Below, one piece after another: positions 1 through 64,000 of a stretch of DNA of 64,000 nucleotides. Numbering within the stretch: the stretch's first letter is position 1; each line of letters begins with the position of its first letter. The stretch lies in the NCBI GenBank assembly GCA_965223415.1, contig OZ245002.1:2464001-2528000 (forward strand), written 5' to 3'. This stretch comes from Myxococcota bacterium (lineage in GTDB: Bacteria; Myxococcota_A; UBA9160; UBA6930). A program made the position numbers and the translations under genes. The notes below the pieces were generated by a model. It was not told the origin of the DNA, did no database searches, and saw only the letters and a program-made list of their open reading frames with translations.

Positions 1-758
1 GTCGTTGCGCACGAAGCGGCCGCCCAGGGTGACGGTGTGGGTCCGCAGGCGTGCGTCGCGCTCGACCCGTGCCGTCACGTTGCCGACGTGGAAGCTCGCG
101 TCGTTCGGCCGCTGGAGGATCACGAGGTCGAGGGACGCGTTCGCCGCGAGCTCCACCTCGACCACCGAGTTCGCGAAGTGGCGCGCGCCTGCGAGGGACA
201 CGTGGTCCACGATGATCGTGCCGCGGCCTCCGGCCTCGACCTCGACGACCACGCGGGGGTGACTGGCCGCATCTTCGGAGCCCTGGGCGAAGACCAGGTG
301 CACCGCGCGGGGATTCTCGCCCTGGACCTGCACCCGCGCGCCGTCACAGGCGAGGGCACCGTTCAGGGCGACGAAGGGGTGGGTCTTGGCGTCGGCCAGG
401 CGCCCGAGGAGGGCCGGCGCGGCATCGGCGCTTCCGAGGGGCATCACCTCGGTGGCGCCGGGCGATCCGTGCAGCTCTGGATGGTGATGGCCGTCGACGA
501 ACACCTCGAGGCCGCAGGCGAAGATCGGCGTGGCGATCGCCTCGATGGCACTGCGCGAAGGGGAGAGCGGCTCGTGGAGGGCCGTCCATTCGATGCCGGC
601 CAGGGGAGCGACGTTGGTGTAGCGCCATTCCTCCTGCTTCGTGGTCGGAAGGCCCTGGGCCATGAAGGCCGCCGCTCCCTCTCGGCGCAGCTCCGCGAAG
701 GCCGGCGGCGCCGGCTGCTCCGCAGACTGGGCGAGGAATCGGTCGCGGGCCTCCTCCA

Positions 759-759
<1 letters not shown>
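1..759 (-). CDS. sufD: Fe-S cluster assembly protein SufD (5' part; runs off the left edge of the window)
   Basis: ATG at 759 overlaps the sufC stop (TGATG). Manual translation gives MEEARDRFLAQ...GLPTTKQEEWRYTNV, containing the SufD P-x-x-x-x-E-x-W-R-Y-T motif. Directly downstream of sufC. Absent from the ORF track because it has no stop in the window. Confidence 0.9.
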
Positions 760-1508
<749 letters not shown>

Positions 1509-1513
1509 CGTCA

Positions 1514-2971
1514 CTAGCCCACGCTCCCTTCCAGCGAGATCCCGAGCAGCTTCTGGGCCTCGACGGCGAACTCCATCGGCAGCTCCCGCAGCACCTCCTT
1601 GCAGAAGCCGTTCACGATCATCGAGATCGCGTCCTCCTCCGAGATGCCCCGCTGGCGGCAGTAGAAGAGCTGATCCTCGCCGATCTTCGAGGTGGTGGCC
1701 TCGTGCTCGAGCGTGGACGAGGCGTTCTTCACCTCGAGGTAGGGGAAGGTGTGGGCGCCGCACTGGTCGCCGAGCAGGAGCGAATCGCACTGGCTGTAGT
1801 TGCGGGCGCCGTGTGCCTTCGGGCCGATCCGCACGAGCCCGCGGTAGCTCTGCTGGCCGCGGCCGGCGGAGATGCCCTTCGAGATGATCGTGCTCTTCGT
1901 GTTCTTGCCGATGTGGATCATCTTCGTGCCGGTGTCGGCCTGCTGGAGGTTGTTCGTGAGCGCGACCGAGTAGAACTCGCCCACCGAGTCGTCGCCCTGG
2001 AGCAGGCAGCTCGGGTACTTCCAGGTGATCGCGGAGCCGGTCTCGACCTGGGTCCAGGAGATCTTCGAGCGCTTGCCCCGGCAGGCGCCGCGCTTGGTCA
2101 CGAAATTGTAGATGCCGCCCACGCCGTTCTTGTCGCCCGGGTACCAGTTCTGGACGGTGGAGTACTTGATCTCGGCGTCGTCGAGGGCGACGAGCTCCAC
2201 CACCGCGGCGTGCAGCTGGTTCTCGTCCCGCATCGGCGCCGTGCAACCCTCGAGGTAGGACACGTAGGAGCCCTCCTCGGCGACGATCAGGGTGCGCTCG
2301 AACTGGCCGGTCTCCTGGGCGTTGATGCGGAAGTAGGTCGAGAGCTCCATCGGGCAGCGCACGCCCTTCGGGATGTAGGCGAAGGAGCCGTCGCTGAAGA
2401 CGGCGGAGTTGAGCGCCGCGAAGAAGTTGTCGGAGTAGGGCACGACCGAGCCCAGGTACTTGCGAACGAGATCCGGGTGCTCCTTCACCGCGTCGGAGAA
2501 GGGGCCGAAGATGATGCCCTGCTTCCCCAGCTCTTCCTTGTAGGTGGTGGCGACGGAGACGCTGTCGAAGACCGCGTCCACCGCGACGCCCGCCAAGCGC
2601 TTCTGCTCCTCGAGCGGGATGCCGAGCTTGTCGTAGGTCTCGAGCAGCTCCGGGTCGACCTCGTCGAGGCTCTCGAGCTGCTTCTTCGGCTTCGGCGCCG
2701 CGTAGTAGTACATGTCCTGGTAGTCGATCTCCGGGTAGGAGACCTTCGCCCAGTCCGGGCGGTGGCCAAGGTCGAGCAGCTGCTGGAAGCGCTTCAGGGC
2801 CTTGAGTCGCCACTCGAGCAGCCACTCGGGCTCGTCCTTCTTGGCCGAGATGATGCGGACGATCTCCTCGGAGAGACCCTTCGGGATCCGCTCCTCTTCG
2901 ATGTCCGTGACGAAGCCGTACTCGTACTCGCGGTCGGCGAGCTGCTCGAGGGCGTCCTGTGATTCCGACAT
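1514..2971 (-). CDS. sufB: Fe-S cluster assembly protein SufB
   Basis: 485 aa with [54 protein letters not shown] and [10 protein letters not shown] motifs. Confidence 0.98.
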
Positions 2972-2986
2972 GGGAATGGGTGGGTC

Positions 2987-3430
2987 CTAGGCGATGGCGA
3001 GGGTGGTGGGCTTCTGGCGGGGCGGAAGGTCGGCGGCCAGCTCGGCGAGGCTCACCCGGGTGAGCGTGCTCTGGATCGCCCGGTTGATCCGCAGCCACGG
3101 CGTCGAGAGGCCGCACTGGGATTCCTGGTCGCAGTGGCCGGGCCCGGCGGCGCACTCCATGAGGGCGATCGGCCCCTCGAGGGCCTCGATCACCTCGGCC
3201 ACGCTCACCGCCTCGGGCTGCCGGGCGAGCTGGTACCCGCCGCGCGACCCCCGCTGGGAATCGAGCAGGCTCGCGCTGGCCAGGGACTTCAGCATCTTGC
3301 TCACCGCCGGCAGTGGCAGCCCCGTGGCCTCCGCCATCTCCCGCGCCGTGAGCGTGGTGCCGTCCGCCTCCCGCGCGAAGTGCACGAGCAGCACGATCCC
3401 GTAGTCGGTGAGCTTGCTGATCCTGAGCAT
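2987..3430 (-). CDS. Rrf2-family (IscR/SUF-type) Fe-S-sensing transcriptional regulator
   Basis: MLRISKLTDYG..., wHTH S-x-RG-x-x-GGY motif, three C-terminal Cys (ECAAGPGHCDQESQC). First gene of the suf operon. Confidence 0.93.
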   Translation of the reverse strand: MLRISKLTDYGIVLLVHFAREADGTTLTAREMAEATGLPLPAVSKMLKSLASASLLDSQRGSRGGYQLARQPEAVSVAEVIEALEGPIALMECAAGPGHCDQESQCGLSTPWLRINRAIQSTLTRVSLAELAADLPPRQKPTTLAIA

Positions 3431-3444
3431 GGAGGCCGCCGAAG

Positions 3445-3494
3445 ATATCGGACCAATTCAGTCCCGTAAATATCGGACCAACTCAGTACAAATT
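3445..3494. promoter_or_regulatory. Two tandem 25-bp IscR/Rrf2-type operator sites upstream of the Rrf2-suf operon
   Basis: ATATCGGACCAATTCAGTCCCGTAA (3445-3469) and ATATCGGACCAACTCAGTACAAATT (3470-3494). AT-rich imperfect GAC..AGTC dyads resembling IscR type-1 sites, immediately 5' of the regulator start. Confidence 0.7.
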
Positions 3495-3500
3495 GAGCTG

Positions 3501-3535
3501 TTGCGTAGGGGGCCGGTTCCGTCTGCTGCGTTCAT
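3501..3535 (-). repeat. Degenerate REP-like element (family B, GGAACCGGCCCC core)
   Basis: TAGGGGGCCGGTTCCGTCTGCTGCGTTCA resembles 46085-46112 (TAGGGGCCGGTTCCGTTTGTT) and shares TGCTGCGTTCA with the hairpin at 10046-10056. Confidence 0.55.
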
Positions 3536-3560
3536 CCCCGAGGGGCCCCGTAGGGGGCGG

Positions 3561-5621
3561 CTACATGTAGCCGAGGGCCTCGAGCTGGCGGCGGGTCTCG
3601 GCGTCGAGGGCGTCGGGGGCCGTGGGGTTGGCGTGGCCAGGCCCTGGGGAGGGAGTCGGGCCCGGGTGCCGCTCGAGCCAGGCGTCGAGCTCGCGACGCA
3701 GGGCGGCGGCGCGCTCCGGGTCGTCGCCGCTGCGGTCGTGGGCCTCGTCCGGGTCGGCGCGCAGATCGTAGAGGGCGGACGCCCCCCGGCGGACGACCAG
3801 CTTGTGGTCGCCGCGTCGCACGGCCCAGACCGGCGTGTCGAAGTCTCGGGGCCGCATGCCGCCGCCCGGGTCGATGCGGCTCAGCATCGAGAAGTCCGGG
3901 TAGACCTCGGCGAAGGTGGCCTCCCGCGCACGGCGCCGATCCGGCAGCAGGCTCCGGGAGGGACCGTCGCCGGGCTCGAGGCCGGCCCAATCGAGAAGAG
4001 TCGCGTGCAGGTCGAGGGTCTGGTGCGCCCCTGCCACCCGCGACCCGGCCTCGAACACACCGGGTGCCCGCACCAGGAACGGCACCCGGATCAGCGCATC
4101 GTTCAGGTCGAACTGGTGCCCCCAGCGCTCCGCCTCGCCCAGGTTGTCGCCGTGATCCGAGGTGACCACGAGCAGCACGTCGTCGAGGGCGACCCGCCGG
4201 CGGATCACCTCGAGGATGCGCCCCACCCGGCGGTCCTGATACCGCACACCGCTCCGATACAGCCCGCGCGTCGCCTCCACCCGCCACGGCTCCCGCGGCG
4301 GGTTCGAGTGCCAACGCACCGGATGGAAGCGGCGGATCGCGCGGATGCCCCGCAGCCATCCTCCCCAACCCTCCTCGGCGCGATCCCGCAGCGGTGCGAG
4401 GTAGGGGTTGTGCGCTTCGAACAGGTTCACGAACAGGAAGAAGGGGCGCTCCGGGTCCAGCCCGGCCATCCAGCTCGCGACCGCGGTCTCCGCCTCGGCC
4501 GCGCCCTGGTCGATCCACTGCTCCCAGCCGATCCCCGTGTAGCGCATCAGCCGCGACAGGATCAGCTTGTCCCGGCGCAGGTGGTTCACCTCCTCGAAGT
4601 GCTCGAAGCCCTGCACGATGTCGGTGACCCGCAGCCAGCTGTTCGAGGACACGACGGCGGTCTGGTAGCCCGCGGCTGCGAGACGCTCGGCGGTCGTCTC
4701 GAAGCCCGGCTCGAGGCGGCGCGCAGTTCCGTGCCGCACGCCGTGGGTTCGCGGATAGAGCCCGGTGAACATCGAAGCGTGCGACGGGGCGGTCCAGGGC
4801 GACGGGCTCACCATCTCCTCGAAGACCGCACCTTCCCCCGCCAGCGCGTCGAGCACCGGCGTCGTCCCCGGTGCGGCGCCGTAGGCACCCAGTGCGCCGG
4901 TGCGCGTGGTGTCGAGGAGCAGCACGACCACCGAGCCCGGCGCCGGATGCGGACTCGAGGGGGGCGGGGCCGCCGGCGCCGGCCAGGTCGCGAGCAGGGC
5001 CAGCACCAGGCCGATCAGCCCGTCCGGGGGCGCGTGGCCGGGGCGCCAACGGAGCAGGGCGGCGAGGAGCCCGAGGCCGACGGCCAGGATGGCGAAGGCC
5101 GGGCCGAAGTGGTCGTCACGCAGCCCGTGGGTGCCGGCGAGGAGCAGGCACGCCAGCACGCCGGCCCAGAGCCACGCCCCCGTCCGCGCCAGGGGCAGCG
5201 CCGCGAGCCGCCGCGGCCGCAGCTGGCGCGCGGCGGCGGCGACGATCACGAACACCAGCGGCGGTGCGACGACGCCCAGCCCGGTGACGGCGCCCAGGTA
5301 GCGGAGGTGCAGCGCCCCGCCCAGGAAGAACAGCACCCCAGCGGACAGGGTCGCCGCACACAGGGCGCTCGCCGCGGCGACGAGCCCCGTGCTCGTCGGC
5401 CGCGGGAGCACGTCCGTCCGCAGCCAGAGGAGACCGAGCACACCGCCGAGGAGGGCGCCGGCGAGGCCCATCAGCGCGACGGCCGCGATCGCCTCGTCCG
5501 GCGCCGGCGCGAAGCGCACGTGCGCCACGTCCGCGAGCTCGGCGAGTGCGAGCCCGAAGGCGCCGGCGCCGGCCGCGCCGATCGCCGCGTCTCGCGGATC
5601 GTCCTGGGTTCGCTCGCTCAC
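3561..5621 (-). CDS. Membrane-anchored sulfatase-like (alkaline phosphatase superfamily) protein
   Basis: GTG start overlaps the luxC stop. Multi-TM N-terminus, then VVLLLDTTR, SPSPWTAPSHASMFTG, FLFVNLFEAHNPY, TSDHG, LYDLRADPDE and a C-terminal LEALGYM. Confidence 0.88.
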   Translation of the reverse strand: MSERTQDDPRDAAIGAAGAGAFGLALAELADVAHVRFAPAPDEAIAAVALMGLAGALLGGVLGLLWLRTDVLPRPTSTGLVAAASALCAATLSAGVLFFLGGALHLRYLGAVTGLGVVAPPLVFVIVAAAARQLRPRRLAALPLARTGAWLWAGVLACLLLAGTHGLRDDHFGPAFAILAVGLGLLAALLRWRPGHAPPDGLIGLVLALLATWPAPAAPPPSSPHPAPGSVVVLLLDTTRTGALGAYGAAPGTTPVLDALAGEGAVFEEMVSPSPWTAPSHASMFTGLYPRTHGVRHGTARRLEPGFETTAERLAAAGYQTAVVSSNSWLRVTDIVQGFEHFEEVNHLRRDKLILSRLMRYTGIGWEQWIDQGAAEAETAVASWMAGLDPERPFFLFVNLFEAHNPYLAPLRDRAEEGWGGWLRGIRAIRRFHPVRWHSNPPREPWRVEATRGLYRSGVRYQDRRVGRILEVIRRRVALDDVLLVVTSDHGDNLGEAERWGHQFDLNDALIRVPFLVRAPGVFEAGSRVAGAHQTLDLHATLLDWAGLEPGDGPSRSLLPDRRRAREATFAEVYPDFSMLSRIDPGGGMRPRDFDTPVWAVRRGDHKLVVRRGASALYDLRADPDEAHDRSGDDPERAAALRRELDAWLERHPGPTPSPGPGHANPTAPDALDAETRRQLEALGYM

Positions 5622-6862
5622 GGCATCTCGATATCGGTGAAACGAGCCAGCGGCCACAGCGCGCCCTGCCCGTCGTGGTGCCAGCCCAGGGGCGGCGCCT
5701 GCATGCGGCCCAGGGGGGCGATGCGGGAAGGCGCCAGGGCGACGAGGGCCTCGACGAGCGCCGGCCCCTCGTCGGGGCCCGCCCCAAGCCCGACCGCCGC
5801 CAGGCGCGGCGCCAGGGGCCGGAGGGAGGCCACGAGCTTCACCGCGTCGCGCACCGGGTGCACGCGCAGGAAGCGGTGAAGGGGTGCGGGGCGGTGCTCC
5901 GCGTCGGCCTCGAGCACCAGGGCCCATCCCTCGCCTTCGCGGACGCGAACCTCACCGGCTGCGGCGGCCCGCAGCTCCGCGCCCTCCCATTCCTGGGAGA
6001 GATCGGCGGCGGCCCCGGGCGAGATCGCGCCCCGCGGCAGGCGGCCCGCGACCTCGGCGAAGGCCCGCGCGAGCTCGGCCTCTACCGCGTCGGGGATCCG
6101 CCCGTCCGGCGTCAGCACGAAGGCCGCGATCGGAGACAGGCAGCCGAGCTGGTCCCAGAGCGCGACGTCGAGGGCGAGCGCGTCGGCCGCGCGGGCCGTG
6201 TTCGCACCGGCACCGATCACGGCGACCGAGCAGCGGTGGCCGAAGCGCACGAAGCGCGTCGGTGCGGCGACCCGGAGGCCGATCTCGTCGAGGGCCGCGT
6301 CGGAGCCCGTGGCCGCGACGCACCCGGCCTCGAGGAAGGCGCTCCAGGCCTCCTCGTCGTTGCGGGGGAAGTCGGCGACGGCGAGGCACGCGCCCAGCTC
6401 CTCGTCGATCCCCGCCAGGGCTTCCCGGATGCAGGGCGCCGTCACCGGATCGTGTCGCCCGCTGCGGGCCAGCACCGGGGACTGCAGCGCGAGCGGTGCG
6501 ACCAGGGAGAGCACGCTCGGCATCGGCAGTGCGCCTCCGAGCACCACGGCGGTGGACCCGAAGCCCGTGGCGCGAACGGCGCCGCGCCCCGGAACCTCGT
6601 CCGCAACGAGCGAACGCAGCGCGTCCCCGCTCCAGGCGCCGAAGGCCAGCTCCAGGCCGGCCCGGGTGGTGGCCGGATGGAACCCGGTGGCGCCGGGCAG
6701 CCGCTCGCACAGCTCCTTGCGCAGCGGGGAGTCCGGGAGGGCCAGCTCGTCGATCAGCATCCCGAGCGGCTCGAGCACTCCCTCGCGGGGCCGCGCGGAG
6801 AGGCGCCCGCCGGCGTCGCGCAGCCTGCTCCAGGTGGCGCGCAGCTCAGTCGCCCGCGGCAC
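5618..6862 (-). CDS. Acyl-CoA reductase, LuxC family
   Basis: C-terminal half of ORF 5618..8269 from a GTG at 6862. Contains ATGSD, FGHRCS, DVALWDQLGCLSP (catalytic Cys) and GRMQAPPLGWHHDG. Confidence 0.85.
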   Translation of the reverse strand: MPRATELRATWSRLRDAGGRLSARPREGVLEPLGMLIDELALPDSPLRKELCERLPGATGFHPATTRAGLELAFGAWSGDALRSLVADEVPGRGAVRATGFGSTAVVLGGALPMPSVLSLVAPLALQSPVLARSGRHDPVTAPCIREALAGIDEELGACLAVADFPRNDEEAWSAFLEAGCVAATGSDAALDEIGLRVAAPTRFVRFGHRCSVAVIGAGANTARAADALALDVALWDQLGCLSPIAAFVLTPDGRIPDAVEAELARAFAEVAGRLPRGAISPGAAADLSQEWEGAELRAAAAGEVRVREGEGWALVLEADAEHRPAPLHRFLRVHPVRDAVKLVASLRPLAPRLAAVGLGAGPDEGPALVEALVALAPSRIAPLGRMQAPPLGWHHDGQGALWPLARFTDIEMP

Positions 6863-7939
6863 CGAGCATCTCGTCCGCTGCGATGGAGCAGCCCCGCGCC
6901 TCGGCGCCCTCGGCGCGCCCGAGCACCTCGAAGCCGGCGCCCCGCGCCACCCCGAGGTCGGCGGTCTGGATCGCCAGGATGCTGCCCGTGTTCGCCAGAT
7001 CGACGATGCGGATGCGCCGACCTGGCCCGGCGGCAGCGCGGCGCCGCTCTCCGGATCGACGATCTGCACCCGCACCCAGGGCGGCACGCGCTTGCGGCGC
7101 GGCTCTTCGGGCCTCGCCAGCACCGTGTCGTAGAACTGGCTGGCGAGTTCGGTCATTCCGTACTGGTTGACGATCCGCTCGGAGGGGATGCCCAGGCGTG
7201 CCGCGATCCAGGCGTGGAGCGCGTCGCGATCCATGGCGCGGGCGCGTCCCTTGAAGCCGCCGGTCTCCATCACTCGTGTCCCCGCCGGCAGCTCGAGGAG
7301 GTGGCCGCGGGACTCCATCGCTTCGAGCAGGTGCACGAAGGCGAAGGCGGTGCCGCACAGGGCGACGGGGGCCGCCTCCTCCTCGCAAGCCGCGAGTGCG
7401 GACAGCAGCGCGTCGAGCTGCAGCTCGCCCTCGTGGACGAAGAACCCGCTGTCCGCGTCGCCGCGCCGATCCCGCATCACGCCGAACATATGGGAGAGGG
7501 ACGAGTCCGGCGCCTCCTCCGGCGAAGGCGCCAGCACGAGCATGCGCACGGCCGTATCCACGGGCAGGTCGGGGAGCACGCCCCGCTCGAAGCTCGGCAC
7601 GAGCGACGCCTCGTAGAGATCGAGCCGCTCCAGGTGGAGCTCGCCCCGCCGGGCGGTGGCGGTGCCGCTGGTGCGAAAGACCTTCCGGGTGCGCGTTTCC
7701 GGGAAGCAGGCCAGGCGCAGCTCCTTGAAGGCGCCGGTCGGCACCGCGGGGATCTCCGTCCAGTGCCGGACGGTCTCGGGCGTCCGCGTGCGTCCCTCGC
7801 AGAAGCGGCGATAGGGCTCGCAGCTCCGGAACTGGCGGGCGAAGAGCATCAGTGCCAGACGGGCGAAGCGGTCGTCGTCGCGCTCGCCGGGCGCCTCACG
7901 CATCCACGCCAGCAGCTCCTCTTCGGCCCGGCAGCTCAT
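6846..7939 (-). pseudogene. Acyl-protein synthetase LuxE family, interrupted by a 1-nt frameshift near 7015 (real lesion or assembly error)
   Basis: ATG at 7939 overlaps the aminotransferase stop. FRTSGT, METGGFKGR and NQYGMTELASQFY are in one frame. The conserved C-terminus (IVDLANTGSILAIQTADLG...GRAEGAEARGCS) is in another frame (ORF 6846..7388). Confidence 0.8.
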
Positions 7940-9210
7940 GCCAGGAGCTCGACCAGAGCGTCGAGGCCCGCGGTCAGTGCCGCGCGGCCGATCGTGAGGG
8001 GCGGGGTGATCGAGAGCACTTCGCCGCGATCGCCGGAGGGCAGCAGGATGAACCCTCGCTCCAGCGCTTCGGCGCACACCTTCGCCGCCCGCGCCGGCTC
8101 GCTGCACTCGACGCCGATCATCAGGCCGAGACCGCGGCACTCGTGCACCGCGGGGAGCCCGGCGCAGCCGGCCCGCAGGCGGGCGAGGGCGAAGGCGCCG
8201 AGCTCGGCGGAGCGCTCGGCCAGCTTCTCCTCCTCGAGCACGGCGATCGAGGCCAGCGCCGCGGCGCATCCCGGAGGATGCCCCAGGAAGGTCTGGGTGT
8301 GGAGCGCCTCACCGCGGGAGACGGGCCAGTGGTCCATCACCTCCGCTCGCCCGACGCAGGCGGAGATCGGCATGCCGGAAGCCAGGCCCTTGGCCACGCA
8401 CAGCAGGTCCGGCACCACCCCCTCGTGGTCGCAGGCGAAGGTCCGCCCGGTGCGGCCGAAGCCGGTGTAGACCTCGTCGGCGATCAGGAGCCAGCCGCGC
8501 TCGTCGCAGAGCCGGCGCAGCCCGGCGAGGAAGCCGGCGGGCGGCACGCGCTCGCCGCCGCGTCCCTGGACCGGCTCCACCAGCACGGCGCCGACCTCGT
8601 GCTCGGCGGCGTCGGCGCAGCGCAGGGCGTCCGCGGCGTCGCCGTAGCGGGCGAAGGCGACGCGCCCGGGCAGGAGCGGCGCGAAGGGCTGGCGGAAGTC
8701 CTCGCGCCAGGTGGCGTCGAGGGAGCCCAGGGCGAGGCCGTGGTAGCCGCCTCGGAAGGCCACCACGCCGGGCCGGCCGGTGGCGAGCAGCGCGGTCTCG
8801 AGGGCGATCTCCACCACGTCCGAGCCGGACGTGCCGAGCACCGCCTTGGCGGGGCCGCCGCCGGGAAAGCGCGCGGCGAGGGCTTCCAGGAGCTCGACCT
8901 TCACCGCGGCCGGCTGGACGTCGCCCATGGCGTGCATCAGCTGCTCGGCCTGGCCGGCCACGGCACTCGCCACGCGCGGATGGGCGTGGCCGGCGTTCGC
9001 GACGCCGAAGCCGCCGCCGAGATCGACGAAGCGGTTTCCGTCCACGTCCCAGACGCTCGCCCCCCGGGCCCGCTCCCAGAAGATCGGCGCGCTGGGCTCG
9101 AGACAGGTCACGTTGCGGCTCTCGACCCGCGCCAGGCGCTCCGCCAGGGCCCGGGAGCGCGGCCCGGGAACCTCCGTGCGCAGGGCCGGCAGCGGGGTCT
9201 CGTCCAGCAT
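7936..9210 (-). CDS. Class III PLP-dependent aminotransferase
   Basis: WDVDGNRFVD, VEPVQGRGG, LIADEVYTGFGRTG, PDLLCVAKGLASG. Confidence 0.95.
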   Translation of the reverse strand: MLDETPLPALRTEVPGPRSRALAERLARVESRNVTCLEPSAPIFWERARGASVWDVDGNRFVDLGGGFGVANAGHAHPRVASAVAGQAEQLMHAMGDVQPAAVKVELLEALAARFPGGGPAKAVLGTSGSDVVEIALETALLATGRPGVVAFRGGYHGLALGSLDATWREDFRQPFAPLLPGRVAFARYGDAADALRCADAAEHEVGAVLVEPVQGRGGERVPPAGFLAGLRRLCDERGWLLIADEVYTGFGRTGRTFACDHEGVVPDLLCVAKGLASGMPISACVGRAEVMDHWPVSRGEALHTQTFLGHPPGCAAALASIAVLEEEKLAERSAELGAFALARLRAGCAGLPAVHECRGLGLMIGVECSEPARAAKVCAEALERGFILLPSGDRGEVLSITPPLTIGRAALTAGLDALVELLA

Positions 9211-9233
9211 GGGCGGATACTCTAGGAGCCCTC

Positions 9234-9749
9234 GTGGCGCGCGTCTTCATCGGCATGGGTTCGAACCTCGGCGATCGGGAGGCCCGGCTCGCCCAGGCCC
9301 TGGTGGCGCTTCGCGGCCTTCCCGAGACCACGGTCGCGGCCGTCTCGTCGCTCTACGAGACGGCCCCGGTGGGCGGGCCGCCCCAGGGCCCCTATCTGAA
9401 TGCCGTCGCGGAGCTCGAGTGCGCGCTGGCTCCCCTCGCGCTGCTCGAGGCGCTGCTGGCCATCGAGGCGGCGGCGGGGCGGGTGCGGGACGGGGAGCGG
9501 GACGGCCCCCGCACCCTGGACCTGGACCTGCTCCTGGTCGACGCACGGGTGATCGAGAGCGAGGTGCTGACGGTTCCCCATCCGCGTCTCCATCTCCGTG
9601 CCTTCGTGCTCGAGCCCCTGGCCGAGCTGGCGCCGGACCTCCTGCACCCGCGCCTCGGCGCTACCCTGGGAGAGCTGGCGCGGCGCGTGCGCGATTCCGA
9701 CGCGGTCCGCGCGATCCATGGGGGAGCGGCATGGCCATCGTCGCGGTGA
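9234..9749 (+). CDS. folK: 2-amino-4-hydroxy-6-hydroxymethyldihydropteridine diphosphokinase
   Basis: FIGMGSNLGDR, SSLYETAP, YLNAV, GPRTLDLDLL, PHPRLHLRAFVLEPL. Confidence 0.96.
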   Translation: MARVFIGMGSNLGDREARLAQALVALRGLPETTVAAVSSLYETAPVGGPPQGPYLNAVAELECALAPLALLEALLAIEAAAGRVRDGERDGPRTLDLDLLLVDARVIESEVLTVPHPRLHLRAFVLEPLAELAPDLLHPRLGATLGELARRVRDSDAVRAIHGGAAWPSSR

Positions 9750-10033
9750 GCATCGCGCCCACGGGCGAGGGCACGAGCGTCGGCGCCCACGTCGCCGAAG
9801 CCCTGGGCGTCCTCGAGGCGCAAGACGAAGTGAAGTGGGAGCTCGGTCCCATGTTCACCACCCTCGAAGGCGACCTCGACGCGATCCTCGCCCTCGTCCG
9901 TCGGATGCAGGAAGCCGTCTTCGCCCGCGGTGCCGTTCGCGTGGGCACCGTCCTCAAGATCGACGACCGCCGCGACAAGCCCGCCACCATGCAATCCAAG
10001 CTGGACTCGGCGCAACAGCGGGGACGTTCCTGA
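9731..10033 (+). CDS. MTH1187/YkoF-family thiamine-binding protein
   Basis: MAIVAVSIAPTGEGTSVGAHV...LGPMFTTLEGD...KIDDRRDK; 100 aa. Confidence 0.88.
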   Translation: MAIVAVSIAPTGEGTSVGAHVAEALGVLEAQDEVKWELGPMFTTLEGDLDAILALVRRMQEAVFARGAVRVGTVLKIDDRRDKPATMQSKLDSAQQRGRS

Positions 10034-10057
10034 ACGCAGCACCCGTGCTGCGTTCAG
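10020..10057. repeat. REP-like element (family A core GGGGACGTTCCT) plus 13-bp hairpin between convergent genes
   Basis: GGGGACGTTCCT at 10020-10031 followed by CTGAACGCAGCAC-CC-GTGCTGCGTTCAG. Same core at 26412 and 58890. Confidence 0.65.
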
Positions 10058-11106
10058 AGCCATTCGACCCAGGTGCCGTGGAAGTGGACGCGGGCGAGGA
10101 GCCGCTCGCTGGCACCGGGCCAGGTGCGCAGGCGGAGCTCGCAGAACTCGGTGCCGGGGGGCTCCATGCGCAGCCAGCCGAAAGGAGCGCGGGTGGTGGC
10201 GCGGGAGCCTGCGGCCTCGATGCAGGCCGTGACGGCCGATCGCTCGGCTTCGGGCAGGTACCACCACATCACGCTGTGGAAGAGCAAGGTGGCCCGATCC
10301 GGCGCCGGCTTCGCGAGCTGCTCCGCGAGCCAGGCCTCGGCACGGGCCTGCTCGACCCGGGGCGGATCCGGCGCGACCGCTTCGAGGCCGCGACGCAGGC
10401 GCTCCAGCCGCTCGTCCTGGTCCGGCCAGACGAAGGAGAGCAGGCGCAGGCGCCGGTCCGGGTCGCGTAGGTCGATCGGCGCGAGGTCGCAGCCCACCCG
10501 CTCCGCGATCCGATATCCCGGGGACGGCGGCGCGGGCTCACCCCGCCACTCGGGCGCGAGGCGGAGCGGTGATTCCTCCGGCCCCATGGCGGTGCCACCC
10601 AGCTCGATGCGGTAGCGATCCATGCACAGGTTGAGCCCGGCACTCGAGCCGATCTCGAGCAGACGCAGGGGCTGGGCGTGCGCCGCAGCGAAGACGAGCA
10701 GGCCGGGAAGCAGGCCGCAGCGGCGCTGGACCTCGTTCGTCTGGATGCACTCCGTGAGGAGCGGCCGGATCTCCCCAGCGCGCTCCTCTGCCAGGCGCTG
10801 CGCCACCGCCCAGGCCGCTTCCGCATCGAAGCGGCCCCCCGTCGAGGGCAGCAGCTCCGCCAGCTCCGGCGCCCGCCCCGCGAGGGCCAGGTAGTGCAGG
10901 GCCCCGGCCCAACGCAGCGGGAGGTTGTCCAGGAAGGGCTGCCCCTCCCAACCCTCCACGAGGCGCGCGACCGGCCCGCCGGCGAGCAGGTTCCGCCACG
11001 AGCGCTCCAGGAGCTCCCCGTAGAGAGGCGAGCCCAGCTCGCGACAGATGGCCGCCTGCCCCTGGAAGACCTCCGCGATCTCCGCGGTCCGCCTGTCCTC
11101 TGCCAC
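10054..11106 (-). CDS. DUF2332 family protein
   Basis: GSPLY, QTNEV-x-R, LLEIGSSAGLNL, LLSFVWPDQ-x-x-R, HSVMWWYL, HFHGTWVEW. Confidence 0.88.
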   Translation of the reverse strand: MAEDRRTAEIAEVFQGQAAICRELGSPLYGELLERSWRNLLAGGPVARLVEGWEGQPFLDNLPLRWAGALHYLALAGRAPELAELLPSTGGRFDAEAAWAVAQRLAEERAGEIRPLLTECIQTNEVQRRCGLLPGLLVFAAAHAQPLRLLEIGSSAGLNLCMDRYRIELGGTAMGPEESPLRLAPEWRGEPAPPSPGYRIAERVGCDLAPIDLRDPDRRLRLLSFVWPDQDERLERLRRGLEAVAPDPPRVEQARAEAWLAEQLAKPAPDRATLLFHSVMWWYLPEAERSAVTACIEAAGSRATTRAPFGWLRMEPPGTEFCELRLRTWPGASERLLARVHFHGTWVEWL

Positions 11107-11124
11107 GGCGGTACACTACCCCGG

Positions 11125-11508
11125 ATGAGCAACCACACCGACGTGATCCGCCGCTTCGTCGAGAGCTGGGCCCAGTGCGACGTCTCCGCACTGATGGTCT
11201 TCTTCGCCGACGACTGCGTGTATCACAACATCCCGGTCGAGCCGGTGACCGGCACCGAGGCCGTCCGCAAGACCATCGAGGGCTTCGCCGGCATGGCCGA
11301 GGAGATCGACTGGCAGCTGCACGCGATCGCCGAGGACGCATCCGGCACCGTGCTCACCGAACGCCTCGACCGCTTCAAGATCGCCGGGAGCTGGGTCGAG
11401 CTCCCGGTCATGGGCACCTTCGAGCTGCGCGACGGCAAGATCACCGCCTGGCGGGACTACTTCGACATGAGCCAGTTTACGTCGCAGCTGCCCGGCGCCG
11501 GCTCCTAG
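11125..11508 (+). CDS. Limonene-1,2-epoxide hydrolase family (SnoaL/NTF2 fold)
   Basis: VYHNIP, VLTERLDRF, LPVMGTFE, ITAWRDYFD. Confidence 0.92.
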   Translation: MSNHTDVIRRFVESWAQCDVSALMVFFADDCVYHNIPVEPVTGTEAVRKTIEGFAGMAEEIDWQLHAIAEDASGTVLTERLDRFKIAGSWVELPVMGTFELRDGKITAWRDYFDMSQFTSQLPGAGS

Positions 11509-11514
11509 CGCGGG

Positions 11515-12213
11515 TCAGCTTGCCAACGGCAGGCGGACGATCAGCGCCCAGCTCTGGGGGTCGGTGCGCGCTACGTGCCAGCTTCCGCCCCGGGCCGCGA
11601 CCTGCTCGCGCAGTGCACCGACCAGGGCCGCGTCCCGTGCCGTCTCGGTGTGCCGCGGATCCTCGAGAGTGGCCACCGCCTCGTCGGACATCTCGTCCGC
11701 CGTGGCGACGAGCCGAAGCGCGGGGAGTTCGGCGGGCCCGCCCGCCTCCACGTTCAGGCAGAGCGAGCCGGCCCCGCGGCCTTGATCGGCGGCGAAGACC
11801 ACCAGGCCCGTCACCAGCAGCTCCAGCTCCTGCTCCGGCACCGCGACCAGCACGAGATCGTCCGGCGCCTCCACCGCCAGGTGGTTTCGGCTGCCGATGG
11901 CCTCCCGCAGCCAGCGCTCGCGATCGCGGACGGCGCGAACCAGGTCGGCTTCGGCTCGGGTGTCCACCCGGGTCTCGCCGTAGGTCAGCAGCGCCTGACT
12001 CAGGCGCGCACACCGGTCGAGCGCCACCAGGATGGCCTGGCTCGCCTCGGCGATCGCCGGATCCTCCTTGTGGTCGTCGTAGAGGAAGCCCGCCTCGCCG
12101 ATGGCCGCGGTCAGCGCGTTGTTCATCGCATGGGCCGTGCCCGCGGCCAGCCGCCGACCGACGGCCAGCCGCGCGATCTCGGCGCTCGTCATGCGGGAAG
12201 CCTCGTCTGCCAT
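11515..12213 (-). CDS. Degenerate histidine-kinase-like protein (HisKA plus eroded HATPase, no sensor domain)
   Basis: H-box-like RLAAGTAHAMNNALTAAIG; N/G boxes not recognisable. Start uncertain (12213 or 12261). Confidence 0.6.
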   Translation of the reverse strand: MADEASRMTSAEIARLAVGRRLAAGTAHAMNNALTAAIGEAGFLYDDHKEDPAIAEASQAILVALDRCARLSQALLTYGETRVDTRAEADLVRAVRDRERWLREAIGSRNHLAVEAPDDLVLVAVPEQELELLVTGLVVFAADQGRGAGSLCLNVEAGGPAELPALRLVATADEMSDEAVATLEDPRHTETARDAALVGALREQVAARGGSWHVARTDPQSWALIVRLPLAS

Positions 12214-12400
12214 GCCCCGAGCCATCGGCAGGACGCTCCCCGGGCCGTATCGGTCTGACACCCCACAGCGAATTCTGCACGATTGTGCTAAGGAATAAGC
12301 CTACGCGCCCCCATCCTGCAGCCCGAGGAGCGCAAGCCCCATGTCCTCCACCGCCCCTGCGATTCTGGACGGATTGGAAAAGCCTTTGAATTCCGGGGTT

Positions 12401-13120
12401 ATGAGCGATATCCACAGTGGTCGCCTGGAGGCCCTCGGCCCGCAGGAAATTCTTAGTTGGGCAATCAAGAATTTTCATCCTCGGCTTGCGCTCTCCTGCT
12501 CCTTCGGCAACCCGGAGGGCCTGGTGCTGCTCGACATGATGCACCGCCTCGAGCCCACCTCCCGGGTGTACGTGCTGGACACGGGGCGAATGCACCAGGC
12601 CACCTACGACCTGATCGACCGGGTGCGGGACCGCTACGACAAGGACGTCGAGGTCGTGTTCCCGGAGGCCGCCGCCGTCCAGGAGATGGTGCACGAGCAC
12701 GGCATGAACCTGTTCTACGAGTCCCTCGAGAAGCGTCAGCTCTGCTGCCGGCTGCGCAAGGTCGAGCCGAACCGGCACTTCCTCGCTGGCCTCGACGCCT
12801 ACGTCACCGGCCTCCGGCGCCAGCAGAACGTGACGCGTACGGACGTGCCCAAGCTCGAGCTCGACACGGATGGTCGGCTCGTGAAGATCAACCCGCTCGC
12901 GGACTGGTCCCACGACGACGTCTGGCGGTACGTGCGCACCCACTCGGTGCCGGTGAACCGGCTCCACGGGGAGGGCTTCCCCACCGTCGGCTGCGGTCCC
13001 TGCACCCGCGCCGTCCAGCCCGGCGACGATCCGCGAGCCGGCCGCTGGTGGTGGGAGAGCCCGGACACCAAGGAATGTGGCCTTCACGTCGACGAAGAGG
13101 CCGACGGGTCCGGCATCTGA
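12401..13120 (+). CDS. cysH: Phosphoadenylyl-sulfate/APS reductase, Fe-S type
   Basis: LDTGR, CCRLRKVEP, GCGPCT, RAGRWWWE, KECGLH. Start could be 12341. Confidence 0.93.
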   Translation: MSDIHSGRLEALGPQEILSWAIKNFHPRLALSCSFGNPEGLVLLDMMHRLEPTSRVYVLDTGRMHQATYDLIDRVRDRYDKDVEVVFPEAAAVQEMVHEHGMNLFYESLEKRQLCCRLRKVEPNRHFLAGLDAYVTGLRRQQNVTRTDVPKLELDTDGRLVKINPLADWSHDDVWRYVRTHSVPVNRLHGEGFPTVGCGPCTRAVQPGDDPRAGRWWWESPDTKECGLHVDEEADGSGI

Positions 13121-13211
13121 CCCTCTTCCCTGCGCAGCTCGTGCGCAGCTTCCGCCTCTTCTTCGCTCCACGGGTCAAGCCCGCGGCGGGGGCTGCCGAT
13201 ACGCAGCACTG

Positions 13212-13589
13212 ATGGCTCTCCTCCGTCCCGGACGAATCCCCTGGCAGAGCGGCGTCGGCGGCCTGTGCCTCGCCGCGATGCTCGTGCTCTGGTCTCCCGG
13301 CGTGCAGATCGCGCGCGCCGAAGGTGCGGCTCCGCCCCTCTTGCAGGGTGGTCTGCCCCTGGGCAGCGCCGGCGGCTCCTGTGAGGTCGGCGCCGAGAAG
13401 GGACCGGACGTGGCCGCGCAGATGGCGCAGGTCCTCGAAGCCCTGGAGGCCCAGGCGGCGGCGGACGGCGAGGACGTGACGGTCTTCAACGGCACCGGTT
13501 CCAACTACCGCCGCGACGACGACGCTCTGGCCGAGCTCCACCGGATTCGCGCCGAGGTGAAGCGCGAGCAGCAGGCGGCCAAGCCCTAG
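13212..13589 (+). CDS. Hypothetical exported protein
   Basis: Signal-peptide-like N-terminus (GLCLAAMLVLWSPGVQIARA) and high-GC codon usage. Confidence 0.6.
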   Translation: MALLRPGRIPWQSGVGGLCLAAMLVLWSPGVQIARAEGAAPPLLQGGLPLGSAGGSCEVGAEKGPDVAAQMAQVLEALEAQAAADGEDVTVFNGTGSNYRRDDDALAELHRIRAEVKREQQAAKP

Positions 13590-13700
13590 CTCCGCCGCGC
13601 GAGCAGCAGGCGGCCAAGCCCTAGCTCCGCCGCGCGAGCAGCAGGCGGCCAAGCCCTAGCTCCGCCGCGCGAGCAGCAGGCGGCCAAGCCCTAGCTCCGC
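13562..13700 (+). repeat. Perfect tandem repeat, 4 x 35 bp (GCGCGAGCAGCAGGCGGCCAAGCCCTAGCTCCGCC)
   Basis: Copies start at 13562, 13597, 13632 and 13667 (last copy 34 bp). No spacers. The unit includes the upstream gene's stop codon. Confidence 0.97.
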
Positions 13701-13769
13701 TCCTTCCGGCCCGACGCCTGGGAGGCGGCCCGTGAGCTAGGCTCCTCCCGGCGTGCCCGAGAAGGTGAT

Positions 13770-16340
13770 ATGAGCCCGGGCTCGACGGCTCGATTCCGTC
13801 GCATCACGGCTGCCCTCGCCCTTGGCTGGGCACTCCTGGCCCTGTTCGCGGGGGTGCGCGCCCAGCTCAGGCTGCAGGAGCTGCCCCAGACCCCCTTCTC
13901 CTCGTCGAGCACCGCGGGCGTGCACGTCATCCACGCGCTCTCGCCGGAGGCAGAGGCGGCCGGGCTCCGCACCCGTGACCGCTGGCTCGCCATCGACGGC
14001 CTGTCCGTCGACGAGTGGCTCTCGGGGGGTGGGCTCGAGCTGGTTCCCGATGTCCCCAACCGTTACGACGTGCGCCACCCGGACGGGACCCTGCACTCGG
14101 CGTATCTCGCGCCCCGGCCCGCCGGCGCCAAGCCCTTTCCGAGCCAACGACTGGTCGGTGTGGCGGTGCCGGCGGTGGGCCTCGTCTATCTGGCGATCGG
14201 GGCGGTCGTTTTCCAGCTGAAGAGCGCACGTCAGGAGGCGTGGGCGCTGCTCGTCTTCTGCAGCGCGACGGCATCCCTGCTCTTCCTGGCGAGCTCGATC
14301 GATCCCGCGAATTGGCCCCTGGTCGCGCTCACCGTTCCCCTGATGGGGGCGTCGTCCTTTCACCTCTTCACGATCTATCCGACCGAGCCACGCTGGATCG
14401 CGGCCCGCCCGGAGATCCGTCCCGCGCTCTACACGATCGGCCTGGTCCTGGGCGTGGCGGGCGTCGCCGCGCCTCACGTCTCCGGGCTGATGGCCCTCGC
14501 GAACCCCGCCCTCACCTTCTTCACGGTGGTCCTCGGTGTCGTGAGCCTGGGGGTCCTGGTGGCCGAGCGCGCCCGCCTGGGCCGCGGGGTGGTAGCCGAT
14601 CGCTCCACCGTGATGCTCGTGGGCGCCGTGATGAGCTTCGTTCCGGTGCTGACCGCCATCTTCCTCCACACCACCGTGGGAACGGCGCTGCCCTGGTCGA
14701 CTGCCCTGCTGGGCTTCTTCGTCTTCCCACTCGCCGTGGGCTACGGGATCCTGCGCGCCGAGCTCTTCGATATGCGCCTCGTGGCGCGGAGCTCCGCCGC
14801 CTACGGCGTGGCCACTCTCGGCATCACCGGCACGTTCGCCCTCTTCATCACGTTCGCAGACGCGCTGGTCGGCCGCTTCGACGTGGACGCGCGCTCGCCG
14901 CTGATCTCGGTGGTGTTCCTGTTCTTCGCGATCCTGGTCTTCAATCCGCTCCGCAATCGCCTGCAGAGCTGGGTCGACCGATTCTTCGACCGCGATCGCG
15001 TCGCCTATCGCGACGCGGTGCGAGAGATTTCGGAGGCGATGGTTTCCATGCTCTCGGTGCGAGAGATCGTCGAGCGCATCCTCATCGCCGTCACCGACAC
15101 GATGGGCGTCGAGCGCGCGCTGGTCCTCCTGACGGACGACGCCGGCCAGACCTTCCGGGCCGAGGCCGCACGCGGAGACTGGGACGAGGACGAGGGGCCC
15201 TTCGAGATCGGCGCAGAGCACCCCATCTGTCGAAATCTCTGGATGCGACGCACCGAGCTGGCCCGGGTCGATTTCGACGAGGAGCCCGACCCGGACGTGC
15301 GCGAGCAGTGCCGTGACGTCTTCGACAGCCTGGAAGTCGAGCTGCTGGTGCCGATCCTCTTCGGGGTCGACCTGCTCGGCGTGATCGGCGTCAGCCGGCA
15401 GCTCGCTGCCGAGCGCCTCGGCCCGGACGAGCGGCAGCTCCTGCGGACCCTGGCGAATCAGAGCGCCATCGCCATCGAGAACGCCCAGGCCTTCGACGAG
15501 ATCGCCAAGCTCAACGAGACGCTCGAGGCGCGGGTGGAGGAGCGCACCCGCGAGCTGCGCGAGACCCAGGCCCAGCTGGTCCAGAGCGAGAAGATGCGCA
15601 GCCTGGGTCAGCTCGTGGCCGGTGTGGCCCACGAGCTGAACAACCCCATCGGCTTCGTGCACGCGAACCTCCAGCTCCTCGACGGCTATGTGGAGCGGCT
15701 CGTATCCAGCAGCTCCACCGAGGAGCGGCGCGGCCGCTCCCGTGAGGCCATCGACAAGCTGCTCTCGCGCAGCCGCGAAGGGACGGAGCGGGTCAAGCAG
15801 ATCGTCCAGGATCTGCGCACCTTCTCGCGCACGGACCACGCCGACCTGCAGCAGGTCTCCCTCGGCGAGGAGATCGATCGCACGCTCACCCTGATGGAGC
15901 CGCGCCTGAAGGGCGGCGTGGAGGTGGTGCGCGACTACGGAGAGCTGCCCCCGGTGCGCTGCTTCGCGGGCCAGCTGAACCAGGTGTTCATGAACCTGCT
16001 GATGAACGCCTGCGACGCGATGGAAGGCCGCGGTCGTATCACGATTCGCACTCGGCCCGAGGGTGAGGACGGCGTGCGCCTCGAGTTCAGCGACGACGGC
16101 CCGGGCATGCCGGAAGACGTGCGGCGGCGCATCTTCGATCCGTTCTTCACGACCAAGCCGGTGGGCCAGGGCACGGGTCTCGGGCTCTCCCTCTCCCACG
16201 GCATCGTCGAGCGTCACGGTGGCTCGATGGAGGTGGATTCCCGGGTCGGCGTCGGCACGACCTTCACGCTCCACCTGCCGGTCGAGCCTCCGGCGGAGGC
16301 GCTCGAGGAGCCGGACGAAGCGATCGAGGGCGCCGCATGA
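13770..16340 (+). CDS. Membrane sensor histidine kinase (PDZ-like, multi-TM, GAF, HisKA, HATPase), paralog 1
   Basis: AEAAGLRTRDRWLAIDG (PDZ-like), TM bundle, LANQSAIAIENA (GAF end), AHELNNP, NQVFMNLL-x-NA, DDGPG, FFTTKPVGQGTGLGL. Confidence 0.95.
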   Translation: MSPGSTARFRRITAALALGWALLALFAGVRAQLRLQELPQTPFSSSSTAGVHVIHALSPEAEAAGLRTRDRWLAIDGLSVDEWLSGGGLELVPDVPNRYDVRHPDGTLHSAYLAPRPAGAKPFPSQRLVGVAVPAVGLVYLAIGAVVFQLKSARQEAWALLVFCSATASLLFLASSIDPANWPLVALTVPLMGASSFHLFTIYPTEPRWIAARPEIRPALYTIGLVLGVAGVAAPHVSGLMALANPALTFFTVVLGVVSLGVLVAERARLGRGVVADRSTVMLVGAVMSFVPVLTAIFLHTTVGTALPWSTALLGFFVFPLAVGYGILRAELFDMRLVARSSAAYGVATLGITGTFALFITFADALVGRFDVDARSPLISVVFLFFAILVFNPLRNRLQSWVDRFFDRDRVAYRDAVREISEAMVSMLSVREIVERILIAVTDTMGVERALVLLTDDAGQTFRAEAARGDWDEDEGPFEIGAEHPICRNLWMRRTELARVDFDEEPDPDVREQCRDVFDSLEVELLVPILFGVDLLGVIGVSRQLAAERLGPDERQLLRTLANQSAIAIENAQAFDEIAKLNETLEARVEERTRELRETQAQLVQSEKMRSLGQLVAGVAHELNNPIGFVHANLQLLDGYVERLVSSSSTEERRGRSREAIDKLLSRSREGTERVKQIVQDLRTFSRTDHADLQQVSLGEEIDRTLTLMEPRLKGGVEVVRDYGELPPVRCFAGQLNQVFMNLLMNACDAMEGRGRITIRTRPEGEDGVRLEFSDDGPGMPEDVRRRIFDPFFTTKPVGQGTGLGLSLSHGIVERHGGSMEVDSRVGVGTTFTLHLPVEPPAEALEEPDEAIEGAA

Positions 16341-18892
16341 GCCCCGACGCGACGCGGCGCTTCCGGCGCGGGACCTCCGCCCTCGCCGTGGTGTGGGCCG
16401 TAGCGGCCCTGGCGCTCGCGATCTGGGGCCAGCTCGCGTCGCCGCGCACGGTGGAGCTGCCCCTGCACACGAGCGGCCTGGCCGGGGTGGTCGTCGTGAA
16501 TGAGGCGTCCGAGGAGGCGCTTCGAGCCGGCGTGACCCCCGGCGACCGCGTCCTCGAGGTGGACGGCATTGCCGTGCAGCAGTGGTATCGGGAGCGCGGC
16601 TGGGACCAGGTCGTTTCCGGGCGCGCCGTCCGCTACCGCATCGAGACCGACGAGCAGGTGATCGACGTCGCCCTGCAGCCGCGCGAGCGCCGTTCCGCCT
16701 ACCAGTGGCTCACGATCCCGATCTTCGCGGCCCTGGCTGTGGCGGGCTCGGCCTACCTGCTGCTCGGGCTCTTCGTGTGGCGGGCGCGGCCCGACCACGC
16801 CGAGTCCTGGGCCTTCCTGCTCTTCTCCTGCGCCATGGCGACGGCGCTCTACACCGGCGTCAATACCTACGACGCGCCGTTCGGTTACCAGCGCATGGTG
16901 ATGAACCTGCCGCTGATCGGTGCCTCCATGTTCCATCTCTTCACGATCTTCCCGCTCGAGCCCCAGTGGGTCTCGCGCCGGCACCGCCTGCGGCTGGTGC
17001 CCTACCTGCTGGCCGCGGTCATCGCGCTGGCGGCGATCTTCGAGCGCAGTCTGGCGCTCCCGCCCGGCCTGCTCGCGACCGTCGGCTACGCCGTCGGCAC
17101 CCTCGGCTGCTTGCTGGCCTTCCTGATCCTGGTGCACGAGCGCATCAAGCTGCGCGGCTCCGACCGCACCGCCGCAGCGGATCTCGTCCTGACCGCGTCG
17201 ATCGTGAGCTTCGTTCCGGTGATGCTGGCGTTGATCGTCGCCACGGTGACCTCCCTCCCCTTCCCGATGTCCGCCGCGATGATCTGGTTCGCGGTGTTCC
17301 CCGGGGCGATCGCCTACGGCATCGTGCGCCGGCGTCTGTTCGACATGCGCGGGCTCGCCCGCTCTTCCGCGGCCTACGGCATGGCTACCCTCGCCATCAC
17401 CGGCGTGTTCGCCGGCCTCATCACATCCGCCGACGTCGCCTTCCGGGAGTTCAACGTCAACGCGGACTCCCCGCTGTTCTCGGTCACCTTCCTCTTCTTC
17501 GCGATCCTCGCCTTCAACCCCCTCCGCGATCGCCTCCAGGCGCTGGTCGACCGCGTCTTCGACCGCGATCGCGCGGCCTACCGGAGTGCGGTGCGGGAGA
17601 TCTCCGAGGCGATGGTCTCGATGCTCTCCCTCGAGGAGGTGAGCGATCGCCTGCTGCTGGCCGTGACCGACACGATGGGCGTCGAGCGGGCGATGGTGCT
17701 CCTGCTGGCGGACGACGAGCGGGCACTCGTTCCCTCGGCCTGGCGCGGCGATTTCGACGAGGAAGCCGCCGCCGTCCAGCTCGCCATCGACCACCCGGTC
17801 GGAAGGCACCTTTGGATGCGCCGCCAGGAGCTGGCACGCACGGATTTCGACGACATGGCCGATCCCGAGAGCCGGGAGGTGTGCTGGGACGTCTTCGACC
17901 TCCTCCACGTGAAGCTCCTCGTGCCGATCCTGTTCGGCGTGGACCTGCTCGGTGTGATCGCGGTAGGCGAGAAGCTCTCGGGCGAGCACCTGGGCCCGGA
18001 CGATCGGCAGCTCCTTCGCACGTTGGCGAACCAGAGCGCCATCGCCATCGAGAACGCCCAGGCCTTCGACGAGATCGCCAAGCTGAACGAGACCCTCGAG
18101 GCCCGCGTCGAGGAGCGGACCCATGAGCTCCAGGAGACCCAGGCCCAGCTCATGCAGAGCGAGAAGATGCGCAGCCTGGGACAGCTGGTCGCCGGCGTCG
18201 CCCACGAGCTGAACAACCCGATCGGCTTCGTGCACGCGAACTTGCAGCTCCTCGAGGACTTCATGGGCAAACTGGTCCGCGCCCAGAAGGCAGGAGCGGA
18301 CATCGACAAGCCCCGCGAGGCGATCCGAAAGCTGCTCTCGCGAAGCCGCGAGGGCACCGAGCGCGTGAAGAAGATCGTGCTCGACCTGCGCACCTTCTCG
18401 CGCATGGACCAGGCGGAGCTCGCCGACGCGGACCTCAACGAGGAGATCGACCGCACCCTGGGGCTGATGGAGCCGCGCTTCAAGGGCGGCATCACCCTCG
18501 AGCGGGAGTTCGGCGCCCTTCCCAAGGTCCGTTGCTATCCGGCGCAGCTCAACCAGGTGTTCATGAACCTGGTGATGAACGCCTGCGACGCGCTGGAGGG
18601 CGAGGGCACCGTGCGCATCACCACCCGCTCCTCGCCCGGCGGAGTGACCCTCGAGTTCGCCGACGACGGCCCGGGCATCCCGGCCGAGACCCAGGGACGC
18701 ATCTTCGAGCCCTTCTTCACGACCAAGCCCGTGGGGCAGGGGACGGGTCTGGGCCTGTCCATCTCCCACGGCATCGTCGAGCGGCACGGCGGGCACATGG
18801 AGCTCGAGAGCTCTCCCGCAGGAACCACCTTCCGCGTCGAGCTGCCACTGGTGGCGGAGCCGCCCGAGGACGTGGAGAGCGAGGAGGCTTGA
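16337..18892 (+). CDS. Membrane sensor histidine kinase (PDZ-like, multi-TM, GAF, HisKA, HATPase), paralog 2
   Basis: Same architecture as 13770..16340 (AGVTPGDRVLEVDG, AHELNNP, GQGTGLGL). ATGA overlap with paralog 1. Confidence 0.95.
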   Translation: MSPDATRRFRRGTSALAVVWAVAALALAIWGQLASPRTVELPLHTSGLAGVVVVNEASEEALRAGVTPGDRVLEVDGIAVQQWYRERGWDQVVSGRAVRYRIETDEQVIDVALQPRERRSAYQWLTIPIFAALAVAGSAYLLLGLFVWRARPDHAESWAFLLFSCAMATALYTGVNTYDAPFGYQRMVMNLPLIGASMFHLFTIFPLEPQWVSRRHRLRLVPYLLAAVIALAAIFERSLALPPGLLATVGYAVGTLGCLLAFLILVHERIKLRGSDRTAAADLVLTASIVSFVPVMLALIVATVTSLPFPMSAAMIWFAVFPGAIAYGIVRRRLFDMRGLARSSAAYGMATLAITGVFAGLITSADVAFREFNVNADSPLFSVTFLFFAILAFNPLRDRLQALVDRVFDRDRAAYRSAVREISEAMVSMLSLEEVSDRLLLAVTDTMGVERAMVLLLADDERALVPSAWRGDFDEEAAAVQLAIDHPVGRHLWMRRQELARTDFDDMADPESREVCWDVFDLLHVKLLVPILFGVDLLGVIAVGEKLSGEHLGPDDRQLLRTLANQSAIAIENAQAFDEIAKLNETLEARVEERTHELQETQAQLMQSEKMRSLGQLVAGVAHELNNPIGFVHANLQLLEDFMGKLVRAQKAGADIDKPREAIRKLLSRSREGTERVKKIVLDLRTFSRMDQAELADADLNEEIDRTLGLMEPRFKGGITLEREFGALPKVRCYPAQLNQVFMNLVMNACDALEGEGTVRITTRSSPGGVTLEFADDGPGIPAETQGRIFEPFFTTKPVGQGTGLGLSISHGIVERHGGHMELESSPAGTTFRVELPLVAEPPEDVESEEA

Positions 18893-18896
18893 ACCG

Positions 18897-19292
18897 ATGA
18901 AGCAATGTGCACTCGCGATCCTGGGGGCGCTCTTCGTGAGCGGCTGCGGCGGGCCCTTCCTCGTGTTCCCCGGCGGCGCATTGCGCGGCGAAGTCGCGGG
19001 CGAGCCCGTGTCCGACTGGTCCTTCGCCGACGACGCCTTCATCGACCTGGAGACCCGCCCGGGAGATCCCTACTCGGTGGAGCTGAACTACGTCGTGAAG
19101 GACGGCCGGCTCTACATCGACCCGGCGGAAGGGCGGACGTGGCTCGAGCACATCCGCGCCGACCCGCGGGTGCGGGTGCGACTGGGCGACCGGGTGTACC
19201 CGGCCACCGCGGTGCTCGTGGGTCGGCCCGGCGAGCTCGAGGGCTTCGACCCGGAGCGCTTCATCTACCGGCTCGATTCCCGGAGCGACTAG
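18897..19292 (+). CDS. Hypothetical lipoprotein, probable split-barrel (PNPOx/nitroreductase-like) fold
   Basis: Lipobox-like VSGC; W-x-x-x-x-x-x-DPRVRVR motif. Confidence 0.65.
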   Translation: MKQCALAILGALFVSGCGGPFLVFPGGALRGEVAGEPVSDWSFADDAFIDLETRPGDPYSVELNYVVKDGRLYIDPAEGRTWLEHIRADPRVRVRLGDRVYPATAVLVGRPGELEGFDPERFIYRLDSRSD

Positions 19293-20215
19293 CGAGCCGG
19301 TCGGCTCCGCGGCTTCTGCAGGCCGATGCGGGTGTAGAAGCGCTCGGGAATGTCGGCCGGGTCCTTGTACAGGTAGGTCTTGCAGGGCTCTTCGCCGAGC
19401 GCGTCCGACGGGTCGACGAGGAACAGGGGGACGCCGCCCTTCCGGGCCGACGCGCGCTCCATGACCGGCTCGTGGCAGCAGTAGACGGGCAGCGCGTCCC
19501 GCCCCCAGGTGAGCCAGCGGGGGCCGGCGACGCGGAGCAGGTCGTCGCCGCCTTCGCGCAGCAGCCGCCCGCCGCTCGGGCACACGGGGCAGAGGAAGGT
19601 CAGCTTCTCCGCGTCCTCCTCCAGGGCGAAGGGCTGCAGGTGGACGCGCGTGAAGTGCATCAGCGCGAGGGCGCGCTCCCGGAAGCTCGCGTCTCCCAGG
19701 AGGTCCGCGGCCAAGGCTTCCTCGTAGGCCTCCTCGAGCAGGTCCGTGTCGTAGCGCCGGCCGATCCAGGACAGCAGCGCGGCCACCCGCGCCATGCCGC
19801 GGTCGTGGTAGCGGAGCGCTTCGTCATGGAGGCCCTGGGCAGTGGCCAGCGTCTCCGCATCGCGGCCCTCCTCCAGGGCGGAGTCGATGCGGCGCCCGAG
19901 CTCCCGCCAGCGCTCCGCGAAGTCGATCGGGCCCTCCTCGTCCGGGACCTCGGGCAACGGCCCTCCGCGCTCCCGGATCGCCGCCAGGGCGTCCGCTTCG
20001 GCCGCCGCTCCGTCACGCCGTCGCACCCATGCGGCGAGCGTCGTCTCCCACGCATCGTAGTTCCCCTTCATGGAGAGGGCTTCGCGTACGAGCCGCCGGC
20101 CGAAGCCGCGGGCCGTCTCGGGATCACCCGCAGCGACGGCCTCGGCCAGGGCGTCCACGGAGCGCAGGGTCGCGATGCGGAGCTCCTCGTCGCTGAAGAT
20201 CCGGTCCTGGCTCAC
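19289..20215 (-). CDS. Hypothetical protein with Cys/His cluster
   Basis: 308-aa ORF with good codon usage; CPVCPSGG, YCCHE and PCKTYLYKDP motifs. Confidence 0.75.
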   Translation of the reverse strand: MSQDRIFSDEELRIATLRSVDALAEAVAAGDPETARGFGRRLVREALSMKGNYDAWETTLAAWVRRRDGAAAEADALAAIRERGGPLPEVPDEEGPIDFAERWRELGRRIDSALEEGRDAETLATAQGLHDEALRYHDRGMARVAALLSWIGRRYDTDLLEEAYEEALAADLLGDASFRERALALMHFTRVHLQPFALEEDAEKLTFLCPVCPSGGRLLREGGDDLLRVAGPRWLTWGRDALPVYCCHEPVMERASARKGGVPLFLVDPSDALGEEPCKTYLYKDPADIPERFYTRIGLQKPRSRPAR

Positions 20216-20259
20216 GGGTCCACCTCAGCTGGAGACAGGGTGAGTGATAGCGTAGGGAG

Positions 20260-21003
20260 ATGTTCGATCTCACCGGAAGAGTGGCCCTGGTCACGGGCGC
20301 GGGCCGCGGTATCGGCCGGGGCATCGCCCGGGCGATCGCGGAGCAGGGGGGCTCCGTGGCCGTGAACGACCTCCTGGAGGACACGGCGGAGGAGACCGCC
20401 GGCGCCATCCGGGCCCAGGGGGGCGCGGCTTCCGCCGTGCCCTTCGACGTGACCGACTACGACGCCTGCGTCGCTGGGGTTCGCTCGGCCGAGGAGGCCC
20501 TGGGTCCGGTCGACATCCTCGTGAACAACGCCGGCGGATCGCCGGGCAACCGCTGGCCGACGGCCTTCCTCGAGACGCCACGCGAGGTGTGGCCCGCCTT
20601 CATCGACATGAACCTCTACGGCACCCTGAACTGCACGCGCGCCGTCGCCCCCGGGATGGTCGAGCGCCGCCATGGCCGCGTGGTCTCGATCTCCTCGGAC
20701 GCGGCCCGAGCGGGAAGCTGGGGTTCGTCGGTGTACGGAGCCGCCAAGGCCGGCGTCGAGGGGCTGATGCGCACGCTCGCGAAGGAGCTGGGCCCGAAGG
20801 GCGTCACCGCGAACTCGATCGTGTTGGGCTTGATCGACACGGTGCCCGAGGAGTTCCTGGAGCAGGCGAACGCGGCGTCGATGTATCCCATGCGCCGGGT
20901 GGGTACCGCGGGGGACGTGGCCGCCGGGGTGGTCTACCTGGTGTCCGACGAAGCGGGCTGGGTCACCGGCCACTCCCTCGTGATCAACGGCGGCGGCACG
21001 TAG
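20260..21003 (+). CDS. SDR family oxidoreductase
   Basis: TGAGRGIG, NNAG, YGAAK. Confidence 0.95.
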   Translation: MFDLTGRVALVTGAGRGIGRGIARAIAEQGGSVAVNDLLEDTAEETAGAIRAQGGAASAVPFDVTDYDACVAGVRSAEEALGPVDILVNNAGGSPGNRWPTAFLETPREVWPAFIDMNLYGTLNCTRAVAPGMVERRHGRVVSISSDAARAGSWGSSVYGAAKAGVEGLMRTLAKELGPKGVTANSIVLGLIDTVPEEFLEQANAASMYPMRRVGTAGDVAAGVVYLVSDEAGWVTGHSLVINGGGT

Positions 21004-21075
21004 GCCCCGGGTCCAGCTGACACCCGTCGACAGTGGCGTCCGAGCGACGCGCGGGCTCGCGCTACCCTCTCGCCG

Positions 21076-21699
21076 ATGTCCATGGAGACCTGGCTCGCCT
21101 TCTGCGTCACCGAGGCGGTGCTCTGCTTCACGCCAGGGCCCGCGGTGTTGCTCGTGGCCTCGGTGGCGCTCGCCCGGGGGGCGGGCAGTGGAATCGGTGC
21201 AGGGCTCGGGGTGCTCGCCGCGAACACTCTCTACTTCGTCCTCTCCGCCCTTGGCATCGGGGCGGCCATCGTCGCCTCCCACGCGCTCTTCACCGCGATC
21301 CAGTGGGCCGGTGCCGCCTACCTGGTCTGTCTCGGTCTGCGCATGATCTGGGCCGGGGCGAAGGGCGGAGACGGACCGGTGTCGCCCCGCTCGCTGGCCC
21401 ACGGCTTCCGGCGCGGCTTCGTCGTGCAGAGCGCGAACCCGAAGACGCTGATCTTCTTCACCGCGCTCCTCCCCCAGTTCCTGGATCCGGCGGGCGGCAT
21501 CGGGCTTCAGGTGGCAGTGCTCGGCGTGAGCTCGGTGGCGATCGAGCTCTTCGCACTGGCCGTCTATGCCCTCGCCGCGTCTCGCGCCCGCGTGCTCGCC
21601 GCGGGCAGCTGGGCGGGAACCCTCGAGCGCCTCGGGGGCGGCTTCCTGGTGGCGGCAGGGCTGCGGCTCGCGTCGGTCGCCCCATCTCCTTCCGACTGA
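21076..21699 (+). CDS. LysE/RhtB family translocator
   Basis: TPGP, GAAYL, NPKTLIFF-x-ALLPQF. Confidence 0.93.
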   Translation: MSMETWLAFCVTEAVLCFTPGPAVLLVASVALARGAGSGIGAGLGVLAANTLYFVLSALGIGAAIVASHALFTAIQWAGAAYLVCLGLRMIWAGAKGGDGPVSPRSLAHGFRRGFVVQSANPKTLIFFTALLPQFLDPAGGIGLQVAVLGVSSVAIELFALAVYALAASRARVLAAGSWAGTLERLGGGFLVAAGLRLASVAPSPSD

Positions 21700-21707
21700 G
21701 GAGCGTT

Positions 21708-22037
21708 ATGGCCTACGACGAGCGTCTCGCAGAGCGCGTGCGCGTCGCCCTGGAGCGACGCCGGGGCGTCACCGAGAAGAAGATGTTCGGCGGAATCGCC
21801 TTCCTGGTGAACGGCAACATGAGCTGCGGCGTCAACGGTGACGACCTGATGGTGCGCGTGGGCCCCGAGACCTACGAGCAGGCCCTGGACCGCGCCCACG
21901 CGCGGCCGATGGACTTCACTGGCCGGCCCCTGAAGGGCATGGTCTACGTGGGCCCGAAGGGCGTCCGGACGGCGAAGCAGCTCGGACGCTGGGTCGACGA
22001 CGCCGTCGCCTTCGCGCGCTCGCTACCGGCCAAGTAG
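21708..22037 (+). CDS. TfoX/Sxy N-terminal domain protein
   Basis: MAYDERLAERVR...EKKMFGG...PMDFTGRPLKG; GAGGAG RBS upstream. Confidence 0.9.
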   Translation: MAYDERLAERVRVALERRRGVTEKKMFGGIAFLVNGNMSCGVNGDDLMVRVGPETYEQALDRAHARPMDFTGRPLKGMVYVGPKGVRTAKQLGRWVDDAVAFARSLPAK

Positions 22038-22544
22038 ATGGAGCGCATTCGCCCCCGGAAGCTCCCGGACGCCTCGAGGCCGGGCCCGCCGCCGAACATC
22101 CTCGGCACGATCGCCCACCATCCGAACCTGCTGGAGCCCTTCCTGCGCTTCTCGGCGGTGCTCGCCGCCGGCGAGCTGCCCCGCCGGGCCTCGGAGCTGC
22201 TCGCGCTGAGGGCCGCCTGGAACTGTCGCTCGGCCTTCGAGTGGGGCCACCACGTCCGGTACGCCCTCGACGCCGGGCTCAGCGAGGAGGAGATCGCGCG
22301 CATTCCGGCCGGCACGGAGGCGCCGGAATGGAGCACCTCGGATCGGGTCCTGCTGCGCGCCGCCGACGAGCTGCACGGCCGTCAGGCGATCTGCGACGAG
22401 ACCTGGGGTGCTCTCGCGGCGAGCTTCGACGAGGCGCAGCTCGTCGAGATCCCGTTCGTCGTCGGCCAGTACACGATGCTCTCGATGGTGGCCAACGCGA
22501 CCGGTGTGCCTCTCGAAGAAGGCCTGCCCGGACTTCCCGGCTGA
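22038..22544 (+). CDS. Carboxymuconolactone decarboxylase (AhpD-like) family protein
   Basis: NILGTIAHHP, ELLALR, FEWGHH, ADEL. Confidence 0.88.
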   Translation: MERIRPRKLPDASRPGPPPNILGTIAHHPNLLEPFLRFSAVLAAGELPRRASELLALRAAWNCRSAFEWGHHVRYALDAGLSEEEIARIPAGTEAPEWSTSDRVLLRAADELHGRQAICDETWGALAASFDEAQLVEIPFVVGQYTMLSMVANATGVPLEEGLPGLPG

Positions 22545-22550
22545 CGAGGC

Positions 22551-23045
22551 CTACCAGAAGCGGGGGATCCCGCCCTCGTCGTCGTCCACCGGGACCCGCG
22601 GGTCGATCCGGTAGCCGAGTGGGAAGATCGAGTCGGCGCCTTCGCCGAGGGCGGCAGCCAGCCGCATCGCCTCGCGCTCCGAAAACGCGGGAAGGTTCCG
22701 GTTGAAGGAGTACTCCTCGCCGTCGTGGAAGATGCCGAAGGCGTGGGGCTCGAGCAGGTAGCCGTCGAGTCGTGTCCCCCCGGCCAATTCGAAGCTCGCG
22801 GCGACCACCAGGTCCTTGCGGTCGCCGAGGCTGGCCACGTCGAGCACCGGGTAGAGCGGAACGGGCCCGCACACCTCGAAGAGCTCGGTTCGGCGGTCCA
22901 CGGCTTCCGCCGTCACGCCCCAGGACAGGACCCGCTCGCGGTCGACTTCCGGATCCCAATGGCTCCAAACGGGACAGCGCTCGAGGGCCTCCGCGGACAT
23001 GCACTCGATCAGCTCGAAGTCTTCTGCCGTTCCGATGGGCTTCAC
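22551..23045 (-). CDS. Hypothetical protein
   Basis: 164-aa ORF with typical codon usage, filling the gap between neighbours. Confidence 0.65.
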   Translation of the reverse strand: MKPIGTAEDFELIECMSAEALERCPVWSHWDPEVDRERVLSWGVTAEAVDRRTELFEVCGPVPLYPVLDVASLGDRKDLVVAASFELAGGTRLDGYLLEPHAFGIFHDGEEYSFNRNLPAFSEREAMRLAAALGEGADSIFPLGYRIDPRVPVDDDEGGIPRFW

Positions 23046-23130
23046 CTGTGGGGCGAATCGGAGCGTCGGCCTCCGGGCTTTAGCGGTGGGATGCTAGTGT
23101 GTCCCCTCTCGCGTACTCAGGAGCGGCGAC

Positions 23131-24159
23131 ATGCGGATCGGTCTCAACATCGGCTACTCGGGCCCTCGGCTCTCCATCGACATCGAGCGGGTCAAGCTCG
23201 CGGAATCGCTGGGCTTCGACTCGGTCTGGACGGCCGAGGCCTACGGCTCGGACGCCGTGACCTCCCTGGCCTGGATCGCGGCGCAGACCACGAAGATCAA
23301 GCTCGGGACGGCCATTCTGCAGATGCCCGCGCGCACGCCGGCGATGACCGCGATGACGGCCATGAGCCTCGACCAGCTCTCCGGAGGCCGCTTCCTGCTG
23401 GGCCTCGGCCCGTCGGGCCCCCAGGTGGTCGAGGGCTGGCACGGCGTGCCCTACGGCAAGCCCCTCACGCGGACGCGGGAGTACGTGAAGATCCTGCGCG
23501 ACATCTTCGCGCGGGAGGCGCCCCTCGAGCACAAGGGCGAGCACTACCAGATCCCGTTCCAGGGTGAGGGTGCATCCGGCCTCGGCAAGCCGCTGAAGAG
23601 CATCCTCCACGGGCGCGCGGACATCCCGATCTTCACCGCGTCGATCGGGCCGGCGGGCATCGCCTGCAGTGGCGAGGTTGCCGACGGCCTGATCCCCGTC
23701 TGGATGAACCCGGAGCGCATGGATCTGATCGAGCCGCATCTCGAGAAGGGCTTCGCCAAGGCCGGCGGCGGCAAGGGCATGGCCGATTTCCGGATCGCTC
23801 CCTTCGTGGGCGGCGTCCTGGGAGACGACCTCGAGCAGTGCCGCATGCCCATGCGGGGCATGCTGGCGCTCTACATCGGCGGCATGGGCGCACGCGGCAA
23901 GAACTTCTACAACGACTACGCCAACCGCCTCGGCTACGGCGAGCAGGCGAAGCAGGTCCAGGATCTCTACCTGGACGGCAAGAAGGCCGAGGCGATGGCG
24001 GCGGTTCCCGACGAGCTGATCGACGAGGTGGCGCTGGTCGGGCCGAAGGCGCGCATCGCCGAGCGCCTCGAGGCGTGGAAGGCCTCGCCGGTGACTGACA
24101 TGCTGGTGAGCGCCGGGCAGCCGGAGCTGCTCGAGGTGCTGGCGGAGAACCTGCTCTAG
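23131..24159 (+). CDS. LLM-class, probably F420-dependent, oxidoreductase
   Basis: [41 protein letters not shown]-x-x-x-x-NFY. Confidence 0.92.
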
Positions 24160-24161
24160 CC

Positions 24162-25457
24162 ATGAGCCGCGAACGCATCGTCGCACTCGACAAGGCACGG
24201 GTGTGGCACCCCTACACGCCGATGGACCGCTATCGGACGGAGGTCGACCCGATCGTGGTGGATCGGGCGGAGGGGCCCTGGCTCTGGGACGTGGACGGGA
24301 GCCGGCTGATCGACGCGAACTCGTCCTGGTGGGTGGCGTCCCTCGGCCACAACCACCCGCGGCTCGTGGCGGCTCTGAAGGCCCAGGCGGATCGGAACTG
24401 TCACTCGGCCCTGGCGGGCATGACCCACGAGCCCGCGGCCGAGCTGGCGGAGCGCCTGTGCGCCGTGGCGCCGAACGGGCTCGAGCACGTCTTCTACAGC
24501 GACGACGGCTCCACGGCGGTCGAGGTCGGCCTGAAGGTGGCGCTCCAGTACTGGGCCCAGAACGGGAGCCCCGAGCGGAAGCACTTCGTGGCGCTGCAGG
24601 GCGCCTTCCACGGCGAGACGCTGGGGGTCACCTCGATCGGTGGCGTCGAGGTGTTCCGGGCGCCCTTCCAGGGCGCGGTGCTCCAGAACTTCTTCGTGCC
24701 GACGCCTAGCCAGGCCGGCGGTCTCGAACCGGCCGTGAACGCCCTGCGCGGCGTGCTCGACGCCCACGGCCACGAGATCGCGGCGATGGTGGTGGAGCCC
24801 GTGGTGCAGGGCGCCTCCGGCATGCAGATGTACGACCCGGCCTACCTGCGCGAGGCGCGGGCGCTGTGCGATCGCCACGAGGTCTTCCTGGTCGCCGACG
24901 AGGTGTTCACCGGCTACGGGCGCACTGGTCCGATGTGGGCCGTCGAGCACGCTGGCGTCCTCCCGGACGTGCTGTGCACCGCCAAGGGATTCAGCGGCGG
25001 CATGCTGCCCATGGCCGCCACCCTGGTAACGCCGCGGCTCTTCGACGGCTTCCTGGGCGAGGCCGATCGGGCCTTCTACTACGGCCATTCCTTCTGCGGC
25101 AACCCGCTGGGCTCGGCCGTGGCCCTCGAGGTGCTGAGCGTCTACGAAGAAGAGCGCATCCTCGAGCGGGCCAAGCCCAAGGCCGAGCGCATCGCCCAGG
25201 CATTCGCGGAGATGGAGGCGCTTCCCAGCGTCGCGCGAACCCGCTGCCGCGGCATGATCGGCGTGCTGGATCTCGGCGGAGACGAGGGCTACCTGGCCCG
25301 GGCGGGCTGGCGGGTCTACGACGAGGCGCGACAGCGGGGCGCCTACCTGCGTCCGATGGGCAACTGCGTCTACGTGGCGCCGCCGCTGAATATCCCGGAC
25401 GCCGTGCTGGACGAGCTCCTCGGCATCGTGCGGTCCTCGGTCGAGGCGGTCTCGTGA
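24162..25457 (+). CDS. bioA: Adenosylmethionine-8-amino-7-oxononanoate transaminase
   Basis: VWHPYTPM, SSWWV, DDGSTAVEV, DEVFTGYGRTG, GHSFCGNP, LRPMGN. Confidence 0.93.
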   Translation: MSRERIVALDKARVWHPYTPMDRYRTEVDPIVVDRAEGPWLWDVDGSRLIDANSSWWVASLGHNHPRLVAALKAQADRNCHSALAGMTHEPAAELAERLCAVAPNGLEHVFYSDDGSTAVEVGLKVALQYWAQNGSPERKHFVALQGAFHGETLGVTSIGGVEVFRAPFQGAVLQNFFVPTPSQAGGLEPAVNALRGVLDAHGHEIAAMVVEPVVQGASGMQMYDPAYLREARALCDRHEVFLVADEVFTGYGRTGPMWAVEHAGVLPDVLCTAKGFSGGMLPMAATLVTPRLFDGFLGEADRAFYYGHSFCGNPLGSAVALEVLSVYEEERILERAKPKAERIAQAFAEMEALPSVARTRCRGMIGVLDLGGDEGYLARAGWRVYDEARQRGAYLRPMGNCVYVAPPLNIPDAVLDELLGIVRSSVEAVS

Positions 25458-26394
25458 GACGTGTGCTCGCGGCCTGGGCGGCGGTGCTGTTCGCCGCCGG
25501 GCCGGGCTTCGCCGAGCCGAAGCCCGCGACCAACGGGTTCGACCTGTCGGCGGCCAGCGTGCCGAAGGAGGAGATCCTCGGCGGCGGGCCGAAGAGGGAC
25601 GGCATCGTCGCCGTCGACGAGCCGGCCTTTGCGCTGCCTTCCGAGGCGCCCTGGGTCAAGGCGGAGAACCCGGTGCTCGCCGTGACGGTCGGCGACGCCA
25701 CCCACGTCTACCCGGTGCACCTGATGGAATACCACCAGATCGTGAACGATCGCATCGGCGAGACGCCGGTGGTCGTCACCTACGATCCGCTGGCCGGCGT
25801 GCCGCGGGCGTTCCGCGCCGTCGTCGCGGGCGGGGCGACCCGCTTCGGCGTTTCCGGGCTGATCCACAACCACGGCTTCCTGCTCTACGACCGGAAGAGC
25901 GGGAGCCTCTGGCAGCAGTTCACGGGCCGGTCGCTCAGCGGGCCGCAAGTCGGGAAGACGCTCGACGCCCTGCGGATCCGCCAGGAGACGCTGGGCGGCA
26001 TCCTCGCACGGCACCCCCGCGCGCGCATCCTGAAGCCCCCCTTCCCGGACCGTCACGACTACTCCATGAGCCCCTTTCTGCGCTACTGGGATCTCGACAA
26101 GGCGCTCTTCCCGATCGCTGCCGAGGACCGTCGCTTTCACTTCAAGGATCTCGTGCTCGGTGTCATCGCCGGTGATACCCAGCGCGCCTACCTGGGCTCC
26201 CTCGCCACGGCCGCCGGCGGCCGGGTCGAAGACGAGATCGCCGGCCACCGCATCCGCATCGCCTACGATTCCGACAGCGGCACCTTCAGCTACGAAGCCC
26301 CGGAAGCCGTCGAAGTCATCGAAGCCTACTGGCTCGCCTGGAAGGCCTTCGTCCCCGACACAGAAGTCTGGACCCCCCCCCCCCCCCCGAGTAG
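25454..26394 (+). CDS. DUF3179 domain exported protein; 3' end ambiguous because of a C16 run (as assembled the frame continues to 26572)
   Basis: GTGA overlap with bioA. GGPKRDGI, HQIVND, TYDPL, FGVSGL, LYDR-x-x-x-SLWQQ and YWLAWKAFVPDTEVW. A TAG at 26392-26394 would be in frame with C14 or C17. Confidence 0.82.
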
Positions 26395-26400
26395 CCCAAG

Positions 26401-26480
26401 AACGCAAGACCGGGGACGTTCCTTGCATCTTGCGTTGTCTGAACAACGCAAGATGCAAGGAACGTCCCCGGTCTTGCGTT
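26401..26480. repeat. REP/REPIN-like perfect inverted repeat, 38-bp arms and 4-nt loop (family A)
   Basis: AACGCAAGACCGGGGACGTTCCTTGCATCTTGCGTTGT-CTGA-reverse complement; lies between convergent genes. Confidence 0.92.
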
Positions 26481-27467
26481 TCAGGGGTGGAGGAGCTGGG
26501 AGGCGGGGACGGACTCGGGGCCGGTGTGGTGGCGGTCGGCGTGGAGGAGGGCACCGAGGACGCGCTGGTTGAGGGGCGTCGGGATACCGTGCTCCTCGCC
26601 GAGGGTGCAGACGCGGCGGTGGTAGGCGTCGGCCTCGGTGGCGATGCGGCGGGTGAGGGCGGACCACACCTGGTTGTAGAGGGGGATGGGCCGGGCGCTC
26701 GTGCCCTTCTCCAGGGACGCCCGCTGGTGGGCGATCTCCTCGTCGAGGGAGCGGTCGCGCCCGTCGCAGGAGCCGGCCTCGATGCCGCCCGCCGCGAGCA
26801 CGGCCCGAGCCTCCTCGAGGAGCCCGGCCTTCAGCTCGACGAAGGCGGTCGTGGTGTGGTCTTCGCGGCGGACGAGCGCGTTCGGCGCGCTCATCAGGTT
26901 GACGCAGAGCTTGAGCCACTTGTCCCGGGCGATCCGATCGGACACGCCCGTGCAGATGTCGCCGCGCTCCAGCAGGGCTGCGAGCTCACGGACGGCGTCG
27001 CTCGTCCCCGCCGGATGCAGGCCAAGGATGGCCCTCGACGGCCGATCGAAGAGGAACCGCACCCGCGCGTCTCCGGTGCGTGTGCACGTCTCGCGCCACA
27101 CGCCGCCGACGACCGGCGCCGTGAAGCGACCGGCGGCCGCCTCGTGGACGACGTCGTTCTGGAAGGTGACGAGGGGTATCCCGGGAGCGCGTTTGCCGAC
27201 GAACCGAGCCGCGGCCTCCACTTCGGCGCCGCGGGTGCAGAGCAGGATCGGCTGCGAGGGCCACCAGCCTTCCTGCTCGAGGCAACGCGCCTCGACGGAG
27301 ACCCGAAAGGTCTCTCCGCTCGCCGGGTGCTCGGCGATCAGGCCCTGGCCGAGTGCCCGCGCCGCCGCCTCCCGGCGGGTCACGAGCAGGACGCCGACGC
27401 CCGCCCGCGCCAGCCGCGCGGCAAGGGTAAGCCCGACCGAGCCCGCGCCCAGGACGGTGACGCTCAT
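26481..27467 (-). CDS. Ketopantoate reductase (ApbA/PanE) family protein
   Basis: VTVLGAGSVG Rossmann motif, FQN, KWLKLCVN, EADAY...G-x-x-HGIPTPLN. Confidence 0.85.
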   Translation of the reverse strand: MSVTVLGAGSVGLTLAARLARAGVGVLLVTRREAAARALGQGLIAEHPASGETFRVSVEARCLEQEGWWPSQPILLCTRGAEVEAAARFVGKRAPGIPLVTFQNDVVHEAAAGRFTAPVVGGVWRETCTRTGDARVRFLFDRPSRAILGLHPAGTSDAVRELAALLERGDICTGVSDRIARDKWLKLCVNLMSAPNALVRREDHTTTAFVELKAGLLEEARAVLAAGGIEAGSCDGRDRSLDEEIAHQRASLEKGTSARPIPLYNQVWSALTRRIATEADAYHRRVCTLGEEHGIPTPLNQRVLGALLHADRHHTGPESVPASQLLHP

Positions 27468-27495
27468 CGTTCGCGCTCCCGGGCGCACTCGCTGC

Positions 27496-29268
27496 TCACC
27501 GGCGCGCGCCCAGGATCGCCTTCGTCTCGATGCGTTGCTGGCCTCGCAGGACGACGAGATCGACCTCTCGCCCGGCCCGCTCGGCGAACAGCAGGGCAGC
27601 GAACTCGGCCAGGTCGCGCACGGTGACGCCGGCGAAGGAGACCAGCACGTCGCCGCCGCGCAGGCCCGCCCTCTCCGCGGGGCTCCCGGGCCGCACGCCG
27701 GCGAGGCGCACACCCACCACCGGCTCGCCGCCGAAGGCGGGAATCGTCCCCAGGTCCGGGCCATAGCCGGGTCCGCCGCCGGGGCCGGCGTGGGCCTTCG
27801 CCGGCTGGCCGCGGAAGGCGAAGGCCTCTTCCGCATTCGCCGCGGCACCGGCGACCCGGGCCACGAGGTCGCACACCCGGGCCAGCCCCCGAGCGTCGAC
27901 GGCCGACGCCACGTCGTCGGGCGTGTGATAGGCGGAGTGGACGCCGGTGAAGAAGTGCAGCACCGGAACGCTCTTCACGTAGAAGCTGGTCTGATCGGAA
28001 GGCCCCGTGCCGTGGCCCTCGAGGGCGAGGTCGAGCCCCAGCGCCGTCGCGGACGCGTCGAGCAGGGGGCGCCACTCGTCGGCGCTCTCGCTGCCGAAGA
28101 CCACGATGCGGCCCTCGCGCAGGCGCCCCACCATGTCCATGTTGAGCATCGCGACCGGCGCCGGAAGCCCTTCCGGCCGCCGGTCGACGAAGTGGGCCGA
28201 GCCGAGCAGGCCGACTTCCTCGGCCGTGAAGGCAACGAAGGTCAGCGTGCGCCGCAGCGGGGGACCGGCAGCGAGGCGCCTCGCGATCTCGAGCAACGCG
28301 GCGGTTCCCGAGGCGTTGTCGTCGGCGCCCGGATGCACCTCGCCCTGGCGCGACGGCGCGAGGGATCCGAAGCCGCCGCGCCCCAGGTGGTCGTAGTGGG
28401 CGCCGATCACGATCGCCTCGTCGGAGAGCGAGGGATCGCGGCCCGGCAGCACGCCGACGACGTTGGCCACCGGGCCCCGGGTCCGCTCGATCCGGACCTC
28501 GCCGCTCGCCTCGAGATCGAGCGTCAGGGACACAGGCTCGCCGCTGCTCGCCCGCGCCGCGAGGGACTCGAGATCCCGCCCGGCGAGGTGCAGCAGCTCC
28601 GCCGCCGCCGGACGGGACAGACGCAGGCCGAAGAGCCCCGCCGGCTGCACGTTGGGGTCCGCGGCGTGAGGGATCGCGCCGAGCTCTCTCTCGCGGGTCT
28701 CCGGGACGAAGAGCACGCCCGCGGCGCCGCGACGACGGGCCGCCATGATCTTGGCGCGGCGTCGCAGGAAGGCCACGCCCTCGGGCCCCTCGAGCGCCCC
28801 CGCCTCGGGTCGCCCCTCGAGCACGACGACCACGCGTCCGTCCACGTCGAGGTCCTGGTAGTCGTCGTGGCCGCGGTCCGGCGCCGAGATGCCGTAGCCC
28901 GCGAAGGCGAGGGGGCCCGCGAAGTGCCCGGACTCGCTGACCATCAGGGGCGCGACGGCGGCATCGCCCTCGAGCTGCAGCGCGCCCACGCGCAGCCGCG
29001 CTCCCGCGTTGCGGATGGCCACGACCGTTTCGAAGGGCTGGAGGAACCCTCCGTCGCTGCCGCCCGGCCTGAGGCCGGCTTCGGCGAAGCGACCGGCGAT
29101 GTAGCGCGCGGCGGCCTCGAGCCCCTGTGTGCCGAGTCCCCGGCCCTCTCGCTCTGGGGCCGAAAGCCAGGCGACGTCGGCTTCGAGGCGCGTCGCGCTC
29201 GGACCCGGGTGAACGCACGCCCCGGCGAGTGCGAGAAGGGACGACGCCACGACGAGCCGGAAGCTCAT
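27496..29268 (-). CDS. M28 family peptidase lipoprotein with PA and C-terminal PDZ domains
   Basis: Lipobox LAGAC, REGRGLGT, GAHYDHLG, GADDNASG, AEEVGLLGS, NMDMVGR, SDQTSF, YHTPDD, GSPAERAGL. Confidence 0.93.
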   Translation of the reverse strand: MSFRLVVASSLLALAGACVHPGPSATRLEADVAWLSAPEREGRGLGTQGLEAAARYIAGRFAEAGLRPGGSDGGFLQPFETVVAIRNAGARLRVGALQLEGDAAVAPLMVSESGHFAGPLAFAGYGISAPDRGHDDYQDLDVDGRVVVVLEGRPEAGALEGPEGVAFLRRRAKIMAARRRGAAGVLFVPETRERELGAIPHAADPNVQPAGLFGLRLSRPAAAELLHLAGRDLESLAARASSGEPVSLTLDLEASGEVRIERTRGPVANVVGVLPGRDPSLSDEAIVIGAHYDHLGRGGFGSLAPSRQGEVHPGADDNASGTAALLEIARRLAAGPPLRRTLTFVAFTAEEVGLLGSAHFVDRRPEGLPAPVAMLNMDMVGRLREGRIVVFGSESADEWRPLLDASATALGLDLALEGHGTGPSDQTSFYVKSVPVLHFFTGVHSAYHTPDDVASAVDARGLARVCDLVARVAGAAANAEEAFAFRGQPAKAHAGPGGGPGYGPDLGTIPAFGGEPVVGVRLAGVRPGSPAERAGLRGGDVLVSFAGVTVRDLAEFAALLFAERAGREVDLVVLRGQQRIETKAILGARR

Positions 29269-29297
29269 GGCCGAGCACGATAGCAGTGGAAAGCGGG

Positions 29298-29308
29298 GGA
29301 ACGTCCCC
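29298..29308 (-). repeat. Isolated family A core GGAACGTCCCC
   Basis: Exact match to the core in the 26401 and 58883 elements; intergenic. Confidence 0.45.
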
Positions 29309-29318
29309 TCCTCCCATC

Positions 29319-29831
29319 CTAGGTGGGTGCTCCCCAGGCTGCGCTTCGCGGGAGCGCCGGCAGCGCGTGCGGCCTCCCCTCGCCGCGCTCGCACCAATCG
29401 CGAATCGCCTGGAGATGGGTCGCTGCCAGACCTGTCGCGAAACGCCGGACGGCGAACCGGTCGAGGCAGCCGCCGACCAGCGGCATCTCGTTGTCGGTCG
29501 CGATCTGCAGGACAAGCTTCGTCCCGCCGGAGCGGTCGGCGGAATCGGAGAGGCCGACGGTCTGGGAGAAGTGGAACAAGCCGAGCGAGACGGCGGACTC
29601 GAGGCGGCAGGGCGGCTGCACGTGGATCGGCGTCTCGACCAGCTCCATCGGCAGATCGTGCAGCCGGCAGGACCAGCGGAAGCGTCGCCCCGCCGTTGGA
29701 TAGGAGGCTTCGGGGGTCCGCGCGGCCACGATGCCCGGGCGCCACCGGGCGACCTGGGCGGGATCGGCGAGCGCGTTCCACACGAGCGTGCGCTCGGCCT
29801 GGATCTCCGCGCCCATCACCAGCTTGATCAC
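29319..29831 (-). CDS. SRPBCC/polyketide-cyclase fold protein
   Basis: AEIQAERTLVWNALADP-x-x-x-x-RW-x-PG N-terminal SRPBCC pattern. Start uncertain. Confidence 0.7.
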   Translation of the reverse strand: MIKLVMGAEIQAERTLVWNALADPAQVARWRPGIVAARTPEASYPTAGRRFRWSCRLHDLPMELVETPIHVQPPCRLESAVSLGLFHFSQTVGLSDSADRSGGTKLVLQIATDNEMPLVGGCLDRFAVRRFATGLAATHLQAIRDWCERGEGRPHALPALPRSAAWGAPT

Positions 29832-29959
29832 GCGTTTCCGACCAACCCTTTGGAACGTCCGGATCCGTCCGGATCTCTCGTTCGGTGCAACGCGAGGCCT
29901 CCGCGTGGAGGGGGGTTGGCCGCGTGTCACCACAAAGCGTAACCGGGGAAGTGCTCGGA

Positions 29960-30970
<1,011 letters not shown>

Positions 30971-31030
30971 CGCCGCGAGGGTACACCGCCCGCGCGATGG
31001 CCGATCGGCGCCGACACCCGCCCCCGCCAA

Positions 31031-31064
31031 GGCAACGAGCGGAACCCGCCCCCAAGAGCAACGA
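31031..31064 (+). repeat. Degenerate family B REP-like element
   Basis: CAACGAGCGGAACCCGCCCCCAAGAGCAAC resembles CAACAAGCGGACCCGGCCCCCAAC (minus strand at about 46123-46146). Confidence 0.5.
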
Positions 31065-31065
31065 C

Positions 31066-31887
31066 TCAGTAGCCGAGGAAGTGGGTGGTGGCATCCAGGA
31101 CGGCGGTGGGGGCGTCGATGTGGACGTGGTGGCCGGCGCCGGGGACCTCGTGGAGCCGGCAGTCGGGGATAGCGGCGGCCATCTCGGCGGCGCCCTCGGC
31201 GGGGAGCAGCTTGCTGTCGGCGCCGCGCAGAAGCAGGGTCGGGCACTGGATGCGGGCCAGGTCCGGGCGGCGACGGGGCGGCACGCTGAACCAGTAGGGA
31301 TCGAACTTGAAGCCGAAGCGACCGTCGGGCTCGACGCGGATCGAGTGGCCGGCGATGGCGCGTCGCAGCTCCGGCGCGGCGTGGGCGGCACCCGGCAGGA
31401 AGCGGAACTTCTCGACGGCCTGCTGGCGGCTGGCGTAGGTGCGACGCAGGGTCAGGGCCAGGCGCGTCGCGCGCCGGCGGCTCGGGCTGGCTCCGCGGCT
31501 CGGATCGACGAGCACGAGGGCCGGGGTGTCGTCGGCCTCGGCGGCGTGGCCCATCGCCACGTGGGCCCCGAGCGAGTGTCCCATCAAGGTCGCCTCGGGT
31601 GCTCCGAGGTGCTCGAGCAGCGCCTCCAGGTCGTCGCCGAAGGCGCCGGCGATGCGTTCTTCCGGATGGTCCGAATCGCCGTGGCCGCGGAAGTCGAGGG
31701 CGACGACGTGGAAGCGGCGCGCGAGGGCGGGCGCCAGATGGTCCCACCAGTGAGCGTTCGCACCGGCGCCGTGCAGCAGGACGAGGCACGGCGCCCCCTC
31801 GTCACCCCAGTGGATCGCGTGGAGCTGGACGCCGCCCAACCCGGCGGTGCTGAACCGCTCCTCCCTCCCACCGCATTCGCTCTCCAT
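31066..31887 (-). CDS. Alpha/beta hydrolase
   Basis: HGAGAN, DFRGHGDS, GHSLG nucleophile elbow, GAGHHVH. Confidence 0.93.
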   Translation of the reverse strand: MESECGGREERFSTAGLGGVQLHAIHWGDEGAPCLVLLHGAGANAHWWDHLAPALARRFHVVALDFRGHGDSDHPEERIAGAFGDDLEALLEHLGAPEATLMGHSLGAHVAMGHAAEADDTPALVLVDPSRGASPSRRRATRLALTLRRTYASRQQAVEKFRFLPGAAHAAPELRRAIAGHSIRVEPDGRFGFKFDPYWFSVPPRRRPDLARIQCPTLLLRGADSKLLPAEGAAEMAAAIPDCRLHEVPGAGHHVHIDAPTAVLDATTHFLGY

Positions 31888-31972
31888 GGCGGGGCGCAAC
31901 GTATCGCAGCGGGCGCCGATCGAAAGACCCCCCGAATCAGCCCTCAGAGGGCCGATTTCGGCATTTTTTCCT

Positions 31973-32000
31973 TTGACTCCGTCGGAGGAACGCTTACCAT
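31973..32000 (+). promoter_or_regulatory. Sigma70-like promoter for the histone-fold gene
   Basis: TTGACT (31973-31978), 16-bp spacer, TACCAT (31995-32000), preceded by a T-rich tract in otherwise GC-rich DNA. GGGAGG RBS before the ATG at 32090. Confidence 0.6.
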
Positions 32001-32089
32001 TCGCAGCCTCGAACCGGGGCGTGCGGTACGCCACGGGGGGGAACACGGCCGAGCGATCTGTCGTCCTCGGCACTGGGAGGTTCAGTCAG

Positions 32090-32293
32090 ATGGCAGCACG
32101 AAGGAAGAAGGCGGCGCGCAAGCCGGCCGAGCTCATCATTTCCAAGGCCCGCACCAAGGCCGCCACGAAGAAGTGCAACGTCGGTGGCGAGTTCTACGAG
32201 GCCCTCGACAAGCAGGTGCGCGAGCTGATCAAGGACGCGGAAGCCCGCGCGATCGGCAACAAGCGCAAGACGCTGAAGGCCGTCGACCTCTAG
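32090..32293 (+). CDS. Bacterial histone-fold protein (Bd0055/HBb-like) with a basic N-terminal tail
   Basis: MAARRKKAARKPAELIISKARTKAATKKCNVGGEFYEALDKQVRELIKDAEARAIGNKRKTLKAVDL (67 aa). Has the LII-x-x-x-x-K alpha1 pattern, a long alpha2 (EAL...A...A) and the histone-fold signature RKTL-x-x-x-D. Confidence 0.85.
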   Translation: MAARRKKAARKPAELIISKARTKAATKKCNVGGEFYEALDKQVRELIKDAEARAIGNKRKTLKAVDL

Positions 32294-32306
32294 GGTCGCG
32301 CCGGAA

Positions 32307-32350
32307 GAACGAGAGCCCGCGGGGCCTTGGCCCCGCGGGCTCTTTCGTTC
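32307..32350. terminator. Strong hairpin terminator, probably bidirectional
   Basis: AGAGCCCGCGGGGCC-TT-GGCCCCGCGGGCTCT followed by TTCGTTC; between convergent genes. Confidence 0.85.
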
Positions 32351-33547
32351 TCAGTCCTCCTCTCCGCCCTCGTCCTCGCCGGTTTCCTCTTCGATGTGGA
32401 CGGGGGGCGCGGCGCGCCCCGCCGCGCGCTCCCGGTTGAAGCCGACCCGGAACAGCCGCTCCAGGGAGACGCGGCGCACCACCTCCGCGCCCGGCCGGTC
32501 GTGCTCGGCACACAGGTGGTCGAGGCCCAGGCTGGCGAAGCGCGCGGCCTTGGCGAGCGAGGCGGGGAGCGTCTCCGCGTCTCCCAGGTCGAGGTCGTCG
32601 GCCACGGCCACCCGGTTGGCCAGGGTGAGGAACTCGAGCAGTCGCGGCCGCCGCTCCTCCTCCGAGAGCGCGGCGAAGGCGCGGAACAGGCTGTAGTCCC
32701 GCTCGGCGACGGCCGGGAAGCTCGGCATCCAGACCGGGAGGGGCCAGTCCTCCAGGTCGAGGGCGCGCTCCTCCTCGGGCAGGTGGCCGACCTGGCCCTC
32801 GTCCAGGAAGGCGTAGACCGCCTTCGCCTCGTCCAGGGGCGGGAAGCCCAGATCCTGCAGGCGCCCGCCGCGCCAACGCCGCGCCCACTCCTCGGTCTCG
32901 GTCGGCAGCTCCCAGATCACCGCCTGCAGCAGGCGGAAGTAGAGCCAGTAGCTCTTCTGGAAGAGCACGCGCAAGAAGCCCAGCACCTCGTCCAGGTCGT
33001 CGTCGCTGTGCCGTGCCACCAGGTAGAACTGTCCGTCGATGGTCTGGCCGCCGGCGGGCGGGGTCCAGTCGTCGTCGCCGGAGGGCTTGAGGGTCACCTC
33101 CACCCGCTCCATCAGGAGCAGCGTCCAGGCCTCTGGATCGACGGCCTCCGAGGCGCGCAGCAGCGTCTCGTCGCCGGCGTCGGCGAAGGCCTCGAGCCAG
33201 CCCGCCAGGCGACCGCGATCCGGCAGGCCCGCGCGCCATCCGTCGAGGTCGATGCAGGCGGTGATCTGCTCCGGCGTGGCGTGCTCGAGGATCCACCCGG
33301 CGTCGGCCAGCCCGACCGCCTTGGCCGTGAAGCACAGCTCCGCCGGGGGCAGGCGCGGGATCAATCGCGCCGGCTCCGCCGCCAACCCGAGGAGCTCGCC
33401 GCGGCGGCCGACCGGGGTCTCGCAGACGAGGGCCACCTGGGCGTCGAGGGGGTGCTCGGCCAGGACCTCTCGGGCGGCGGTGCGGTCGGTGCGGGCCAGC
33501 TCCAGGATGCGGCGCGCCTGGGGCGGGGGAAGCAAGGGGGTTCCCAT
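32351..33547 (-). CDS. DUF6178 family protein
   Basis: DLDGW, LAGWLEAF, EEWA-x-RWR-x-GRLQDLGFP, LANRVAVAD, LERLFRVG. Confidence 0.75.
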   Translation of the reverse strand: MGTPLLPPPQARRILELARTDRTAAREVLAEHPLDAQVALVCETPVGRRGELLGLAAEPARLIPRLPPAELCFTAKAVGLADAGWILEHATPEQITACIDLDGWRAGLPDRGRLAGWLEAFADAGDETLLRASEAVDPEAWTLLLMERVEVTLKPSGDDDWTPPAGGQTIDGQFYLVARHSDDDLDEVLGFLRVLFQKSYWLYFRLLQAVIWELPTETEEWARRWRGGRLQDLGFPPLDEAKAVYAFLDEGQVGHLPEEERALDLEDWPLPVWMPSFPAVAERDYSLFRAFAALSEEERRPRLLEFLTLANRVAVADDLDLGDAETLPASLAKAARFASLGLDHLCAEHDRPGAEVVRRVSLERLFRVGFNRERAAGRAAPPVHIEEETGEDEGGEED

Positions 33548-33626
33548 CGCCGCGGATCGTAGCCCGCGAGGGCAGCGGGGGGAGTCCTTGGCCTTCAGGC
33601 GCAGTGCTATCGTCCGCCCGTTCGCC

Positions 33627-34943
33627 GTGGCAGCCGCGTCGCCCCAACCCTCGTCTCGCTCCGCGCTGCGTGCCGCCAGCGGCGCCGCTGCGCTGCCCGC
33701 GCTGCTCGCTGCGAGCGCGACGGGTCTGGGCGCCGGCGGCGCCTTCTGGTGGACGATCGGCGCCGGGTGGATCGCTGTGTCCGCACTCCTGGGCGGATTC
33801 GTCCTCCGCCGCGGGCCGCTCAGGCTGTGGTGGCTCGGGCAGGCGGCGGCCGGCGTCGTGTTGGCCCTGGCCGTCGGGGCGTTCCATGCCGCGGCCGCGG
33901 GCTCCGGGCCGAGCGTTCCCGACGTCCATCGCACGCTCGCCCTCGACGTCGATGCGGGTGTGGCCCTCGACCCGGAGCTGAGCTGCGAGCCCGGCGTGCG
34001 CGCGGGCGCGGCGCTCGCGAGCCCCGGTGCCCATCCCCGGCTCGGCTCGAAGGGGGAGCGGCTCTGGTTCGACGCGCCGGGCCCGGAAGGCCGGCGCCAG
34101 ATCCACCTGCTGGAGGGGCCGGACCGTGACGCGCCGCGTGCGCGTTGCTGGACCTGCGGCGAGCCGGGCGAGAACCGTCGCCCGGCGCCGAACCCCTACG
34201 GCGAAGGCGTGCTGTTCGAATCCGACCGAAACGGGAGCGTCGATGTCTTCGTCGCGGAGACGCGCGAGCGCAGGCGGGGGCGCCTCCCTTCTCGCCGCGT
34301 CACGCAGCTCGCGTCCGCGGACCGCTTTCCGATCTTCGAGGCGGGAGGTCGGGGGCTCGTGTGGTCCACCGGCGATGCGGGGCGCTTCGCCGTGGAGGCT
34401 GCGGGCATGGCCACAGGGCACGGCGGCCTCGTCCTCGGAGCCCGGCGCCGGCTGATCGCCGGTGGCCGCGCCTGGGTGGCGCCGCTCGCCTGGTCGCCGG
34501 ACGCGCGCTCCCTGGTCTACGCCCGCGGCGCCGGGCCCGGCGCCTTCGAGGGGCGACTCCTCGATCCGGCGACCGGCGACGAGCGCTCCCTCGGTCCCCT
34601 CGTGGCGGCCTCGTTCTCGCGGGACGGACGGCTCCTCGCCGTCGCCAGCGAGGAAGGACGGGGAACGGGCCCCGCCGGCCTCGGATTCCTGCTGGCGCGG
34701 CTCCCCGGCGAAGGCGGGGTGGGCGAAGGGCAGCCCGGGCGCAGCGTCCTCCTCATCGGCTCGCCCGACGCAGCGCTCGCCGCGGTCGACCTCGGCCCGG
34801 TCGCCGACTGGGGTGCGCCGACCGGCGTCGCCCTCGCACCCGACGGCCGATCACTCGTGCTGGGCCAGTGGCGCCGGAGCGCGAACGGCGGCCGGGAGGA
34901 GCGGCTCATCCGGCTGCTGCGGAGCTGCTCCGTCCGGCCGTAG
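33627..34943 (+). CDS. Membrane-anchored TolB/PD40-like beta-propeller protein
   Basis: Three N-terminal TM segments, CWTC, FESDRNG, WSPDARSLVY, FSRDGRLL and LAPDGRSL repeats. Start uncertain. Confidence 0.7.
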   Translation: MAAASPQPSSRSALRAASGAAALPALLAASATGLGAGGAFWWTIGAGWIAVSALLGGFVLRRGPLRLWWLGQAAAGVVLALAVGAFHAAAAGSGPSVPDVHRTLALDVDAGVALDPELSCEPGVRAGAALASPGAHPRLGSKGERLWFDAPGPEGRRQIHLLEGPDRDAPRARCWTCGEPGENRRPAPNPYGEGVLFESDRNGSVDVFVAETRERRRGRLPSRRVTQLASADRFPIFEAGGRGLVWSTGDAGRFAVEAAGMATGHGGLVLGARRRLIAGGRAWVAPLAWSPDARSLVYARGAGPGAFEGRLLDPATGDERSLGPLVAASFSRDGRLLAVASEEGRGTGPAGLGFLLARLPGEGGVGEGQPGRSVLLIGSPDAALAAVDLGPVADWGAPTGVALAPDGRSLVLGQWRRSANGGREERLIRLLRSCSVRP

Positions 34944-34952
34944 CTCTCACGC

Positions 34953-36188
34953 CTACCACGCGTGGAGGCGAACGGGCAGGTACGAGTAGCCCTTCACGAA
35001 GTTCGAGCGCACCCGACGCGGCGCTCCCACGACCTCGATCTCCCGGAACCGCGCCAGCGCTTCCTCCCAGAGGACGCGCAGCTGCATCTCGGCCAGGCGA
35101 CTGCCCATGCAGAAGTGGACGCCGAGCCCGAAGGCGAGGTGCTGCTTCGCGTTCGGGCGATCGATCCGAAGGGCATCGGGCTCGTCGAAGACCGATTCGT
35201 CGCGGTTCGCCGAGACGTACCACATGACGACCTTGTCGCCTTTGGCGATCGGCTTGCCGCCGAGCTCCGTGTCCCGGGTGGCTGTTCGGCGCATGTGCGC
35301 GAGGGGCGTCTGCCAGCGGATGATCTCGCTCACCATGTTCGGGATGAGGCCCGGATCGTCGCGCAGCTTCTGGTACTCCTCCGGGTACTCGTTCAGGGCG
35401 AGGACACCGCCGGAGATCGAGTTCCGCGTCGTGTCGTTACCGCCCACGATGAGCAGCATCAGGGTCCCGAGGTACTCCATGGGGTCCATGGCACGGGTCG
35501 CCTCGGCATTGGCGAGCGCCGTGATGAAGTCGAGCCGCTCGGAGGGCGGCCGATCCTGGCGCTGCTCCCAGAGAGCCGTGAACTCCCGGAGGCACTCCAT
35601 GAGCGCCGTCCGGCGCTCCTCCTCGGTGGCGTCGCCGGAGCCGACCTGCAGGGGGCTCGCCGTCGCCATGTCCGACCAGTGGGTCAGTTTGCGGCGCTCC
35701 TCGTACGGGAAGTCGAAGAGCGTGGCGAGCATCCCGGTGGTGAGCTCGATCGAGACGCGATCGACCCAGTCGAAGGTCTCACCGACGGGGAGGGCGTCGA
35801 GGATCTCCCGCGCGCGCTCCCGGATCACGGGCTCGAGGACGGTCAGGTTTCGGGGGGAGGCGACCGGCTGCACGACCTTGCGATGGGCGGTGTGCTTCGG
35901 TCCGTCCATCGTGATGAAGCCCGATTCCAGGGGGAAGGCCGGGTCCGGATCGCCGACGACGATGCTGCGCGCGGAGGAGTAGGTCTCCGGGTCCTTCTCC
36001 ACGCTCACGACGTCGTCGTAGCGAGTCACCGACCAGTAGGGACCGAAGGCACTCTCGGGGCAACGGTGAACCGGGTCCTCTTCGCGCAGGCGTGCGAAGT
36101 AGCCCCAATGGGTGTCCGTCTCGAAGAGCTCGGAATCCGAGACGTCGATCTTCTCGAGAGGAATGGAACGAGGATCGGGTTGGCTCAT
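34953..36188 (-). CDS. Cytochrome P450 (CYP153-like)
   Basis: FGPYWSVTRY, LLIVGGNDTTRNS, EIIRWQTPLAHMRR, heme motif FGLGVHFCMG. Confidence 0.96.
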   Translation of the reverse strand: MSQPDPRSIPLEKIDVSDSELFETDTHWGYFARLREEDPVHRCPESAFGPYWSVTRYDDVVSVEKDPETYSSARSIVVGDPDPAFPLESGFITMDGPKHTAHRKVVQPVASPRNLTVLEPVIRERAREILDALPVGETFDWVDRVSIELTTGMLATLFDFPYEERRKLTHWSDMATASPLQVGSGDATEEERRTALMECLREFTALWEQRQDRPPSERLDFITALANAEATRAMDPMEYLGTLMLLIVGGNDTTRNSISGGVLALNEYPEEYQKLRDDPGLIPNMVSEIIRWQTPLAHMRRTATRDTELGGKPIAKGDKVVMWYVSANRDESVFDEPDALRIDRPNAKQHLAFGLGVHFCMGSRLAEMQLRVLWEEALARFREIEVVGAPRRVRSNFVKGYSYLPVRLHAW

Positions 36189-36231
36189 GGTGCTGTCTCC
36201 TACACCCTGGGAGAGTAGCTATCGTGTCGCA

Positions 36232-36828
36232 ATGCCCGGCCTGGAGGATATTCGCAGAGCCTTCGAGCGCCACGAGCCCGAGCTGATCGAGAGGCCCGAT
36301 GCGCGGCGGGCGGCGGTGGCGATGGTGCTGCGCGAGAGCGGCGACCGCCCCGAGGTGCTCTTCATCGAGCGCGCCCGGCACGAGGGCGATCCCTGGTCCG
36401 GCCACATGGCTTTTCCCGGCGGGCGGGTCGATCCCGAGGACGTGACCGTGCGCCACGCCGCCGAGCGCGAGACCGAGGAGGAGGTCGGCGTCTCGCTCCG
36501 CGACGCCGAGCTGATCGGGCGTCTCGACGATCTCCAGGGCCGCCACGCCGGCCGCTCGAATTCGATGGTGATCTCCGGCTTCGTCTTCCACCATCCCGCG
36601 CCCGAGGAGCTCGTGCCGAACTACGAGGTGCAGGAGACCTTCTGGTTCCCGGTGGGCGAGCTGCGCGAGCCCGAGCGCCACATCGAGAAGAGCTTCCGCG
36701 AGACCGGCAGCATGCGCTTCCCCGGCATCGTCGTCGGCCACCCGGAGCGCCACGTCGTCTGGGGCCTGACCTACCGCTTCCTCGAAGTCTTCTTCGAGGT
36801 GGTCGGCCACCCGCTCAGAGACGATTAG
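36232..36828 (+). CDS. Nudix hydrolase, CoA pyrophosphatase type
   Basis: DPWSGHMAFPGG, AERETEEEVG Nudix box, VWGLT. Confidence 0.92.
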   Translation: MPGLEDIRRAFERHEPELIERPDARRAAVAMVLRESGDRPEVLFIERARHEGDPWSGHMAFPGGRVDPEDVTVRHAAERETEEEVGVSLRDAELIGRLDDLQGRHAGRSNSMVISGFVFHHPAPEELVPNYEVQETFWFPVGELREPERHIEKSFRETGSMRFPGIVVGHPERHVVWGLTYRFLEVFFEVVGHPLRDD

Positions 36829-36854
36829 GAGACGGGCCGGAGGCCCCGTTTCTC
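36829..36854. terminator. Hairpin between convergent genes
   Basis: GAGACGGGCC-GGA-GGCCCCGTTTCTC, imperfect stem. Confidence 0.55.
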
Positions 36855-37389
36855 AACTCTGCTCGAGGTCGACGTCGATGATGAGGCGGTCGGCTTCGGC
36901 TTCGAGGGCGCTGCGGAGGTGGCTCTCGTCCGTGGTGCCGGGGACCTCGGCGAGGAGGTTCATCTCGTAGTGGGGGGAGCCGCCGGGTCCGGGCTGGCTC
37001 CGGGTCGAGAGCTCGACGATGTTGACGGAGTGCTCGGCGAGCACGCCGCAGATGGCAGCGACGATCCCGGCCTTGTCCTCGCCGGCTGCGCGCACCCGGT
37101 AGAGATGGGCGCCCGCCGCGGGAACGGCTGGACGCGGTCCGCCCTCGAGATGGCGCAGCAGGATCGTGAGCCCGTGGTCGCGCTCCAGCTGCTTGGCGCC
37201 CACCGCCAGCCGATCGCCGGCTCCCTCGCTGGACGACGAGCACAGCAGGATGACCGCGAAGTCGGTCCCGAGGATCGTCATGCGCGAGTCCTCGAGGTTG
37301 GCGTCGCTGTCGAGCACGAGCCGGGCCAGCTCGGCCACCAGGCCCGGCCGGTCTCGACCGATCGCGGAGAGGATGAACCAGCGCTGCAT
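36853..37389 (-). CDS. GcvR-like tandem ACT-domain protein
   Basis: SAIGRDRPGLV, NLEDSRMT, GEDKAGIV, NIVELST. Confidence 0.9.
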   Translation of the reverse strand: MQRWFILSAIGRDRPGLVAELARLVLDSDANLEDSRMTILGTDFAVILLCSSSSEGAGDRLAVGAKQLERDHGLTILLRHLEGGPRPAVPAAGAHLYRVRAAGEDKAGIVAAICGVLAEHSVNIVELSTRSQPGPGGSPHYEMNLLAEVPGTTDESHLRSALEAEADRLIIDVDLEQS

Positions 37390-37398
37390 GGCAGGAGC

Positions 37399-37590
37399 CT
37401 AGCTCTCCGCCGGGGCCTCCTCGAACCCGTCGCAAGAGCGCACCGGGAGCTGCGGATAGCGAGGCCAGGCCGGGTCGGCCTCGGCGCGGCCGCAGCGCCA
37501 GAACGTGCTGCCTCGGGCGCTTCGCGTCGCCCGGACGTGGCGGCAGCGCCCGCACAGGCCCGGGCTCGGAGCGGGCGGCTCCGGGCTCAC
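37399..37590 (-). CDS. Small Cys-rich hypothetical protein (possible Zn binder)
   Basis: GLCGRCRH...RGSTFWRC...YPQLPVRSCDGF. Start uncertain. Confidence 0.65.
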   Translation of the reverse strand: MSPEPPAPSPGLCGRCRHVRATRSARGSTFWRCGRAEADPAWPRYPQLPVRSCDGFEEAPAES

Positions 37591-37637
37591 GGGCGGCGCC
37601 TCGGCGTCGGCATCGCGGAAGTCTACACTTCGCACCC

Positions 37638-38570
37638 GTGAGCCCCGGAAGCCCCGACCCCCGTTCGGCCCGACGCCCCGGCGGCCTGCGCGCACGTCTG
37701 GAACGGGTGCTCGACCTCGCGGAGAGCTGGCTCCGGAGCGAGCTCGGCGTCCTCGCGGATCCCGGTGCCGTAGCCCGCGGCCGGGCCTTCCGCTTCGAGC
37801 GGGTGCGCGGACGCGGCCAGCTCGTGCCCATCCCCGATCCGGAGCCCTTCGCCCTGGACGACCTGCTGGGCGTCGAGCGCGCCAAGCAGCGCCTGGTCCG
37901 CAACACCGAGCAGTTCCTGGCCGGCCATCCCTTCAACCACGTACTCCTCTACGGCGAGCGCGGCACCGGCAAGTCCTCGGCGGTGCGCGGCCTCCTCACC
38001 CGCTACGGCGAGCGGGGCCTCCGGGTCGTGGAGGTTCGCAAGGCCGACCTGGCCCACCTGCCTGACGTGCTGACGCTCCTCCGCCCGCACGCCGAGTGCT
38101 TCCTGGTCTTCTGCGACGATCTCTCCTTCTCCGACGGCGATGCGGGCTACCGCGAGCTGAAGGCCGCTCTCGAGGGCAGCCTCGACGCGCCGCCCCGCAA
38201 CGTCTGCTTGGTCGCGACCAGCAACCGCCGCCACCTGCTCCCGGAGCGCCGTTCCGAGAACCAGGAGGTCCGCCTCGACGAGGACGGCGAGCTGCACCTG
38301 GGCGAGACCATCGATGAGAAGCTCGCCCTCTCCGACCGCTTCGGACTGATGCTCGGCTTCTTCGGCTTCGACCAGAAGACCTATCTCCGGATCGTCGCCC
38401 ACCACGCCTCGGCGGCCGGCATCGACGTGGACCCGGAGCAGCTGCGAAGCGACGCGCTGCGCTGGGCCCTGGACCGCTCGTCGCGGTCCGGTCGCACGGC
38501 CCGCCAGTTCGTGAACGACCTGGCAGGACGCCTCGCTCTCCAGGCCTCCGGCGACCGGGGCGACGCGTGA
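37638..38570 (+). CDS. DUF815 family AAA+ ATPase
   Basis: NTEQFL, GERGTGKSS, FCDDLSF, ATSNRRHL, LSDRFG, RSGRTARQF. Confidence 0.93.
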   Translation: MSPGSPDPRSARRPGGLRARLERVLDLAESWLRSELGVLADPGAVARGRAFRFERVRGRGQLVPIPDPEPFALDDLLGVERAKQRLVRNTEQFLAGHPFNHVLLYGERGTGKSSAVRGLLTRYGERGLRVVEVRKADLAHLPDVLTLLRPHAECFLVFCDDLSFSDGDAGYRELKAALEGSLDAPPRNVCLVATSNRRHLLPERRSENQEVRLDEDGELHLGETIDEKLALSDRFGLMLGFFGFDQKTYLRIVAHHASAAGIDVDPEQLRSDALRWALDRSSRSGRTARQFVNDLAGRLALQASGDRGDA

Positions 38571-39409
38571 TGCGGCAACTCGCCCTGATGCTGCTCCTCC
38601 TGTCGTCCGGCCCCCTGCAGGCGGTCGCGGTCGCGGCCGCGGCCGAGGAGCCCGCCGCCGCCTCCGAGGAGCCCACCCCTGCGGAGGACTGGGCCGAGAT
38701 CGACGACATCCTCGAGGAGGACTGGCTCCAGCCGGACCCGGCCGAACGGGATCCCCTGGAGCCGATGAACCGGAGCGTCCATGGACTGAACGAGGGTTTC
38801 CTGAGCTGGGTCGTCCAGCCGGTCCACCGCGCCTACCGCTTCGTGGTTCCCGCCGCGGCACGGCGAGGCCTGGCGCGCTTCTTCTCCAACCTCCATGCGC
38901 CGGTGATCCTCGTGAACGACGTGCTCCAGCTCGCCCCCGTCCAGGCGGGGGAGACCAGTGCGCGTTTCGTCGTCAACTCGACCCTCGGCATCGGCGGCCT
39001 CTTCGATCCGGCCACGCCCCTGGGCCTCCCCGGTCACGAGACCGACTTCGGCGAGACGCTGGCCGCCTACTGGACTCCGAGCGGCCCGTACCTGGTCGTC
39101 CCGATCCTCGGCCCCTCGACGGTCCGGGATGCCGTGGGTGAGGCGGTGGACGGCCTGCTCCGCCCGGACGTCTGGTTCCTAGGCATGGGCCCGGGCGTCC
39201 TCCTCAGCACCGGCAGCGGCATGGCGACCTACGACATCCAGAAGGAGAGGCTCGAGGCGCTGCGCGAGACCTCCGTGGACTACTACGCAGCGTTGCGGGG
39301 CGCCTACCTCCTCGATCGGGATGCCCAGGTGGATGCGCGGGTGTGCGGGCTCTCCTGGCGGGCCTGCGTCACGGAGGAAGCTGCCGCGGCGACCTCCGGT
39401 GGTCGTTAG
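38567..39409 (+). CDS. VacJ/MlaA family protein
   Basis: DPLEPMNR, RFVVNSTLGIGGLFD, DFGETL, GPYLVVPILGPSTVRD. Confidence 0.93.
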   Translation: MMRQLALMLLLLSSGPLQAVAVAAAAEEPAAASEEPTPAEDWAEIDDILEEDWLQPDPAERDPLEPMNRSVHGLNEGFLSWVVQPVHRAYRFVVPAAARRGLARFFSNLHAPVILVNDVLQLAPVQAGETSARFVVNSTLGIGGLFDPATPLGLPGHETDFGETLAAYWTPSGPYLVVPILGPSTVRDAVGEAVDGLLRPDVWFLGMGPGVLLSTGSGMATYDIQKERLEALRETSVDYYAALRGAYLLDRDAQVDARVCGLSWRACVTEEAAAATSGGR

Positions 39410-39418
39410 GCGAGCATC

Positions 39419-40048
39419 CTAGGGCTCGGCCGCCACGTCGGCGCTGGCCTCGCCCGCGGCGATCTTCCCCTCGAGCTGCTCGATCAGCAGGTCCAGCCCG
39501 TCCTTCTCGATGACGCTGCCGTACTCAGAGCGGCGTAGGGCGAGCTCGCTGACGGTGCCGTTCAGGAAGACGTCCATGACCCGCCAACGGCCTTCGCGAT
39601 GGCCCAGCCGGTAGTGGATCTGCACCGGCTCACCGTCGGGGCGGGTGATGTGGGTGTGTACGACGATGGTCCCGCGGGCGCCGCTCTCCGCTTCCTCCAC
39701 CACGAGCTCCTCGCCGCTCCAGCCGTCGAAGCGCTCGGCGTAGGTGGCCACGGTGAGGCGGCGGAAGGTCTCGACCCAGCGGCTCCGCTCGTCGTCGGCG
39801 AGGCTCCGCCAGTGCCGGCCGAGCACCTTGGCCGCCATCAGCGGTACGTCGTAGGCCTGCTCGACGGCGGGGCCGAGCTTCTCGCGCCGCCCCTCGAGCC
39901 CGAGGCTCTCGGCGTTCCGCATGCAATCCGACAGCGCCGCGTAGAAGGCCTCGATCGGAGCCCGCGCGGCCGAGAGAGCGGCCGTTTCCTCGGCCACCGC
40001 CGCGAGGGGCAGGAGCCAGACGACGGCTAGAGCGAGGAGGCGCCACAT
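39419..40048 (-). CDS. MlaC/Ttg2D-family (HpnM-like) periplasmic lipid-binding protein
   Basis: Signal peptide, LGRHWR, TYAERFDGWSGE, WRVMDVFLNGTVSELALRRSEY. Confidence 0.88.
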   Translation of the reverse strand: MWRLLALAVVWLLPLAAVAEETAALSAARAPIEAFYAALSDCMRNAESLGLEGRREKLGPAVEQAYDVPLMAAKVLGRHWRSLADDERSRWVETFRRLTVATYAERFDGWSGEELVVEEAESGARGTIVVHTHITRPDGEPVQIHYRLGHREGRWRVMDVFLNGTVSELALRRSEYGSVIEKDGLDLLIEQLEGKIAAGEASADVAAEP

Positions 40049-40154
40049 GGGTCGGGAGAGTAGCGGTCCGGCCCCGTTCGGCCCCGTGGCGCCGGTCACC
40101 CTCGCCGCCGGTGGCCGTTCGCACGGGGGCTCCGGAGTCTGCTAGGGCTTCCTC

Positions 40155-42791
40155 GTGGCGACCGAGCTCGAGAAGGCGCTGGGCCGCGGCCTGGCTCGTT
40201 GGGTGGCGTGGATCGGCGGGAGCGCCGGCGCGGCGCTCGCGTCGGCCGTGCTGCTGGCCGTGCTGGCCGGCGGATACGCGGCCGCGAACCTCGGCGTGAA
40301 CTCGGAGACAGACGACGTCTTCGACGCGGAGCTCCCTTTCCGGCGCGACCGCGCGCGCCTCGACGCGGCGCTCCCCACCCGCAATGACAACCTGCTCGTG
40401 GTGATCGACGGGCCGACCGCGCTGGCGGCCGGGGACGCCGCCGCCGCTCTCGCCGCCGAGCTCGAAGCGCAGCCCGAACGCTTCGCGTCGGCCTTCGCGC
40501 CGGGCGCCGGGCCTTTCTTCGAGCGCCACGGGCTCCTCTTCCTCGAGCTGGACGAGCTCGACCGCCTCGCAGATGATCTCGCCTCCGCCCAGCCCTTCCT
40601 GGCGGAGCTCTCGCGGGATCCGAGCCTGCGCGGCCTCTTCGGTCAGCTCACCCGCGCCATCGAGGAGGGGGCCCTCGATCGCGGAGGCTTCGACTTCGAC
40701 CGGGTGCTCGAAGGCGTCACCCACGCCATCGCCGATGCGGAGCGCCGACGCTCGCGGCCGCGGGCCTTCGGCGAGCTCGTGCTCGGGGGCGAAGACGAGG
40801 GCCCGGTTCGGCGCTACGTGATCGTCCAGCCGAAGCCAGACTACAGCGACTTCGTTCCTGCGCGCGCCAGCGTCGGCCGACTGGACGAGATCCTGGCGGA
40901 GAAGGGCTGGGCCTCGGGCGAAGGCGGCATCCGCGCGCGGGTCACCGGCGACCTCGCGCTCAAGACCGAGGAGCTCGCCCTGGTGAAGGCCCAGGCGGCC
41001 GGAGCCGGTGTCGCCTCCTTCGTCCTGGTGGGCCTGATCCTGTGGCGCGCCCAACGCTCGCGCCGCCTGATCGGCGCCACGCTTCTCACCCTGCTGGTCG
41101 GCCTGCTGTGGACCGCCGGGTTCGCGGCGCTCTCGATCGGCCACCTGAACATCATCTCGGTGGCCTTCGCTGTCCTGTTCATCGGCCTGGGCGTCGACTT
41201 CGGCATCCACCTGACCCTTCGCTACCGGGAGCTCCGCGCCGGTGAAACGGCGCACGCGCCGGCCCTTGCCGAGGCGGCCAGGGGAGTCGGCAGCTCGATC
41301 GTGCTGTGCGCGATCACCACCGCGGTCGGCTTCTACGCCTTCGTGCCGACGGACTTCCTGGGCGTTGCCGAGCTCGGCGTCATCTCCGGAACGGGCATGT
41401 TGTTGAGCCTGGTCGGCACGCTGGTCGTGCTGCCGGCGGGTCTCTCCCTGGGCCGGGGGCCGCGGCTCCCGCGCGCGGACCTCGCGACGCTGCGCCTGCC
41501 GACCTGGCCAACGCGGCATCCACGGCTGGTGTGCGGCACCGCCGCCGGTCTCGCCCTCGTCTCTCTCGCGCTCGTGCCGCGTCTCCACTTCGACGCGAAC
41601 CCGCTGCGCGTGCGCGACCCCGCGGCGGCCTCGGTGCAGACCTTCTTCGAGCTGCTGGACGGCGGTGACATCAACCCCTGGAGCATCGAAGTGCTGGCGC
41701 CGGACCTGGCCGCCGCCGACGCGTTGGCCGAGCGCCTGGACGCGCTGCCGAGCGTGGATCGCACGAGCACGCTCTCCACCTACGTGCCCGAGGGCCAGGA
41801 CGAGAAGCTGCTCGTGTTCGAGGACGTGGCCCTCTTCCTCGGCACTGCCGATCTCGAGCCGCTGCCGGCGCCCGGGCTCGCGGAGAACGAGGCGGCCCTG
41901 CGGGAGCTGCGCGTCGCCCTCGCCAGTCTCGAGACCGGGCCCGGCGAGACGCGCCGACGGGTGGCCGGCGAGCTCGGCGCGGCCATCGACCGCTTCGTCG
42001 CCGACCTGAATGGCGATGCGGTGGGCACCCTGCGCGTGAGCCTCGTGGAATCGGTGCTCGACCGGCTGAAGCGGCTCGAGATGGCGCTCTCGAGCGAGGG
42101 CGTGACCCTGGCCGATCTCCCGGCCGTTCTCCACCGCCGCATGGTCGCCGCGGACGGCCGCGCGCTCGTCGAGGTGTATCCGGCGAAGAGCCTCCGCGAC
42201 GATGCGGCGGTGGCGGAGTTCGTCGGCGAGGTTCGCGAGCTGACCGAAGGGGCGACCGGCACGTCGATCTACATGGTGGAGGCGGGGGCCGCCATCATGG
42301 ACGCTCTGCGCCAGGCCCTCGTGACCGCATCCATCGCGGTGGCGCTGCTCCTGCTGGTGCTGTGGCGGAGTCCCCGGGACACCCTGATCGCACTGGCTCC
42401 CCTCGCCCTGGCGGCGCTCCTCACCAGCGCGGTGTGCGTGCTGATCGACATGCCCATCAATTTCGCCAACGTGATCGTGGTGCCGCTCCTGCTCGGGATC
42501 GGCGTGGACAGCGGCATCCACCTCGTCCATCGCTTCCGGGCCGGAGCGCCTCCGGACGGCATCCTCGACACGAGCACCTCGAGGGCCGTGTTCTGGAGCG
42601 CCCTCACGACCATCGCGAGCTTCGGCTCGCTCGGCCTGGCGAGTCACCGCGGCCTTGCGACCCTCGGCCAGCTGCTGACCCTGGGCGTGGCCATCACGCT
42701 CGCGTGCAACCTCGTGTTCCTGCCGGCGCTGCTGACCCTGACGTCCGGCGCTGCTAGTCGCCCAGGGCGAACGCCGCCAACGCCTCGTTGA
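40155..42791 (+). CDS. MMPL/RND transporter, hopanoid HpnN-like
   Basis: FFERHGLLFL, AQPFLAELSRDPSLRGL, LNIISVAFAVLFIGLGVDFGIH, NFANVIVVPLLLGIGVD, SHRG. Confidence 0.9.
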   Translation: MATELEKALGRGLARWVAWIGGSAGAALASAVLLAVLAGGYAAANLGVNSETDDVFDAELPFRRDRARLDAALPTRNDNLLVVIDGPTALAAGDAAAALAAELEAQPERFASAFAPGAGPFFERHGLLFLELDELDRLADDLASAQPFLAELSRDPSLRGLFGQLTRAIEEGALDRGGFDFDRVLEGVTHAIADAERRRSRPRAFGELVLGGEDEGPVRRYVIVQPKPDYSDFVPARASVGRLDEILAEKGWASGEGGIRARVTGDLALKTEELALVKAQAAGAGVASFVLVGLILWRAQRSRRLIGATLLTLLVGLLWTAGFAALSIGHLNIISVAFAVLFIGLGVDFGIHLTLRYRELRAGETAHAPALAEAARGVGSSIVLCAITTAVGFYAFVPTDFLGVAELGVISGTGMLLSLVGTLVVLPAGLSLGRGPRLPRADLATLRLPTWPTRHPRLVCGTAAGLALVSLALVPRLHFDANPLRVRDPAAASVQTFFELLDGGDINPWSIEVLAPDLAAADALAERLDALPSVDRTSTLSTYVPEGQDEKLLVFEDVALFLGTADLEPLPAPGLAENEAALRELRVALASLETGPGETRRRVAGELGAAIDRFVADLNGDAVGTLRVSLVESVLDRLKRLEMALSSEGVTLADLPAVLHRRMVAADGRALVEVYPAKSLRDDAAVAEFVGEVRELTEGATGTSIYMVEAGAAIMDALRQALVTASIAVALLLLVLWRSPRDTLIALAPLALAALLTSAVCVLIDMPINFANVIVVPLLLGIGVDSGIHLVHRFRAGAPPDGILDTSTSRAVFWSALTTIASFGSLGLASHRGLATLGQLLTLGVAITLACNLVFLPALLTLTSGAASRPGRTPPTPR

Positions 42792-43617
42792 AGCCCTCGG
42801 GGTTGTCCGTCATCACCGAGTGGCTGGATTGGGGCACCACCGCGAGCCGCCCGTTCGGTAGCGCGTCGTCCACCATGCGGTCGGCGATCTCCGGCCCGAG
42901 GATGTCCGAAGCGGCGCCTCGCACGACGAGGGTGGGGCAGGGGATCTTCGGGAGGGCGGCCCACAGCCGTGCGGACATCTCCTTCTCGTGGGCCTCCATG
43001 GCGGCCTCGTCCATGTCGCCCCGGGCGGGGAAGAAGGAAGGGTCGAGCTTGCGCTCCCAGCGCCCGTCGTCGCGCTGGCGCAGCTCGGCGGCAGCCATGC
43101 GGCGGATCATCTCCGGGGAGGAGACCGGAAAGTTGTGGGCGAGCACGCGTTCGTACTCCTTCGGCTCAGCGAAGGCGCCGTCGCCCCGGGCCTCTACCTC
43201 GCCGCGGATGCGCGAGGTGCCGCGGGGGTCGTGCTCGGGGCCCGTGTCGACGATCACGAGACCGGCGAGCTTCTCCGGATTGCGCTCGGCGAAGACCATC
43301 GCCGTGCGTCCGCCGAGGGAGTGGCCGACCAGCACGAAGCGCTCGATGCCGAGGGAAAGGGCGATCGCTTCCAGGTCCCGGGCCAGGTCCTCGTAGGCGT
43401 AGCGATGCTCCGGGTCGTGGCCGGAGTCGCCGTGCCCCCGCTGGTCGATGGCCAGGGTGCGGTAGTAGGGCGAGACCACGGGGACCGCCTGGTCCCAGAT
43501 GTGGGCCGTGTTGCCGAAGCCGTGGACGAAGACGAGCGGGACGCCTTCGGTGCTCCACTCGAGTACGTGGATCGGGTGGCCGTCGGCGCCGGTGACGAAG
43601 AGCGAGCGGGGCTCCAT
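42754..43617 (-). CDS. Alpha/beta hydrolase
   Basis: HGFGN, DQRGHGDS, GHSLGG, HSVMTDNP. Confidence 0.92.
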   Translation of the reverse strand: MEPRSLFVTGADGHPIHVLEWSTEGVPLVFVHGFGNTAHIWDQAVPVVSPYYRTLAIDQRGHGDSGHDPEHRYAYEDLARDLEAIALSLGIERFVLVGHSLGGRTAMVFAERNPEKLAGLVIVDTGPEHDPRGTSRIRGEVEARGDGAFAEPKEYERVLAHNFPVSSPEMIRRMAAAELRQRDDGRWERKLDPSFFPARGDMDEAAMEAHEKEMSARLWAALPKIPCPTLVVRGAASDILGPEIADRMVDDALPNGRLAVVPQSSHSVMTDNPEGFNEALAAFALGD

Positions 43618-43814
43618 GAGTGCGCATGCTATCGCAGCCCGCGGGTTCCGAACTGCTAACGTTGCGCCCCCGCGCCGCCGACGATTCCCGGCGGACGCGC
43701 CGGCCGCGCACCCGCCGCGCCCGCACACCCGCGGGAAAGCGTCGCGGGCCGCCCCGAAGGGACGGCCCGGCGCGGGAAGCCCGGCGAGAGAAGCCAGAGA
43801 AGGGAGGAGACCGG

Positions 43815-46082
43815 ATGCCGACGATCGAGACCACGCCCGACCTCGTGCGGAGCACCTACGAGAAGGTCCGCCAGAACCTGGAGATCGTGCGACGTCGGCT
43901 CGGGCGACCGCTCACCTACGCCGAGAAGATCCTGCTCGGCCACCTGAACGACCCGCAAGGGCAGGAGCTCGACCCGGGCGAGAGCTACCTCGAGCTGCGG
44001 CCCGACCGGGTGGCCATGCAGGACGCCACCGCCCAGATGGCGCTCCTCCAGTTCGTCTCCTCCGGACGCGAGGAGACCGCGGTGCCCAGCACGGTGCACT
44101 GCGACCATTTGATCCAGGCCTACCAGGGTGCCAGCCAGGACATGGAGACCGCCGAGGTGACGAACCGCGAGGTCTACGACTTCCTGCGCTCGGCCTCGGC
44201 ACGCTACGGCATCGGCTTCTGGGGCCCGGGGGCCGGCATCATCCACCAGGTGGTGCTCGAGAAGTACGCCTTCCCGGGCGGCATGATGATCGGCACCGAT
44301 TCCCACACGCCGAACGCCGGCGGCCTCGGCATGTTCGCCTGCGGCGTGGGTGGCGCCGACGCGGTGGACGTGATGGCCGGCTTCCCCTGGGAGGTGCTGT
44401 ACCCGAAGCTGGTCGGCGTTCGCTTGACCGGAGAGCTCAGCGGATGGTCGGCGCCGAAGGACGTGATCCTGAAGGTGTGCGAGCTGCTCACGGTGAAGGG
44501 CGGCACGAACCGGGTGGTCGAGTACTTCGGTGCCGGCACGCGCTCGCTCTCCTGCACCGGCAAGGGAACGATCACGAACATGGGCGCCGAGCTCGGCGCG
44601 ACGACCTCGATCTTCCCCTACGACGAGCGCATGGAGCTCTATCTCAAGAGCACCGAGCGCGAGGCCCTGGCGGACCTGGCCAACGAGTACGCGGACCTGC
44701 TCGGTCCCGACCCGGAGGTGGCGAACGAGCCCGACGGTTTCTTCGACGAGATCGTCGAGATCGATCTTTCCACCCTCGAGCCCCACATCGTCGGCCCCCA
44801 CACGCCGGACCTCGCGCGGCCGGTCTCGCGGATGGCGGCGGACGTGGAGGAGAAGGGTTACCCCGCCAGCCTCACCTCGTGCCTGATCGGAAGCTGCACG
44901 AACTCGTCCTACGAGGACCTGTCGCGAGCGGCGGACGTGGCGCGGCAGGCCAGCGCCCGCGGCGCCGGGGCGAAGACGAAGCTGTGGTGCACCCCCGGCT
45001 CCGAGCAGATCCACCGGACGATCCGCCGCGACGGCCAGCTCGAGGCGCTGGAAGGGATCGGAGCGGTGGTGCTGGCGAACGCCTGCGGGCCCTGCATCGG
45101 CCAGTGGCGGCGCGACGACATCGAGAAGGGCGTCCCGAACTCGATCCTCACCTCGTTCAACCGGAACTTCCCGAAGCGAAACGACGGGAACCCGGAGACC
45201 CTGGCGTTCATCGGCAGCCCCGAGATCTGCGTGGCCTACGCCCTGGCGGGGACCCTGGCCTTCGATCCCCTGACCGACGAGATCGAGGCCGCCGACGGAA
45301 CGCGCTTCAAGCTCTCCCCGCCCGCACCGGCGCCGGACGTGCCGGAGAACGGGTTCGTGGCGAGCAGCGAGGGCTACCAGGCGCCGCCGGCGGATCGCGC
45401 GGGCCTGGAGGTCGAGATCAGCCCCGAGTCCGAGCGCCTGGCGTTCCTGGAGCCCTTCGCGCCCTGGAGTGGCCAGGATTTCGCCGAGCTGCCGCTCCTC
45501 CTGAAGGCCAAGGGCAAGTGCACCACCGACCACATCTCGATGGCCGGCCCGTGGCTGCGCTTCCGGGGCCACCTGGATCGCATCAGCGACAACATGTACA
45601 TCGGCGCGATCAACGCCTACACCGGCAAGGCGGGCGAAGGCCTCGACCAGCTCTCCGGCGAGGCGGGCGTCTCCTTCCCGAAGATCGCCCGCCACTACAA
45701 GGCCGAGGGCCTGCGCTGGGTCGTCGTCGGCGACGAGAACTACGGCGAGGGCTCGAGCCGCGAACATGCGGCCATGGAGCCGCGGCACCTGGGCTGCGCC
45801 GCCGTGATCGTCCGCAGCTTCGCCCGCATCGCCGAGACGAACCTGAAGAAGCAGGGCGTGCTCCCTCTCACCTTCACGGACCCGGCCGACTACGACAAGG
45901 TGCAGGAGCACGACCGCATCAGCATCACCGGCCTCACTGCCCTCGCCGAAGACCAGCCCGTGACCGCTACCCTCCACCACAAGGACGGCAGCACCGACCA
46001 GTTCCCCGTCATCCACTCCCTCAACGACGACCAGATCGCCTGGTTCCAGGCCGGCTCCGCCCTCAACATCCTCCGCCGTTAA
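43815..46082 (+). CDS. Aconitate hydratase, mitochondrial-type
   Basis: [74 protein letters not shown]. Confidence 0.97.
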
Positions 46083-46083
46083 G

Positions 46084-46153
46084 TTAGGGGCCGGTTCCGT
46101 TTGTTAAGTTGTCGCTTGTTGTGTTGGGGGCCGGGTCCGCTTGTTGCGTTGTC
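46084..46153 (-). repeat. Two tandem family B REP-like units
   Basis: Minus strand reads CCGACAACGCAACAAGCGGACCCGGCCCCCAAC then ACAACTTAACAAACGGAACCGGCCCCTAA; matches the elements at 51131 and 53740. Confidence 0.85.
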
Positions 46154-46845
46154 GGGAGGGCGGGGGCGAACTGGTAGCGGAGCCAGGCGCGAGCGCCGGG
46201 GTGGAGCAGGGCCGCGAGCGGGAGCAGGATGAGGGCGGCGAGCCAGGCGGCGTTGCCGTAGTCGCCTTCGAGCAGCTTGCTCCCGAAGGCCGCGTAGACG
46301 AGGCAGCGGGGCACGAGGCCGACGGCGAGGGCCAGGGCGAAGATCGCGGGACCCATCTGCGTCACGCCCGCGGCCGCGTGGTAGAGCGTCGTCGGGCCGA
46401 AGGGCAAGGCTGTGCCGACGGCCATCAGCGCCGCCGCACCGCGGGTGCCGGCCACGTCGAGGGTGCGCCGCAGGTTCGGCGGCACGCGCCGCGAGACCTG
46501 CTCGGCGCCGAGCCAGCGCACCGCCGCGAACACCCCGAAGCCCGAGAGGAAGCTCCCGAGGTGGCCGTAGAGGGCCCCCTCGAGGACCCCGAAGCACACG
46601 CCCGACACGGTCAGGACGATCTGGGAGGTGAGCAGCAGCAGCGTACGGAAGGCGACGATCAGCACCATCGCCACCGGGCCCCACATCCCGAGGCTCCGGA
46701 CGAAATCGCGCACCGAGTCGACGTTCAGGTCGACGTCCAGGGCCGAGCGCACAGCGAAGGCAATCCCCACCACCGCCAGGACGGCAACGAGGACGAGGAG
46801 GCGGCGCGCCGGCACGCCTCGGCTGGGGGAGGGGGATTCGCTCAT
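46084..46845 (-). CDS. TVP38/DedA (VTT-domain) membrane protein
   Basis: Multi-TM with G-x-x-FG-x-x-x-G, AAGVT and GLVPR motifs. C-terminus reads through the repeat. Confidence 0.85.
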   Translation of the reverse strand: MSESPSPSRGVPARRLLVLVAVLAVVGIAFAVRSALDVDLNVDSVRDFVRSLGMWGPVAMVLIVAFRTLLLLTSQIVLTVSGVCFGVLEGALYGHLGSFLSGFGVFAAVRWLGAEQVSRRVPPNLRRTLDVAGTRGAAALMAVGTALPFGPTTLYHAAAGVTQMGPAIFALALAVGLVPRCLVYAAFGSKLLEGDYGNAAWLAALILLPLAALLHPGARAWLRYQFAPALPTTQQADPAPNTTSDNLTNGTGP

Positions 46846-46891
46846 GGGATGGAGGGCGGGGCGCTCGGCCTCCGGTAGCATCCCCGATGCC

Positions 46892-47830
46892 ATGCCGCCG
46901 CGCACGCTCGTGATCGTGAACCCGGCCAGCCGCAGCGGGCGCACGCGAAAGGCCTTCCAGGCGCTGGAGCCCAGGCTCCGCGACCTGCTCGGGCCGCTGG
47001 AGATCGACTGGACCAAGGCGCCCCGGGACGCCGAGCGCCTGGCGCGCGAGGGCGCCCGGGCCGGCGTGGAGCGCATCCTGGTCGCCGGCGGCGACGGCAC
47101 CGCTGGCGAGGTGGTCACCGGCGTGCTGGCCGCCGACCTGGTCGACGAGGTCCAGATCGGCTTCCTCCCCCTCGGCACCGGTGCCGACCTGGTGCGCGGG
47201 CTCGGCCTCGCCACCGATCTCGAGCAGGCGGTCGCCGACATCGCCGCTGGCCGCACCCGACAGGTCGACGCCGGCCGCGTCCACTACGTCACCCGCGAGG
47301 GCGAGCCGCGCAGCACCGGCTACATCAACTCCGCCACCCTCGGCATCTCCGGCACGATTTGTCGCATGGTCAACCAGACGGGAAAGTGGATGGGTGGCAC
47401 CCTCTCGTTCCTGATCGGAACCCTGCGCGGGCTGGCCCGCTTCCGCCCCGCCGCCGTCGATCTCGTCCTCGACGGCGAGAAGATCTACAGCGGCGACGTC
47501 GTCCTGGCCACGGCCACCAATGGTCCCTTCTTCGGGGGCGGGATGCGCGCCGCGCCGAAGGCCCGCTTCGACGACGGACTGCTCGACGTCATGGTCATCC
47601 CCGGCCTGTCGAAGCGGACGCTGTTCACGAAGCTTCCGCGCCTCTACACCGGAACGCACGTCGACGTGGCCGACGTGCTCTACTTCCAGGGTCGCGAGCT
47701 GGTCGCGGAAGCGGCTCCCGGTGCCCAGGGTCTCGAGGTGGACGGCGAGCCGCTCGGCTTCGCGCCGGCGCGCTTCGAGGTGCTCCCGGAGGCGATCACG
47801 ATCGTGGGCGTCCGGGAAACCGGTCGGTGA
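46892..47830 (+). CDS. Diacylglycerol kinase family (YegS/BmrU-like) lipid kinase
   Basis: VIVNPAS, AGGDGT, LPLGTG, NGPFFGGGM, DDGLLD, EVDGE. Confidence 0.92.
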   Translation: MPPRTLVIVNPASRSGRTRKAFQALEPRLRDLLGPLEIDWTKAPRDAERLAREGARAGVERILVAGGDGTAGEVVTGVLAADLVDEVQIGFLPLGTGADLVRGLGLATDLEQAVADIAAGRTRQVDAGRVHYVTREGEPRSTGYINSATLGISGTICRMVNQTGKWMGGTLSFLIGTLRGLARFRPAAVDLVLDGEKIYSGDVVLATATNGPFFGGGMRAAPKARFDDGLLDVMVIPGLSKRTLFTKLPRLYTGTHVDVADVLYFQGRELVAEAAPGAQGLEVDGEPLGFAPARFEVLPEAITIVGVRETGR

Positions 47831-48792
47831 GCGAGGAGCCGCTCTTCGATCGCATCCGGGAGGCCTGTGCCGAGGTCGCGCGCCGTGCCCGCCGCGTGCG
47901 AATCGACGACGCGGCCCTGGAGCAGCTCGCGGCCATCCTCGCCCGCGAGCGCCCGCCGGTCCCCGAGCTCGATCCGGGCCACCGGGAGCTCGGCGAAGCC
48001 GATGCCACTGTCGCCTACGTGGTCACCCTGAATGCGATCAACTTCGGCTCCGGCTGGTTCCCGCACCTGCAGAAGCGCCGGGGCCAGTCCGGCTACCTGA
48101 CCATCGCCCACGGCCTGCGGGAGCGGTTCGAGAAGGAGGGCCCATGGAGCGCCGGCCAGCTCGTCCGCCTCACCGCCGGCGACTGTGCCCGCACCTTCGG
48201 CCAGAGCACCGAGGGCCCGGCCGGCGAGCTCATGGAGCTCTTCGCCCAGGCCCTGAACGAGCTCGGCCACTTCCTCCACCGCGAACACCGCGCGCGCTTC
48301 GCGGGGCCGGTGGAAGCGGCGCGTGGCTCCGCGGCTTCCCTCGTCCGCATCCTCGCCGCCATGCCCTTCTACCAGGACGTCTCCCGCTACCAGGGCTTCG
48401 AGGTTCCCTTCTACAAGCGCGCGCAGATCACCTGCGCCGACCTGCACGCGGCCTTCCGGGGACGTGGCCTGGGCGCCTTCCGGGACCTGGACGAGCTCAC
48501 GATCTTCGCCGACAACCTCGTGCCTCACACCCTGCGCATGCTGAAGGTGCTGGCCTTCGACGCCAACCTGGAGGCCGACGTCGAGCGCGAGAGGCTCGTC
48601 CCCCACGGCAGCGAGGAGGAGGTGGAGATCCGCGCCGTGGCCCTCCACGCGGTCGAGCAGATCGTGGCGAGCTGCCGGCGTCGGGGCTGGCAGGTGAACG
48701 CGCAGCGCATCGACAACCTGCTCTGGTCCCGCGGGCAGAGCCCCGAGATCAAGGCCCGCCCACGTCATCGCACGCGCTGCACCTTCTACTGA
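47827..48792 (+). CDS. Queuosine salvage protein (DUF2419/QNG1-like)
   Basis: AINFGSGW, FYKRAQI, LTIFADNLVP-x-x-L, EEVEIRA, IDNLLW, HRTRCTFY. Confidence 0.88.
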   Translation: MSEEPLFDRIREACAEVARRARRVRIDDAALEQLAAILARERPPVPELDPGHRELGEADATVAYVVTLNAINFGSGWFPHLQKRRGQSGYLTIAHGLRERFEKEGPWSAGQLVRLTAGDCARTFGQSTEGPAGELMELFAQALNELGHFLHREHRARFAGPVEAARGSAASLVRILAAMPFYQDVSRYQGFEVPFYKRAQITCADLHAAFRGRGLGAFRDLDELTIFADNLVPHTLRMLKVLAFDANLEADVERERLVPHGSEEEVEIRAVALHAVEQIVASCRRRGWQVNAQRIDNLLWSRGQSPEIKARPRHRTRCTFY

Positions 48793-48827
48793 TCGTGGCC
48801 GCGCGAGGATCCGAACGGAGGAGCCCG

Positions 48828-49328
48828 TTGCTCGATCCCCAGCTCGCGTTCATGGCGGCGCTGCTCGCGGCTCTGGCCGGCCTGGCCTGGTGGCGCGGTG
48901 GCGAATCGCTCGTTCGCCAGGGCCTCGGCGACGGTCTCGATCTGTTGCTGCGCTTCGGCCTGCTGATCGCCGTCTCCTTCCTCGCGGCGGGGCTCGCCCA
49001 GGCGCTGGTCCCCCGCGGCTGGATCGAGGGCGCCCTCGGCCACGACGCCGGTCTGCGCGGCATCCTGATCGCCACCGCCGCCGGGGCGATCACGCCGGCG
49101 GGGCCCTTCGTCTCGATGCCGATCGCCGCGGTGATGCTGCGCGCCGGCGCTTCACCGGCGGCCGTGGTGGCGTTCCTGACGGCGTGGTCCCTGCTGGCGC
49201 TTCATCGCCTGGTGGCCTGGGAGGTGCCGATCCTCGGCGCGCGCTTCGCCCTGCTGCGCTACGGGGTCTCGTTGGGGCTGCCGGTGCTTGCCGGGCTCGT
49301 CACCCGCGCCCTCGCGCGTGGGGGCTGA
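48828..49328 (+). CDS. Permease (DUF318/ArsP-like half module)
   Basis: TTG start after GGAGGAG; AGAITPAGPFVSMP, AFLTAWSL, WEVPILG. Confidence 0.78.
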   Translation: MLDPQLAFMAALLAALAGLAWWRGGESLVRQGLGDGLDLLLRFGLLIAVSFLAAGLAQALVPRGWIEGALGHDAGLRGILIATAAGAITPAGPFVSMPIAAVMLRAGASPAAVVAFLTAWSLLALHRLVAWEVPILGARFALLRYGVSLGLPVLAGLVTRALARGG

Positions 49329-50459
49329 GTGCTGGGGCGCGCCCGGGGGCTCCGGGATGCCGACGCGGACGAGCAGCCAGGCGATCTTCTCGCCGATCCG
49401 GAGAAGCGCGGGGCGTAGCTCCGTGGCCAGGTCTGGCGCCTCGCCGGGGCGGGTCGGCCCCGCCAGCACCTCTCGCTGGCGCGCCTTCGAGGCTTCGATC
49501 TGCTCCCGATAGAAGGCGGCGACGGCAGCCGGGGCCGGCGGGGCCGCGCCCGCCTCCTCCGCCGCGCGGGCGACGGCCCGCTGCCCCGCTCGGATCACCA
49601 CCGCCTCGCGCTCGGGCACCTCCACCGGCGCGCCGCTTCTGCGCTTGGCCTCGGCGACGAAGGGAATCAGCGAGAGGCGCTCTTCCAGCGCCGCTTCGAG
49701 AGCCGCCCGGGGCTCCGCGCTGGCCCACGCCTCTGCGATTCCCGCCTCCTCGCGGAATCGGGCGAGAGAGCCGTCGGCCTCGCGGGCGACGAGCCAGGCG
49801 TCGAGGTTCCGGGCCAGCTCCGGGCGGTCGGCACGGATCCAGACCGCCTTGCGATCCCGGGTGAGGGGCCCGATCGCGCGCAGGCGCACCGGGCTTGCGG
49901 TCATCCATCCCGGCGCCTCCAGGGTGTCGGTCAGCACCGCGTCGGCGCGGCCCTCCAGCAGCTCGCCCAGGACCCGTTCGTTGGCCGGGAGGGTGATCAG
50001 CTCGGCATCGGGAAAGCTCGCCCGCGCCACCCGCTCCAAGTGGCCGCCCCGGTTCACCGCGATGCGGCGTCCGGGCTCGGCCGGAGCGCGGTCGTCCTCC
50101 TCGCGCACCAGCAGCACCGCTCCGCTCTCCAGATAGGGCACGCTGAAGCGGCCGATCACCGAGCGTTCCGGTCGCACGGTGACTCCGCTCCAGACCAGGT
50201 CGAAGCGACCCGCGGCAAGATCGGCGTGGAGCTCCGGCCAGCGGAAGCGCACGAACTCCACGACCCGGCCCCGGTCGGCGGCGAAGGCGCGGGCCAGGGA
50301 CACGTCGAGGCCGGTCAGCACGCCTTCGCGGGTCGTGGTGCTGAAAGGGAGGTAGTCCCCGCTCGTGCCGACCCGGAGCACCTCGCGCTCCGGCGGCGAG
50401 GTGCAGGCGAGCGCCAGCAGCAGGGTCGCGACGATGGGGAGCGGGGCGGGGCGGCTCAC
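49152..50459 (-). CDS. Lipoprotein fusion: cyclohexadienyl dehydratase-like periplasmic-binding-protein domain plus AroQ-gamma chorismate mutase domain
   Basis: Lipobox LALAC; LRVGTSGDYLPFS and VNRGG (PheC-like); then ERLSL-x-x-x-VA-x-x-K...P-V-E-x-x-x-RE...FYREQIEASK...PDL...RPAL (AroQ-gamma). Confidence 0.8.
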   Translation of the reverse strand: MSRPAPLPIVATLLLALACTSPPEREVLRVGTSGDYLPFSTTTREGVLTGLDVSLARAFAADRGRVVEFVRFRWPELHADLAAGRFDLVWSGVTVRPERSVIGRFSVPYLESGAVLLVREEDDRAPAEPGRRIAVNRGGHLERVARASFPDAELITLPANERVLGELLEGRADAVLTDTLEAPGWMTASPVRLRAIGPLTRDRKAVWIRADRPELARNLDAWLVAREADGSLARFREEAGIAEAWASAEPRAALEAALEERLSLIPFVAEAKRRSGAPVEVPEREAVVIRAGQRAVARAAEEAGAAPPAPAAVAAFYREQIEASKARQREVLAGPTRPGEAPDLATELRPALLRIGEKIAWLLVRVGIPEPPGAPQHSAPTREGAGDEPGKHRQPQRDPVAQQGEARAEDRHLPGHQAMKRQQGPRRQERHHGRR

Positions 50460-50648
50460 GGCCGGCGTTCTCCTCGGGCCGCCGATGATCCCAGGCCGCC
50501 GGGGAATTGACCACCCGGGGGGAATCTCCTAACGTCCCGGGCTCCCGGCGTCCCGGTCTCCGCCCCGGCGATCGCCCCGGCGCCGGGTGGGCGAGGCGTG
50601 GCGGCCGCGAGCCTCCCCTGCCCTTCCTTCCACCCGGAGGTTCCCGCC

Positions 50649-51128
50649 ATGTTGTCGCTGGACGAGATCGAGGCGGGTGCCCTGTGCACCCACAAGAACA
50701 CGGGCCTCCGCTACGTGGTGGTGGCGGTGGAGGACGCCGAGGTGCTGCTCGAGGCCCAGACCGAGGGCCACGAGCCGTTGACCGTTCCCGACGACCTGTT
50801 CGTGCGGGAGTTCCACGTCGGCGAGGCGTACCGCACGCCCCGGCGCGGCCGCAGCCGTGGCCGTGGGCGGCGCAGCGGGCCGGCGACGCCGGCGGCGCCC
50901 ACCGGGCCGAAGTCCAAGGGCAAGATCAAGAAGATGGTGCGCGACCGGGGCTTCGGCTTCATCCGCGGCGACGACGGCAAGGAAGTCTTCTTCCACCGCT
51001 CCGGCATGAACGGCACGGACTACGACAACATCTCCGAAGGCGACACCGTCGAGTACGTCATCCAGGAAGGCCCCCGCGGCGCCCGCGCCGAGCACGTCCG
51101 CGCCGTCCCCCAGGACTCCGCCGCCTAG
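50649..51128 (+). CDS. Cold-shock domain protein with extra N-terminal domain
   Basis: C-terminal KGKIKK...RGFGFI...EVFFHRS...GPRG..A (RNP1/RNP2). About 60-aa N-terminal domain plus an Arg/Gly-rich linker. Confidence 0.88.
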   Translation: MLSLDEIEAGALCTHKNTGLRYVVVAVEDAEVLLEAQTEGHEPLTVPDDLFVREFHVGEAYRTPRRGRSRGRGRRSGPATPAAPTGPKSKGKIKKMVRDRGFGFIRGDDGKEVFFHRSGMNGTDYDNISEGDTVEYVIQEGPRGARAEHVRAVPQDSAA

Positions 51129-51130
51129 CC

Positions 51131-51176
51131 CCGACAACGCAACAACTTAACAAACGGAACTGGCCCCCAACTTAAC
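51131..51176 (+). repeat. Family B REP-like element
   Basis: ACAACGCAACAACTTAACAAACGGAAC (51134-51160) is identical to 53740-53766; between convergent genes. Confidence 0.88.
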
Positions 51177-52800
51177 TCGGGTAGCGGTGGACGATGGGGA
51201 GGCGGCGGCCGCTGCCGAAGGCCTTGGGGCTGACGCGAAGGACGAGCGGGGACTGGCGGCGCTTGTACTCGTTGCGGTCGAGGCGGCGGACGATGCCGGC
51301 GGCGTCTTCGCGGGTGGCGCCCGGCGGCGGGGTGATGGCGGCGGCGCCCAGGCCCCCTTCGATGGCCTGCTCGAGGACGGCGTCGAGGACGTCGTAGGGC
51401 GGCAGGTCGTCGCTGTCGAGCTGGTCCGGCGCCAGCTCGGCCGAGGGCGGCTTGTCGATCGTGTTCTGCGGGATCCGCTCGCCGTTCTTGTTGGCGTGGC
51501 GGGCGATGGCGTAGACGTCGCGCTTGTAGACGTCGCCCAGCACGGCGAGGCCACCGACCGTGTCGCCGTAGAGCGTGCAGTAGCCGACCGAGAGCTCGCT
51601 CTTGTTGCCGGTGGCGAGGACGAGCCGGTTCTCGGCGTTGGAGACCGCCATCAGGATCGCGCCGCGGATGCGCGACTGGATGTTCTGCTGGGCGAGTCCG
51701 TAATCGTCCTTCGCGCCGAACAGCTCGGCGAAGATCGCGCGGTAGGCCTCGTAGACCCGGCCGATCTCCACCTCGCGCACCTCGATGCCCAGGTGCCCGC
51801 CCAGCCCGAGGGCGTCGTCGACGCTGTGCTCCGAGGAGAAGGGGCCGGGCATGGCGACGCCCAGCACCTGATCCGCGCCCAGCGCCTCCACGGCCAGGTG
51901 CGCCGTCACCGCCGAGTCGATACCGCCGGACAGCCCGATCACGGCCGCGTGGGGCAGGCCCTGTTTGCGGAAGTAGTCGTGGATGCCCAGCACCAGGCCG
52001 CGCTCGAGCTGGCTCACCCGGTCGAGGTCCGGAACGTCGTCCGGGAGGCGCCCGGGCTCGCTGCCAGGCAGCTCGACCACCTCGAAGGCCTCCTCGAAGA
52101 GAGGGAGCTGAGCGAGGACGCGGCCCTCCTCGTCCACCACGAAGGAGCCGCCGTCGAAGATCAGCTCGTCGTTGCCGCCGACCTGGTTGGCAAAGACGAT
52201 CGGCACGCGGTGGCGGGCCGCGAGCTCGCCGAACATCCGGCGGCGCTCGGCCGGCTTGCCCGCGTGCCACGGGGAGGCCGAGAGGTTCAGCACCACCTCC
52301 GCGCCGGCGGCCGCCAGCTCGCCGACCGGGTCGCGGCCGTAGCCGATCTCGAAGGACCAGGCGTCTTCGCAGACCGTGAGGCCCAGGGTGCCGATGGGAG
52401 TGCGCTCGGTGGCGTCGACGAAGTAGCGGTTCTCGTCGAAGACGTCGTAGGTTGGGAGCAGGGTCTTGGCCTGGACGGCGACGCGCTCGCCGTCGCGGAG
52501 CAGCACCGCGGCGTTGACCAGGCGCTTGGCGCGCTGGGGCTCGGCCCGGAGCACGGCGCCGACGGCGAGCTCGATCCCCTTCGAGCAGGGCGCGAGTGCT
52601 TCGAGCTCCCGGAGCTGGTCGCTCACGAAGCCCTCGCGCTCGAGCAGGTCCATCGGCGGGTAGCCGGTGAGGCAGAGCTCCGGCAGGACGCACAGGTCGG
52701 CGCCCGCTCGCTTCGCACGCTCGGCCGCCTCTTCCACGCGGCGGCGGTTGCCGGGGAGATCGCCCACGGTGGGGTTGATCTGCGCGATCGCGATCTTCAC
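51172..52800 (-). CDS. nadE: Glutamine-dependent NAD+ synthetase
   Basis: Nitrilase domain (PELCLTGYPP, KTLLPTYDVFDE, CED), SGGIDS, NIQSRIRG, TGNKSE, PPSAEL, NEYKRRQ. Confidence 0.97.
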   Translation of the reverse strand: MKIAIAQINPTVGDLPGNRRRVEEAAERAKRAGADLCVLPELCLTGYPPMDLLEREGFVSDQLRELEALAPCSKGIELAVGAVLRAEPQRAKRLVNAAVLLRDGERVAVQAKTLLPTYDVFDENRYFVDATERTPIGTLGLTVCEDAWSFEIGYGRDPVGELAAAGAEVVLNLSASPWHAGKPAERRRMFGELAARHRVPIVFANQVGGNDELIFDGGSFVVDEEGRVLAQLPLFEEAFEVVELPGSEPGRLPDDVPDLDRVSQLERGLVLGIHDYFRKQGLPHAAVIGLSGGIDSAVTAHLAVEALGADQVLGVAMPGPFSSEHSVDDALGLGGHLGIEVREVEIGRVYEAYRAIFAELFGAKDDYGLAQQNIQSRIRGAILMAVSNAENRLVLATGNKSELSVGYCTLYGDTVGGLAVLGDVYKRDVYAIARHANKNGERIPQNTIDKPPSAELAPDQLDSDDLPPYDVLDAVLEQAIEGGLGAAAITPPPGATREDAAGIVRRLDRNEYKRRQSPLVLRVSPKAFGSGRRLPIVHRYPS

Positions 52801-52866
52801 GCTCGGTTGCCCACGGCCGGAGGATCGGCGCCGGCCGGAAGGGCGTCAAGCTCGCGCTAGGCTCGC

Positions 52867-53781
52867 GTGATGCCCGAGATCGTCGGACCGAGCTCCCACT
52901 TCTACGTCTCCCAGCGTCTGCGGCTCCACTACGTGGATTGGGGCAACGAGAGCGCGCCGCCGCTCCTGCTGATCCACGGAGGCAAGGACCACGCGCGCAG
53001 CTGGGACCCGATCGCCCGGGAGCTGCGGCGGGACTGGCACGTGATCGCCCCGGACCTCCGCGGCCACGGCGACAGTGCCTGGGCCATCGGGGGCAGCTAC
53101 GGCCTGCCGGACTTCGTGCTCGATATCGCCCAGTTGGTGGAGGCTCTCGAGCTCGCGCCACTCACGATCGTCGCGCACTCGCTGGGCGGCGCGGTGGCGC
53201 TCCACTACGCCGGCATCTACCCCGAGAAGGTGGCGCGGCTCGTCGCGATCGAAGGTCTCGGGCCGGCGCCGGAGCTCGCGAAGCGCATGGCCGAGACGCC
53301 GGTGCACGAGCGCTTCCGCAGCTGGATCGGCTCGATGCAGGAGCTCGCCGCCCGGCATCCGCGCCGCTACCCGTCGATTGACGACGCCGCGAAGCGCATG
53401 CAGGAGGTGAACTCCTTCCTACCGCCGGACCTCGCGCGCCACCTCACCCTGCACGGCGTGGCTCGCAACGAGGACCACTCCTTCAGCTGGAAGTTCGACA
53501 ACTACGTCCGGGCGTTCTCGCCGGTACGCCTGCGGGGCGACGACGTGCGAGCCCTCTGGGCCCGCATCACCTGCCCCGTCCTCCTCGTCCGCGGCAGCGA
53601 GAGCTGGGCCAGCGATCCCGAGCGCGATGGCCGCATCGCCCACTTCCAGAACGCCCGCCTCGAGAACGTCGAGCGGGCCGGCCACTGGGTCCACCACGAC
53701 CAGCCCGAAGCCTTCCTCGCCGCCCTCCGCCCCTTCCTCACAACGCAACAACTTAACAAACGGAACCGGTCCCTATCTTAA
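52867..53781 (+). CDS. Alpha/beta hydrolase
   Basis: LRLHYVDWG, HGGKDH, DLRGHGDS, AHSLGG, AGHWVHHD. C-terminus reads through the repeat. Confidence 0.93.
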   Translation: MMPEIVGPSSHFYVSQRLRLHYVDWGNESAPPLLLIHGGKDHARSWDPIARELRRDWHVIAPDLRGHGDSAWAIGGSYGLPDFVLDIAQLVEALELAPLTIVAHSLGGAVALHYAGIYPEKVARLVAIEGLGPAPELAKRMAETPVHERFRSWIGSMQELAARHPRRYPSIDDAAKRMQEVNSFLPPDLARHLTLHGVARNEDHSFSWKFDNYVRAFSPVRLRGDDVRALWARITCPVLLVRGSESWASDPERDGRIAHFQNARLENVERAGHWVHHDQPEAFLAALRPFLTTQQLNKRNRSLS

Positions 53782-53785
53782 CAAC
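53740..53785 (+). repeat. Family B REP-like element
   Basis: ACAACGCAACAACTTAACAAACGGAACCGGTCCCTATCTTAAC. Confidence 0.88.
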
Positions 53786-53803
53786 TCGCCAGAGTCACCG
53801 AAC

Positions 53804-54265
53804 TCAGGGGTAGTACACCAGGAGGGCGTCGCCGAAGGCGGCGGGGCGGGATTCGCCTTCGATCTCGAAGCGCATGGTGAGGGTGGCGCGGAGGGCGCCG
53901 CGGGGGAGGTCGCGGAGGGCCTTCAGGGTGGCGCGCATGCGGAGGCGCGCGCCGGAGGGGACGGGAGTGCGGAAGCGCATCTTCTCGATACCCGGGTTGA
54001 CGAGCATGCGCGCACCCTTCACCTCGATGATCTGGCCGAGAAGGAACGGCGCGAGAGAGGCGGTCAGGTGGCCGTGCGCGATGGTCGTGCCGAAGGGCCC
54101 TTCCTTGGCGCGCTCGGGATCGGTGTGGATCCACTGCTTGTCGCCGGTCGCTTCGGCGAACAGGTCGATCCGCTCCTGGCTGATCGTGAGCCAATCGGAG
54201 ACGCCCAGCTCCGTTCCCACGAGGGCCTTGAGGGACGGGATGTCGGGGACGACGCGCTTTGCCAT
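53804..54265 (-). CDS. MaoC family dehydratase
   Basis: SDWLTISQERIDLFAEATGD-x-QWIH, PFGTTIAHG. Confidence 0.92.
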   Translation of the reverse strand: MAKRVVPDIPSLKALVGTELGVSDWLTISQERIDLFAEATGDKQWIHTDPERAKEGPFGTTIAHGHLTASLAPFLLGQIIEVKGARMLVNPGIEKMRFRTPVPSGARLRMRATLKALRDLPRGALRATLTMRFEIEGESRPAAFGDALLVYYP

Positions 54266-54320
54266 GGGGGACGGCGCAGGATAGCAGGCACCCGGCAGGG
54301 GACGGCTATGCTCCGGCGCC

Positions 54321-55133
54321 GTGGAAACGCGAATGCGAGTGGGGCTGCGATTCGATCCCCGCCTCACCGACGGCGCCGGCGAACGCCTGTCCGCCCTGGT
54401 CGACGCCGCGCCGCTGGCGGAGGCCCATGGCTTCGACGTGCTGTGGATCGCCGAGCGGCCCACCTCCGAGGCGTCCCTCGTGCCCTCGGCTCTCGTGCTG
54501 TGCGCCGCCGTTGCCGTCCGCACCCGGCGTCTGCGCATCTCGAGCGGCCTGCTCCCCCTGCCCTTCTATCACCCGCTGCGCGTGGCGGAGGACGCCGCCT
54601 CCCTCGACGGGCTTTCGCAGGGACGGTTCGAGCTGGGCGTGGGTCTGGGAAGCGATCCCGCGGCCCTGGCGCACTTCGGCGTCGAGGCCGACGAGCGCAT
54701 CGCGCGCTTCGAGGAAGCCCTGGACCTGATCGAGAGCGCCTGGGTGCGCGAAGCCCTCGACTTCGAAGGGCGCTACTTCCCCACCGAGAACGTCGCGCTG
54801 CACCCCCGTCCCGTGCAGCCGGGCGGGCCTCCCCTCTGGATCGGCGTGGAGGCGCCCGCCGCCCAGCGGCGCGCCGCCGAGCGGGGGCGCGGCCTCCTGG
54901 TCCGGGCCGGCGTGTCGGTGGAGCCGTACCTGGAGGCGTTCGCCGGCGCCGGTTCGCCCCGGGTGGCCTTCCTGCTGGCCGAAGGCGCCGCCGAGGCCGA
55001 GCTGCCCTCGGAAGGAGTGGCCTCCGACTGGGTGCTTCCCCTCCCTTCCGATCTCGCCCCCGACGCGATCGGCCCCGAGATCCGACGTCTCGCCGACCGC
55101 GCCAAGTCGCTCCGGGACGGAACTCGGGGCTGA
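54321..55133 (+). CDS. LLM-class flavin-dependent oxidoreductase-like protein (short, divergent)
   Basis: AEAHGFD-x-x-W-x-x-E, HPLRVAED, LS-x-GRFELGVG, PRPVQ-x-x-x-PPLWIG. Confidence 0.82.
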   Translation: METRMRVGLRFDPRLTDGAGERLSALVDAAPLAEAHGFDVLWIAERPTSEASLVPSALVLCAAVAVRTRRLRISSGLLPLPFYHPLRVAEDAASLDGLSQGRFELGVGLGSDPAALAHFGVEADERIARFEEALDLIESAWVREALDFEGRYFPTENVALHPRPVQPGGPPLWIGVEAPAAQRRAAERGRGLLVRAGVSVEPYLEAFAGAGSPRVAFLLAEGAAEAELPSEGVASDWVLPLPSDLAPDAIGPEIRRLADRAKSLRDGTRG

Positions 55134-55169
55134 CCCTTCCCGTATACTCGCCGGACGAAGGGGAGGACC

Positions 55170-56729
55170 ATGCGGCCGCGCACCGCGCTTCTCGCATCGC
55201 TCGGGATCGCCGTCGTCGTCGGGTTCGGCTGGTCCGGCGCGGCGCTCTACAAGACCGTCATCGATCTGGTCTCCGCAGCCTTCCCCGCAGGCAGCGTCAT
55301 CCAGGCCGCCGCCGACGCCCTGGGCATCCCCTACCCCCGACCGATCGCCGGCCCGTTCTGGACCTTCTCGGGGCTGATCGTGGTGGCGCTGGCGAGCTTC
55401 TGGCTGATGCGCCGCGCCGTCCGCCGGCAGCAGGCCGAGACGGATCCCCATCGCCGCGGCTTCCTCACCGGGACGCTCGCCGGTGGCGCGACCGCCCTGG
55501 CGGCCACCGGCGTGGCGGGAGGCCTCGCCGTCGCCCGGGCCCTCGGCGGCCTCGGCAACGGGGGACGCGGCTGGGCCCCGACCTTCACCCAGGTGTGGGG
55601 CGGCGACGTGGAGAAGACCCACGAGCGCTGGGCCGAGGAGTGGAAGGGGAGCCGCGTTCGCGAGTACCGGCGGCTCGGCCGCACCGGCTTCCAGATCTCG
55701 GACATCGTCGTGGGCGGCGGCCGCGTGAAGGGCGAGAAGGGCAGCGAGATCGTGCGCATGGCCCTGGACCGCGGGGTGAACTACGTCGACACCTCGCCGG
55801 ACTACTCCGCCACCGGGAGCGAGAACGCGATCGCCGCGGCGCTGAAGGGCCGCCGCGACAAGGTGTTCGTCGCCACCAAGTTCTGCACCGCCCGCGGTCA
55901 CCTCGGTCCGAAGGCCGGCGTCGCCGAGCACAAGCAGGTGGTGGAGGACAGCCTGCGCCGCCTCCAGACCGACTACGTCGACCTCGTCCACCAGCACAGC
56001 TGCGACGAGGTCGCTCGGATCGAGTCCGAGACCATGCACGAGGCCTTCGACCGTCTGAAGCAGGAAGGGAAGGTCCGCTTCCTGGGCTTCTCCTCCCACA
56101 CGCCGAACCTGGTGCAGGTGGCCGACGCAGCCATCGCGAACGGCCGCTACGACGTGATGATGCTCGCCTATCATCACGGCATCTGGCCCGAGATGGCCGA
56201 CGTGGTGCGCCGCGCCCGCGAGGCCGACGTCGGCGTGGTCGCCATGAAGACGCTGAAGGGCGCGAAGCACGACGGCCTTGCCGGCTTCCAGGAGCGCTCG
56301 GGCGCCTACAGCCAGGCGGCGCTCCGCTGGGTGCTCTCGAACACGGACGTGTCCGCCGCGATCATCTCCTTCTTCGAGTTCCAGCACGTCGACGAGTACC
56401 TTTTCGCCTCGGGGGGGCGCGCCGACGCGCGGGATCTCACGCTGCTGCGGGAGTACGACCGCCAGGTCGCCGGCCGCTACTGCGCCCCCCACTGCGGCGC
56501 CTGCCTCTCGAACTGCCCCGAAGGTGTTCCGATCCACGACGTGCTCCGGCACCGCATGTACTTCGAGGACTACGGCAACGAGAAGGAGGCCCTGCGCCTC
56601 TACGCGGGCCTCGGAACGAATGCCGAGGCCTGCGCATCGTGCAGCGGCCCCTGTGTTGGCTCGTGCCCGCTGGGCATCGACATCCCCGAGCGCATGCGTG
56701 GGAGCCACGAGCTCCTCACCCTGACCTGA
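55170..56729 (+). CDS. Aldo/keto reductase with C-terminal 4Fe-4S domain and N-terminal membrane/Tat-like extension
   Basis: YRRLGRTG, GVNYVDTSPDY, VATK, SLRRLQTDYVD, GKVRFLGFSSH; CAPHCGAC...CP and CASCSGPC...CP clusters. Confidence 0.9.
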   Translation: MRPRTALLASLGIAVVVGFGWSGAALYKTVIDLVSAAFPAGSVIQAAADALGIPYPRPIAGPFWTFSGLIVVALASFWLMRRAVRRQQAETDPHRRGFLTGTLAGGATALAATGVAGGLAVARALGGLGNGGRGWAPTFTQVWGGDVEKTHERWAEEWKGSRVREYRRLGRTGFQISDIVVGGGRVKGEKGSEIVRMALDRGVNYVDTSPDYSATGSENAIAAALKGRRDKVFVATKFCTARGHLGPKAGVAEHKQVVEDSLRRLQTDYVDLVHQHSCDEVARIESETMHEAFDRLKQEGKVRFLGFSSHTPNLVQVADAAIANGRYDVMMLAYHHGIWPEMADVVRRAREADVGVVAMKTLKGAKHDGLAGFQERSGAYSQAALRWVLSNTDVSAAIISFFEFQHVDEYLFASGGRADARDLTLLREYDRQVAGRYCAPHCGACLSNCPEGVPIHDVLRHRMYFEDYGNEKEALRLYAGLGTNAEACASCSGPCVGSCPLGIDIPERMRGSHELLTLT

Positions 56730-56746
56730 TCCCGCGGAGGTCCCCG

Positions 56747-58267
56747 ATGCGACGACCGATCGTCTTCTGTCTCCTGCTGGCCGCGAGCTTCGCCGTGGCC
56801 GCCCTCGCCGACGAGGCCGGGGAGCCCGCCGAGCCCGCAGCGAGCGCCGAGGCGCCCGCGGAGGCCTGGCCGTTGCCGGAGCCCGGCGCCTGCCAGCCCA
56901 AGGGCGGGCTGCTCGCCGGACCGCGCGCCACTCCGGAGGACGCGCCCCCGGCGCTGCCTTTCGAGCCCGGCGACGTCTTCGAGCTCGAGCGCCTGGACAC
57001 GTTGAAGAACTTCCTTCCGGAGTTCGTGTGGCCCCACCGCGAGCGCTTCTTCTTCGACGGCATGCGGCTCGAGATCGGTCCCTGCTTCCGGGACTACGGC
57101 CCGCCCGCCTTCTACGACGAGGCCACCGAGAAGTTCCGCGGCCAGGCGAAGCTCACCGCCAACGGCGGGCTCGAGGGCTACACCGCCGGCCAGCCCTTCG
57201 CGCCCGTGGACATCGCCGAAGGCGACGCCCGAGCCGGCGACAAATGGCTCTGGAACACCGAGTTCCGCTACCAGGCGGCGGGCTTCCGGGGGAAGTTCCG
57301 GATGACCGACCTGGTGGGCCGCATCGGACGCGCCGAGCCCTTCGAGGGGGAGATGTTCAAGCTGCAGATGGCGCACCGGGCGGATCGACCGGGTGACGAC
57401 TACACCGCGCCGGGTGCCCGCTCGAAGCACTTCGTGGCCGGCGGGATCTTCTTCAAGCCCTTCGACGCACGCGAGCACTCCTGGCGGCAGTTCCGGGACC
57501 TCGAGCACCAGGTCGTGGTCGAGCGCTCCGACGACCTGCACGCCTACCTGCCGCAGTGGCGGCGGGTGCGGCGCCTGAACGCCAGCCAGGTCGAGGGGCT
57601 CTACATGCCTTCCTTCTCGGTCGGCGTCGTGCAGAACCAGCAGCTGGCGGTCGGCACGGGCACCGGTGGCGGCGGAGGAGTGGGCGCGGCCGGCGGAGTG
57701 ACCGGCGTGGGCGGCACGATCCAGAACAAGCGCAGCGGCTACGAGGGGCTGGTGTTCCGCCCGCTCCTCTACACGACCCGCGTGATCGGCCTGCACGACG
57801 TGCTCGCGCCGATCAACAGCGTCTCGCCCGGCTACCCGGAGAACGAGGATCGGGACTACGGTCCTTGGGGCCTCTCCTTCGCCAGCGATCGCTGGGACCT
57901 GCGTCGCGCCCTGGTCCTCGAGATGAAGGCCAAGGACCCCGGCGGCGACCTCAACGCGCGGCAGGTGGTGTACGTGGATCTCGAGACCCTGCAGCCCCTC
58001 TACATGGCGACCTTCGACGGGAAGGACGAGATGACCAACGTCGGTCTCTACGTCGGGCGCTGGAGCGAGGACCGGGAGGGCTACCCGCGCTGGCCCGACG
58101 ACGAGAGCCGCCCGGTGCGGGTGATCGACTCGGTGGGCGCTGCCTTCGCGAACCTCTCGGAGTCCGGGAGCTGGCGGCGGGAATCCTGGGAGAACGTGGC
58201 GACGCCGCCGGACGACCGGACCGTGAAGCGCATGGCCTCGGTGAGCCAGCTGACCAAGCGCCGCTGA
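56747..58267 (+). CDS. Exported DUF1329-like protein
   Basis: Signal peptide, GYTAGQPF, G-x-K-x-x-WN, DDLHAYLPQWRRVRRL. Confidence 0.72.
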   Translation: MRRPIVFCLLLAASFAVAALADEAGEPAEPAASAEAPAEAWPLPEPGACQPKGGLLAGPRATPEDAPPALPFEPGDVFELERLDTLKNFLPEFVWPHRERFFFDGMRLEIGPCFRDYGPPAFYDEATEKFRGQAKLTANGGLEGYTAGQPFAPVDIAEGDARAGDKWLWNTEFRYQAAGFRGKFRMTDLVGRIGRAEPFEGEMFKLQMAHRADRPGDDYTAPGARSKHFVAGGIFFKPFDAREHSWRQFRDLEHQVVVERSDDLHAYLPQWRRVRRLNASQVEGLYMPSFSVGVVQNQQLAVGTGTGGGGGVGAAGGVTGVGGTIQNKRSGYEGLVFRPLLYTTRVIGLHDVLAPINSVSPGYPENEDRDYGPWGLSFASDRWDLRRALVLEMKAKDPGGDLNARQVVYVDLETLQPLYMATFDGKDEMTNVGLYVGRWSEDREGYPRWPDDESRPVRVIDSVGAAFANLSESGSWRRESWENVATPPDDRTVKRMASVSQLTKRR

Positions 58268-58362
58268 GCACCGATCGATCGATTCCCCTGGGGGAATGAT
58301 CCCTCGAGCAGGTGGGGGGAAACTACTTCAGTGATCCGCGCCACAGGGCGATACGTCCAGGC

Positions 58363-58881
58363 ATGACCCTCCGATTGTCCACTCTCGCCAGCCCCCGCTC
58401 GCTCCTGCTGCTGGCGATAGCGGCGCTGATGGGTGCGCCGATCATCGTTGCGGAGCCGGCTTTCTCCGACCAGCCCCGGAAGATGTCCGTCACCCGCCGG
58501 CGGGACTACAGCTACGAGCGCGAGAAGCGCGAGCGCGAGCGCGCGGACGAGCGCGAGAAGTGGCGGGCGCACCGCGAGAAGCAGACCGACAAGTTCCTCG
58601 ACTACCTCGAAGAGGAGGAGTTCGAGGAGGTGAAGGCGCGGCGCGTCGGCACCAACGGCAAGGCTTGCATGTACGGCGTGAACGGCGAGGTGATCCACCG
58701 CCCGGCCGGCGCCATCTGCGACCGCGCACCCGGCCCTCGCCCGGAGGGCGCCGCCGCCGCCCCGGCCGCACCCGCCGCCCAGCCCACCACCTCCGCCCCG
58801 GCCAAGGAGCAGACCAAGGGCCGCTGCATCTACGGCAAGAGCGGCAAGCTCCTCTACGCCGCCCCCGACGCCGAGTGCTAG
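58363..58881 (+). CDS. Hypothetical exported protein with two Cys-bounded repeats
   Basis: Signal/TM segment, charged helix, then GKACMYGVNGEVIHRPAGAIC and GRCIYGKSGKLLYAAPDAEC. Confidence 0.7.
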   Translation: MTLRLSTLASPRSLLLLAIAALMGAPIIVAEPAFSDQPRKMSVTRRRDYSYEREKRERERADEREKWRAHREKQTDKFLDYLEEEEFEEVKARRVGTNGKACMYGVNGEVIHRPAGAICDRAPGPRPEGAAAAPAAPAAQPTTSAPAKEQTKGRCIYGKSGKLLYAAPDAEC

Positions 58882-58882
58882 C

Positions 58883-58950
58883 GAGACAAGGGGACGTTCC
58901 TTTCTGTCTCACGGCGAGCCGTGAGACAGAAAGGAACGTCCCTATGTCTC
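58883..58950. repeat. REP/REPIN-like inverted repeat, 33-bp arms with 2 mismatches (family A)
   Basis: GAGACAAGGGGACGTTCCTTTCTGTCTCACGGC-GA-GCCGTGAGACAGAAAGGAACGTCCCTATGTCTC; between convergent genes. Confidence 0.9.
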
Positions 58951-59232
58951 ACTCAGCTCGTTCATCGCGGCGGCGAGCTCGACGTCGCTGCGGGTGATGC
59001 CGCCGGAGTCGTGGGTCGTGAGATCGACGACGACGCGGTTCCAGACGTTGGACCACTCGGGGTGGTGGTCGCGCTTCTCGGCGACGAGCGCCACGCGGGC
59101 CATGAAGCCGAAGGCCTGGTTGAAGTCGGCGAAGCGGAACTCCCGGTGGAGCTTGCCCGCCAGGACGCTCCAGCCCTCGAGCTCCGCCAGCGCCGCAGCG
59201 AGCTCGGCCTCGCCGAGGACCGGCCGCGCCAT
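58942..59232 (-). CDS. Pterin-4-alpha-carbinolamine dehydratase
   Basis: F-x-DF-x-x-[25 protein letters not shown]. Confidence 0.95.
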
Positions 59233-59243
59233 CCCCCGTCCCC

Positions 59244-60635
59244 TCAGTCGTCCTGGTGGATGGCCTTGGTGAAGGCCTTCAGCAGCGCCTGCCGGATCGT
59301 CGCCCGGTCGGCCCGCTTGTAGACCTTGCGGAAGGCCTTGAGCGGGATGATGCCCTTGGCCATCGAGCGGTGGCCGCCGCCGACGCCCAGGCCCTCGACC
59401 ACCGCGCGCACGACCTCGCCGGCCGCCCGCACGTAGCCCACGTTCCGCACCGAGAACACCAGGTCGCCGCCTACGATGCCCGCGGCGATCGCCCACTCGG
59501 CGCCCTCGGCCTGGAGGCCCAGGTCGGCCACCTGCGGGATCACGTCCTCGCGCACCCGGCCCAGCACGAGCAGGTGGATGCCCTCCTCGACGCTCGTCGA
59601 CGAGAGCGCCCGCCCGAGGGCCCGCAGCCCGTCGGCGGGCAGGGCCGGCCGCTCGATCCGCCGCAGGAGAGCGGGGCTGTGGCAAGCGTGCAGGGTCGCG
59701 AAGGCCTGCATGTCCGCGGAGCTGGTATCCCGCCCGAGCAGCTGGGTATCGCTCTTGATCCCGTACAGGAGCGCGGTGCCGAGCTTCCCGCGGATCTCGG
59801 TGCCGGCGGCCTGCAGGTATTCGGTCATGATCGTTGCCGTGGCGCCGTAGGCGGTGCGAATATCCTTCACCACCGCGTCGTAGCCGGTGCGCTCCGGGTG
59901 GTGATCGATCACCACGTCCACCGAGAGCACCCGAGCGGGGGGATGCTCACCGAACACCGTCGGCTGCACGTCCACCAGCGCGAGCCCGTCGAACTCGTCC
60001 AGCTCCTCCGGCGCGATGGTGCGCACCTCGATGCCGAGGGCCTGCACCATCGCCAGGTTCTCCGGCCGCTTCACCTCGCCGAAGGAGACCAGCGGCGCGG
60101 TCGGGGACTTGCGGCCGAGCAGGATGCGCAGGGCGTAGCCGGCGGCGATGCCGTCCGGGTCCGGATCCGGCTGGAGCAGGATGCCGATCTTCTCGCGGCT
60201 GCCGAGCAGCTCGCGCAGGCGGACGACCCGGCGCAGGTTGCCCAGGTGGGCGAAGTCGAGGTCGACGTCGTCCCGGATCTGGGTCCGCAGGCCGGTACGT
60301 CGCAGACAGGTGTGGTCCGGGATGTCGTCGGCGTCGAGCCGGTCGGACATCACCAGGATGGGGGCGCCGGGCGCGGCCTCGCTCACCGCGGCGACCGCCG
60401 ATCGCACGAAGGGCCCGTCCTCGGTGACCAGCGCGAACTCGTCCCCTTCCTTGGGCTCGAGCTTGGCGATCGAATCCGCGGCGAGTCCGCCGGCCAGGGA
60501 GCGGAAGCCCGGCGGCCTGGCGCGGGACTCCTCCTCGCGAGGCACCCAGAAGAGCTCCTCGGCCTCGCTGGCACCGATCCGGGCCCAGAGACGGGCCAGC
60601 TCGGCGCCATCACAGATGATGAATCGGCTCGCCAA
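59244..60635 (-). CDS. DHH family phosphoesterase with N-terminal extension
   Basis: [42 protein letters not shown] start. Confidence 0.9.
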
Positions 60636-60759
60636 TCCGATCCTGCTCCCACCCCGTCAGGTCGACGTCCGGGCCGCGTCCGCGGGGCCCGGCGCGCGAA
60701 AGTCTAGCCCTGCCCCCACCGCCGCACCCCCGGCCTGATCCCCGGGGGGATGCGCTCTC

Positions 60760-61968
60760 TCAGGTCGGTGGCCGGGCTCGGGCGAGGGCCAGGCAGCCGC
60801 CCCCCGCGAGCAGGACCGCCAGGAACAACGCGAACGCGGCCGCGTATCCCCCGGTCCGGTCCACGAGCAGCCCGGCGACCGGTGCCGCGGCGAGGAGCGA
60901 GGGCAGCCCGATCGGGCCCTGGAGCCCGAGGACCCGGGCAATCGAGCCGGCGCCGAAGCGCCCACCGACCAGCAGCGGATGGAGCGGCGCAACCCCGCCG
61001 GTCGCGAGGCCGATCCCGCCGGAAGCTGCGAGCGTCACCTCGTAGGACGGCGCGACGAGGATCAGTCCGAAGGCAGTGGCGCCCGCGGCGAGGAAGCCCA
61101 GGAGGATCACCTTTACGCCGAAGCGATCCGCCAGCGCCCCGGCCGAGAGGCTGCCAGCGAAGGCGAAGAATGCCATCACCGAGACCGACAGGGCGGCCGC
61201 ATCCAGGCTGGCACCCCCCTCGATCAGGAACTTCGGGAGGAATGGCCCGACACCCACCGGCAGGCAGAACACGAAGCCGAAGCCCAGGCCGATGAGCCAG
61301 AAGTCCCGGCTCCCGGCGAAGCCCGCGGCCGCGTCCTCCTCACCCGCCGGCACCGGGCTCGCCTCTGCGCGGCCGTCCGGGTGCTGCCCCGCGTCGCTGG
61401 GACTCACCACCACGCCGAAGGCCACCAGCGCGAGTGCCAGCGCGCCGCCGCCCAGCATCAGGGCCAGGATGGCGCTCCGGTAGTCGCCCCAGCCGAGTAG
61501 CCGCGCGGCCAGGAGCGGCACCACGAAGCCCGCCGCCGCCGGGCCGGCCGCCGCGACGGCCAGGGCCGTCCCGCGCCGGGCCTGGAACCAGCGCACGAGG
61601 ATGGCGTTCACCGGCAACGGCCCGAAGCCGGCGATGCCCACCGCGGCGAGCAGCAGCCCCGCCGCGAACATCCCGGCGGAATCCGCCATGCCCATGCCGA
61701 TCGCGCCGGCGCCCATCACCGCGATGCCCGCGAACATCACCTTGCGGATGGGTCCGCGGTCGACCACCGGGCCCAGCAGCGCGCCCGCGATGGCCAGGCC
61801 CGCGATGAAGGCTGTCATCCCGAGGCCCACCTGGGTGTCGCTCAGGGCGAACGCCTCGCCCACCGCGGGCACCAGCACCCCGAACGCCTGCAGGAGCCCG
61901 ATGCCGCACCCCTGGGCCAGCGCCAGACAGCCCGCTACGCGCCATCCGAGGAAGCGGGGCCCGGCCAT
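60760..61968 (-). CDS. MFS transporter
   Basis: About 12 TM segments; GWRV, G-x-x-VDRG, WF-x-x-RRG-x-A, G-x-LADRFG. Confidence 0.92.
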   Translation of the reverse strand: MAGPRFLGWRVAGCLALAQGCGIGLLQAFGVLVPAVGEAFALSDTQVGLGMTAFIAGLAIAGALLGPVVDRGPIRKVMFAGIAVMGAGAIGMGMADSAGMFAAGLLLAAVGIAGFGPLPVNAILVRWFQARRGTALAVAAAGPAAAGFVVPLLAARLLGWGDYRSAILALMLGGGALALALVAFGVVVSPSDAGQHPDGRAEASPVPAGEEDAAAGFAGSRDFWLIGLGFGFVFCLPVGVGPFLPKFLIEGGASLDAAALSVSVMAFFAFAGSLSAGALADRFGVKVILLGFLAAGATAFGLILVAPSYEVTLAASGGIGLATGGVAPLHPLLVGGRFGAGSIARVLGLQGPIGLPSLLAAAPVAGLLVDRTGGYAAAFALFLAVLLAGGGCLALARARPPT

Positions 61969-62021
61969 CGCCGCACGATAGCCCGCTTGCCCAGCGCCGC
62001 GTGGTTGCGGATCCTCGCTCC

Positions 62022-62861
62022 ATGAAGCGGGCGTTCATCGGCGACGTGCAGGGCTGCGCCAACGAGCTCGATCTGCTCCTCGCGCGCATCGACGACGAGC
62101 TCGGCCGGAGCGCCGAGGTGTGGCTCGTCGGCGATCTGGTGAACCGCGGCCCCCACGACCTGCGCGTGCTCGAGACCGTTCGGGCGCGTGTGGAGGCCGG
62201 CCGCGCCCGCGTCGTCCTCGGCAACCACGAGCTGCACCTGCTGCGCATCGCCTGGGGCCTGCGGGAGCCCGGCCCGCTCGACACGGTGCAGAAGCTCCTG
62301 GCTCGCCCCGACGCCCGGGAGTGGGTCGATTGGATCCGCCACCTCCCCCTCGCCCTCACCGGCAAGCTGGGCCAGCGCCGCTTCGCCATGGTCCACGCCG
62401 CCAGCAAGCCCGGCTGGTCCCGCTCGCGGCTGGCCGAACGGGCCGCGGCGGCCGCCGAGCCCCTCGCGGCCCCGGGCGAGAAGACGGCCCGCCGCTACCT
62501 GGCCGGCGACGGCAGCCGCGAGCACGACGACCTGATGCGCCTCGTCTCCTGCCGCAGCGTCACCCCGGAAGGCTGGTCGTCCAAGACGCCCGAGGAGCTG
62601 CCCGGCGACGCCGTCCCCTGGCACGAAGCCTGGCGCGAGCGCCAGCACGGCCACGGCCTCGTCTACGGCCACTGGTCCCTGCAGCGCCTCCACGTGGCAA
62701 GGGGACTGCGCGGCCTCGACACCGGCTGCGTCCACCACGGCCGCGGGGTGAACGGCTACTTGACCGCCTGGGTGCCGGACACGAAGAAGGACGATCCCTT
62801 CGACGTGCCGGACGATCGGTTCTGGCGGGTGAAGGCGCGGAGGGCGTACTACCGGGATTGA
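62022..62861 (+). CDS. ApaH-like metallophosphoesterase (symmetrical Ap4A hydrolase family)
   Basis: IGDVQGC, VGDLVNRGP, LGNHE, VHA, YGHWS, LDTGCV. Confidence 0.88.
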   Translation: MKRAFIGDVQGCANELDLLLARIDDELGRSAEVWLVGDLVNRGPHDLRVLETVRARVEAGRARVVLGNHELHLLRIAWGLREPGPLDTVQKLLARPDAREWVDWIRHLPLALTGKLGQRRFAMVHAASKPGWSRSRLAERAAAAAEPLAAPGEKTARRYLAGDGSREHDDLMRLVSCRSVTPEGWSSKTPEELPGDAVPWHEAWRERQHGHGLVYGHWSLQRLHVARGLRGLDTGCVHHGRGVNGYLTAWVPDTKKDDPFDVPDDRFWRVKARRAYYRD

Positions 62862-63392
62862 TGCGGCATGCGGACCGGTTCAAGGGGCGGGTGGCGTCTC
62901 ACCCTGGAGCGTCCGCAGGACGACCGCCGCACTGGAAGCGGTTCCATCTGCGCACAAGTCGTCGATGAAGTGTCTCCGAGTGCCTCGAGCACGCTAGCCC
63001 CCGTTGCCTAGCGGGCCTGCGGCCGAGCCCCCTGGAGCGCACCGAGGCCGGCCGTGGCGCTCAACGCCAGGAATAGTGAGGTGCACGCTCAGTGCCGAGG
63101 TCTCGGGTCACCTGCAGCGTCCCCCGCCCAGGGGCTTACATTCGTCGGTGAGCCGTTGCGCCTCCCCGGCCCATGCCTGTTTCGCGCTGCGCGCCGCACC
63201 CGCTCGCGCCCATGCCGGCCAGCTACCACCTTCGCGAGCCACCTGAGGTGGACCCAGGCAACCGCGCGTCGCAGCGACCTGCGGCGCCCGGCAAGCTGCA
63301 GCCGCTGATTGCGCGGCGCCGCCATGAGCCGCAGCAGAACGAGCGCGGTTCCCTGTCCTGCGGCCTCTCGCTGTGTGCGCGATCCTTGCGAG

Positions 63393-64000
63393 ATGGCGAG
63401 GACTTCGCGTTCCAGGACAGCGCAGGGCGTCGCGGCCGAACGTGCTGTGCTGGCGGGGATGGGTGTGATTGCCGACCCGTTCGCCCAGGACATGATCGGA
63501 CCGGCGATGGGAGGGATCGTCTGGCTCGTCCGCCAACTCCCAAACCGTGTGCGCGCGCGGTCCGCAACCCTGGCAGGGCTGGCCGCCCGTGTCCTGTGGT
63601 TCGACGCCCAGGTGGTTGGAGCCATTGAAGCCGGGCTTGGCCAGATCGCGGTGATTGGAGCCGGCTACGACAGTCGGGCGTGGCGATTCCGTCGGGACGA
63701 CGTGCGCTTCTTCGAGCTGGACCTGGGTGCAACGCAGCGAGACAAGATGAGCCGAGCTCCAGGGCCCGGGCCCACCTATGTTGAGGCCGACCTGGGGACC
63801 GATTGTGCCGCAGAGGCTCTTCAGCGGCATGGCCTCGACTCGAGCCGCCCGGCGCTCTTTCTCGTCGAAGGCGTGACGATGTACCTCGTTGAAGCCAGCG
63901 CCCTGCGTCAGCTTCGTGAGCTGGCGGCATCGAGCGCCGTCGGCAGCAGGCTGGCTGTGGACTTCTACCCGCCCCACGACGCTGGGACCTCGCGAAACAA
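63393..64000 (+). CDS. Class I SAM-dependent methyltransferase (LCM/TIGR00027-like), runs off the right edge of the window
   Basis: Manual translation: MARTSRSRTAQGVAAER...DPFA...AARVLWFD...IGAGYDSRAWRF...FFELD...YVEADL...VEGVTMYL. Not in the ORF track because it has no stop in the window. Confidence 0.85.
   Translation, partial: MARTSRSRTAQGVAAERAVLAGMGVIADPFAQDMIGPAMGGIVWLVRQLPNRVRARSATLAGLAARVLWFDAQVVGAIEAGLGQIAVIGAGYDSRAWRFRRDDVRFFELDLGATQRDKMSRAPGPGPTYVEADLGTDCAAEALQRHGLDSSRPALFLVEGVTMYLVEASALRQLRELAASSAVGSRLAVDFYPPHDAGTSRN

Follow-up and report, generated by a model that had tools for sequence, protein, structure and literature searches.

The locus described here raises the question of whether a small, basic, stand-alone reading frame in a Myxococcota genome encodes a bacterial histone and, if so, which type of histone it is and what its Lys/Arg-rich N-terminal extension may do. 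The recognition of bacterial histones dates only from 2023-2025, and to our knowledge the only members that have been studied are HBb, HLp, and the protein of L. interrogans. The gene lies near the middle of the window (the whole stretch of DNA that was analysed, 64,000 nucleotides in length), and our analysis of its product, relatives, and surroundings favours, with a probability of about 0.78, a nucleoid-associated, alpha3-truncated histone of the face-to-face (FtF) class, i.e. a DNA-wrapping tetramer with the tail as an electrostatic arm. The parts of the gene are as follows.

32090-32293, + strand: histone ORF, from ATG at 32090 to TAG, 67 codons
32090..32128, + strand: basic N-terminal tail, codons 1-13, with six K/R and no acidic residue, predicted to be disordered
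32129..32290, + strand: alpha3-truncated histone fold, codons 14-67, with the FtF signature R53, N57, R59, T61, and D66, assigned by AF2, Foldseek, and profile comparison
32291..32293, + strand: stop codon TAG, read from the sequence

The first-pass annotation of this DNA had proposed a basic 67-aa protein at this position with six K/R among residues 1-12, and the same ORF was recovered in our analysis. Its product has a mass of 7.4 kDa and a pI of ~10.3, and contains 19 K+R versus 8 D+E residues. The ORF can be extended upstream in frame to a GTG at 31847, but this start was rejected, as the homologues use the same ATG (identical in 74 of the 74 parsed homologous genes) and a Shine-Dalgarno (SD) sequence lies ahead of it. 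The annotation had also named a true start farther downstream, deleting the tail, as an outcome that would overturn its reading. No in-frame ATG, GTG, or TTG occurs between codon 1 and V43, and therefore a downstream start cannot remove the tail. Judged from the reading frame and its homologues, the tail is translated.

The identity of the protein did not emerge from domain libraries. Scans of the protein against Pfam and NCBIfam assigned it to no family, and no histone family appeared in Pfam even at E-values up to 10. Neither DUF1931 (PF09123) nor CBFD_NFYB_HMF (PF00808) reached its Pfam gathering threshold, and a search of the whole genome with PF09123 returned nothing at the histone locus. 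When the single protein was compared with the PDB sequences by phmmer, the only histones matched were HTkC (9F2C, E 9.8e-4) and HLp (9QT0, E 0.019). A profile built from 61 diverse relatives gave the following E-values against histone-fold proteins of the PDB.

HTkC: 4.6e-17
HLp: 1.8e-14
HBb/Bd0055: 1.3e-11
HmvA: 7.2e-6
NF-YB and HMfA: about 0.02-0.03 (HMfA, 0.027)
H4 and H2B: near 0.7-0.9

The AF2 model calculated from the 61-row alignment has a pLDDT of 82.4 and consists of alpha1 (residues 19-25), alpha2 (33-56, 24 residues), and a one-turn alpha3 (64-66), with the chain ending at residue 67. An alpha3 of just 3-4 residues and an alpha2 that is shorter than its counterpart in nucleosomal histones are the features by which alpha3-truncated histones are delimited in Schwab et al. 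2024, and the model shows both. The nucleosomal HMfA/B type does not fit the protein, in which alpha3 is truncated and the profile match to HMfA has an E-value of only 0.027. In Foldseek, the top eight matches were all to HTkC, HLp, and HBb (probability 1.00, TM to target 0.74-0.83, rmsd 1.6-2.3); H4 and NF-Y came next. Owing to the very small size of the protein, the Foldseek E-values are modest, the best being 3e-3 and none reaching 1e-3. A previous AF2 model from a shallow alignment of 31 near-identical sequences had a pLDDT of 63.5 and gave no Foldseek match. The RxTxxxxD motif is present as R59, T61, and D66; among the 61 diverse sequences, T61 and D66 never vary, and at least 90% keep R59.

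The protein is thus a bacterial histone with a histone fold, as the first-pass annotation had proposed from the letters alone. Its expectation of a histone-fold dimer was borne out by a predicted handshake dimer, by profile E-values of 4.6e-17 to 1.3e-11, and by Foldseek TM values of 0.74-0.83, and the RKT-x-x-x-x-D signature that it had pointed out proved to be the conserved R59-T61-D66 set. The annotation had further likened the core to Bd0055/HBb. This part stood as regards homology (E 1.3e-11) but not as regards type: HTkC and HLp are closer, and the sequence has the FtF residues, which are missing from HBb-type dimers.

The tail was surveyed in relatives of the gene. Contigs taken at one genome per species contained 414 stretches encoding a relative, of which 80 loci were kept, all from metagenome-assembled genomes (MAGs) and mostly labelled Myxococcota or Deltaproteobacteria; some bear the label Latescibacterota, Krumholzibacteriia, Eisenbacteria, Planctomycetota, or Spirochaetales. 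Together with the window gene, these loci make up the 81 genes of the survey. All 81 encode a tail of 8-20 residues ahead of the core, with a median length of 16 and a median of seven K+R, so that the basic extension singled out in the first-pass annotation is conserved as well as translated. Its first residues are the most constant part: a MAA[RK][RK] start was found in 69 of the 81 genes. Across the relatives, all four alanine codons are used for Ala3 and eight codons for the basic position 4; the retention of both residues through so many synonymous codons points to selection acting at the level of the protein rather than of the DNA. A Pro-Ala/Val-Glu/Asp hinge (P-[AV]-[ED]) closes the tail in 55 of the 81 genes. 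Between these two ends, the tail differs from gene to gene in both length and sequence. K and R swap freely in the tail. In the AF2 model, residues 1-10 have a mean pLDDT of 55, and the charge of the tail comes to about +6 net per chain and +24 per tetramer, which the four tails would bring close to the path of the DNA.

Two functions for such a tail, other than that of an electrostatic arm, were weighed. The tail may be chiefly a regulatory platform whose lysines, or whose N-terminus after removal of Met, would be acetylated or methylated as in H3 and H4. Its Lys/Arg-rich and predicted disordered character, the striking constancy of its first residues, also in MAGs labelled as other phyla, and the term 'H3-like' that Schwab et al. 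(PMC11390915) apply to such tails all speak for this possibility. On the other side, no modifying enzyme was found beside the histone gene, either among its neighbours in the window (alpha/beta hydrolase, DUF6178, beta-eliminating lyase, and P450 genes) or in the conserved neighbourhood. KAARK, the string resembling the H3 K27 context, is present in only nine of the 81 tails, and was rejected as a conserved H3K27-like motif; the match is put down to low complexity, as the annotation itself had suspected. The free interchange of K and R and tail lengths of 8-20 residues would also suit a requirement for charge better than a site-specific reading or code. A chiefly regulatory tail is, on this balance, unlikely, and an electrostatic DNA-binding arm would be the better fit to the pattern of exchange and length.

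A bolder reading holds that the Met-Ala-Ala-basic-basic-Lys start and the Pro-Ala/Val-Glu hinge form a specific recognition element rather than generic charge. The tail N-terminus is indeed kept in MAGs labelled Latescibacterota, Krumholzibacteriia, Planctomycetota, and Eisenbacteria. As candidate readers of such an element, we propose either a partner protein or an enzyme that modifies the N-terminus or the lysines. If true, this reading would mean that regulated histone-tail control of chromatin arose independently of eukaryotes; we consider it improbable.

The class of the histone turns on residues of the core. According to Schwab et al. 2024 (PMC11390915), alpha3-truncated histones are split into FtF histones, whose logo residues R48 and N52 hold together a torus-shaped tetramer, and bacterial dimers, e.g. 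HBb, without both residues. R53, N57, R59, T61, and D66 of the protein reproduce R48, N52, R54, T56, and D61 of the published logo with identical spacing. None of these signature residues varies among the 31 close homologues, each is kept in at least 90% of the 61 diverse sequences, and the signature is found in all 81 genes of the tail survey.

In a prediction with four copies, the ipSAE was 0.88 with one copy scored, against 0.00 for the best of three controls. In a calibration on two copies, not four, 20 of 30 proteins solved as pairs attained this mark, as did 1 of 23 solved as single chains. Contact agreement between the four-copy runs was at least 98%, and partner pLDDT at least 83. The model places an alpha2-alpha2 handshake at contacts 39-43, 39-47, and 43-43 with an expected error of 0.4 A, and a second, dimer-dimer interface at residues 52-53, 56-57, 59, and 65-66, i.e. 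at the FtF residues; no tail residue takes part in a confident contact. On this score and the dimer-dimer contact, the assembly was counted as a confidently predicted tetramer, which may close at both faces into a torus. As similar tetramers, those of HTkC and HLp (9F2C and 9QT0), have been solved, the result shows likeness to them and may stem from the predictor having memorised them.

These data bear on the possibility that the protein is instead a histone of the HBb/Bd0055 type, i.e. a dimer that would bend DNA or coat it in straight form without forming a wrapping tetramer. HBb is clearly homologous to the protein (profile E 1.3e-11; Foldseek TM 0.74-0.78), a short alpha2 and a truncated alpha3 are common to both, and Schwab et al. 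(PMC11390915) place bacterial dimers in Myxococcota_A. However, HTkC and HLp outscore HBb in the profile search, R53 and N57 are present and invariant here where HBb has other residues at both columns, and the four-copy model sets a confident contact between dimers on the R53/N57 region. The importance of the first of these residues is illustrated by HTkC, in which the substitution R45A, at the position equivalent to R53, yields a protein that acts as an HBb-like dimer (bioRxiv 10.64898/2025.12.06.692711). We regard an HBb-type dimer as decidedly unlikely, and the FtF assignment is retained below.

The gene belongs to a large family. In the protein database, 1443 homologues were found at E-values up to 1e-3 among 1448 candidates, and the 120 best of these 1443 are 79-100% identical to the protein and 66-91 aa in length. 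Close homologues are labelled 'histone H3/H4' by JGI and 'DUF1931 domain-containing' by NCBI; these are source labels, not tests. Between MAGs labelled as different phyla, the genes are 70-80% identical, which may reflect either horizontal transfer or constraint. With clustering at 50%, the wider family comprises 325 clusters at E-values up to 1e-3, and includes tail-less proteins of 55-56 aa, proteins with K/A/T-rich tails of ~45 residues (P0147 and P0161), and doublets of ~120 aa.

To examine the distribution within the phylum, 300 other genomes were sampled. A histone match was obtained in all eight genomes of the same family, in 46 of the 47 of the same order, and in all 10 of the sister family of the class; the same-order genome without a match is 99% complete and consists of 820 contigs. 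For the class as a whole, 56 of 57 sampled genomes match at E-values of 1e-21 or below, whereas in the rest of the phylum 34 of 243 sampled genomes match, with much weaker scores. The source genome (5.83 Mb in one contig) contains one histone gene and two genes of the HU/IHF family. These data indicate that the histone is a core, single-copy gene of its class.

The following features flank the coding sequence.

31066..31887, - strand: divergent alpha/beta hydrolase gene (Pfam Abhydrolase_6/_1, domain from residue 96 of the long ORF)
31964..31972, + strand: T-tract adjoining the -35 hexamer in surroundings of ~66% G+C, UP-element-like, function putative
31973..32000, + strand: sigma70-like promoter, TTGACT-16 nt-TACCAT, 9 of 12 positions
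32075..32080, + strand: Shine-Dalgarno sequence GGGAGG, 9 nt 5' of the ATG
32306..32351, no strand assigned: 20-bp GC-rich hairpin followed by a T-rich stretch, between two convergent genes
32351..33934, - strand: convergent DUF6178 gene with an acidic C-terminus (PF19676, E 9.6e-72)

The promoter is the sole sigma70-like match in 31500-32800, where 0.0 matches were expected from 50 shuffles. The pattern TTGACN, a spacer of 16-18 nt, and TAnnnT, preceded by a T-tract, recurs in 44 of the 80 related genes with enough upstream DNA (41 of 73 in a separate count), and is located 42-167 nt 5' of the ATG. A T-run occupies the equivalent place in these 44 relatives, and the 24 nt upstream of their -35 hexamers have a mean A+T content of 48% versus 34% across the whole loci. 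An SD-like sequence (GGAG, GAGG, or AGGA) lies within -20 to -4 of the same ATG in 71 of the 74 parsed genes. The hairpin downstream of the gene has a predicted energy of -42.2 kcal/mol (z -4.6), equalled by none of 200 shuffles. In 58 of 79 relatives, the gene is followed by a hairpin whose stability exceeds that of random windows from its own locus by 8 kcal/mol or more. Terminator-like sites were called on both strands at the boundary between the histone and DUF6178 genes, and the 3' end of the hairpin touches the stop codon of the latter; the hairpin is likely a bidirectional intrinsic terminator serving both genes.

All three signals, i.e. promoter, SD sequence, and hairpin, exceed chance, because they recur in the relatives. 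The upstream neighbour is divergent and the downstream neighbour convergent, and the histone gene is therefore transcribed alone. The promoter, ribosome-binding site, strong terminator, and monocistronic layout reported in the first-pass annotation were accordingly all found again, with the conservation given above added to each signal. High expression of the gene, to judge from these signals, is plausible. A search for sequencing runs that contain 31000-34000 returned five of DNA or unknown kind, from two studies, with all or part of this stretch in contigs, and no RNA run. The 5' leader (~89 nt) showed no significant fold (z -0.19), and an Rfam search at E-values up to 1 returned 12 matches, all far under the gathering scores and mostly look-alikes of terminator hairpins. 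The leader was thus rejected as a riboregulator.

That the histone fold here serves a low-abundance, specific DNA- or RNA-binding factor rather than a general chromatin protein, as sharing of the fold by transcription factors such as NF-Y and their weak profile and fold matches might suggest, is very improbable, given that HLp, the L. interrogans histone, and HTkC are described in their reports as abundant non-specific nucleoid proteins, that the gene is conserved and near-universal (the 120 best of 1443 homologues at least 79% identical; 56 of 57 genomes of the class), and that the near-consensus -35 hexamer with its T-tract, the strong SD sequence, and the gene's own terminator are all conserved.

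The neighbouring genes were examined for a functional association with the histone. The listed ORF of the upstream hydrolase reaches a GTG at 32073, but its start is probably the ATG at 31887, because conservation begins there. A hydrolase is the upstream divergent neighbour in 51 of the 80 related loci, and a DUF6178 gene the downstream convergent neighbour in 56 of the 80. Of 301 genomes of the phylum, 199 encode DUF6178, among them members of families in which the histone was not found: in family f15, 24 of 26 genomes carry DUF6178 versus 0 of 26 the histone, and in family f17, 23 of 23 versus 0 of 23. The adjacency of the two genes is absent from the loci labelled as other phyla. A functional link between the histone and DUF6178, e.g. 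as a possible chaperone, was rejected, as the genes are convergent, their adjacency is lost under other phylum labels, and DUF6178 is common without the histone. We read the hydrolase-histone-DUF6178 order as inherited gene order, not as partnership.

The preferred reading of a tailed FtF histone can be put into a mechanism that draws largely on analogy with HLp. According to Hu et al. 2025 (PMC12701072), HLp is a stable tetramer round which ~60 bp of DNA are wrapped, and it brings about a reorganisation of the nucleoid in E. coli. In the Myxococcota protein, the histone gene would be transcribed singly from its conserved, strong-looking promoter, the chains are predicted to pair by an antiparallel alpha2 handshake, and two dimers would join via R53, N57, R59, and D66. 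The closed tetramer would then bind DNA non-specifically round its rim, wrapping roughly 60 bp, with contacts contributed by the start of alpha1 (S18, K19, and R21), loop 1 (G33), and loop 2 (K60 and T61). Nine HLp residues contact DNA in the account of Hu et al. 2025 (PMC12701072). Five of these nine positions are identical or conservatively kept here (S18, K19, R21, G33, and T61), T56 is replaced by the basic K60, and A13, K21, and T27 are changed to I17, A25, and V31, respectively.

The tail of 13 residues may act as a flexible electrostatic arm that raises DNA affinity and may reach neighbouring duplexes, a role suggested by its charge and predicted disorder; the first six residues of HLp are likewise invisible in its crystals, as reported by Hu et al. 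2025 (PMC12701072). Wrapping of DNA by a non-specific tetramer is what we infer for the Myxococcota histone by analogy. HTkC is described as reaching a hyper-compaction state absent from HLp (bioRxiv 10.64898/2025.12.06.692711), and since these two FtF histones differ in their higher-order behaviour with DNA, the ~60-bp wrap may not transfer to the Myxococcota histone.

The value of the gene lies in its definition and its source. It is a well-defined member of its class with full genome context, i.e. one histone, two HU/IHF genes, and a cassette running from promoter to terminator, and it comes from a large, wholly uncultured, Myxococcota-type subfamily in which the histone is a near-universal core gene. 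In practical terms, the protein offers a construct for testing the role of a bacterial histone tail, with 67 aa in all, a minimal tail of 13 residues, and natural relatives without a tail. A literature search for an experimental study of a bacterial histone tail found none.

Basic, low-complexity extensions also occur on DNA-binding proteins of unrelated folds. The C-terminal repeats of actinobacterial HupB and chlamydial Hc1 are K/A/P/T-rich, presumably disordered DNA-binding extensions; they resemble the histone tail in low-complexity composition and share no homology with it.

Among histones, the closest framework is the catalogue of Schwab et al. 2024 (PMC11390915), in which bacterial FtF histones are placed in Myxococcota, Planctomycetota, Spirochaetota, and Bacteriovoracia, with tails that are common, mostly positive, and 'H3-like'; the same phyletic spread is repeated by Hu et al. 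2025 (PMC12701072). Most bacterial singlet histones are described as lacking long tails in Hocher et al. 2023. The window gene fits the catalogue as a Myxococcota FtF histone with a positive, 'H3-like' N-terminal tail. The first-pass annotation had regarded a tailed bacterial histone as unusual, a view that does not hold against the tailed FtF histones of Myxococcota already catalogued by Schwab et al. As these have been published, the gene adds one member and leaves the current picture unchanged. The sole refinement concerns conservation within the subfamily of the first five or six residues and of the hinge, which Supplementary Figs 13, 19, and 20 of Schwab et al. may already show. In its statement on tails across bacteria as a whole, Schwab et al. 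2024 (PMC11390915) report no conserved tail sequence, whereas within this subfamily MAA[RK][RK] is conserved in 69 of 81 genes and the P-[AV]-[ED] hinge in 55 of 81.

Bd0055/HBb of Bdellovibrio bacteriovorus (PDB 8CMP, 8FVX, 9EZZ, and 9F0E) is likewise bacterial, alpha3-truncated, and of similar size, and carries the RKT...D motif. It differs in being a dimer that bends or coats DNA, in lacking the interface R and N, and in lacking a tail, with 22-24% identity to the protein; the annotation had noted the missing tail, and in the profile alignment the HBb sequence does begin directly at the core. HTkC of Thermococcus kodakarensis (PDB 9F2C) is the best PDB sequence match, and its R45 aligns with R53. 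HTkC is a torus-shaped tetramer, and a tetramer is likewise predicted for the Myxococcota protein. HTkC differs in being archaeal, tail-less, and 59 aa long, with E at the position of N57.

The best structural match is HLp of Leptospira perolatii (PDB 9QT0-9QT2), which has an orthologue in L. interrogans, with TM to target of 0.81-0.83, rmsd of 1.6-1.7, and 29% identity in Foldseek. Both proteins are bacterial, ~63-67 aa in length, and built with a short alpha2, a one-turn alpha3, and the RxTxxxxD clamp; both conserve the R and N of the tetramer interface, and both have a short N-terminal extension, which is disordered in the HLp crystals. The two differ in sequence (~29% identity, with three of the nine DNA contacts changed) and in host, Spirochaetota for HLp versus Myxococcota-labelled MAGs here. 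The extension of HLp is ~9 residues long and not Lys/Arg-rich in the aligned stretch, whereas the Myxococcota tail carries six K/R in 12 residues.

The histone gene lies between two genes on the opposite strand:

31066–32073 (−): alpha/beta hydrolase gene as listed ORF, divergent, upstream of the histone gene
32351–33934 (−): DUF6178 gene whose protein product is acidic at its C-terminus, convergent neighbour of the histone gene

The upstream hydrolase neighbour is kept in 51 of the 80 related histone loci, and the DUF6178 gene adjoins the histone gene in 56 of the 80. If read from its listed GTG at 32073, the hydrolase ORF would overlap the histone promoter; its conservation suggests the ATG at 31887 as the true start, and the divergent intergenic region would then span 202 nt. 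Proteins of the same class as the window's genome align with the DUF6178 Pfam model (561 positions) only over approximately positions 4–351, and those found elsewhere in the phylum give a full-length match (8–560). The DUF6178 family is also widespread in families without the histone.

As the second codon of the histone gene (32093–32095), 52 of 74 genes use GCA despite their G+C-rich genomes, which may reflect a preference in translation initiation. Between positions 26686 and 36218, the ORF list is dense with long frames that overlap one another, on the plus as well as the minus strand; one of them (30772–32439, +, 555 aa) spans the histone gene. All were judged to be the stop-poor artefacts usual in high G+C DNA, not genes.

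Histone genes 70–85% identical to that of the window are present in MAGs labelled Eisenbacteria, Latescibacterota, Krumholzibacteriia, and Planctomycetota (loci L023, L039, L045, L052, L067, L072, L073, L075, L078, and L086). These loci lack Myxococcota-type neighbour genes, and the MAA-basic opening of the histone tail is common to them, except for L023, L039, L073, L075, and L078. Together, these features indicate that constraint is very strong, that the gene was transferred horizontally, or that the MAGs are mislabelled.

The window's genome contains a single alpha3-histone match, whereas within its order many genomes (G057, G078, G148, and G223 among them) contain two or three each, i.e. 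one match with an E-value of ∼1e-27 and weaker paralogues at 1e-8 to 1e-11. In the same-family genome G188, two singlet histone copies are arranged in tandem (G188:C50:163422–163796), which could be a snapshot of the origin of doublets. Among the wider-family histone proteins, P0172, P0183, P0197, P0201, P0202, P0208, and P0217 are alpha3 histone doublets (pseudodimers) of ∼120 aa. Other, distant relatives (P0147, P0161, P0155, P0163, and P0170) carry N-terminal tails of ∼30–47 residues that consist of K/A/T/P/R repeats, similar to the linker-histone-like tails known from other nucleoid proteins of bacteria.
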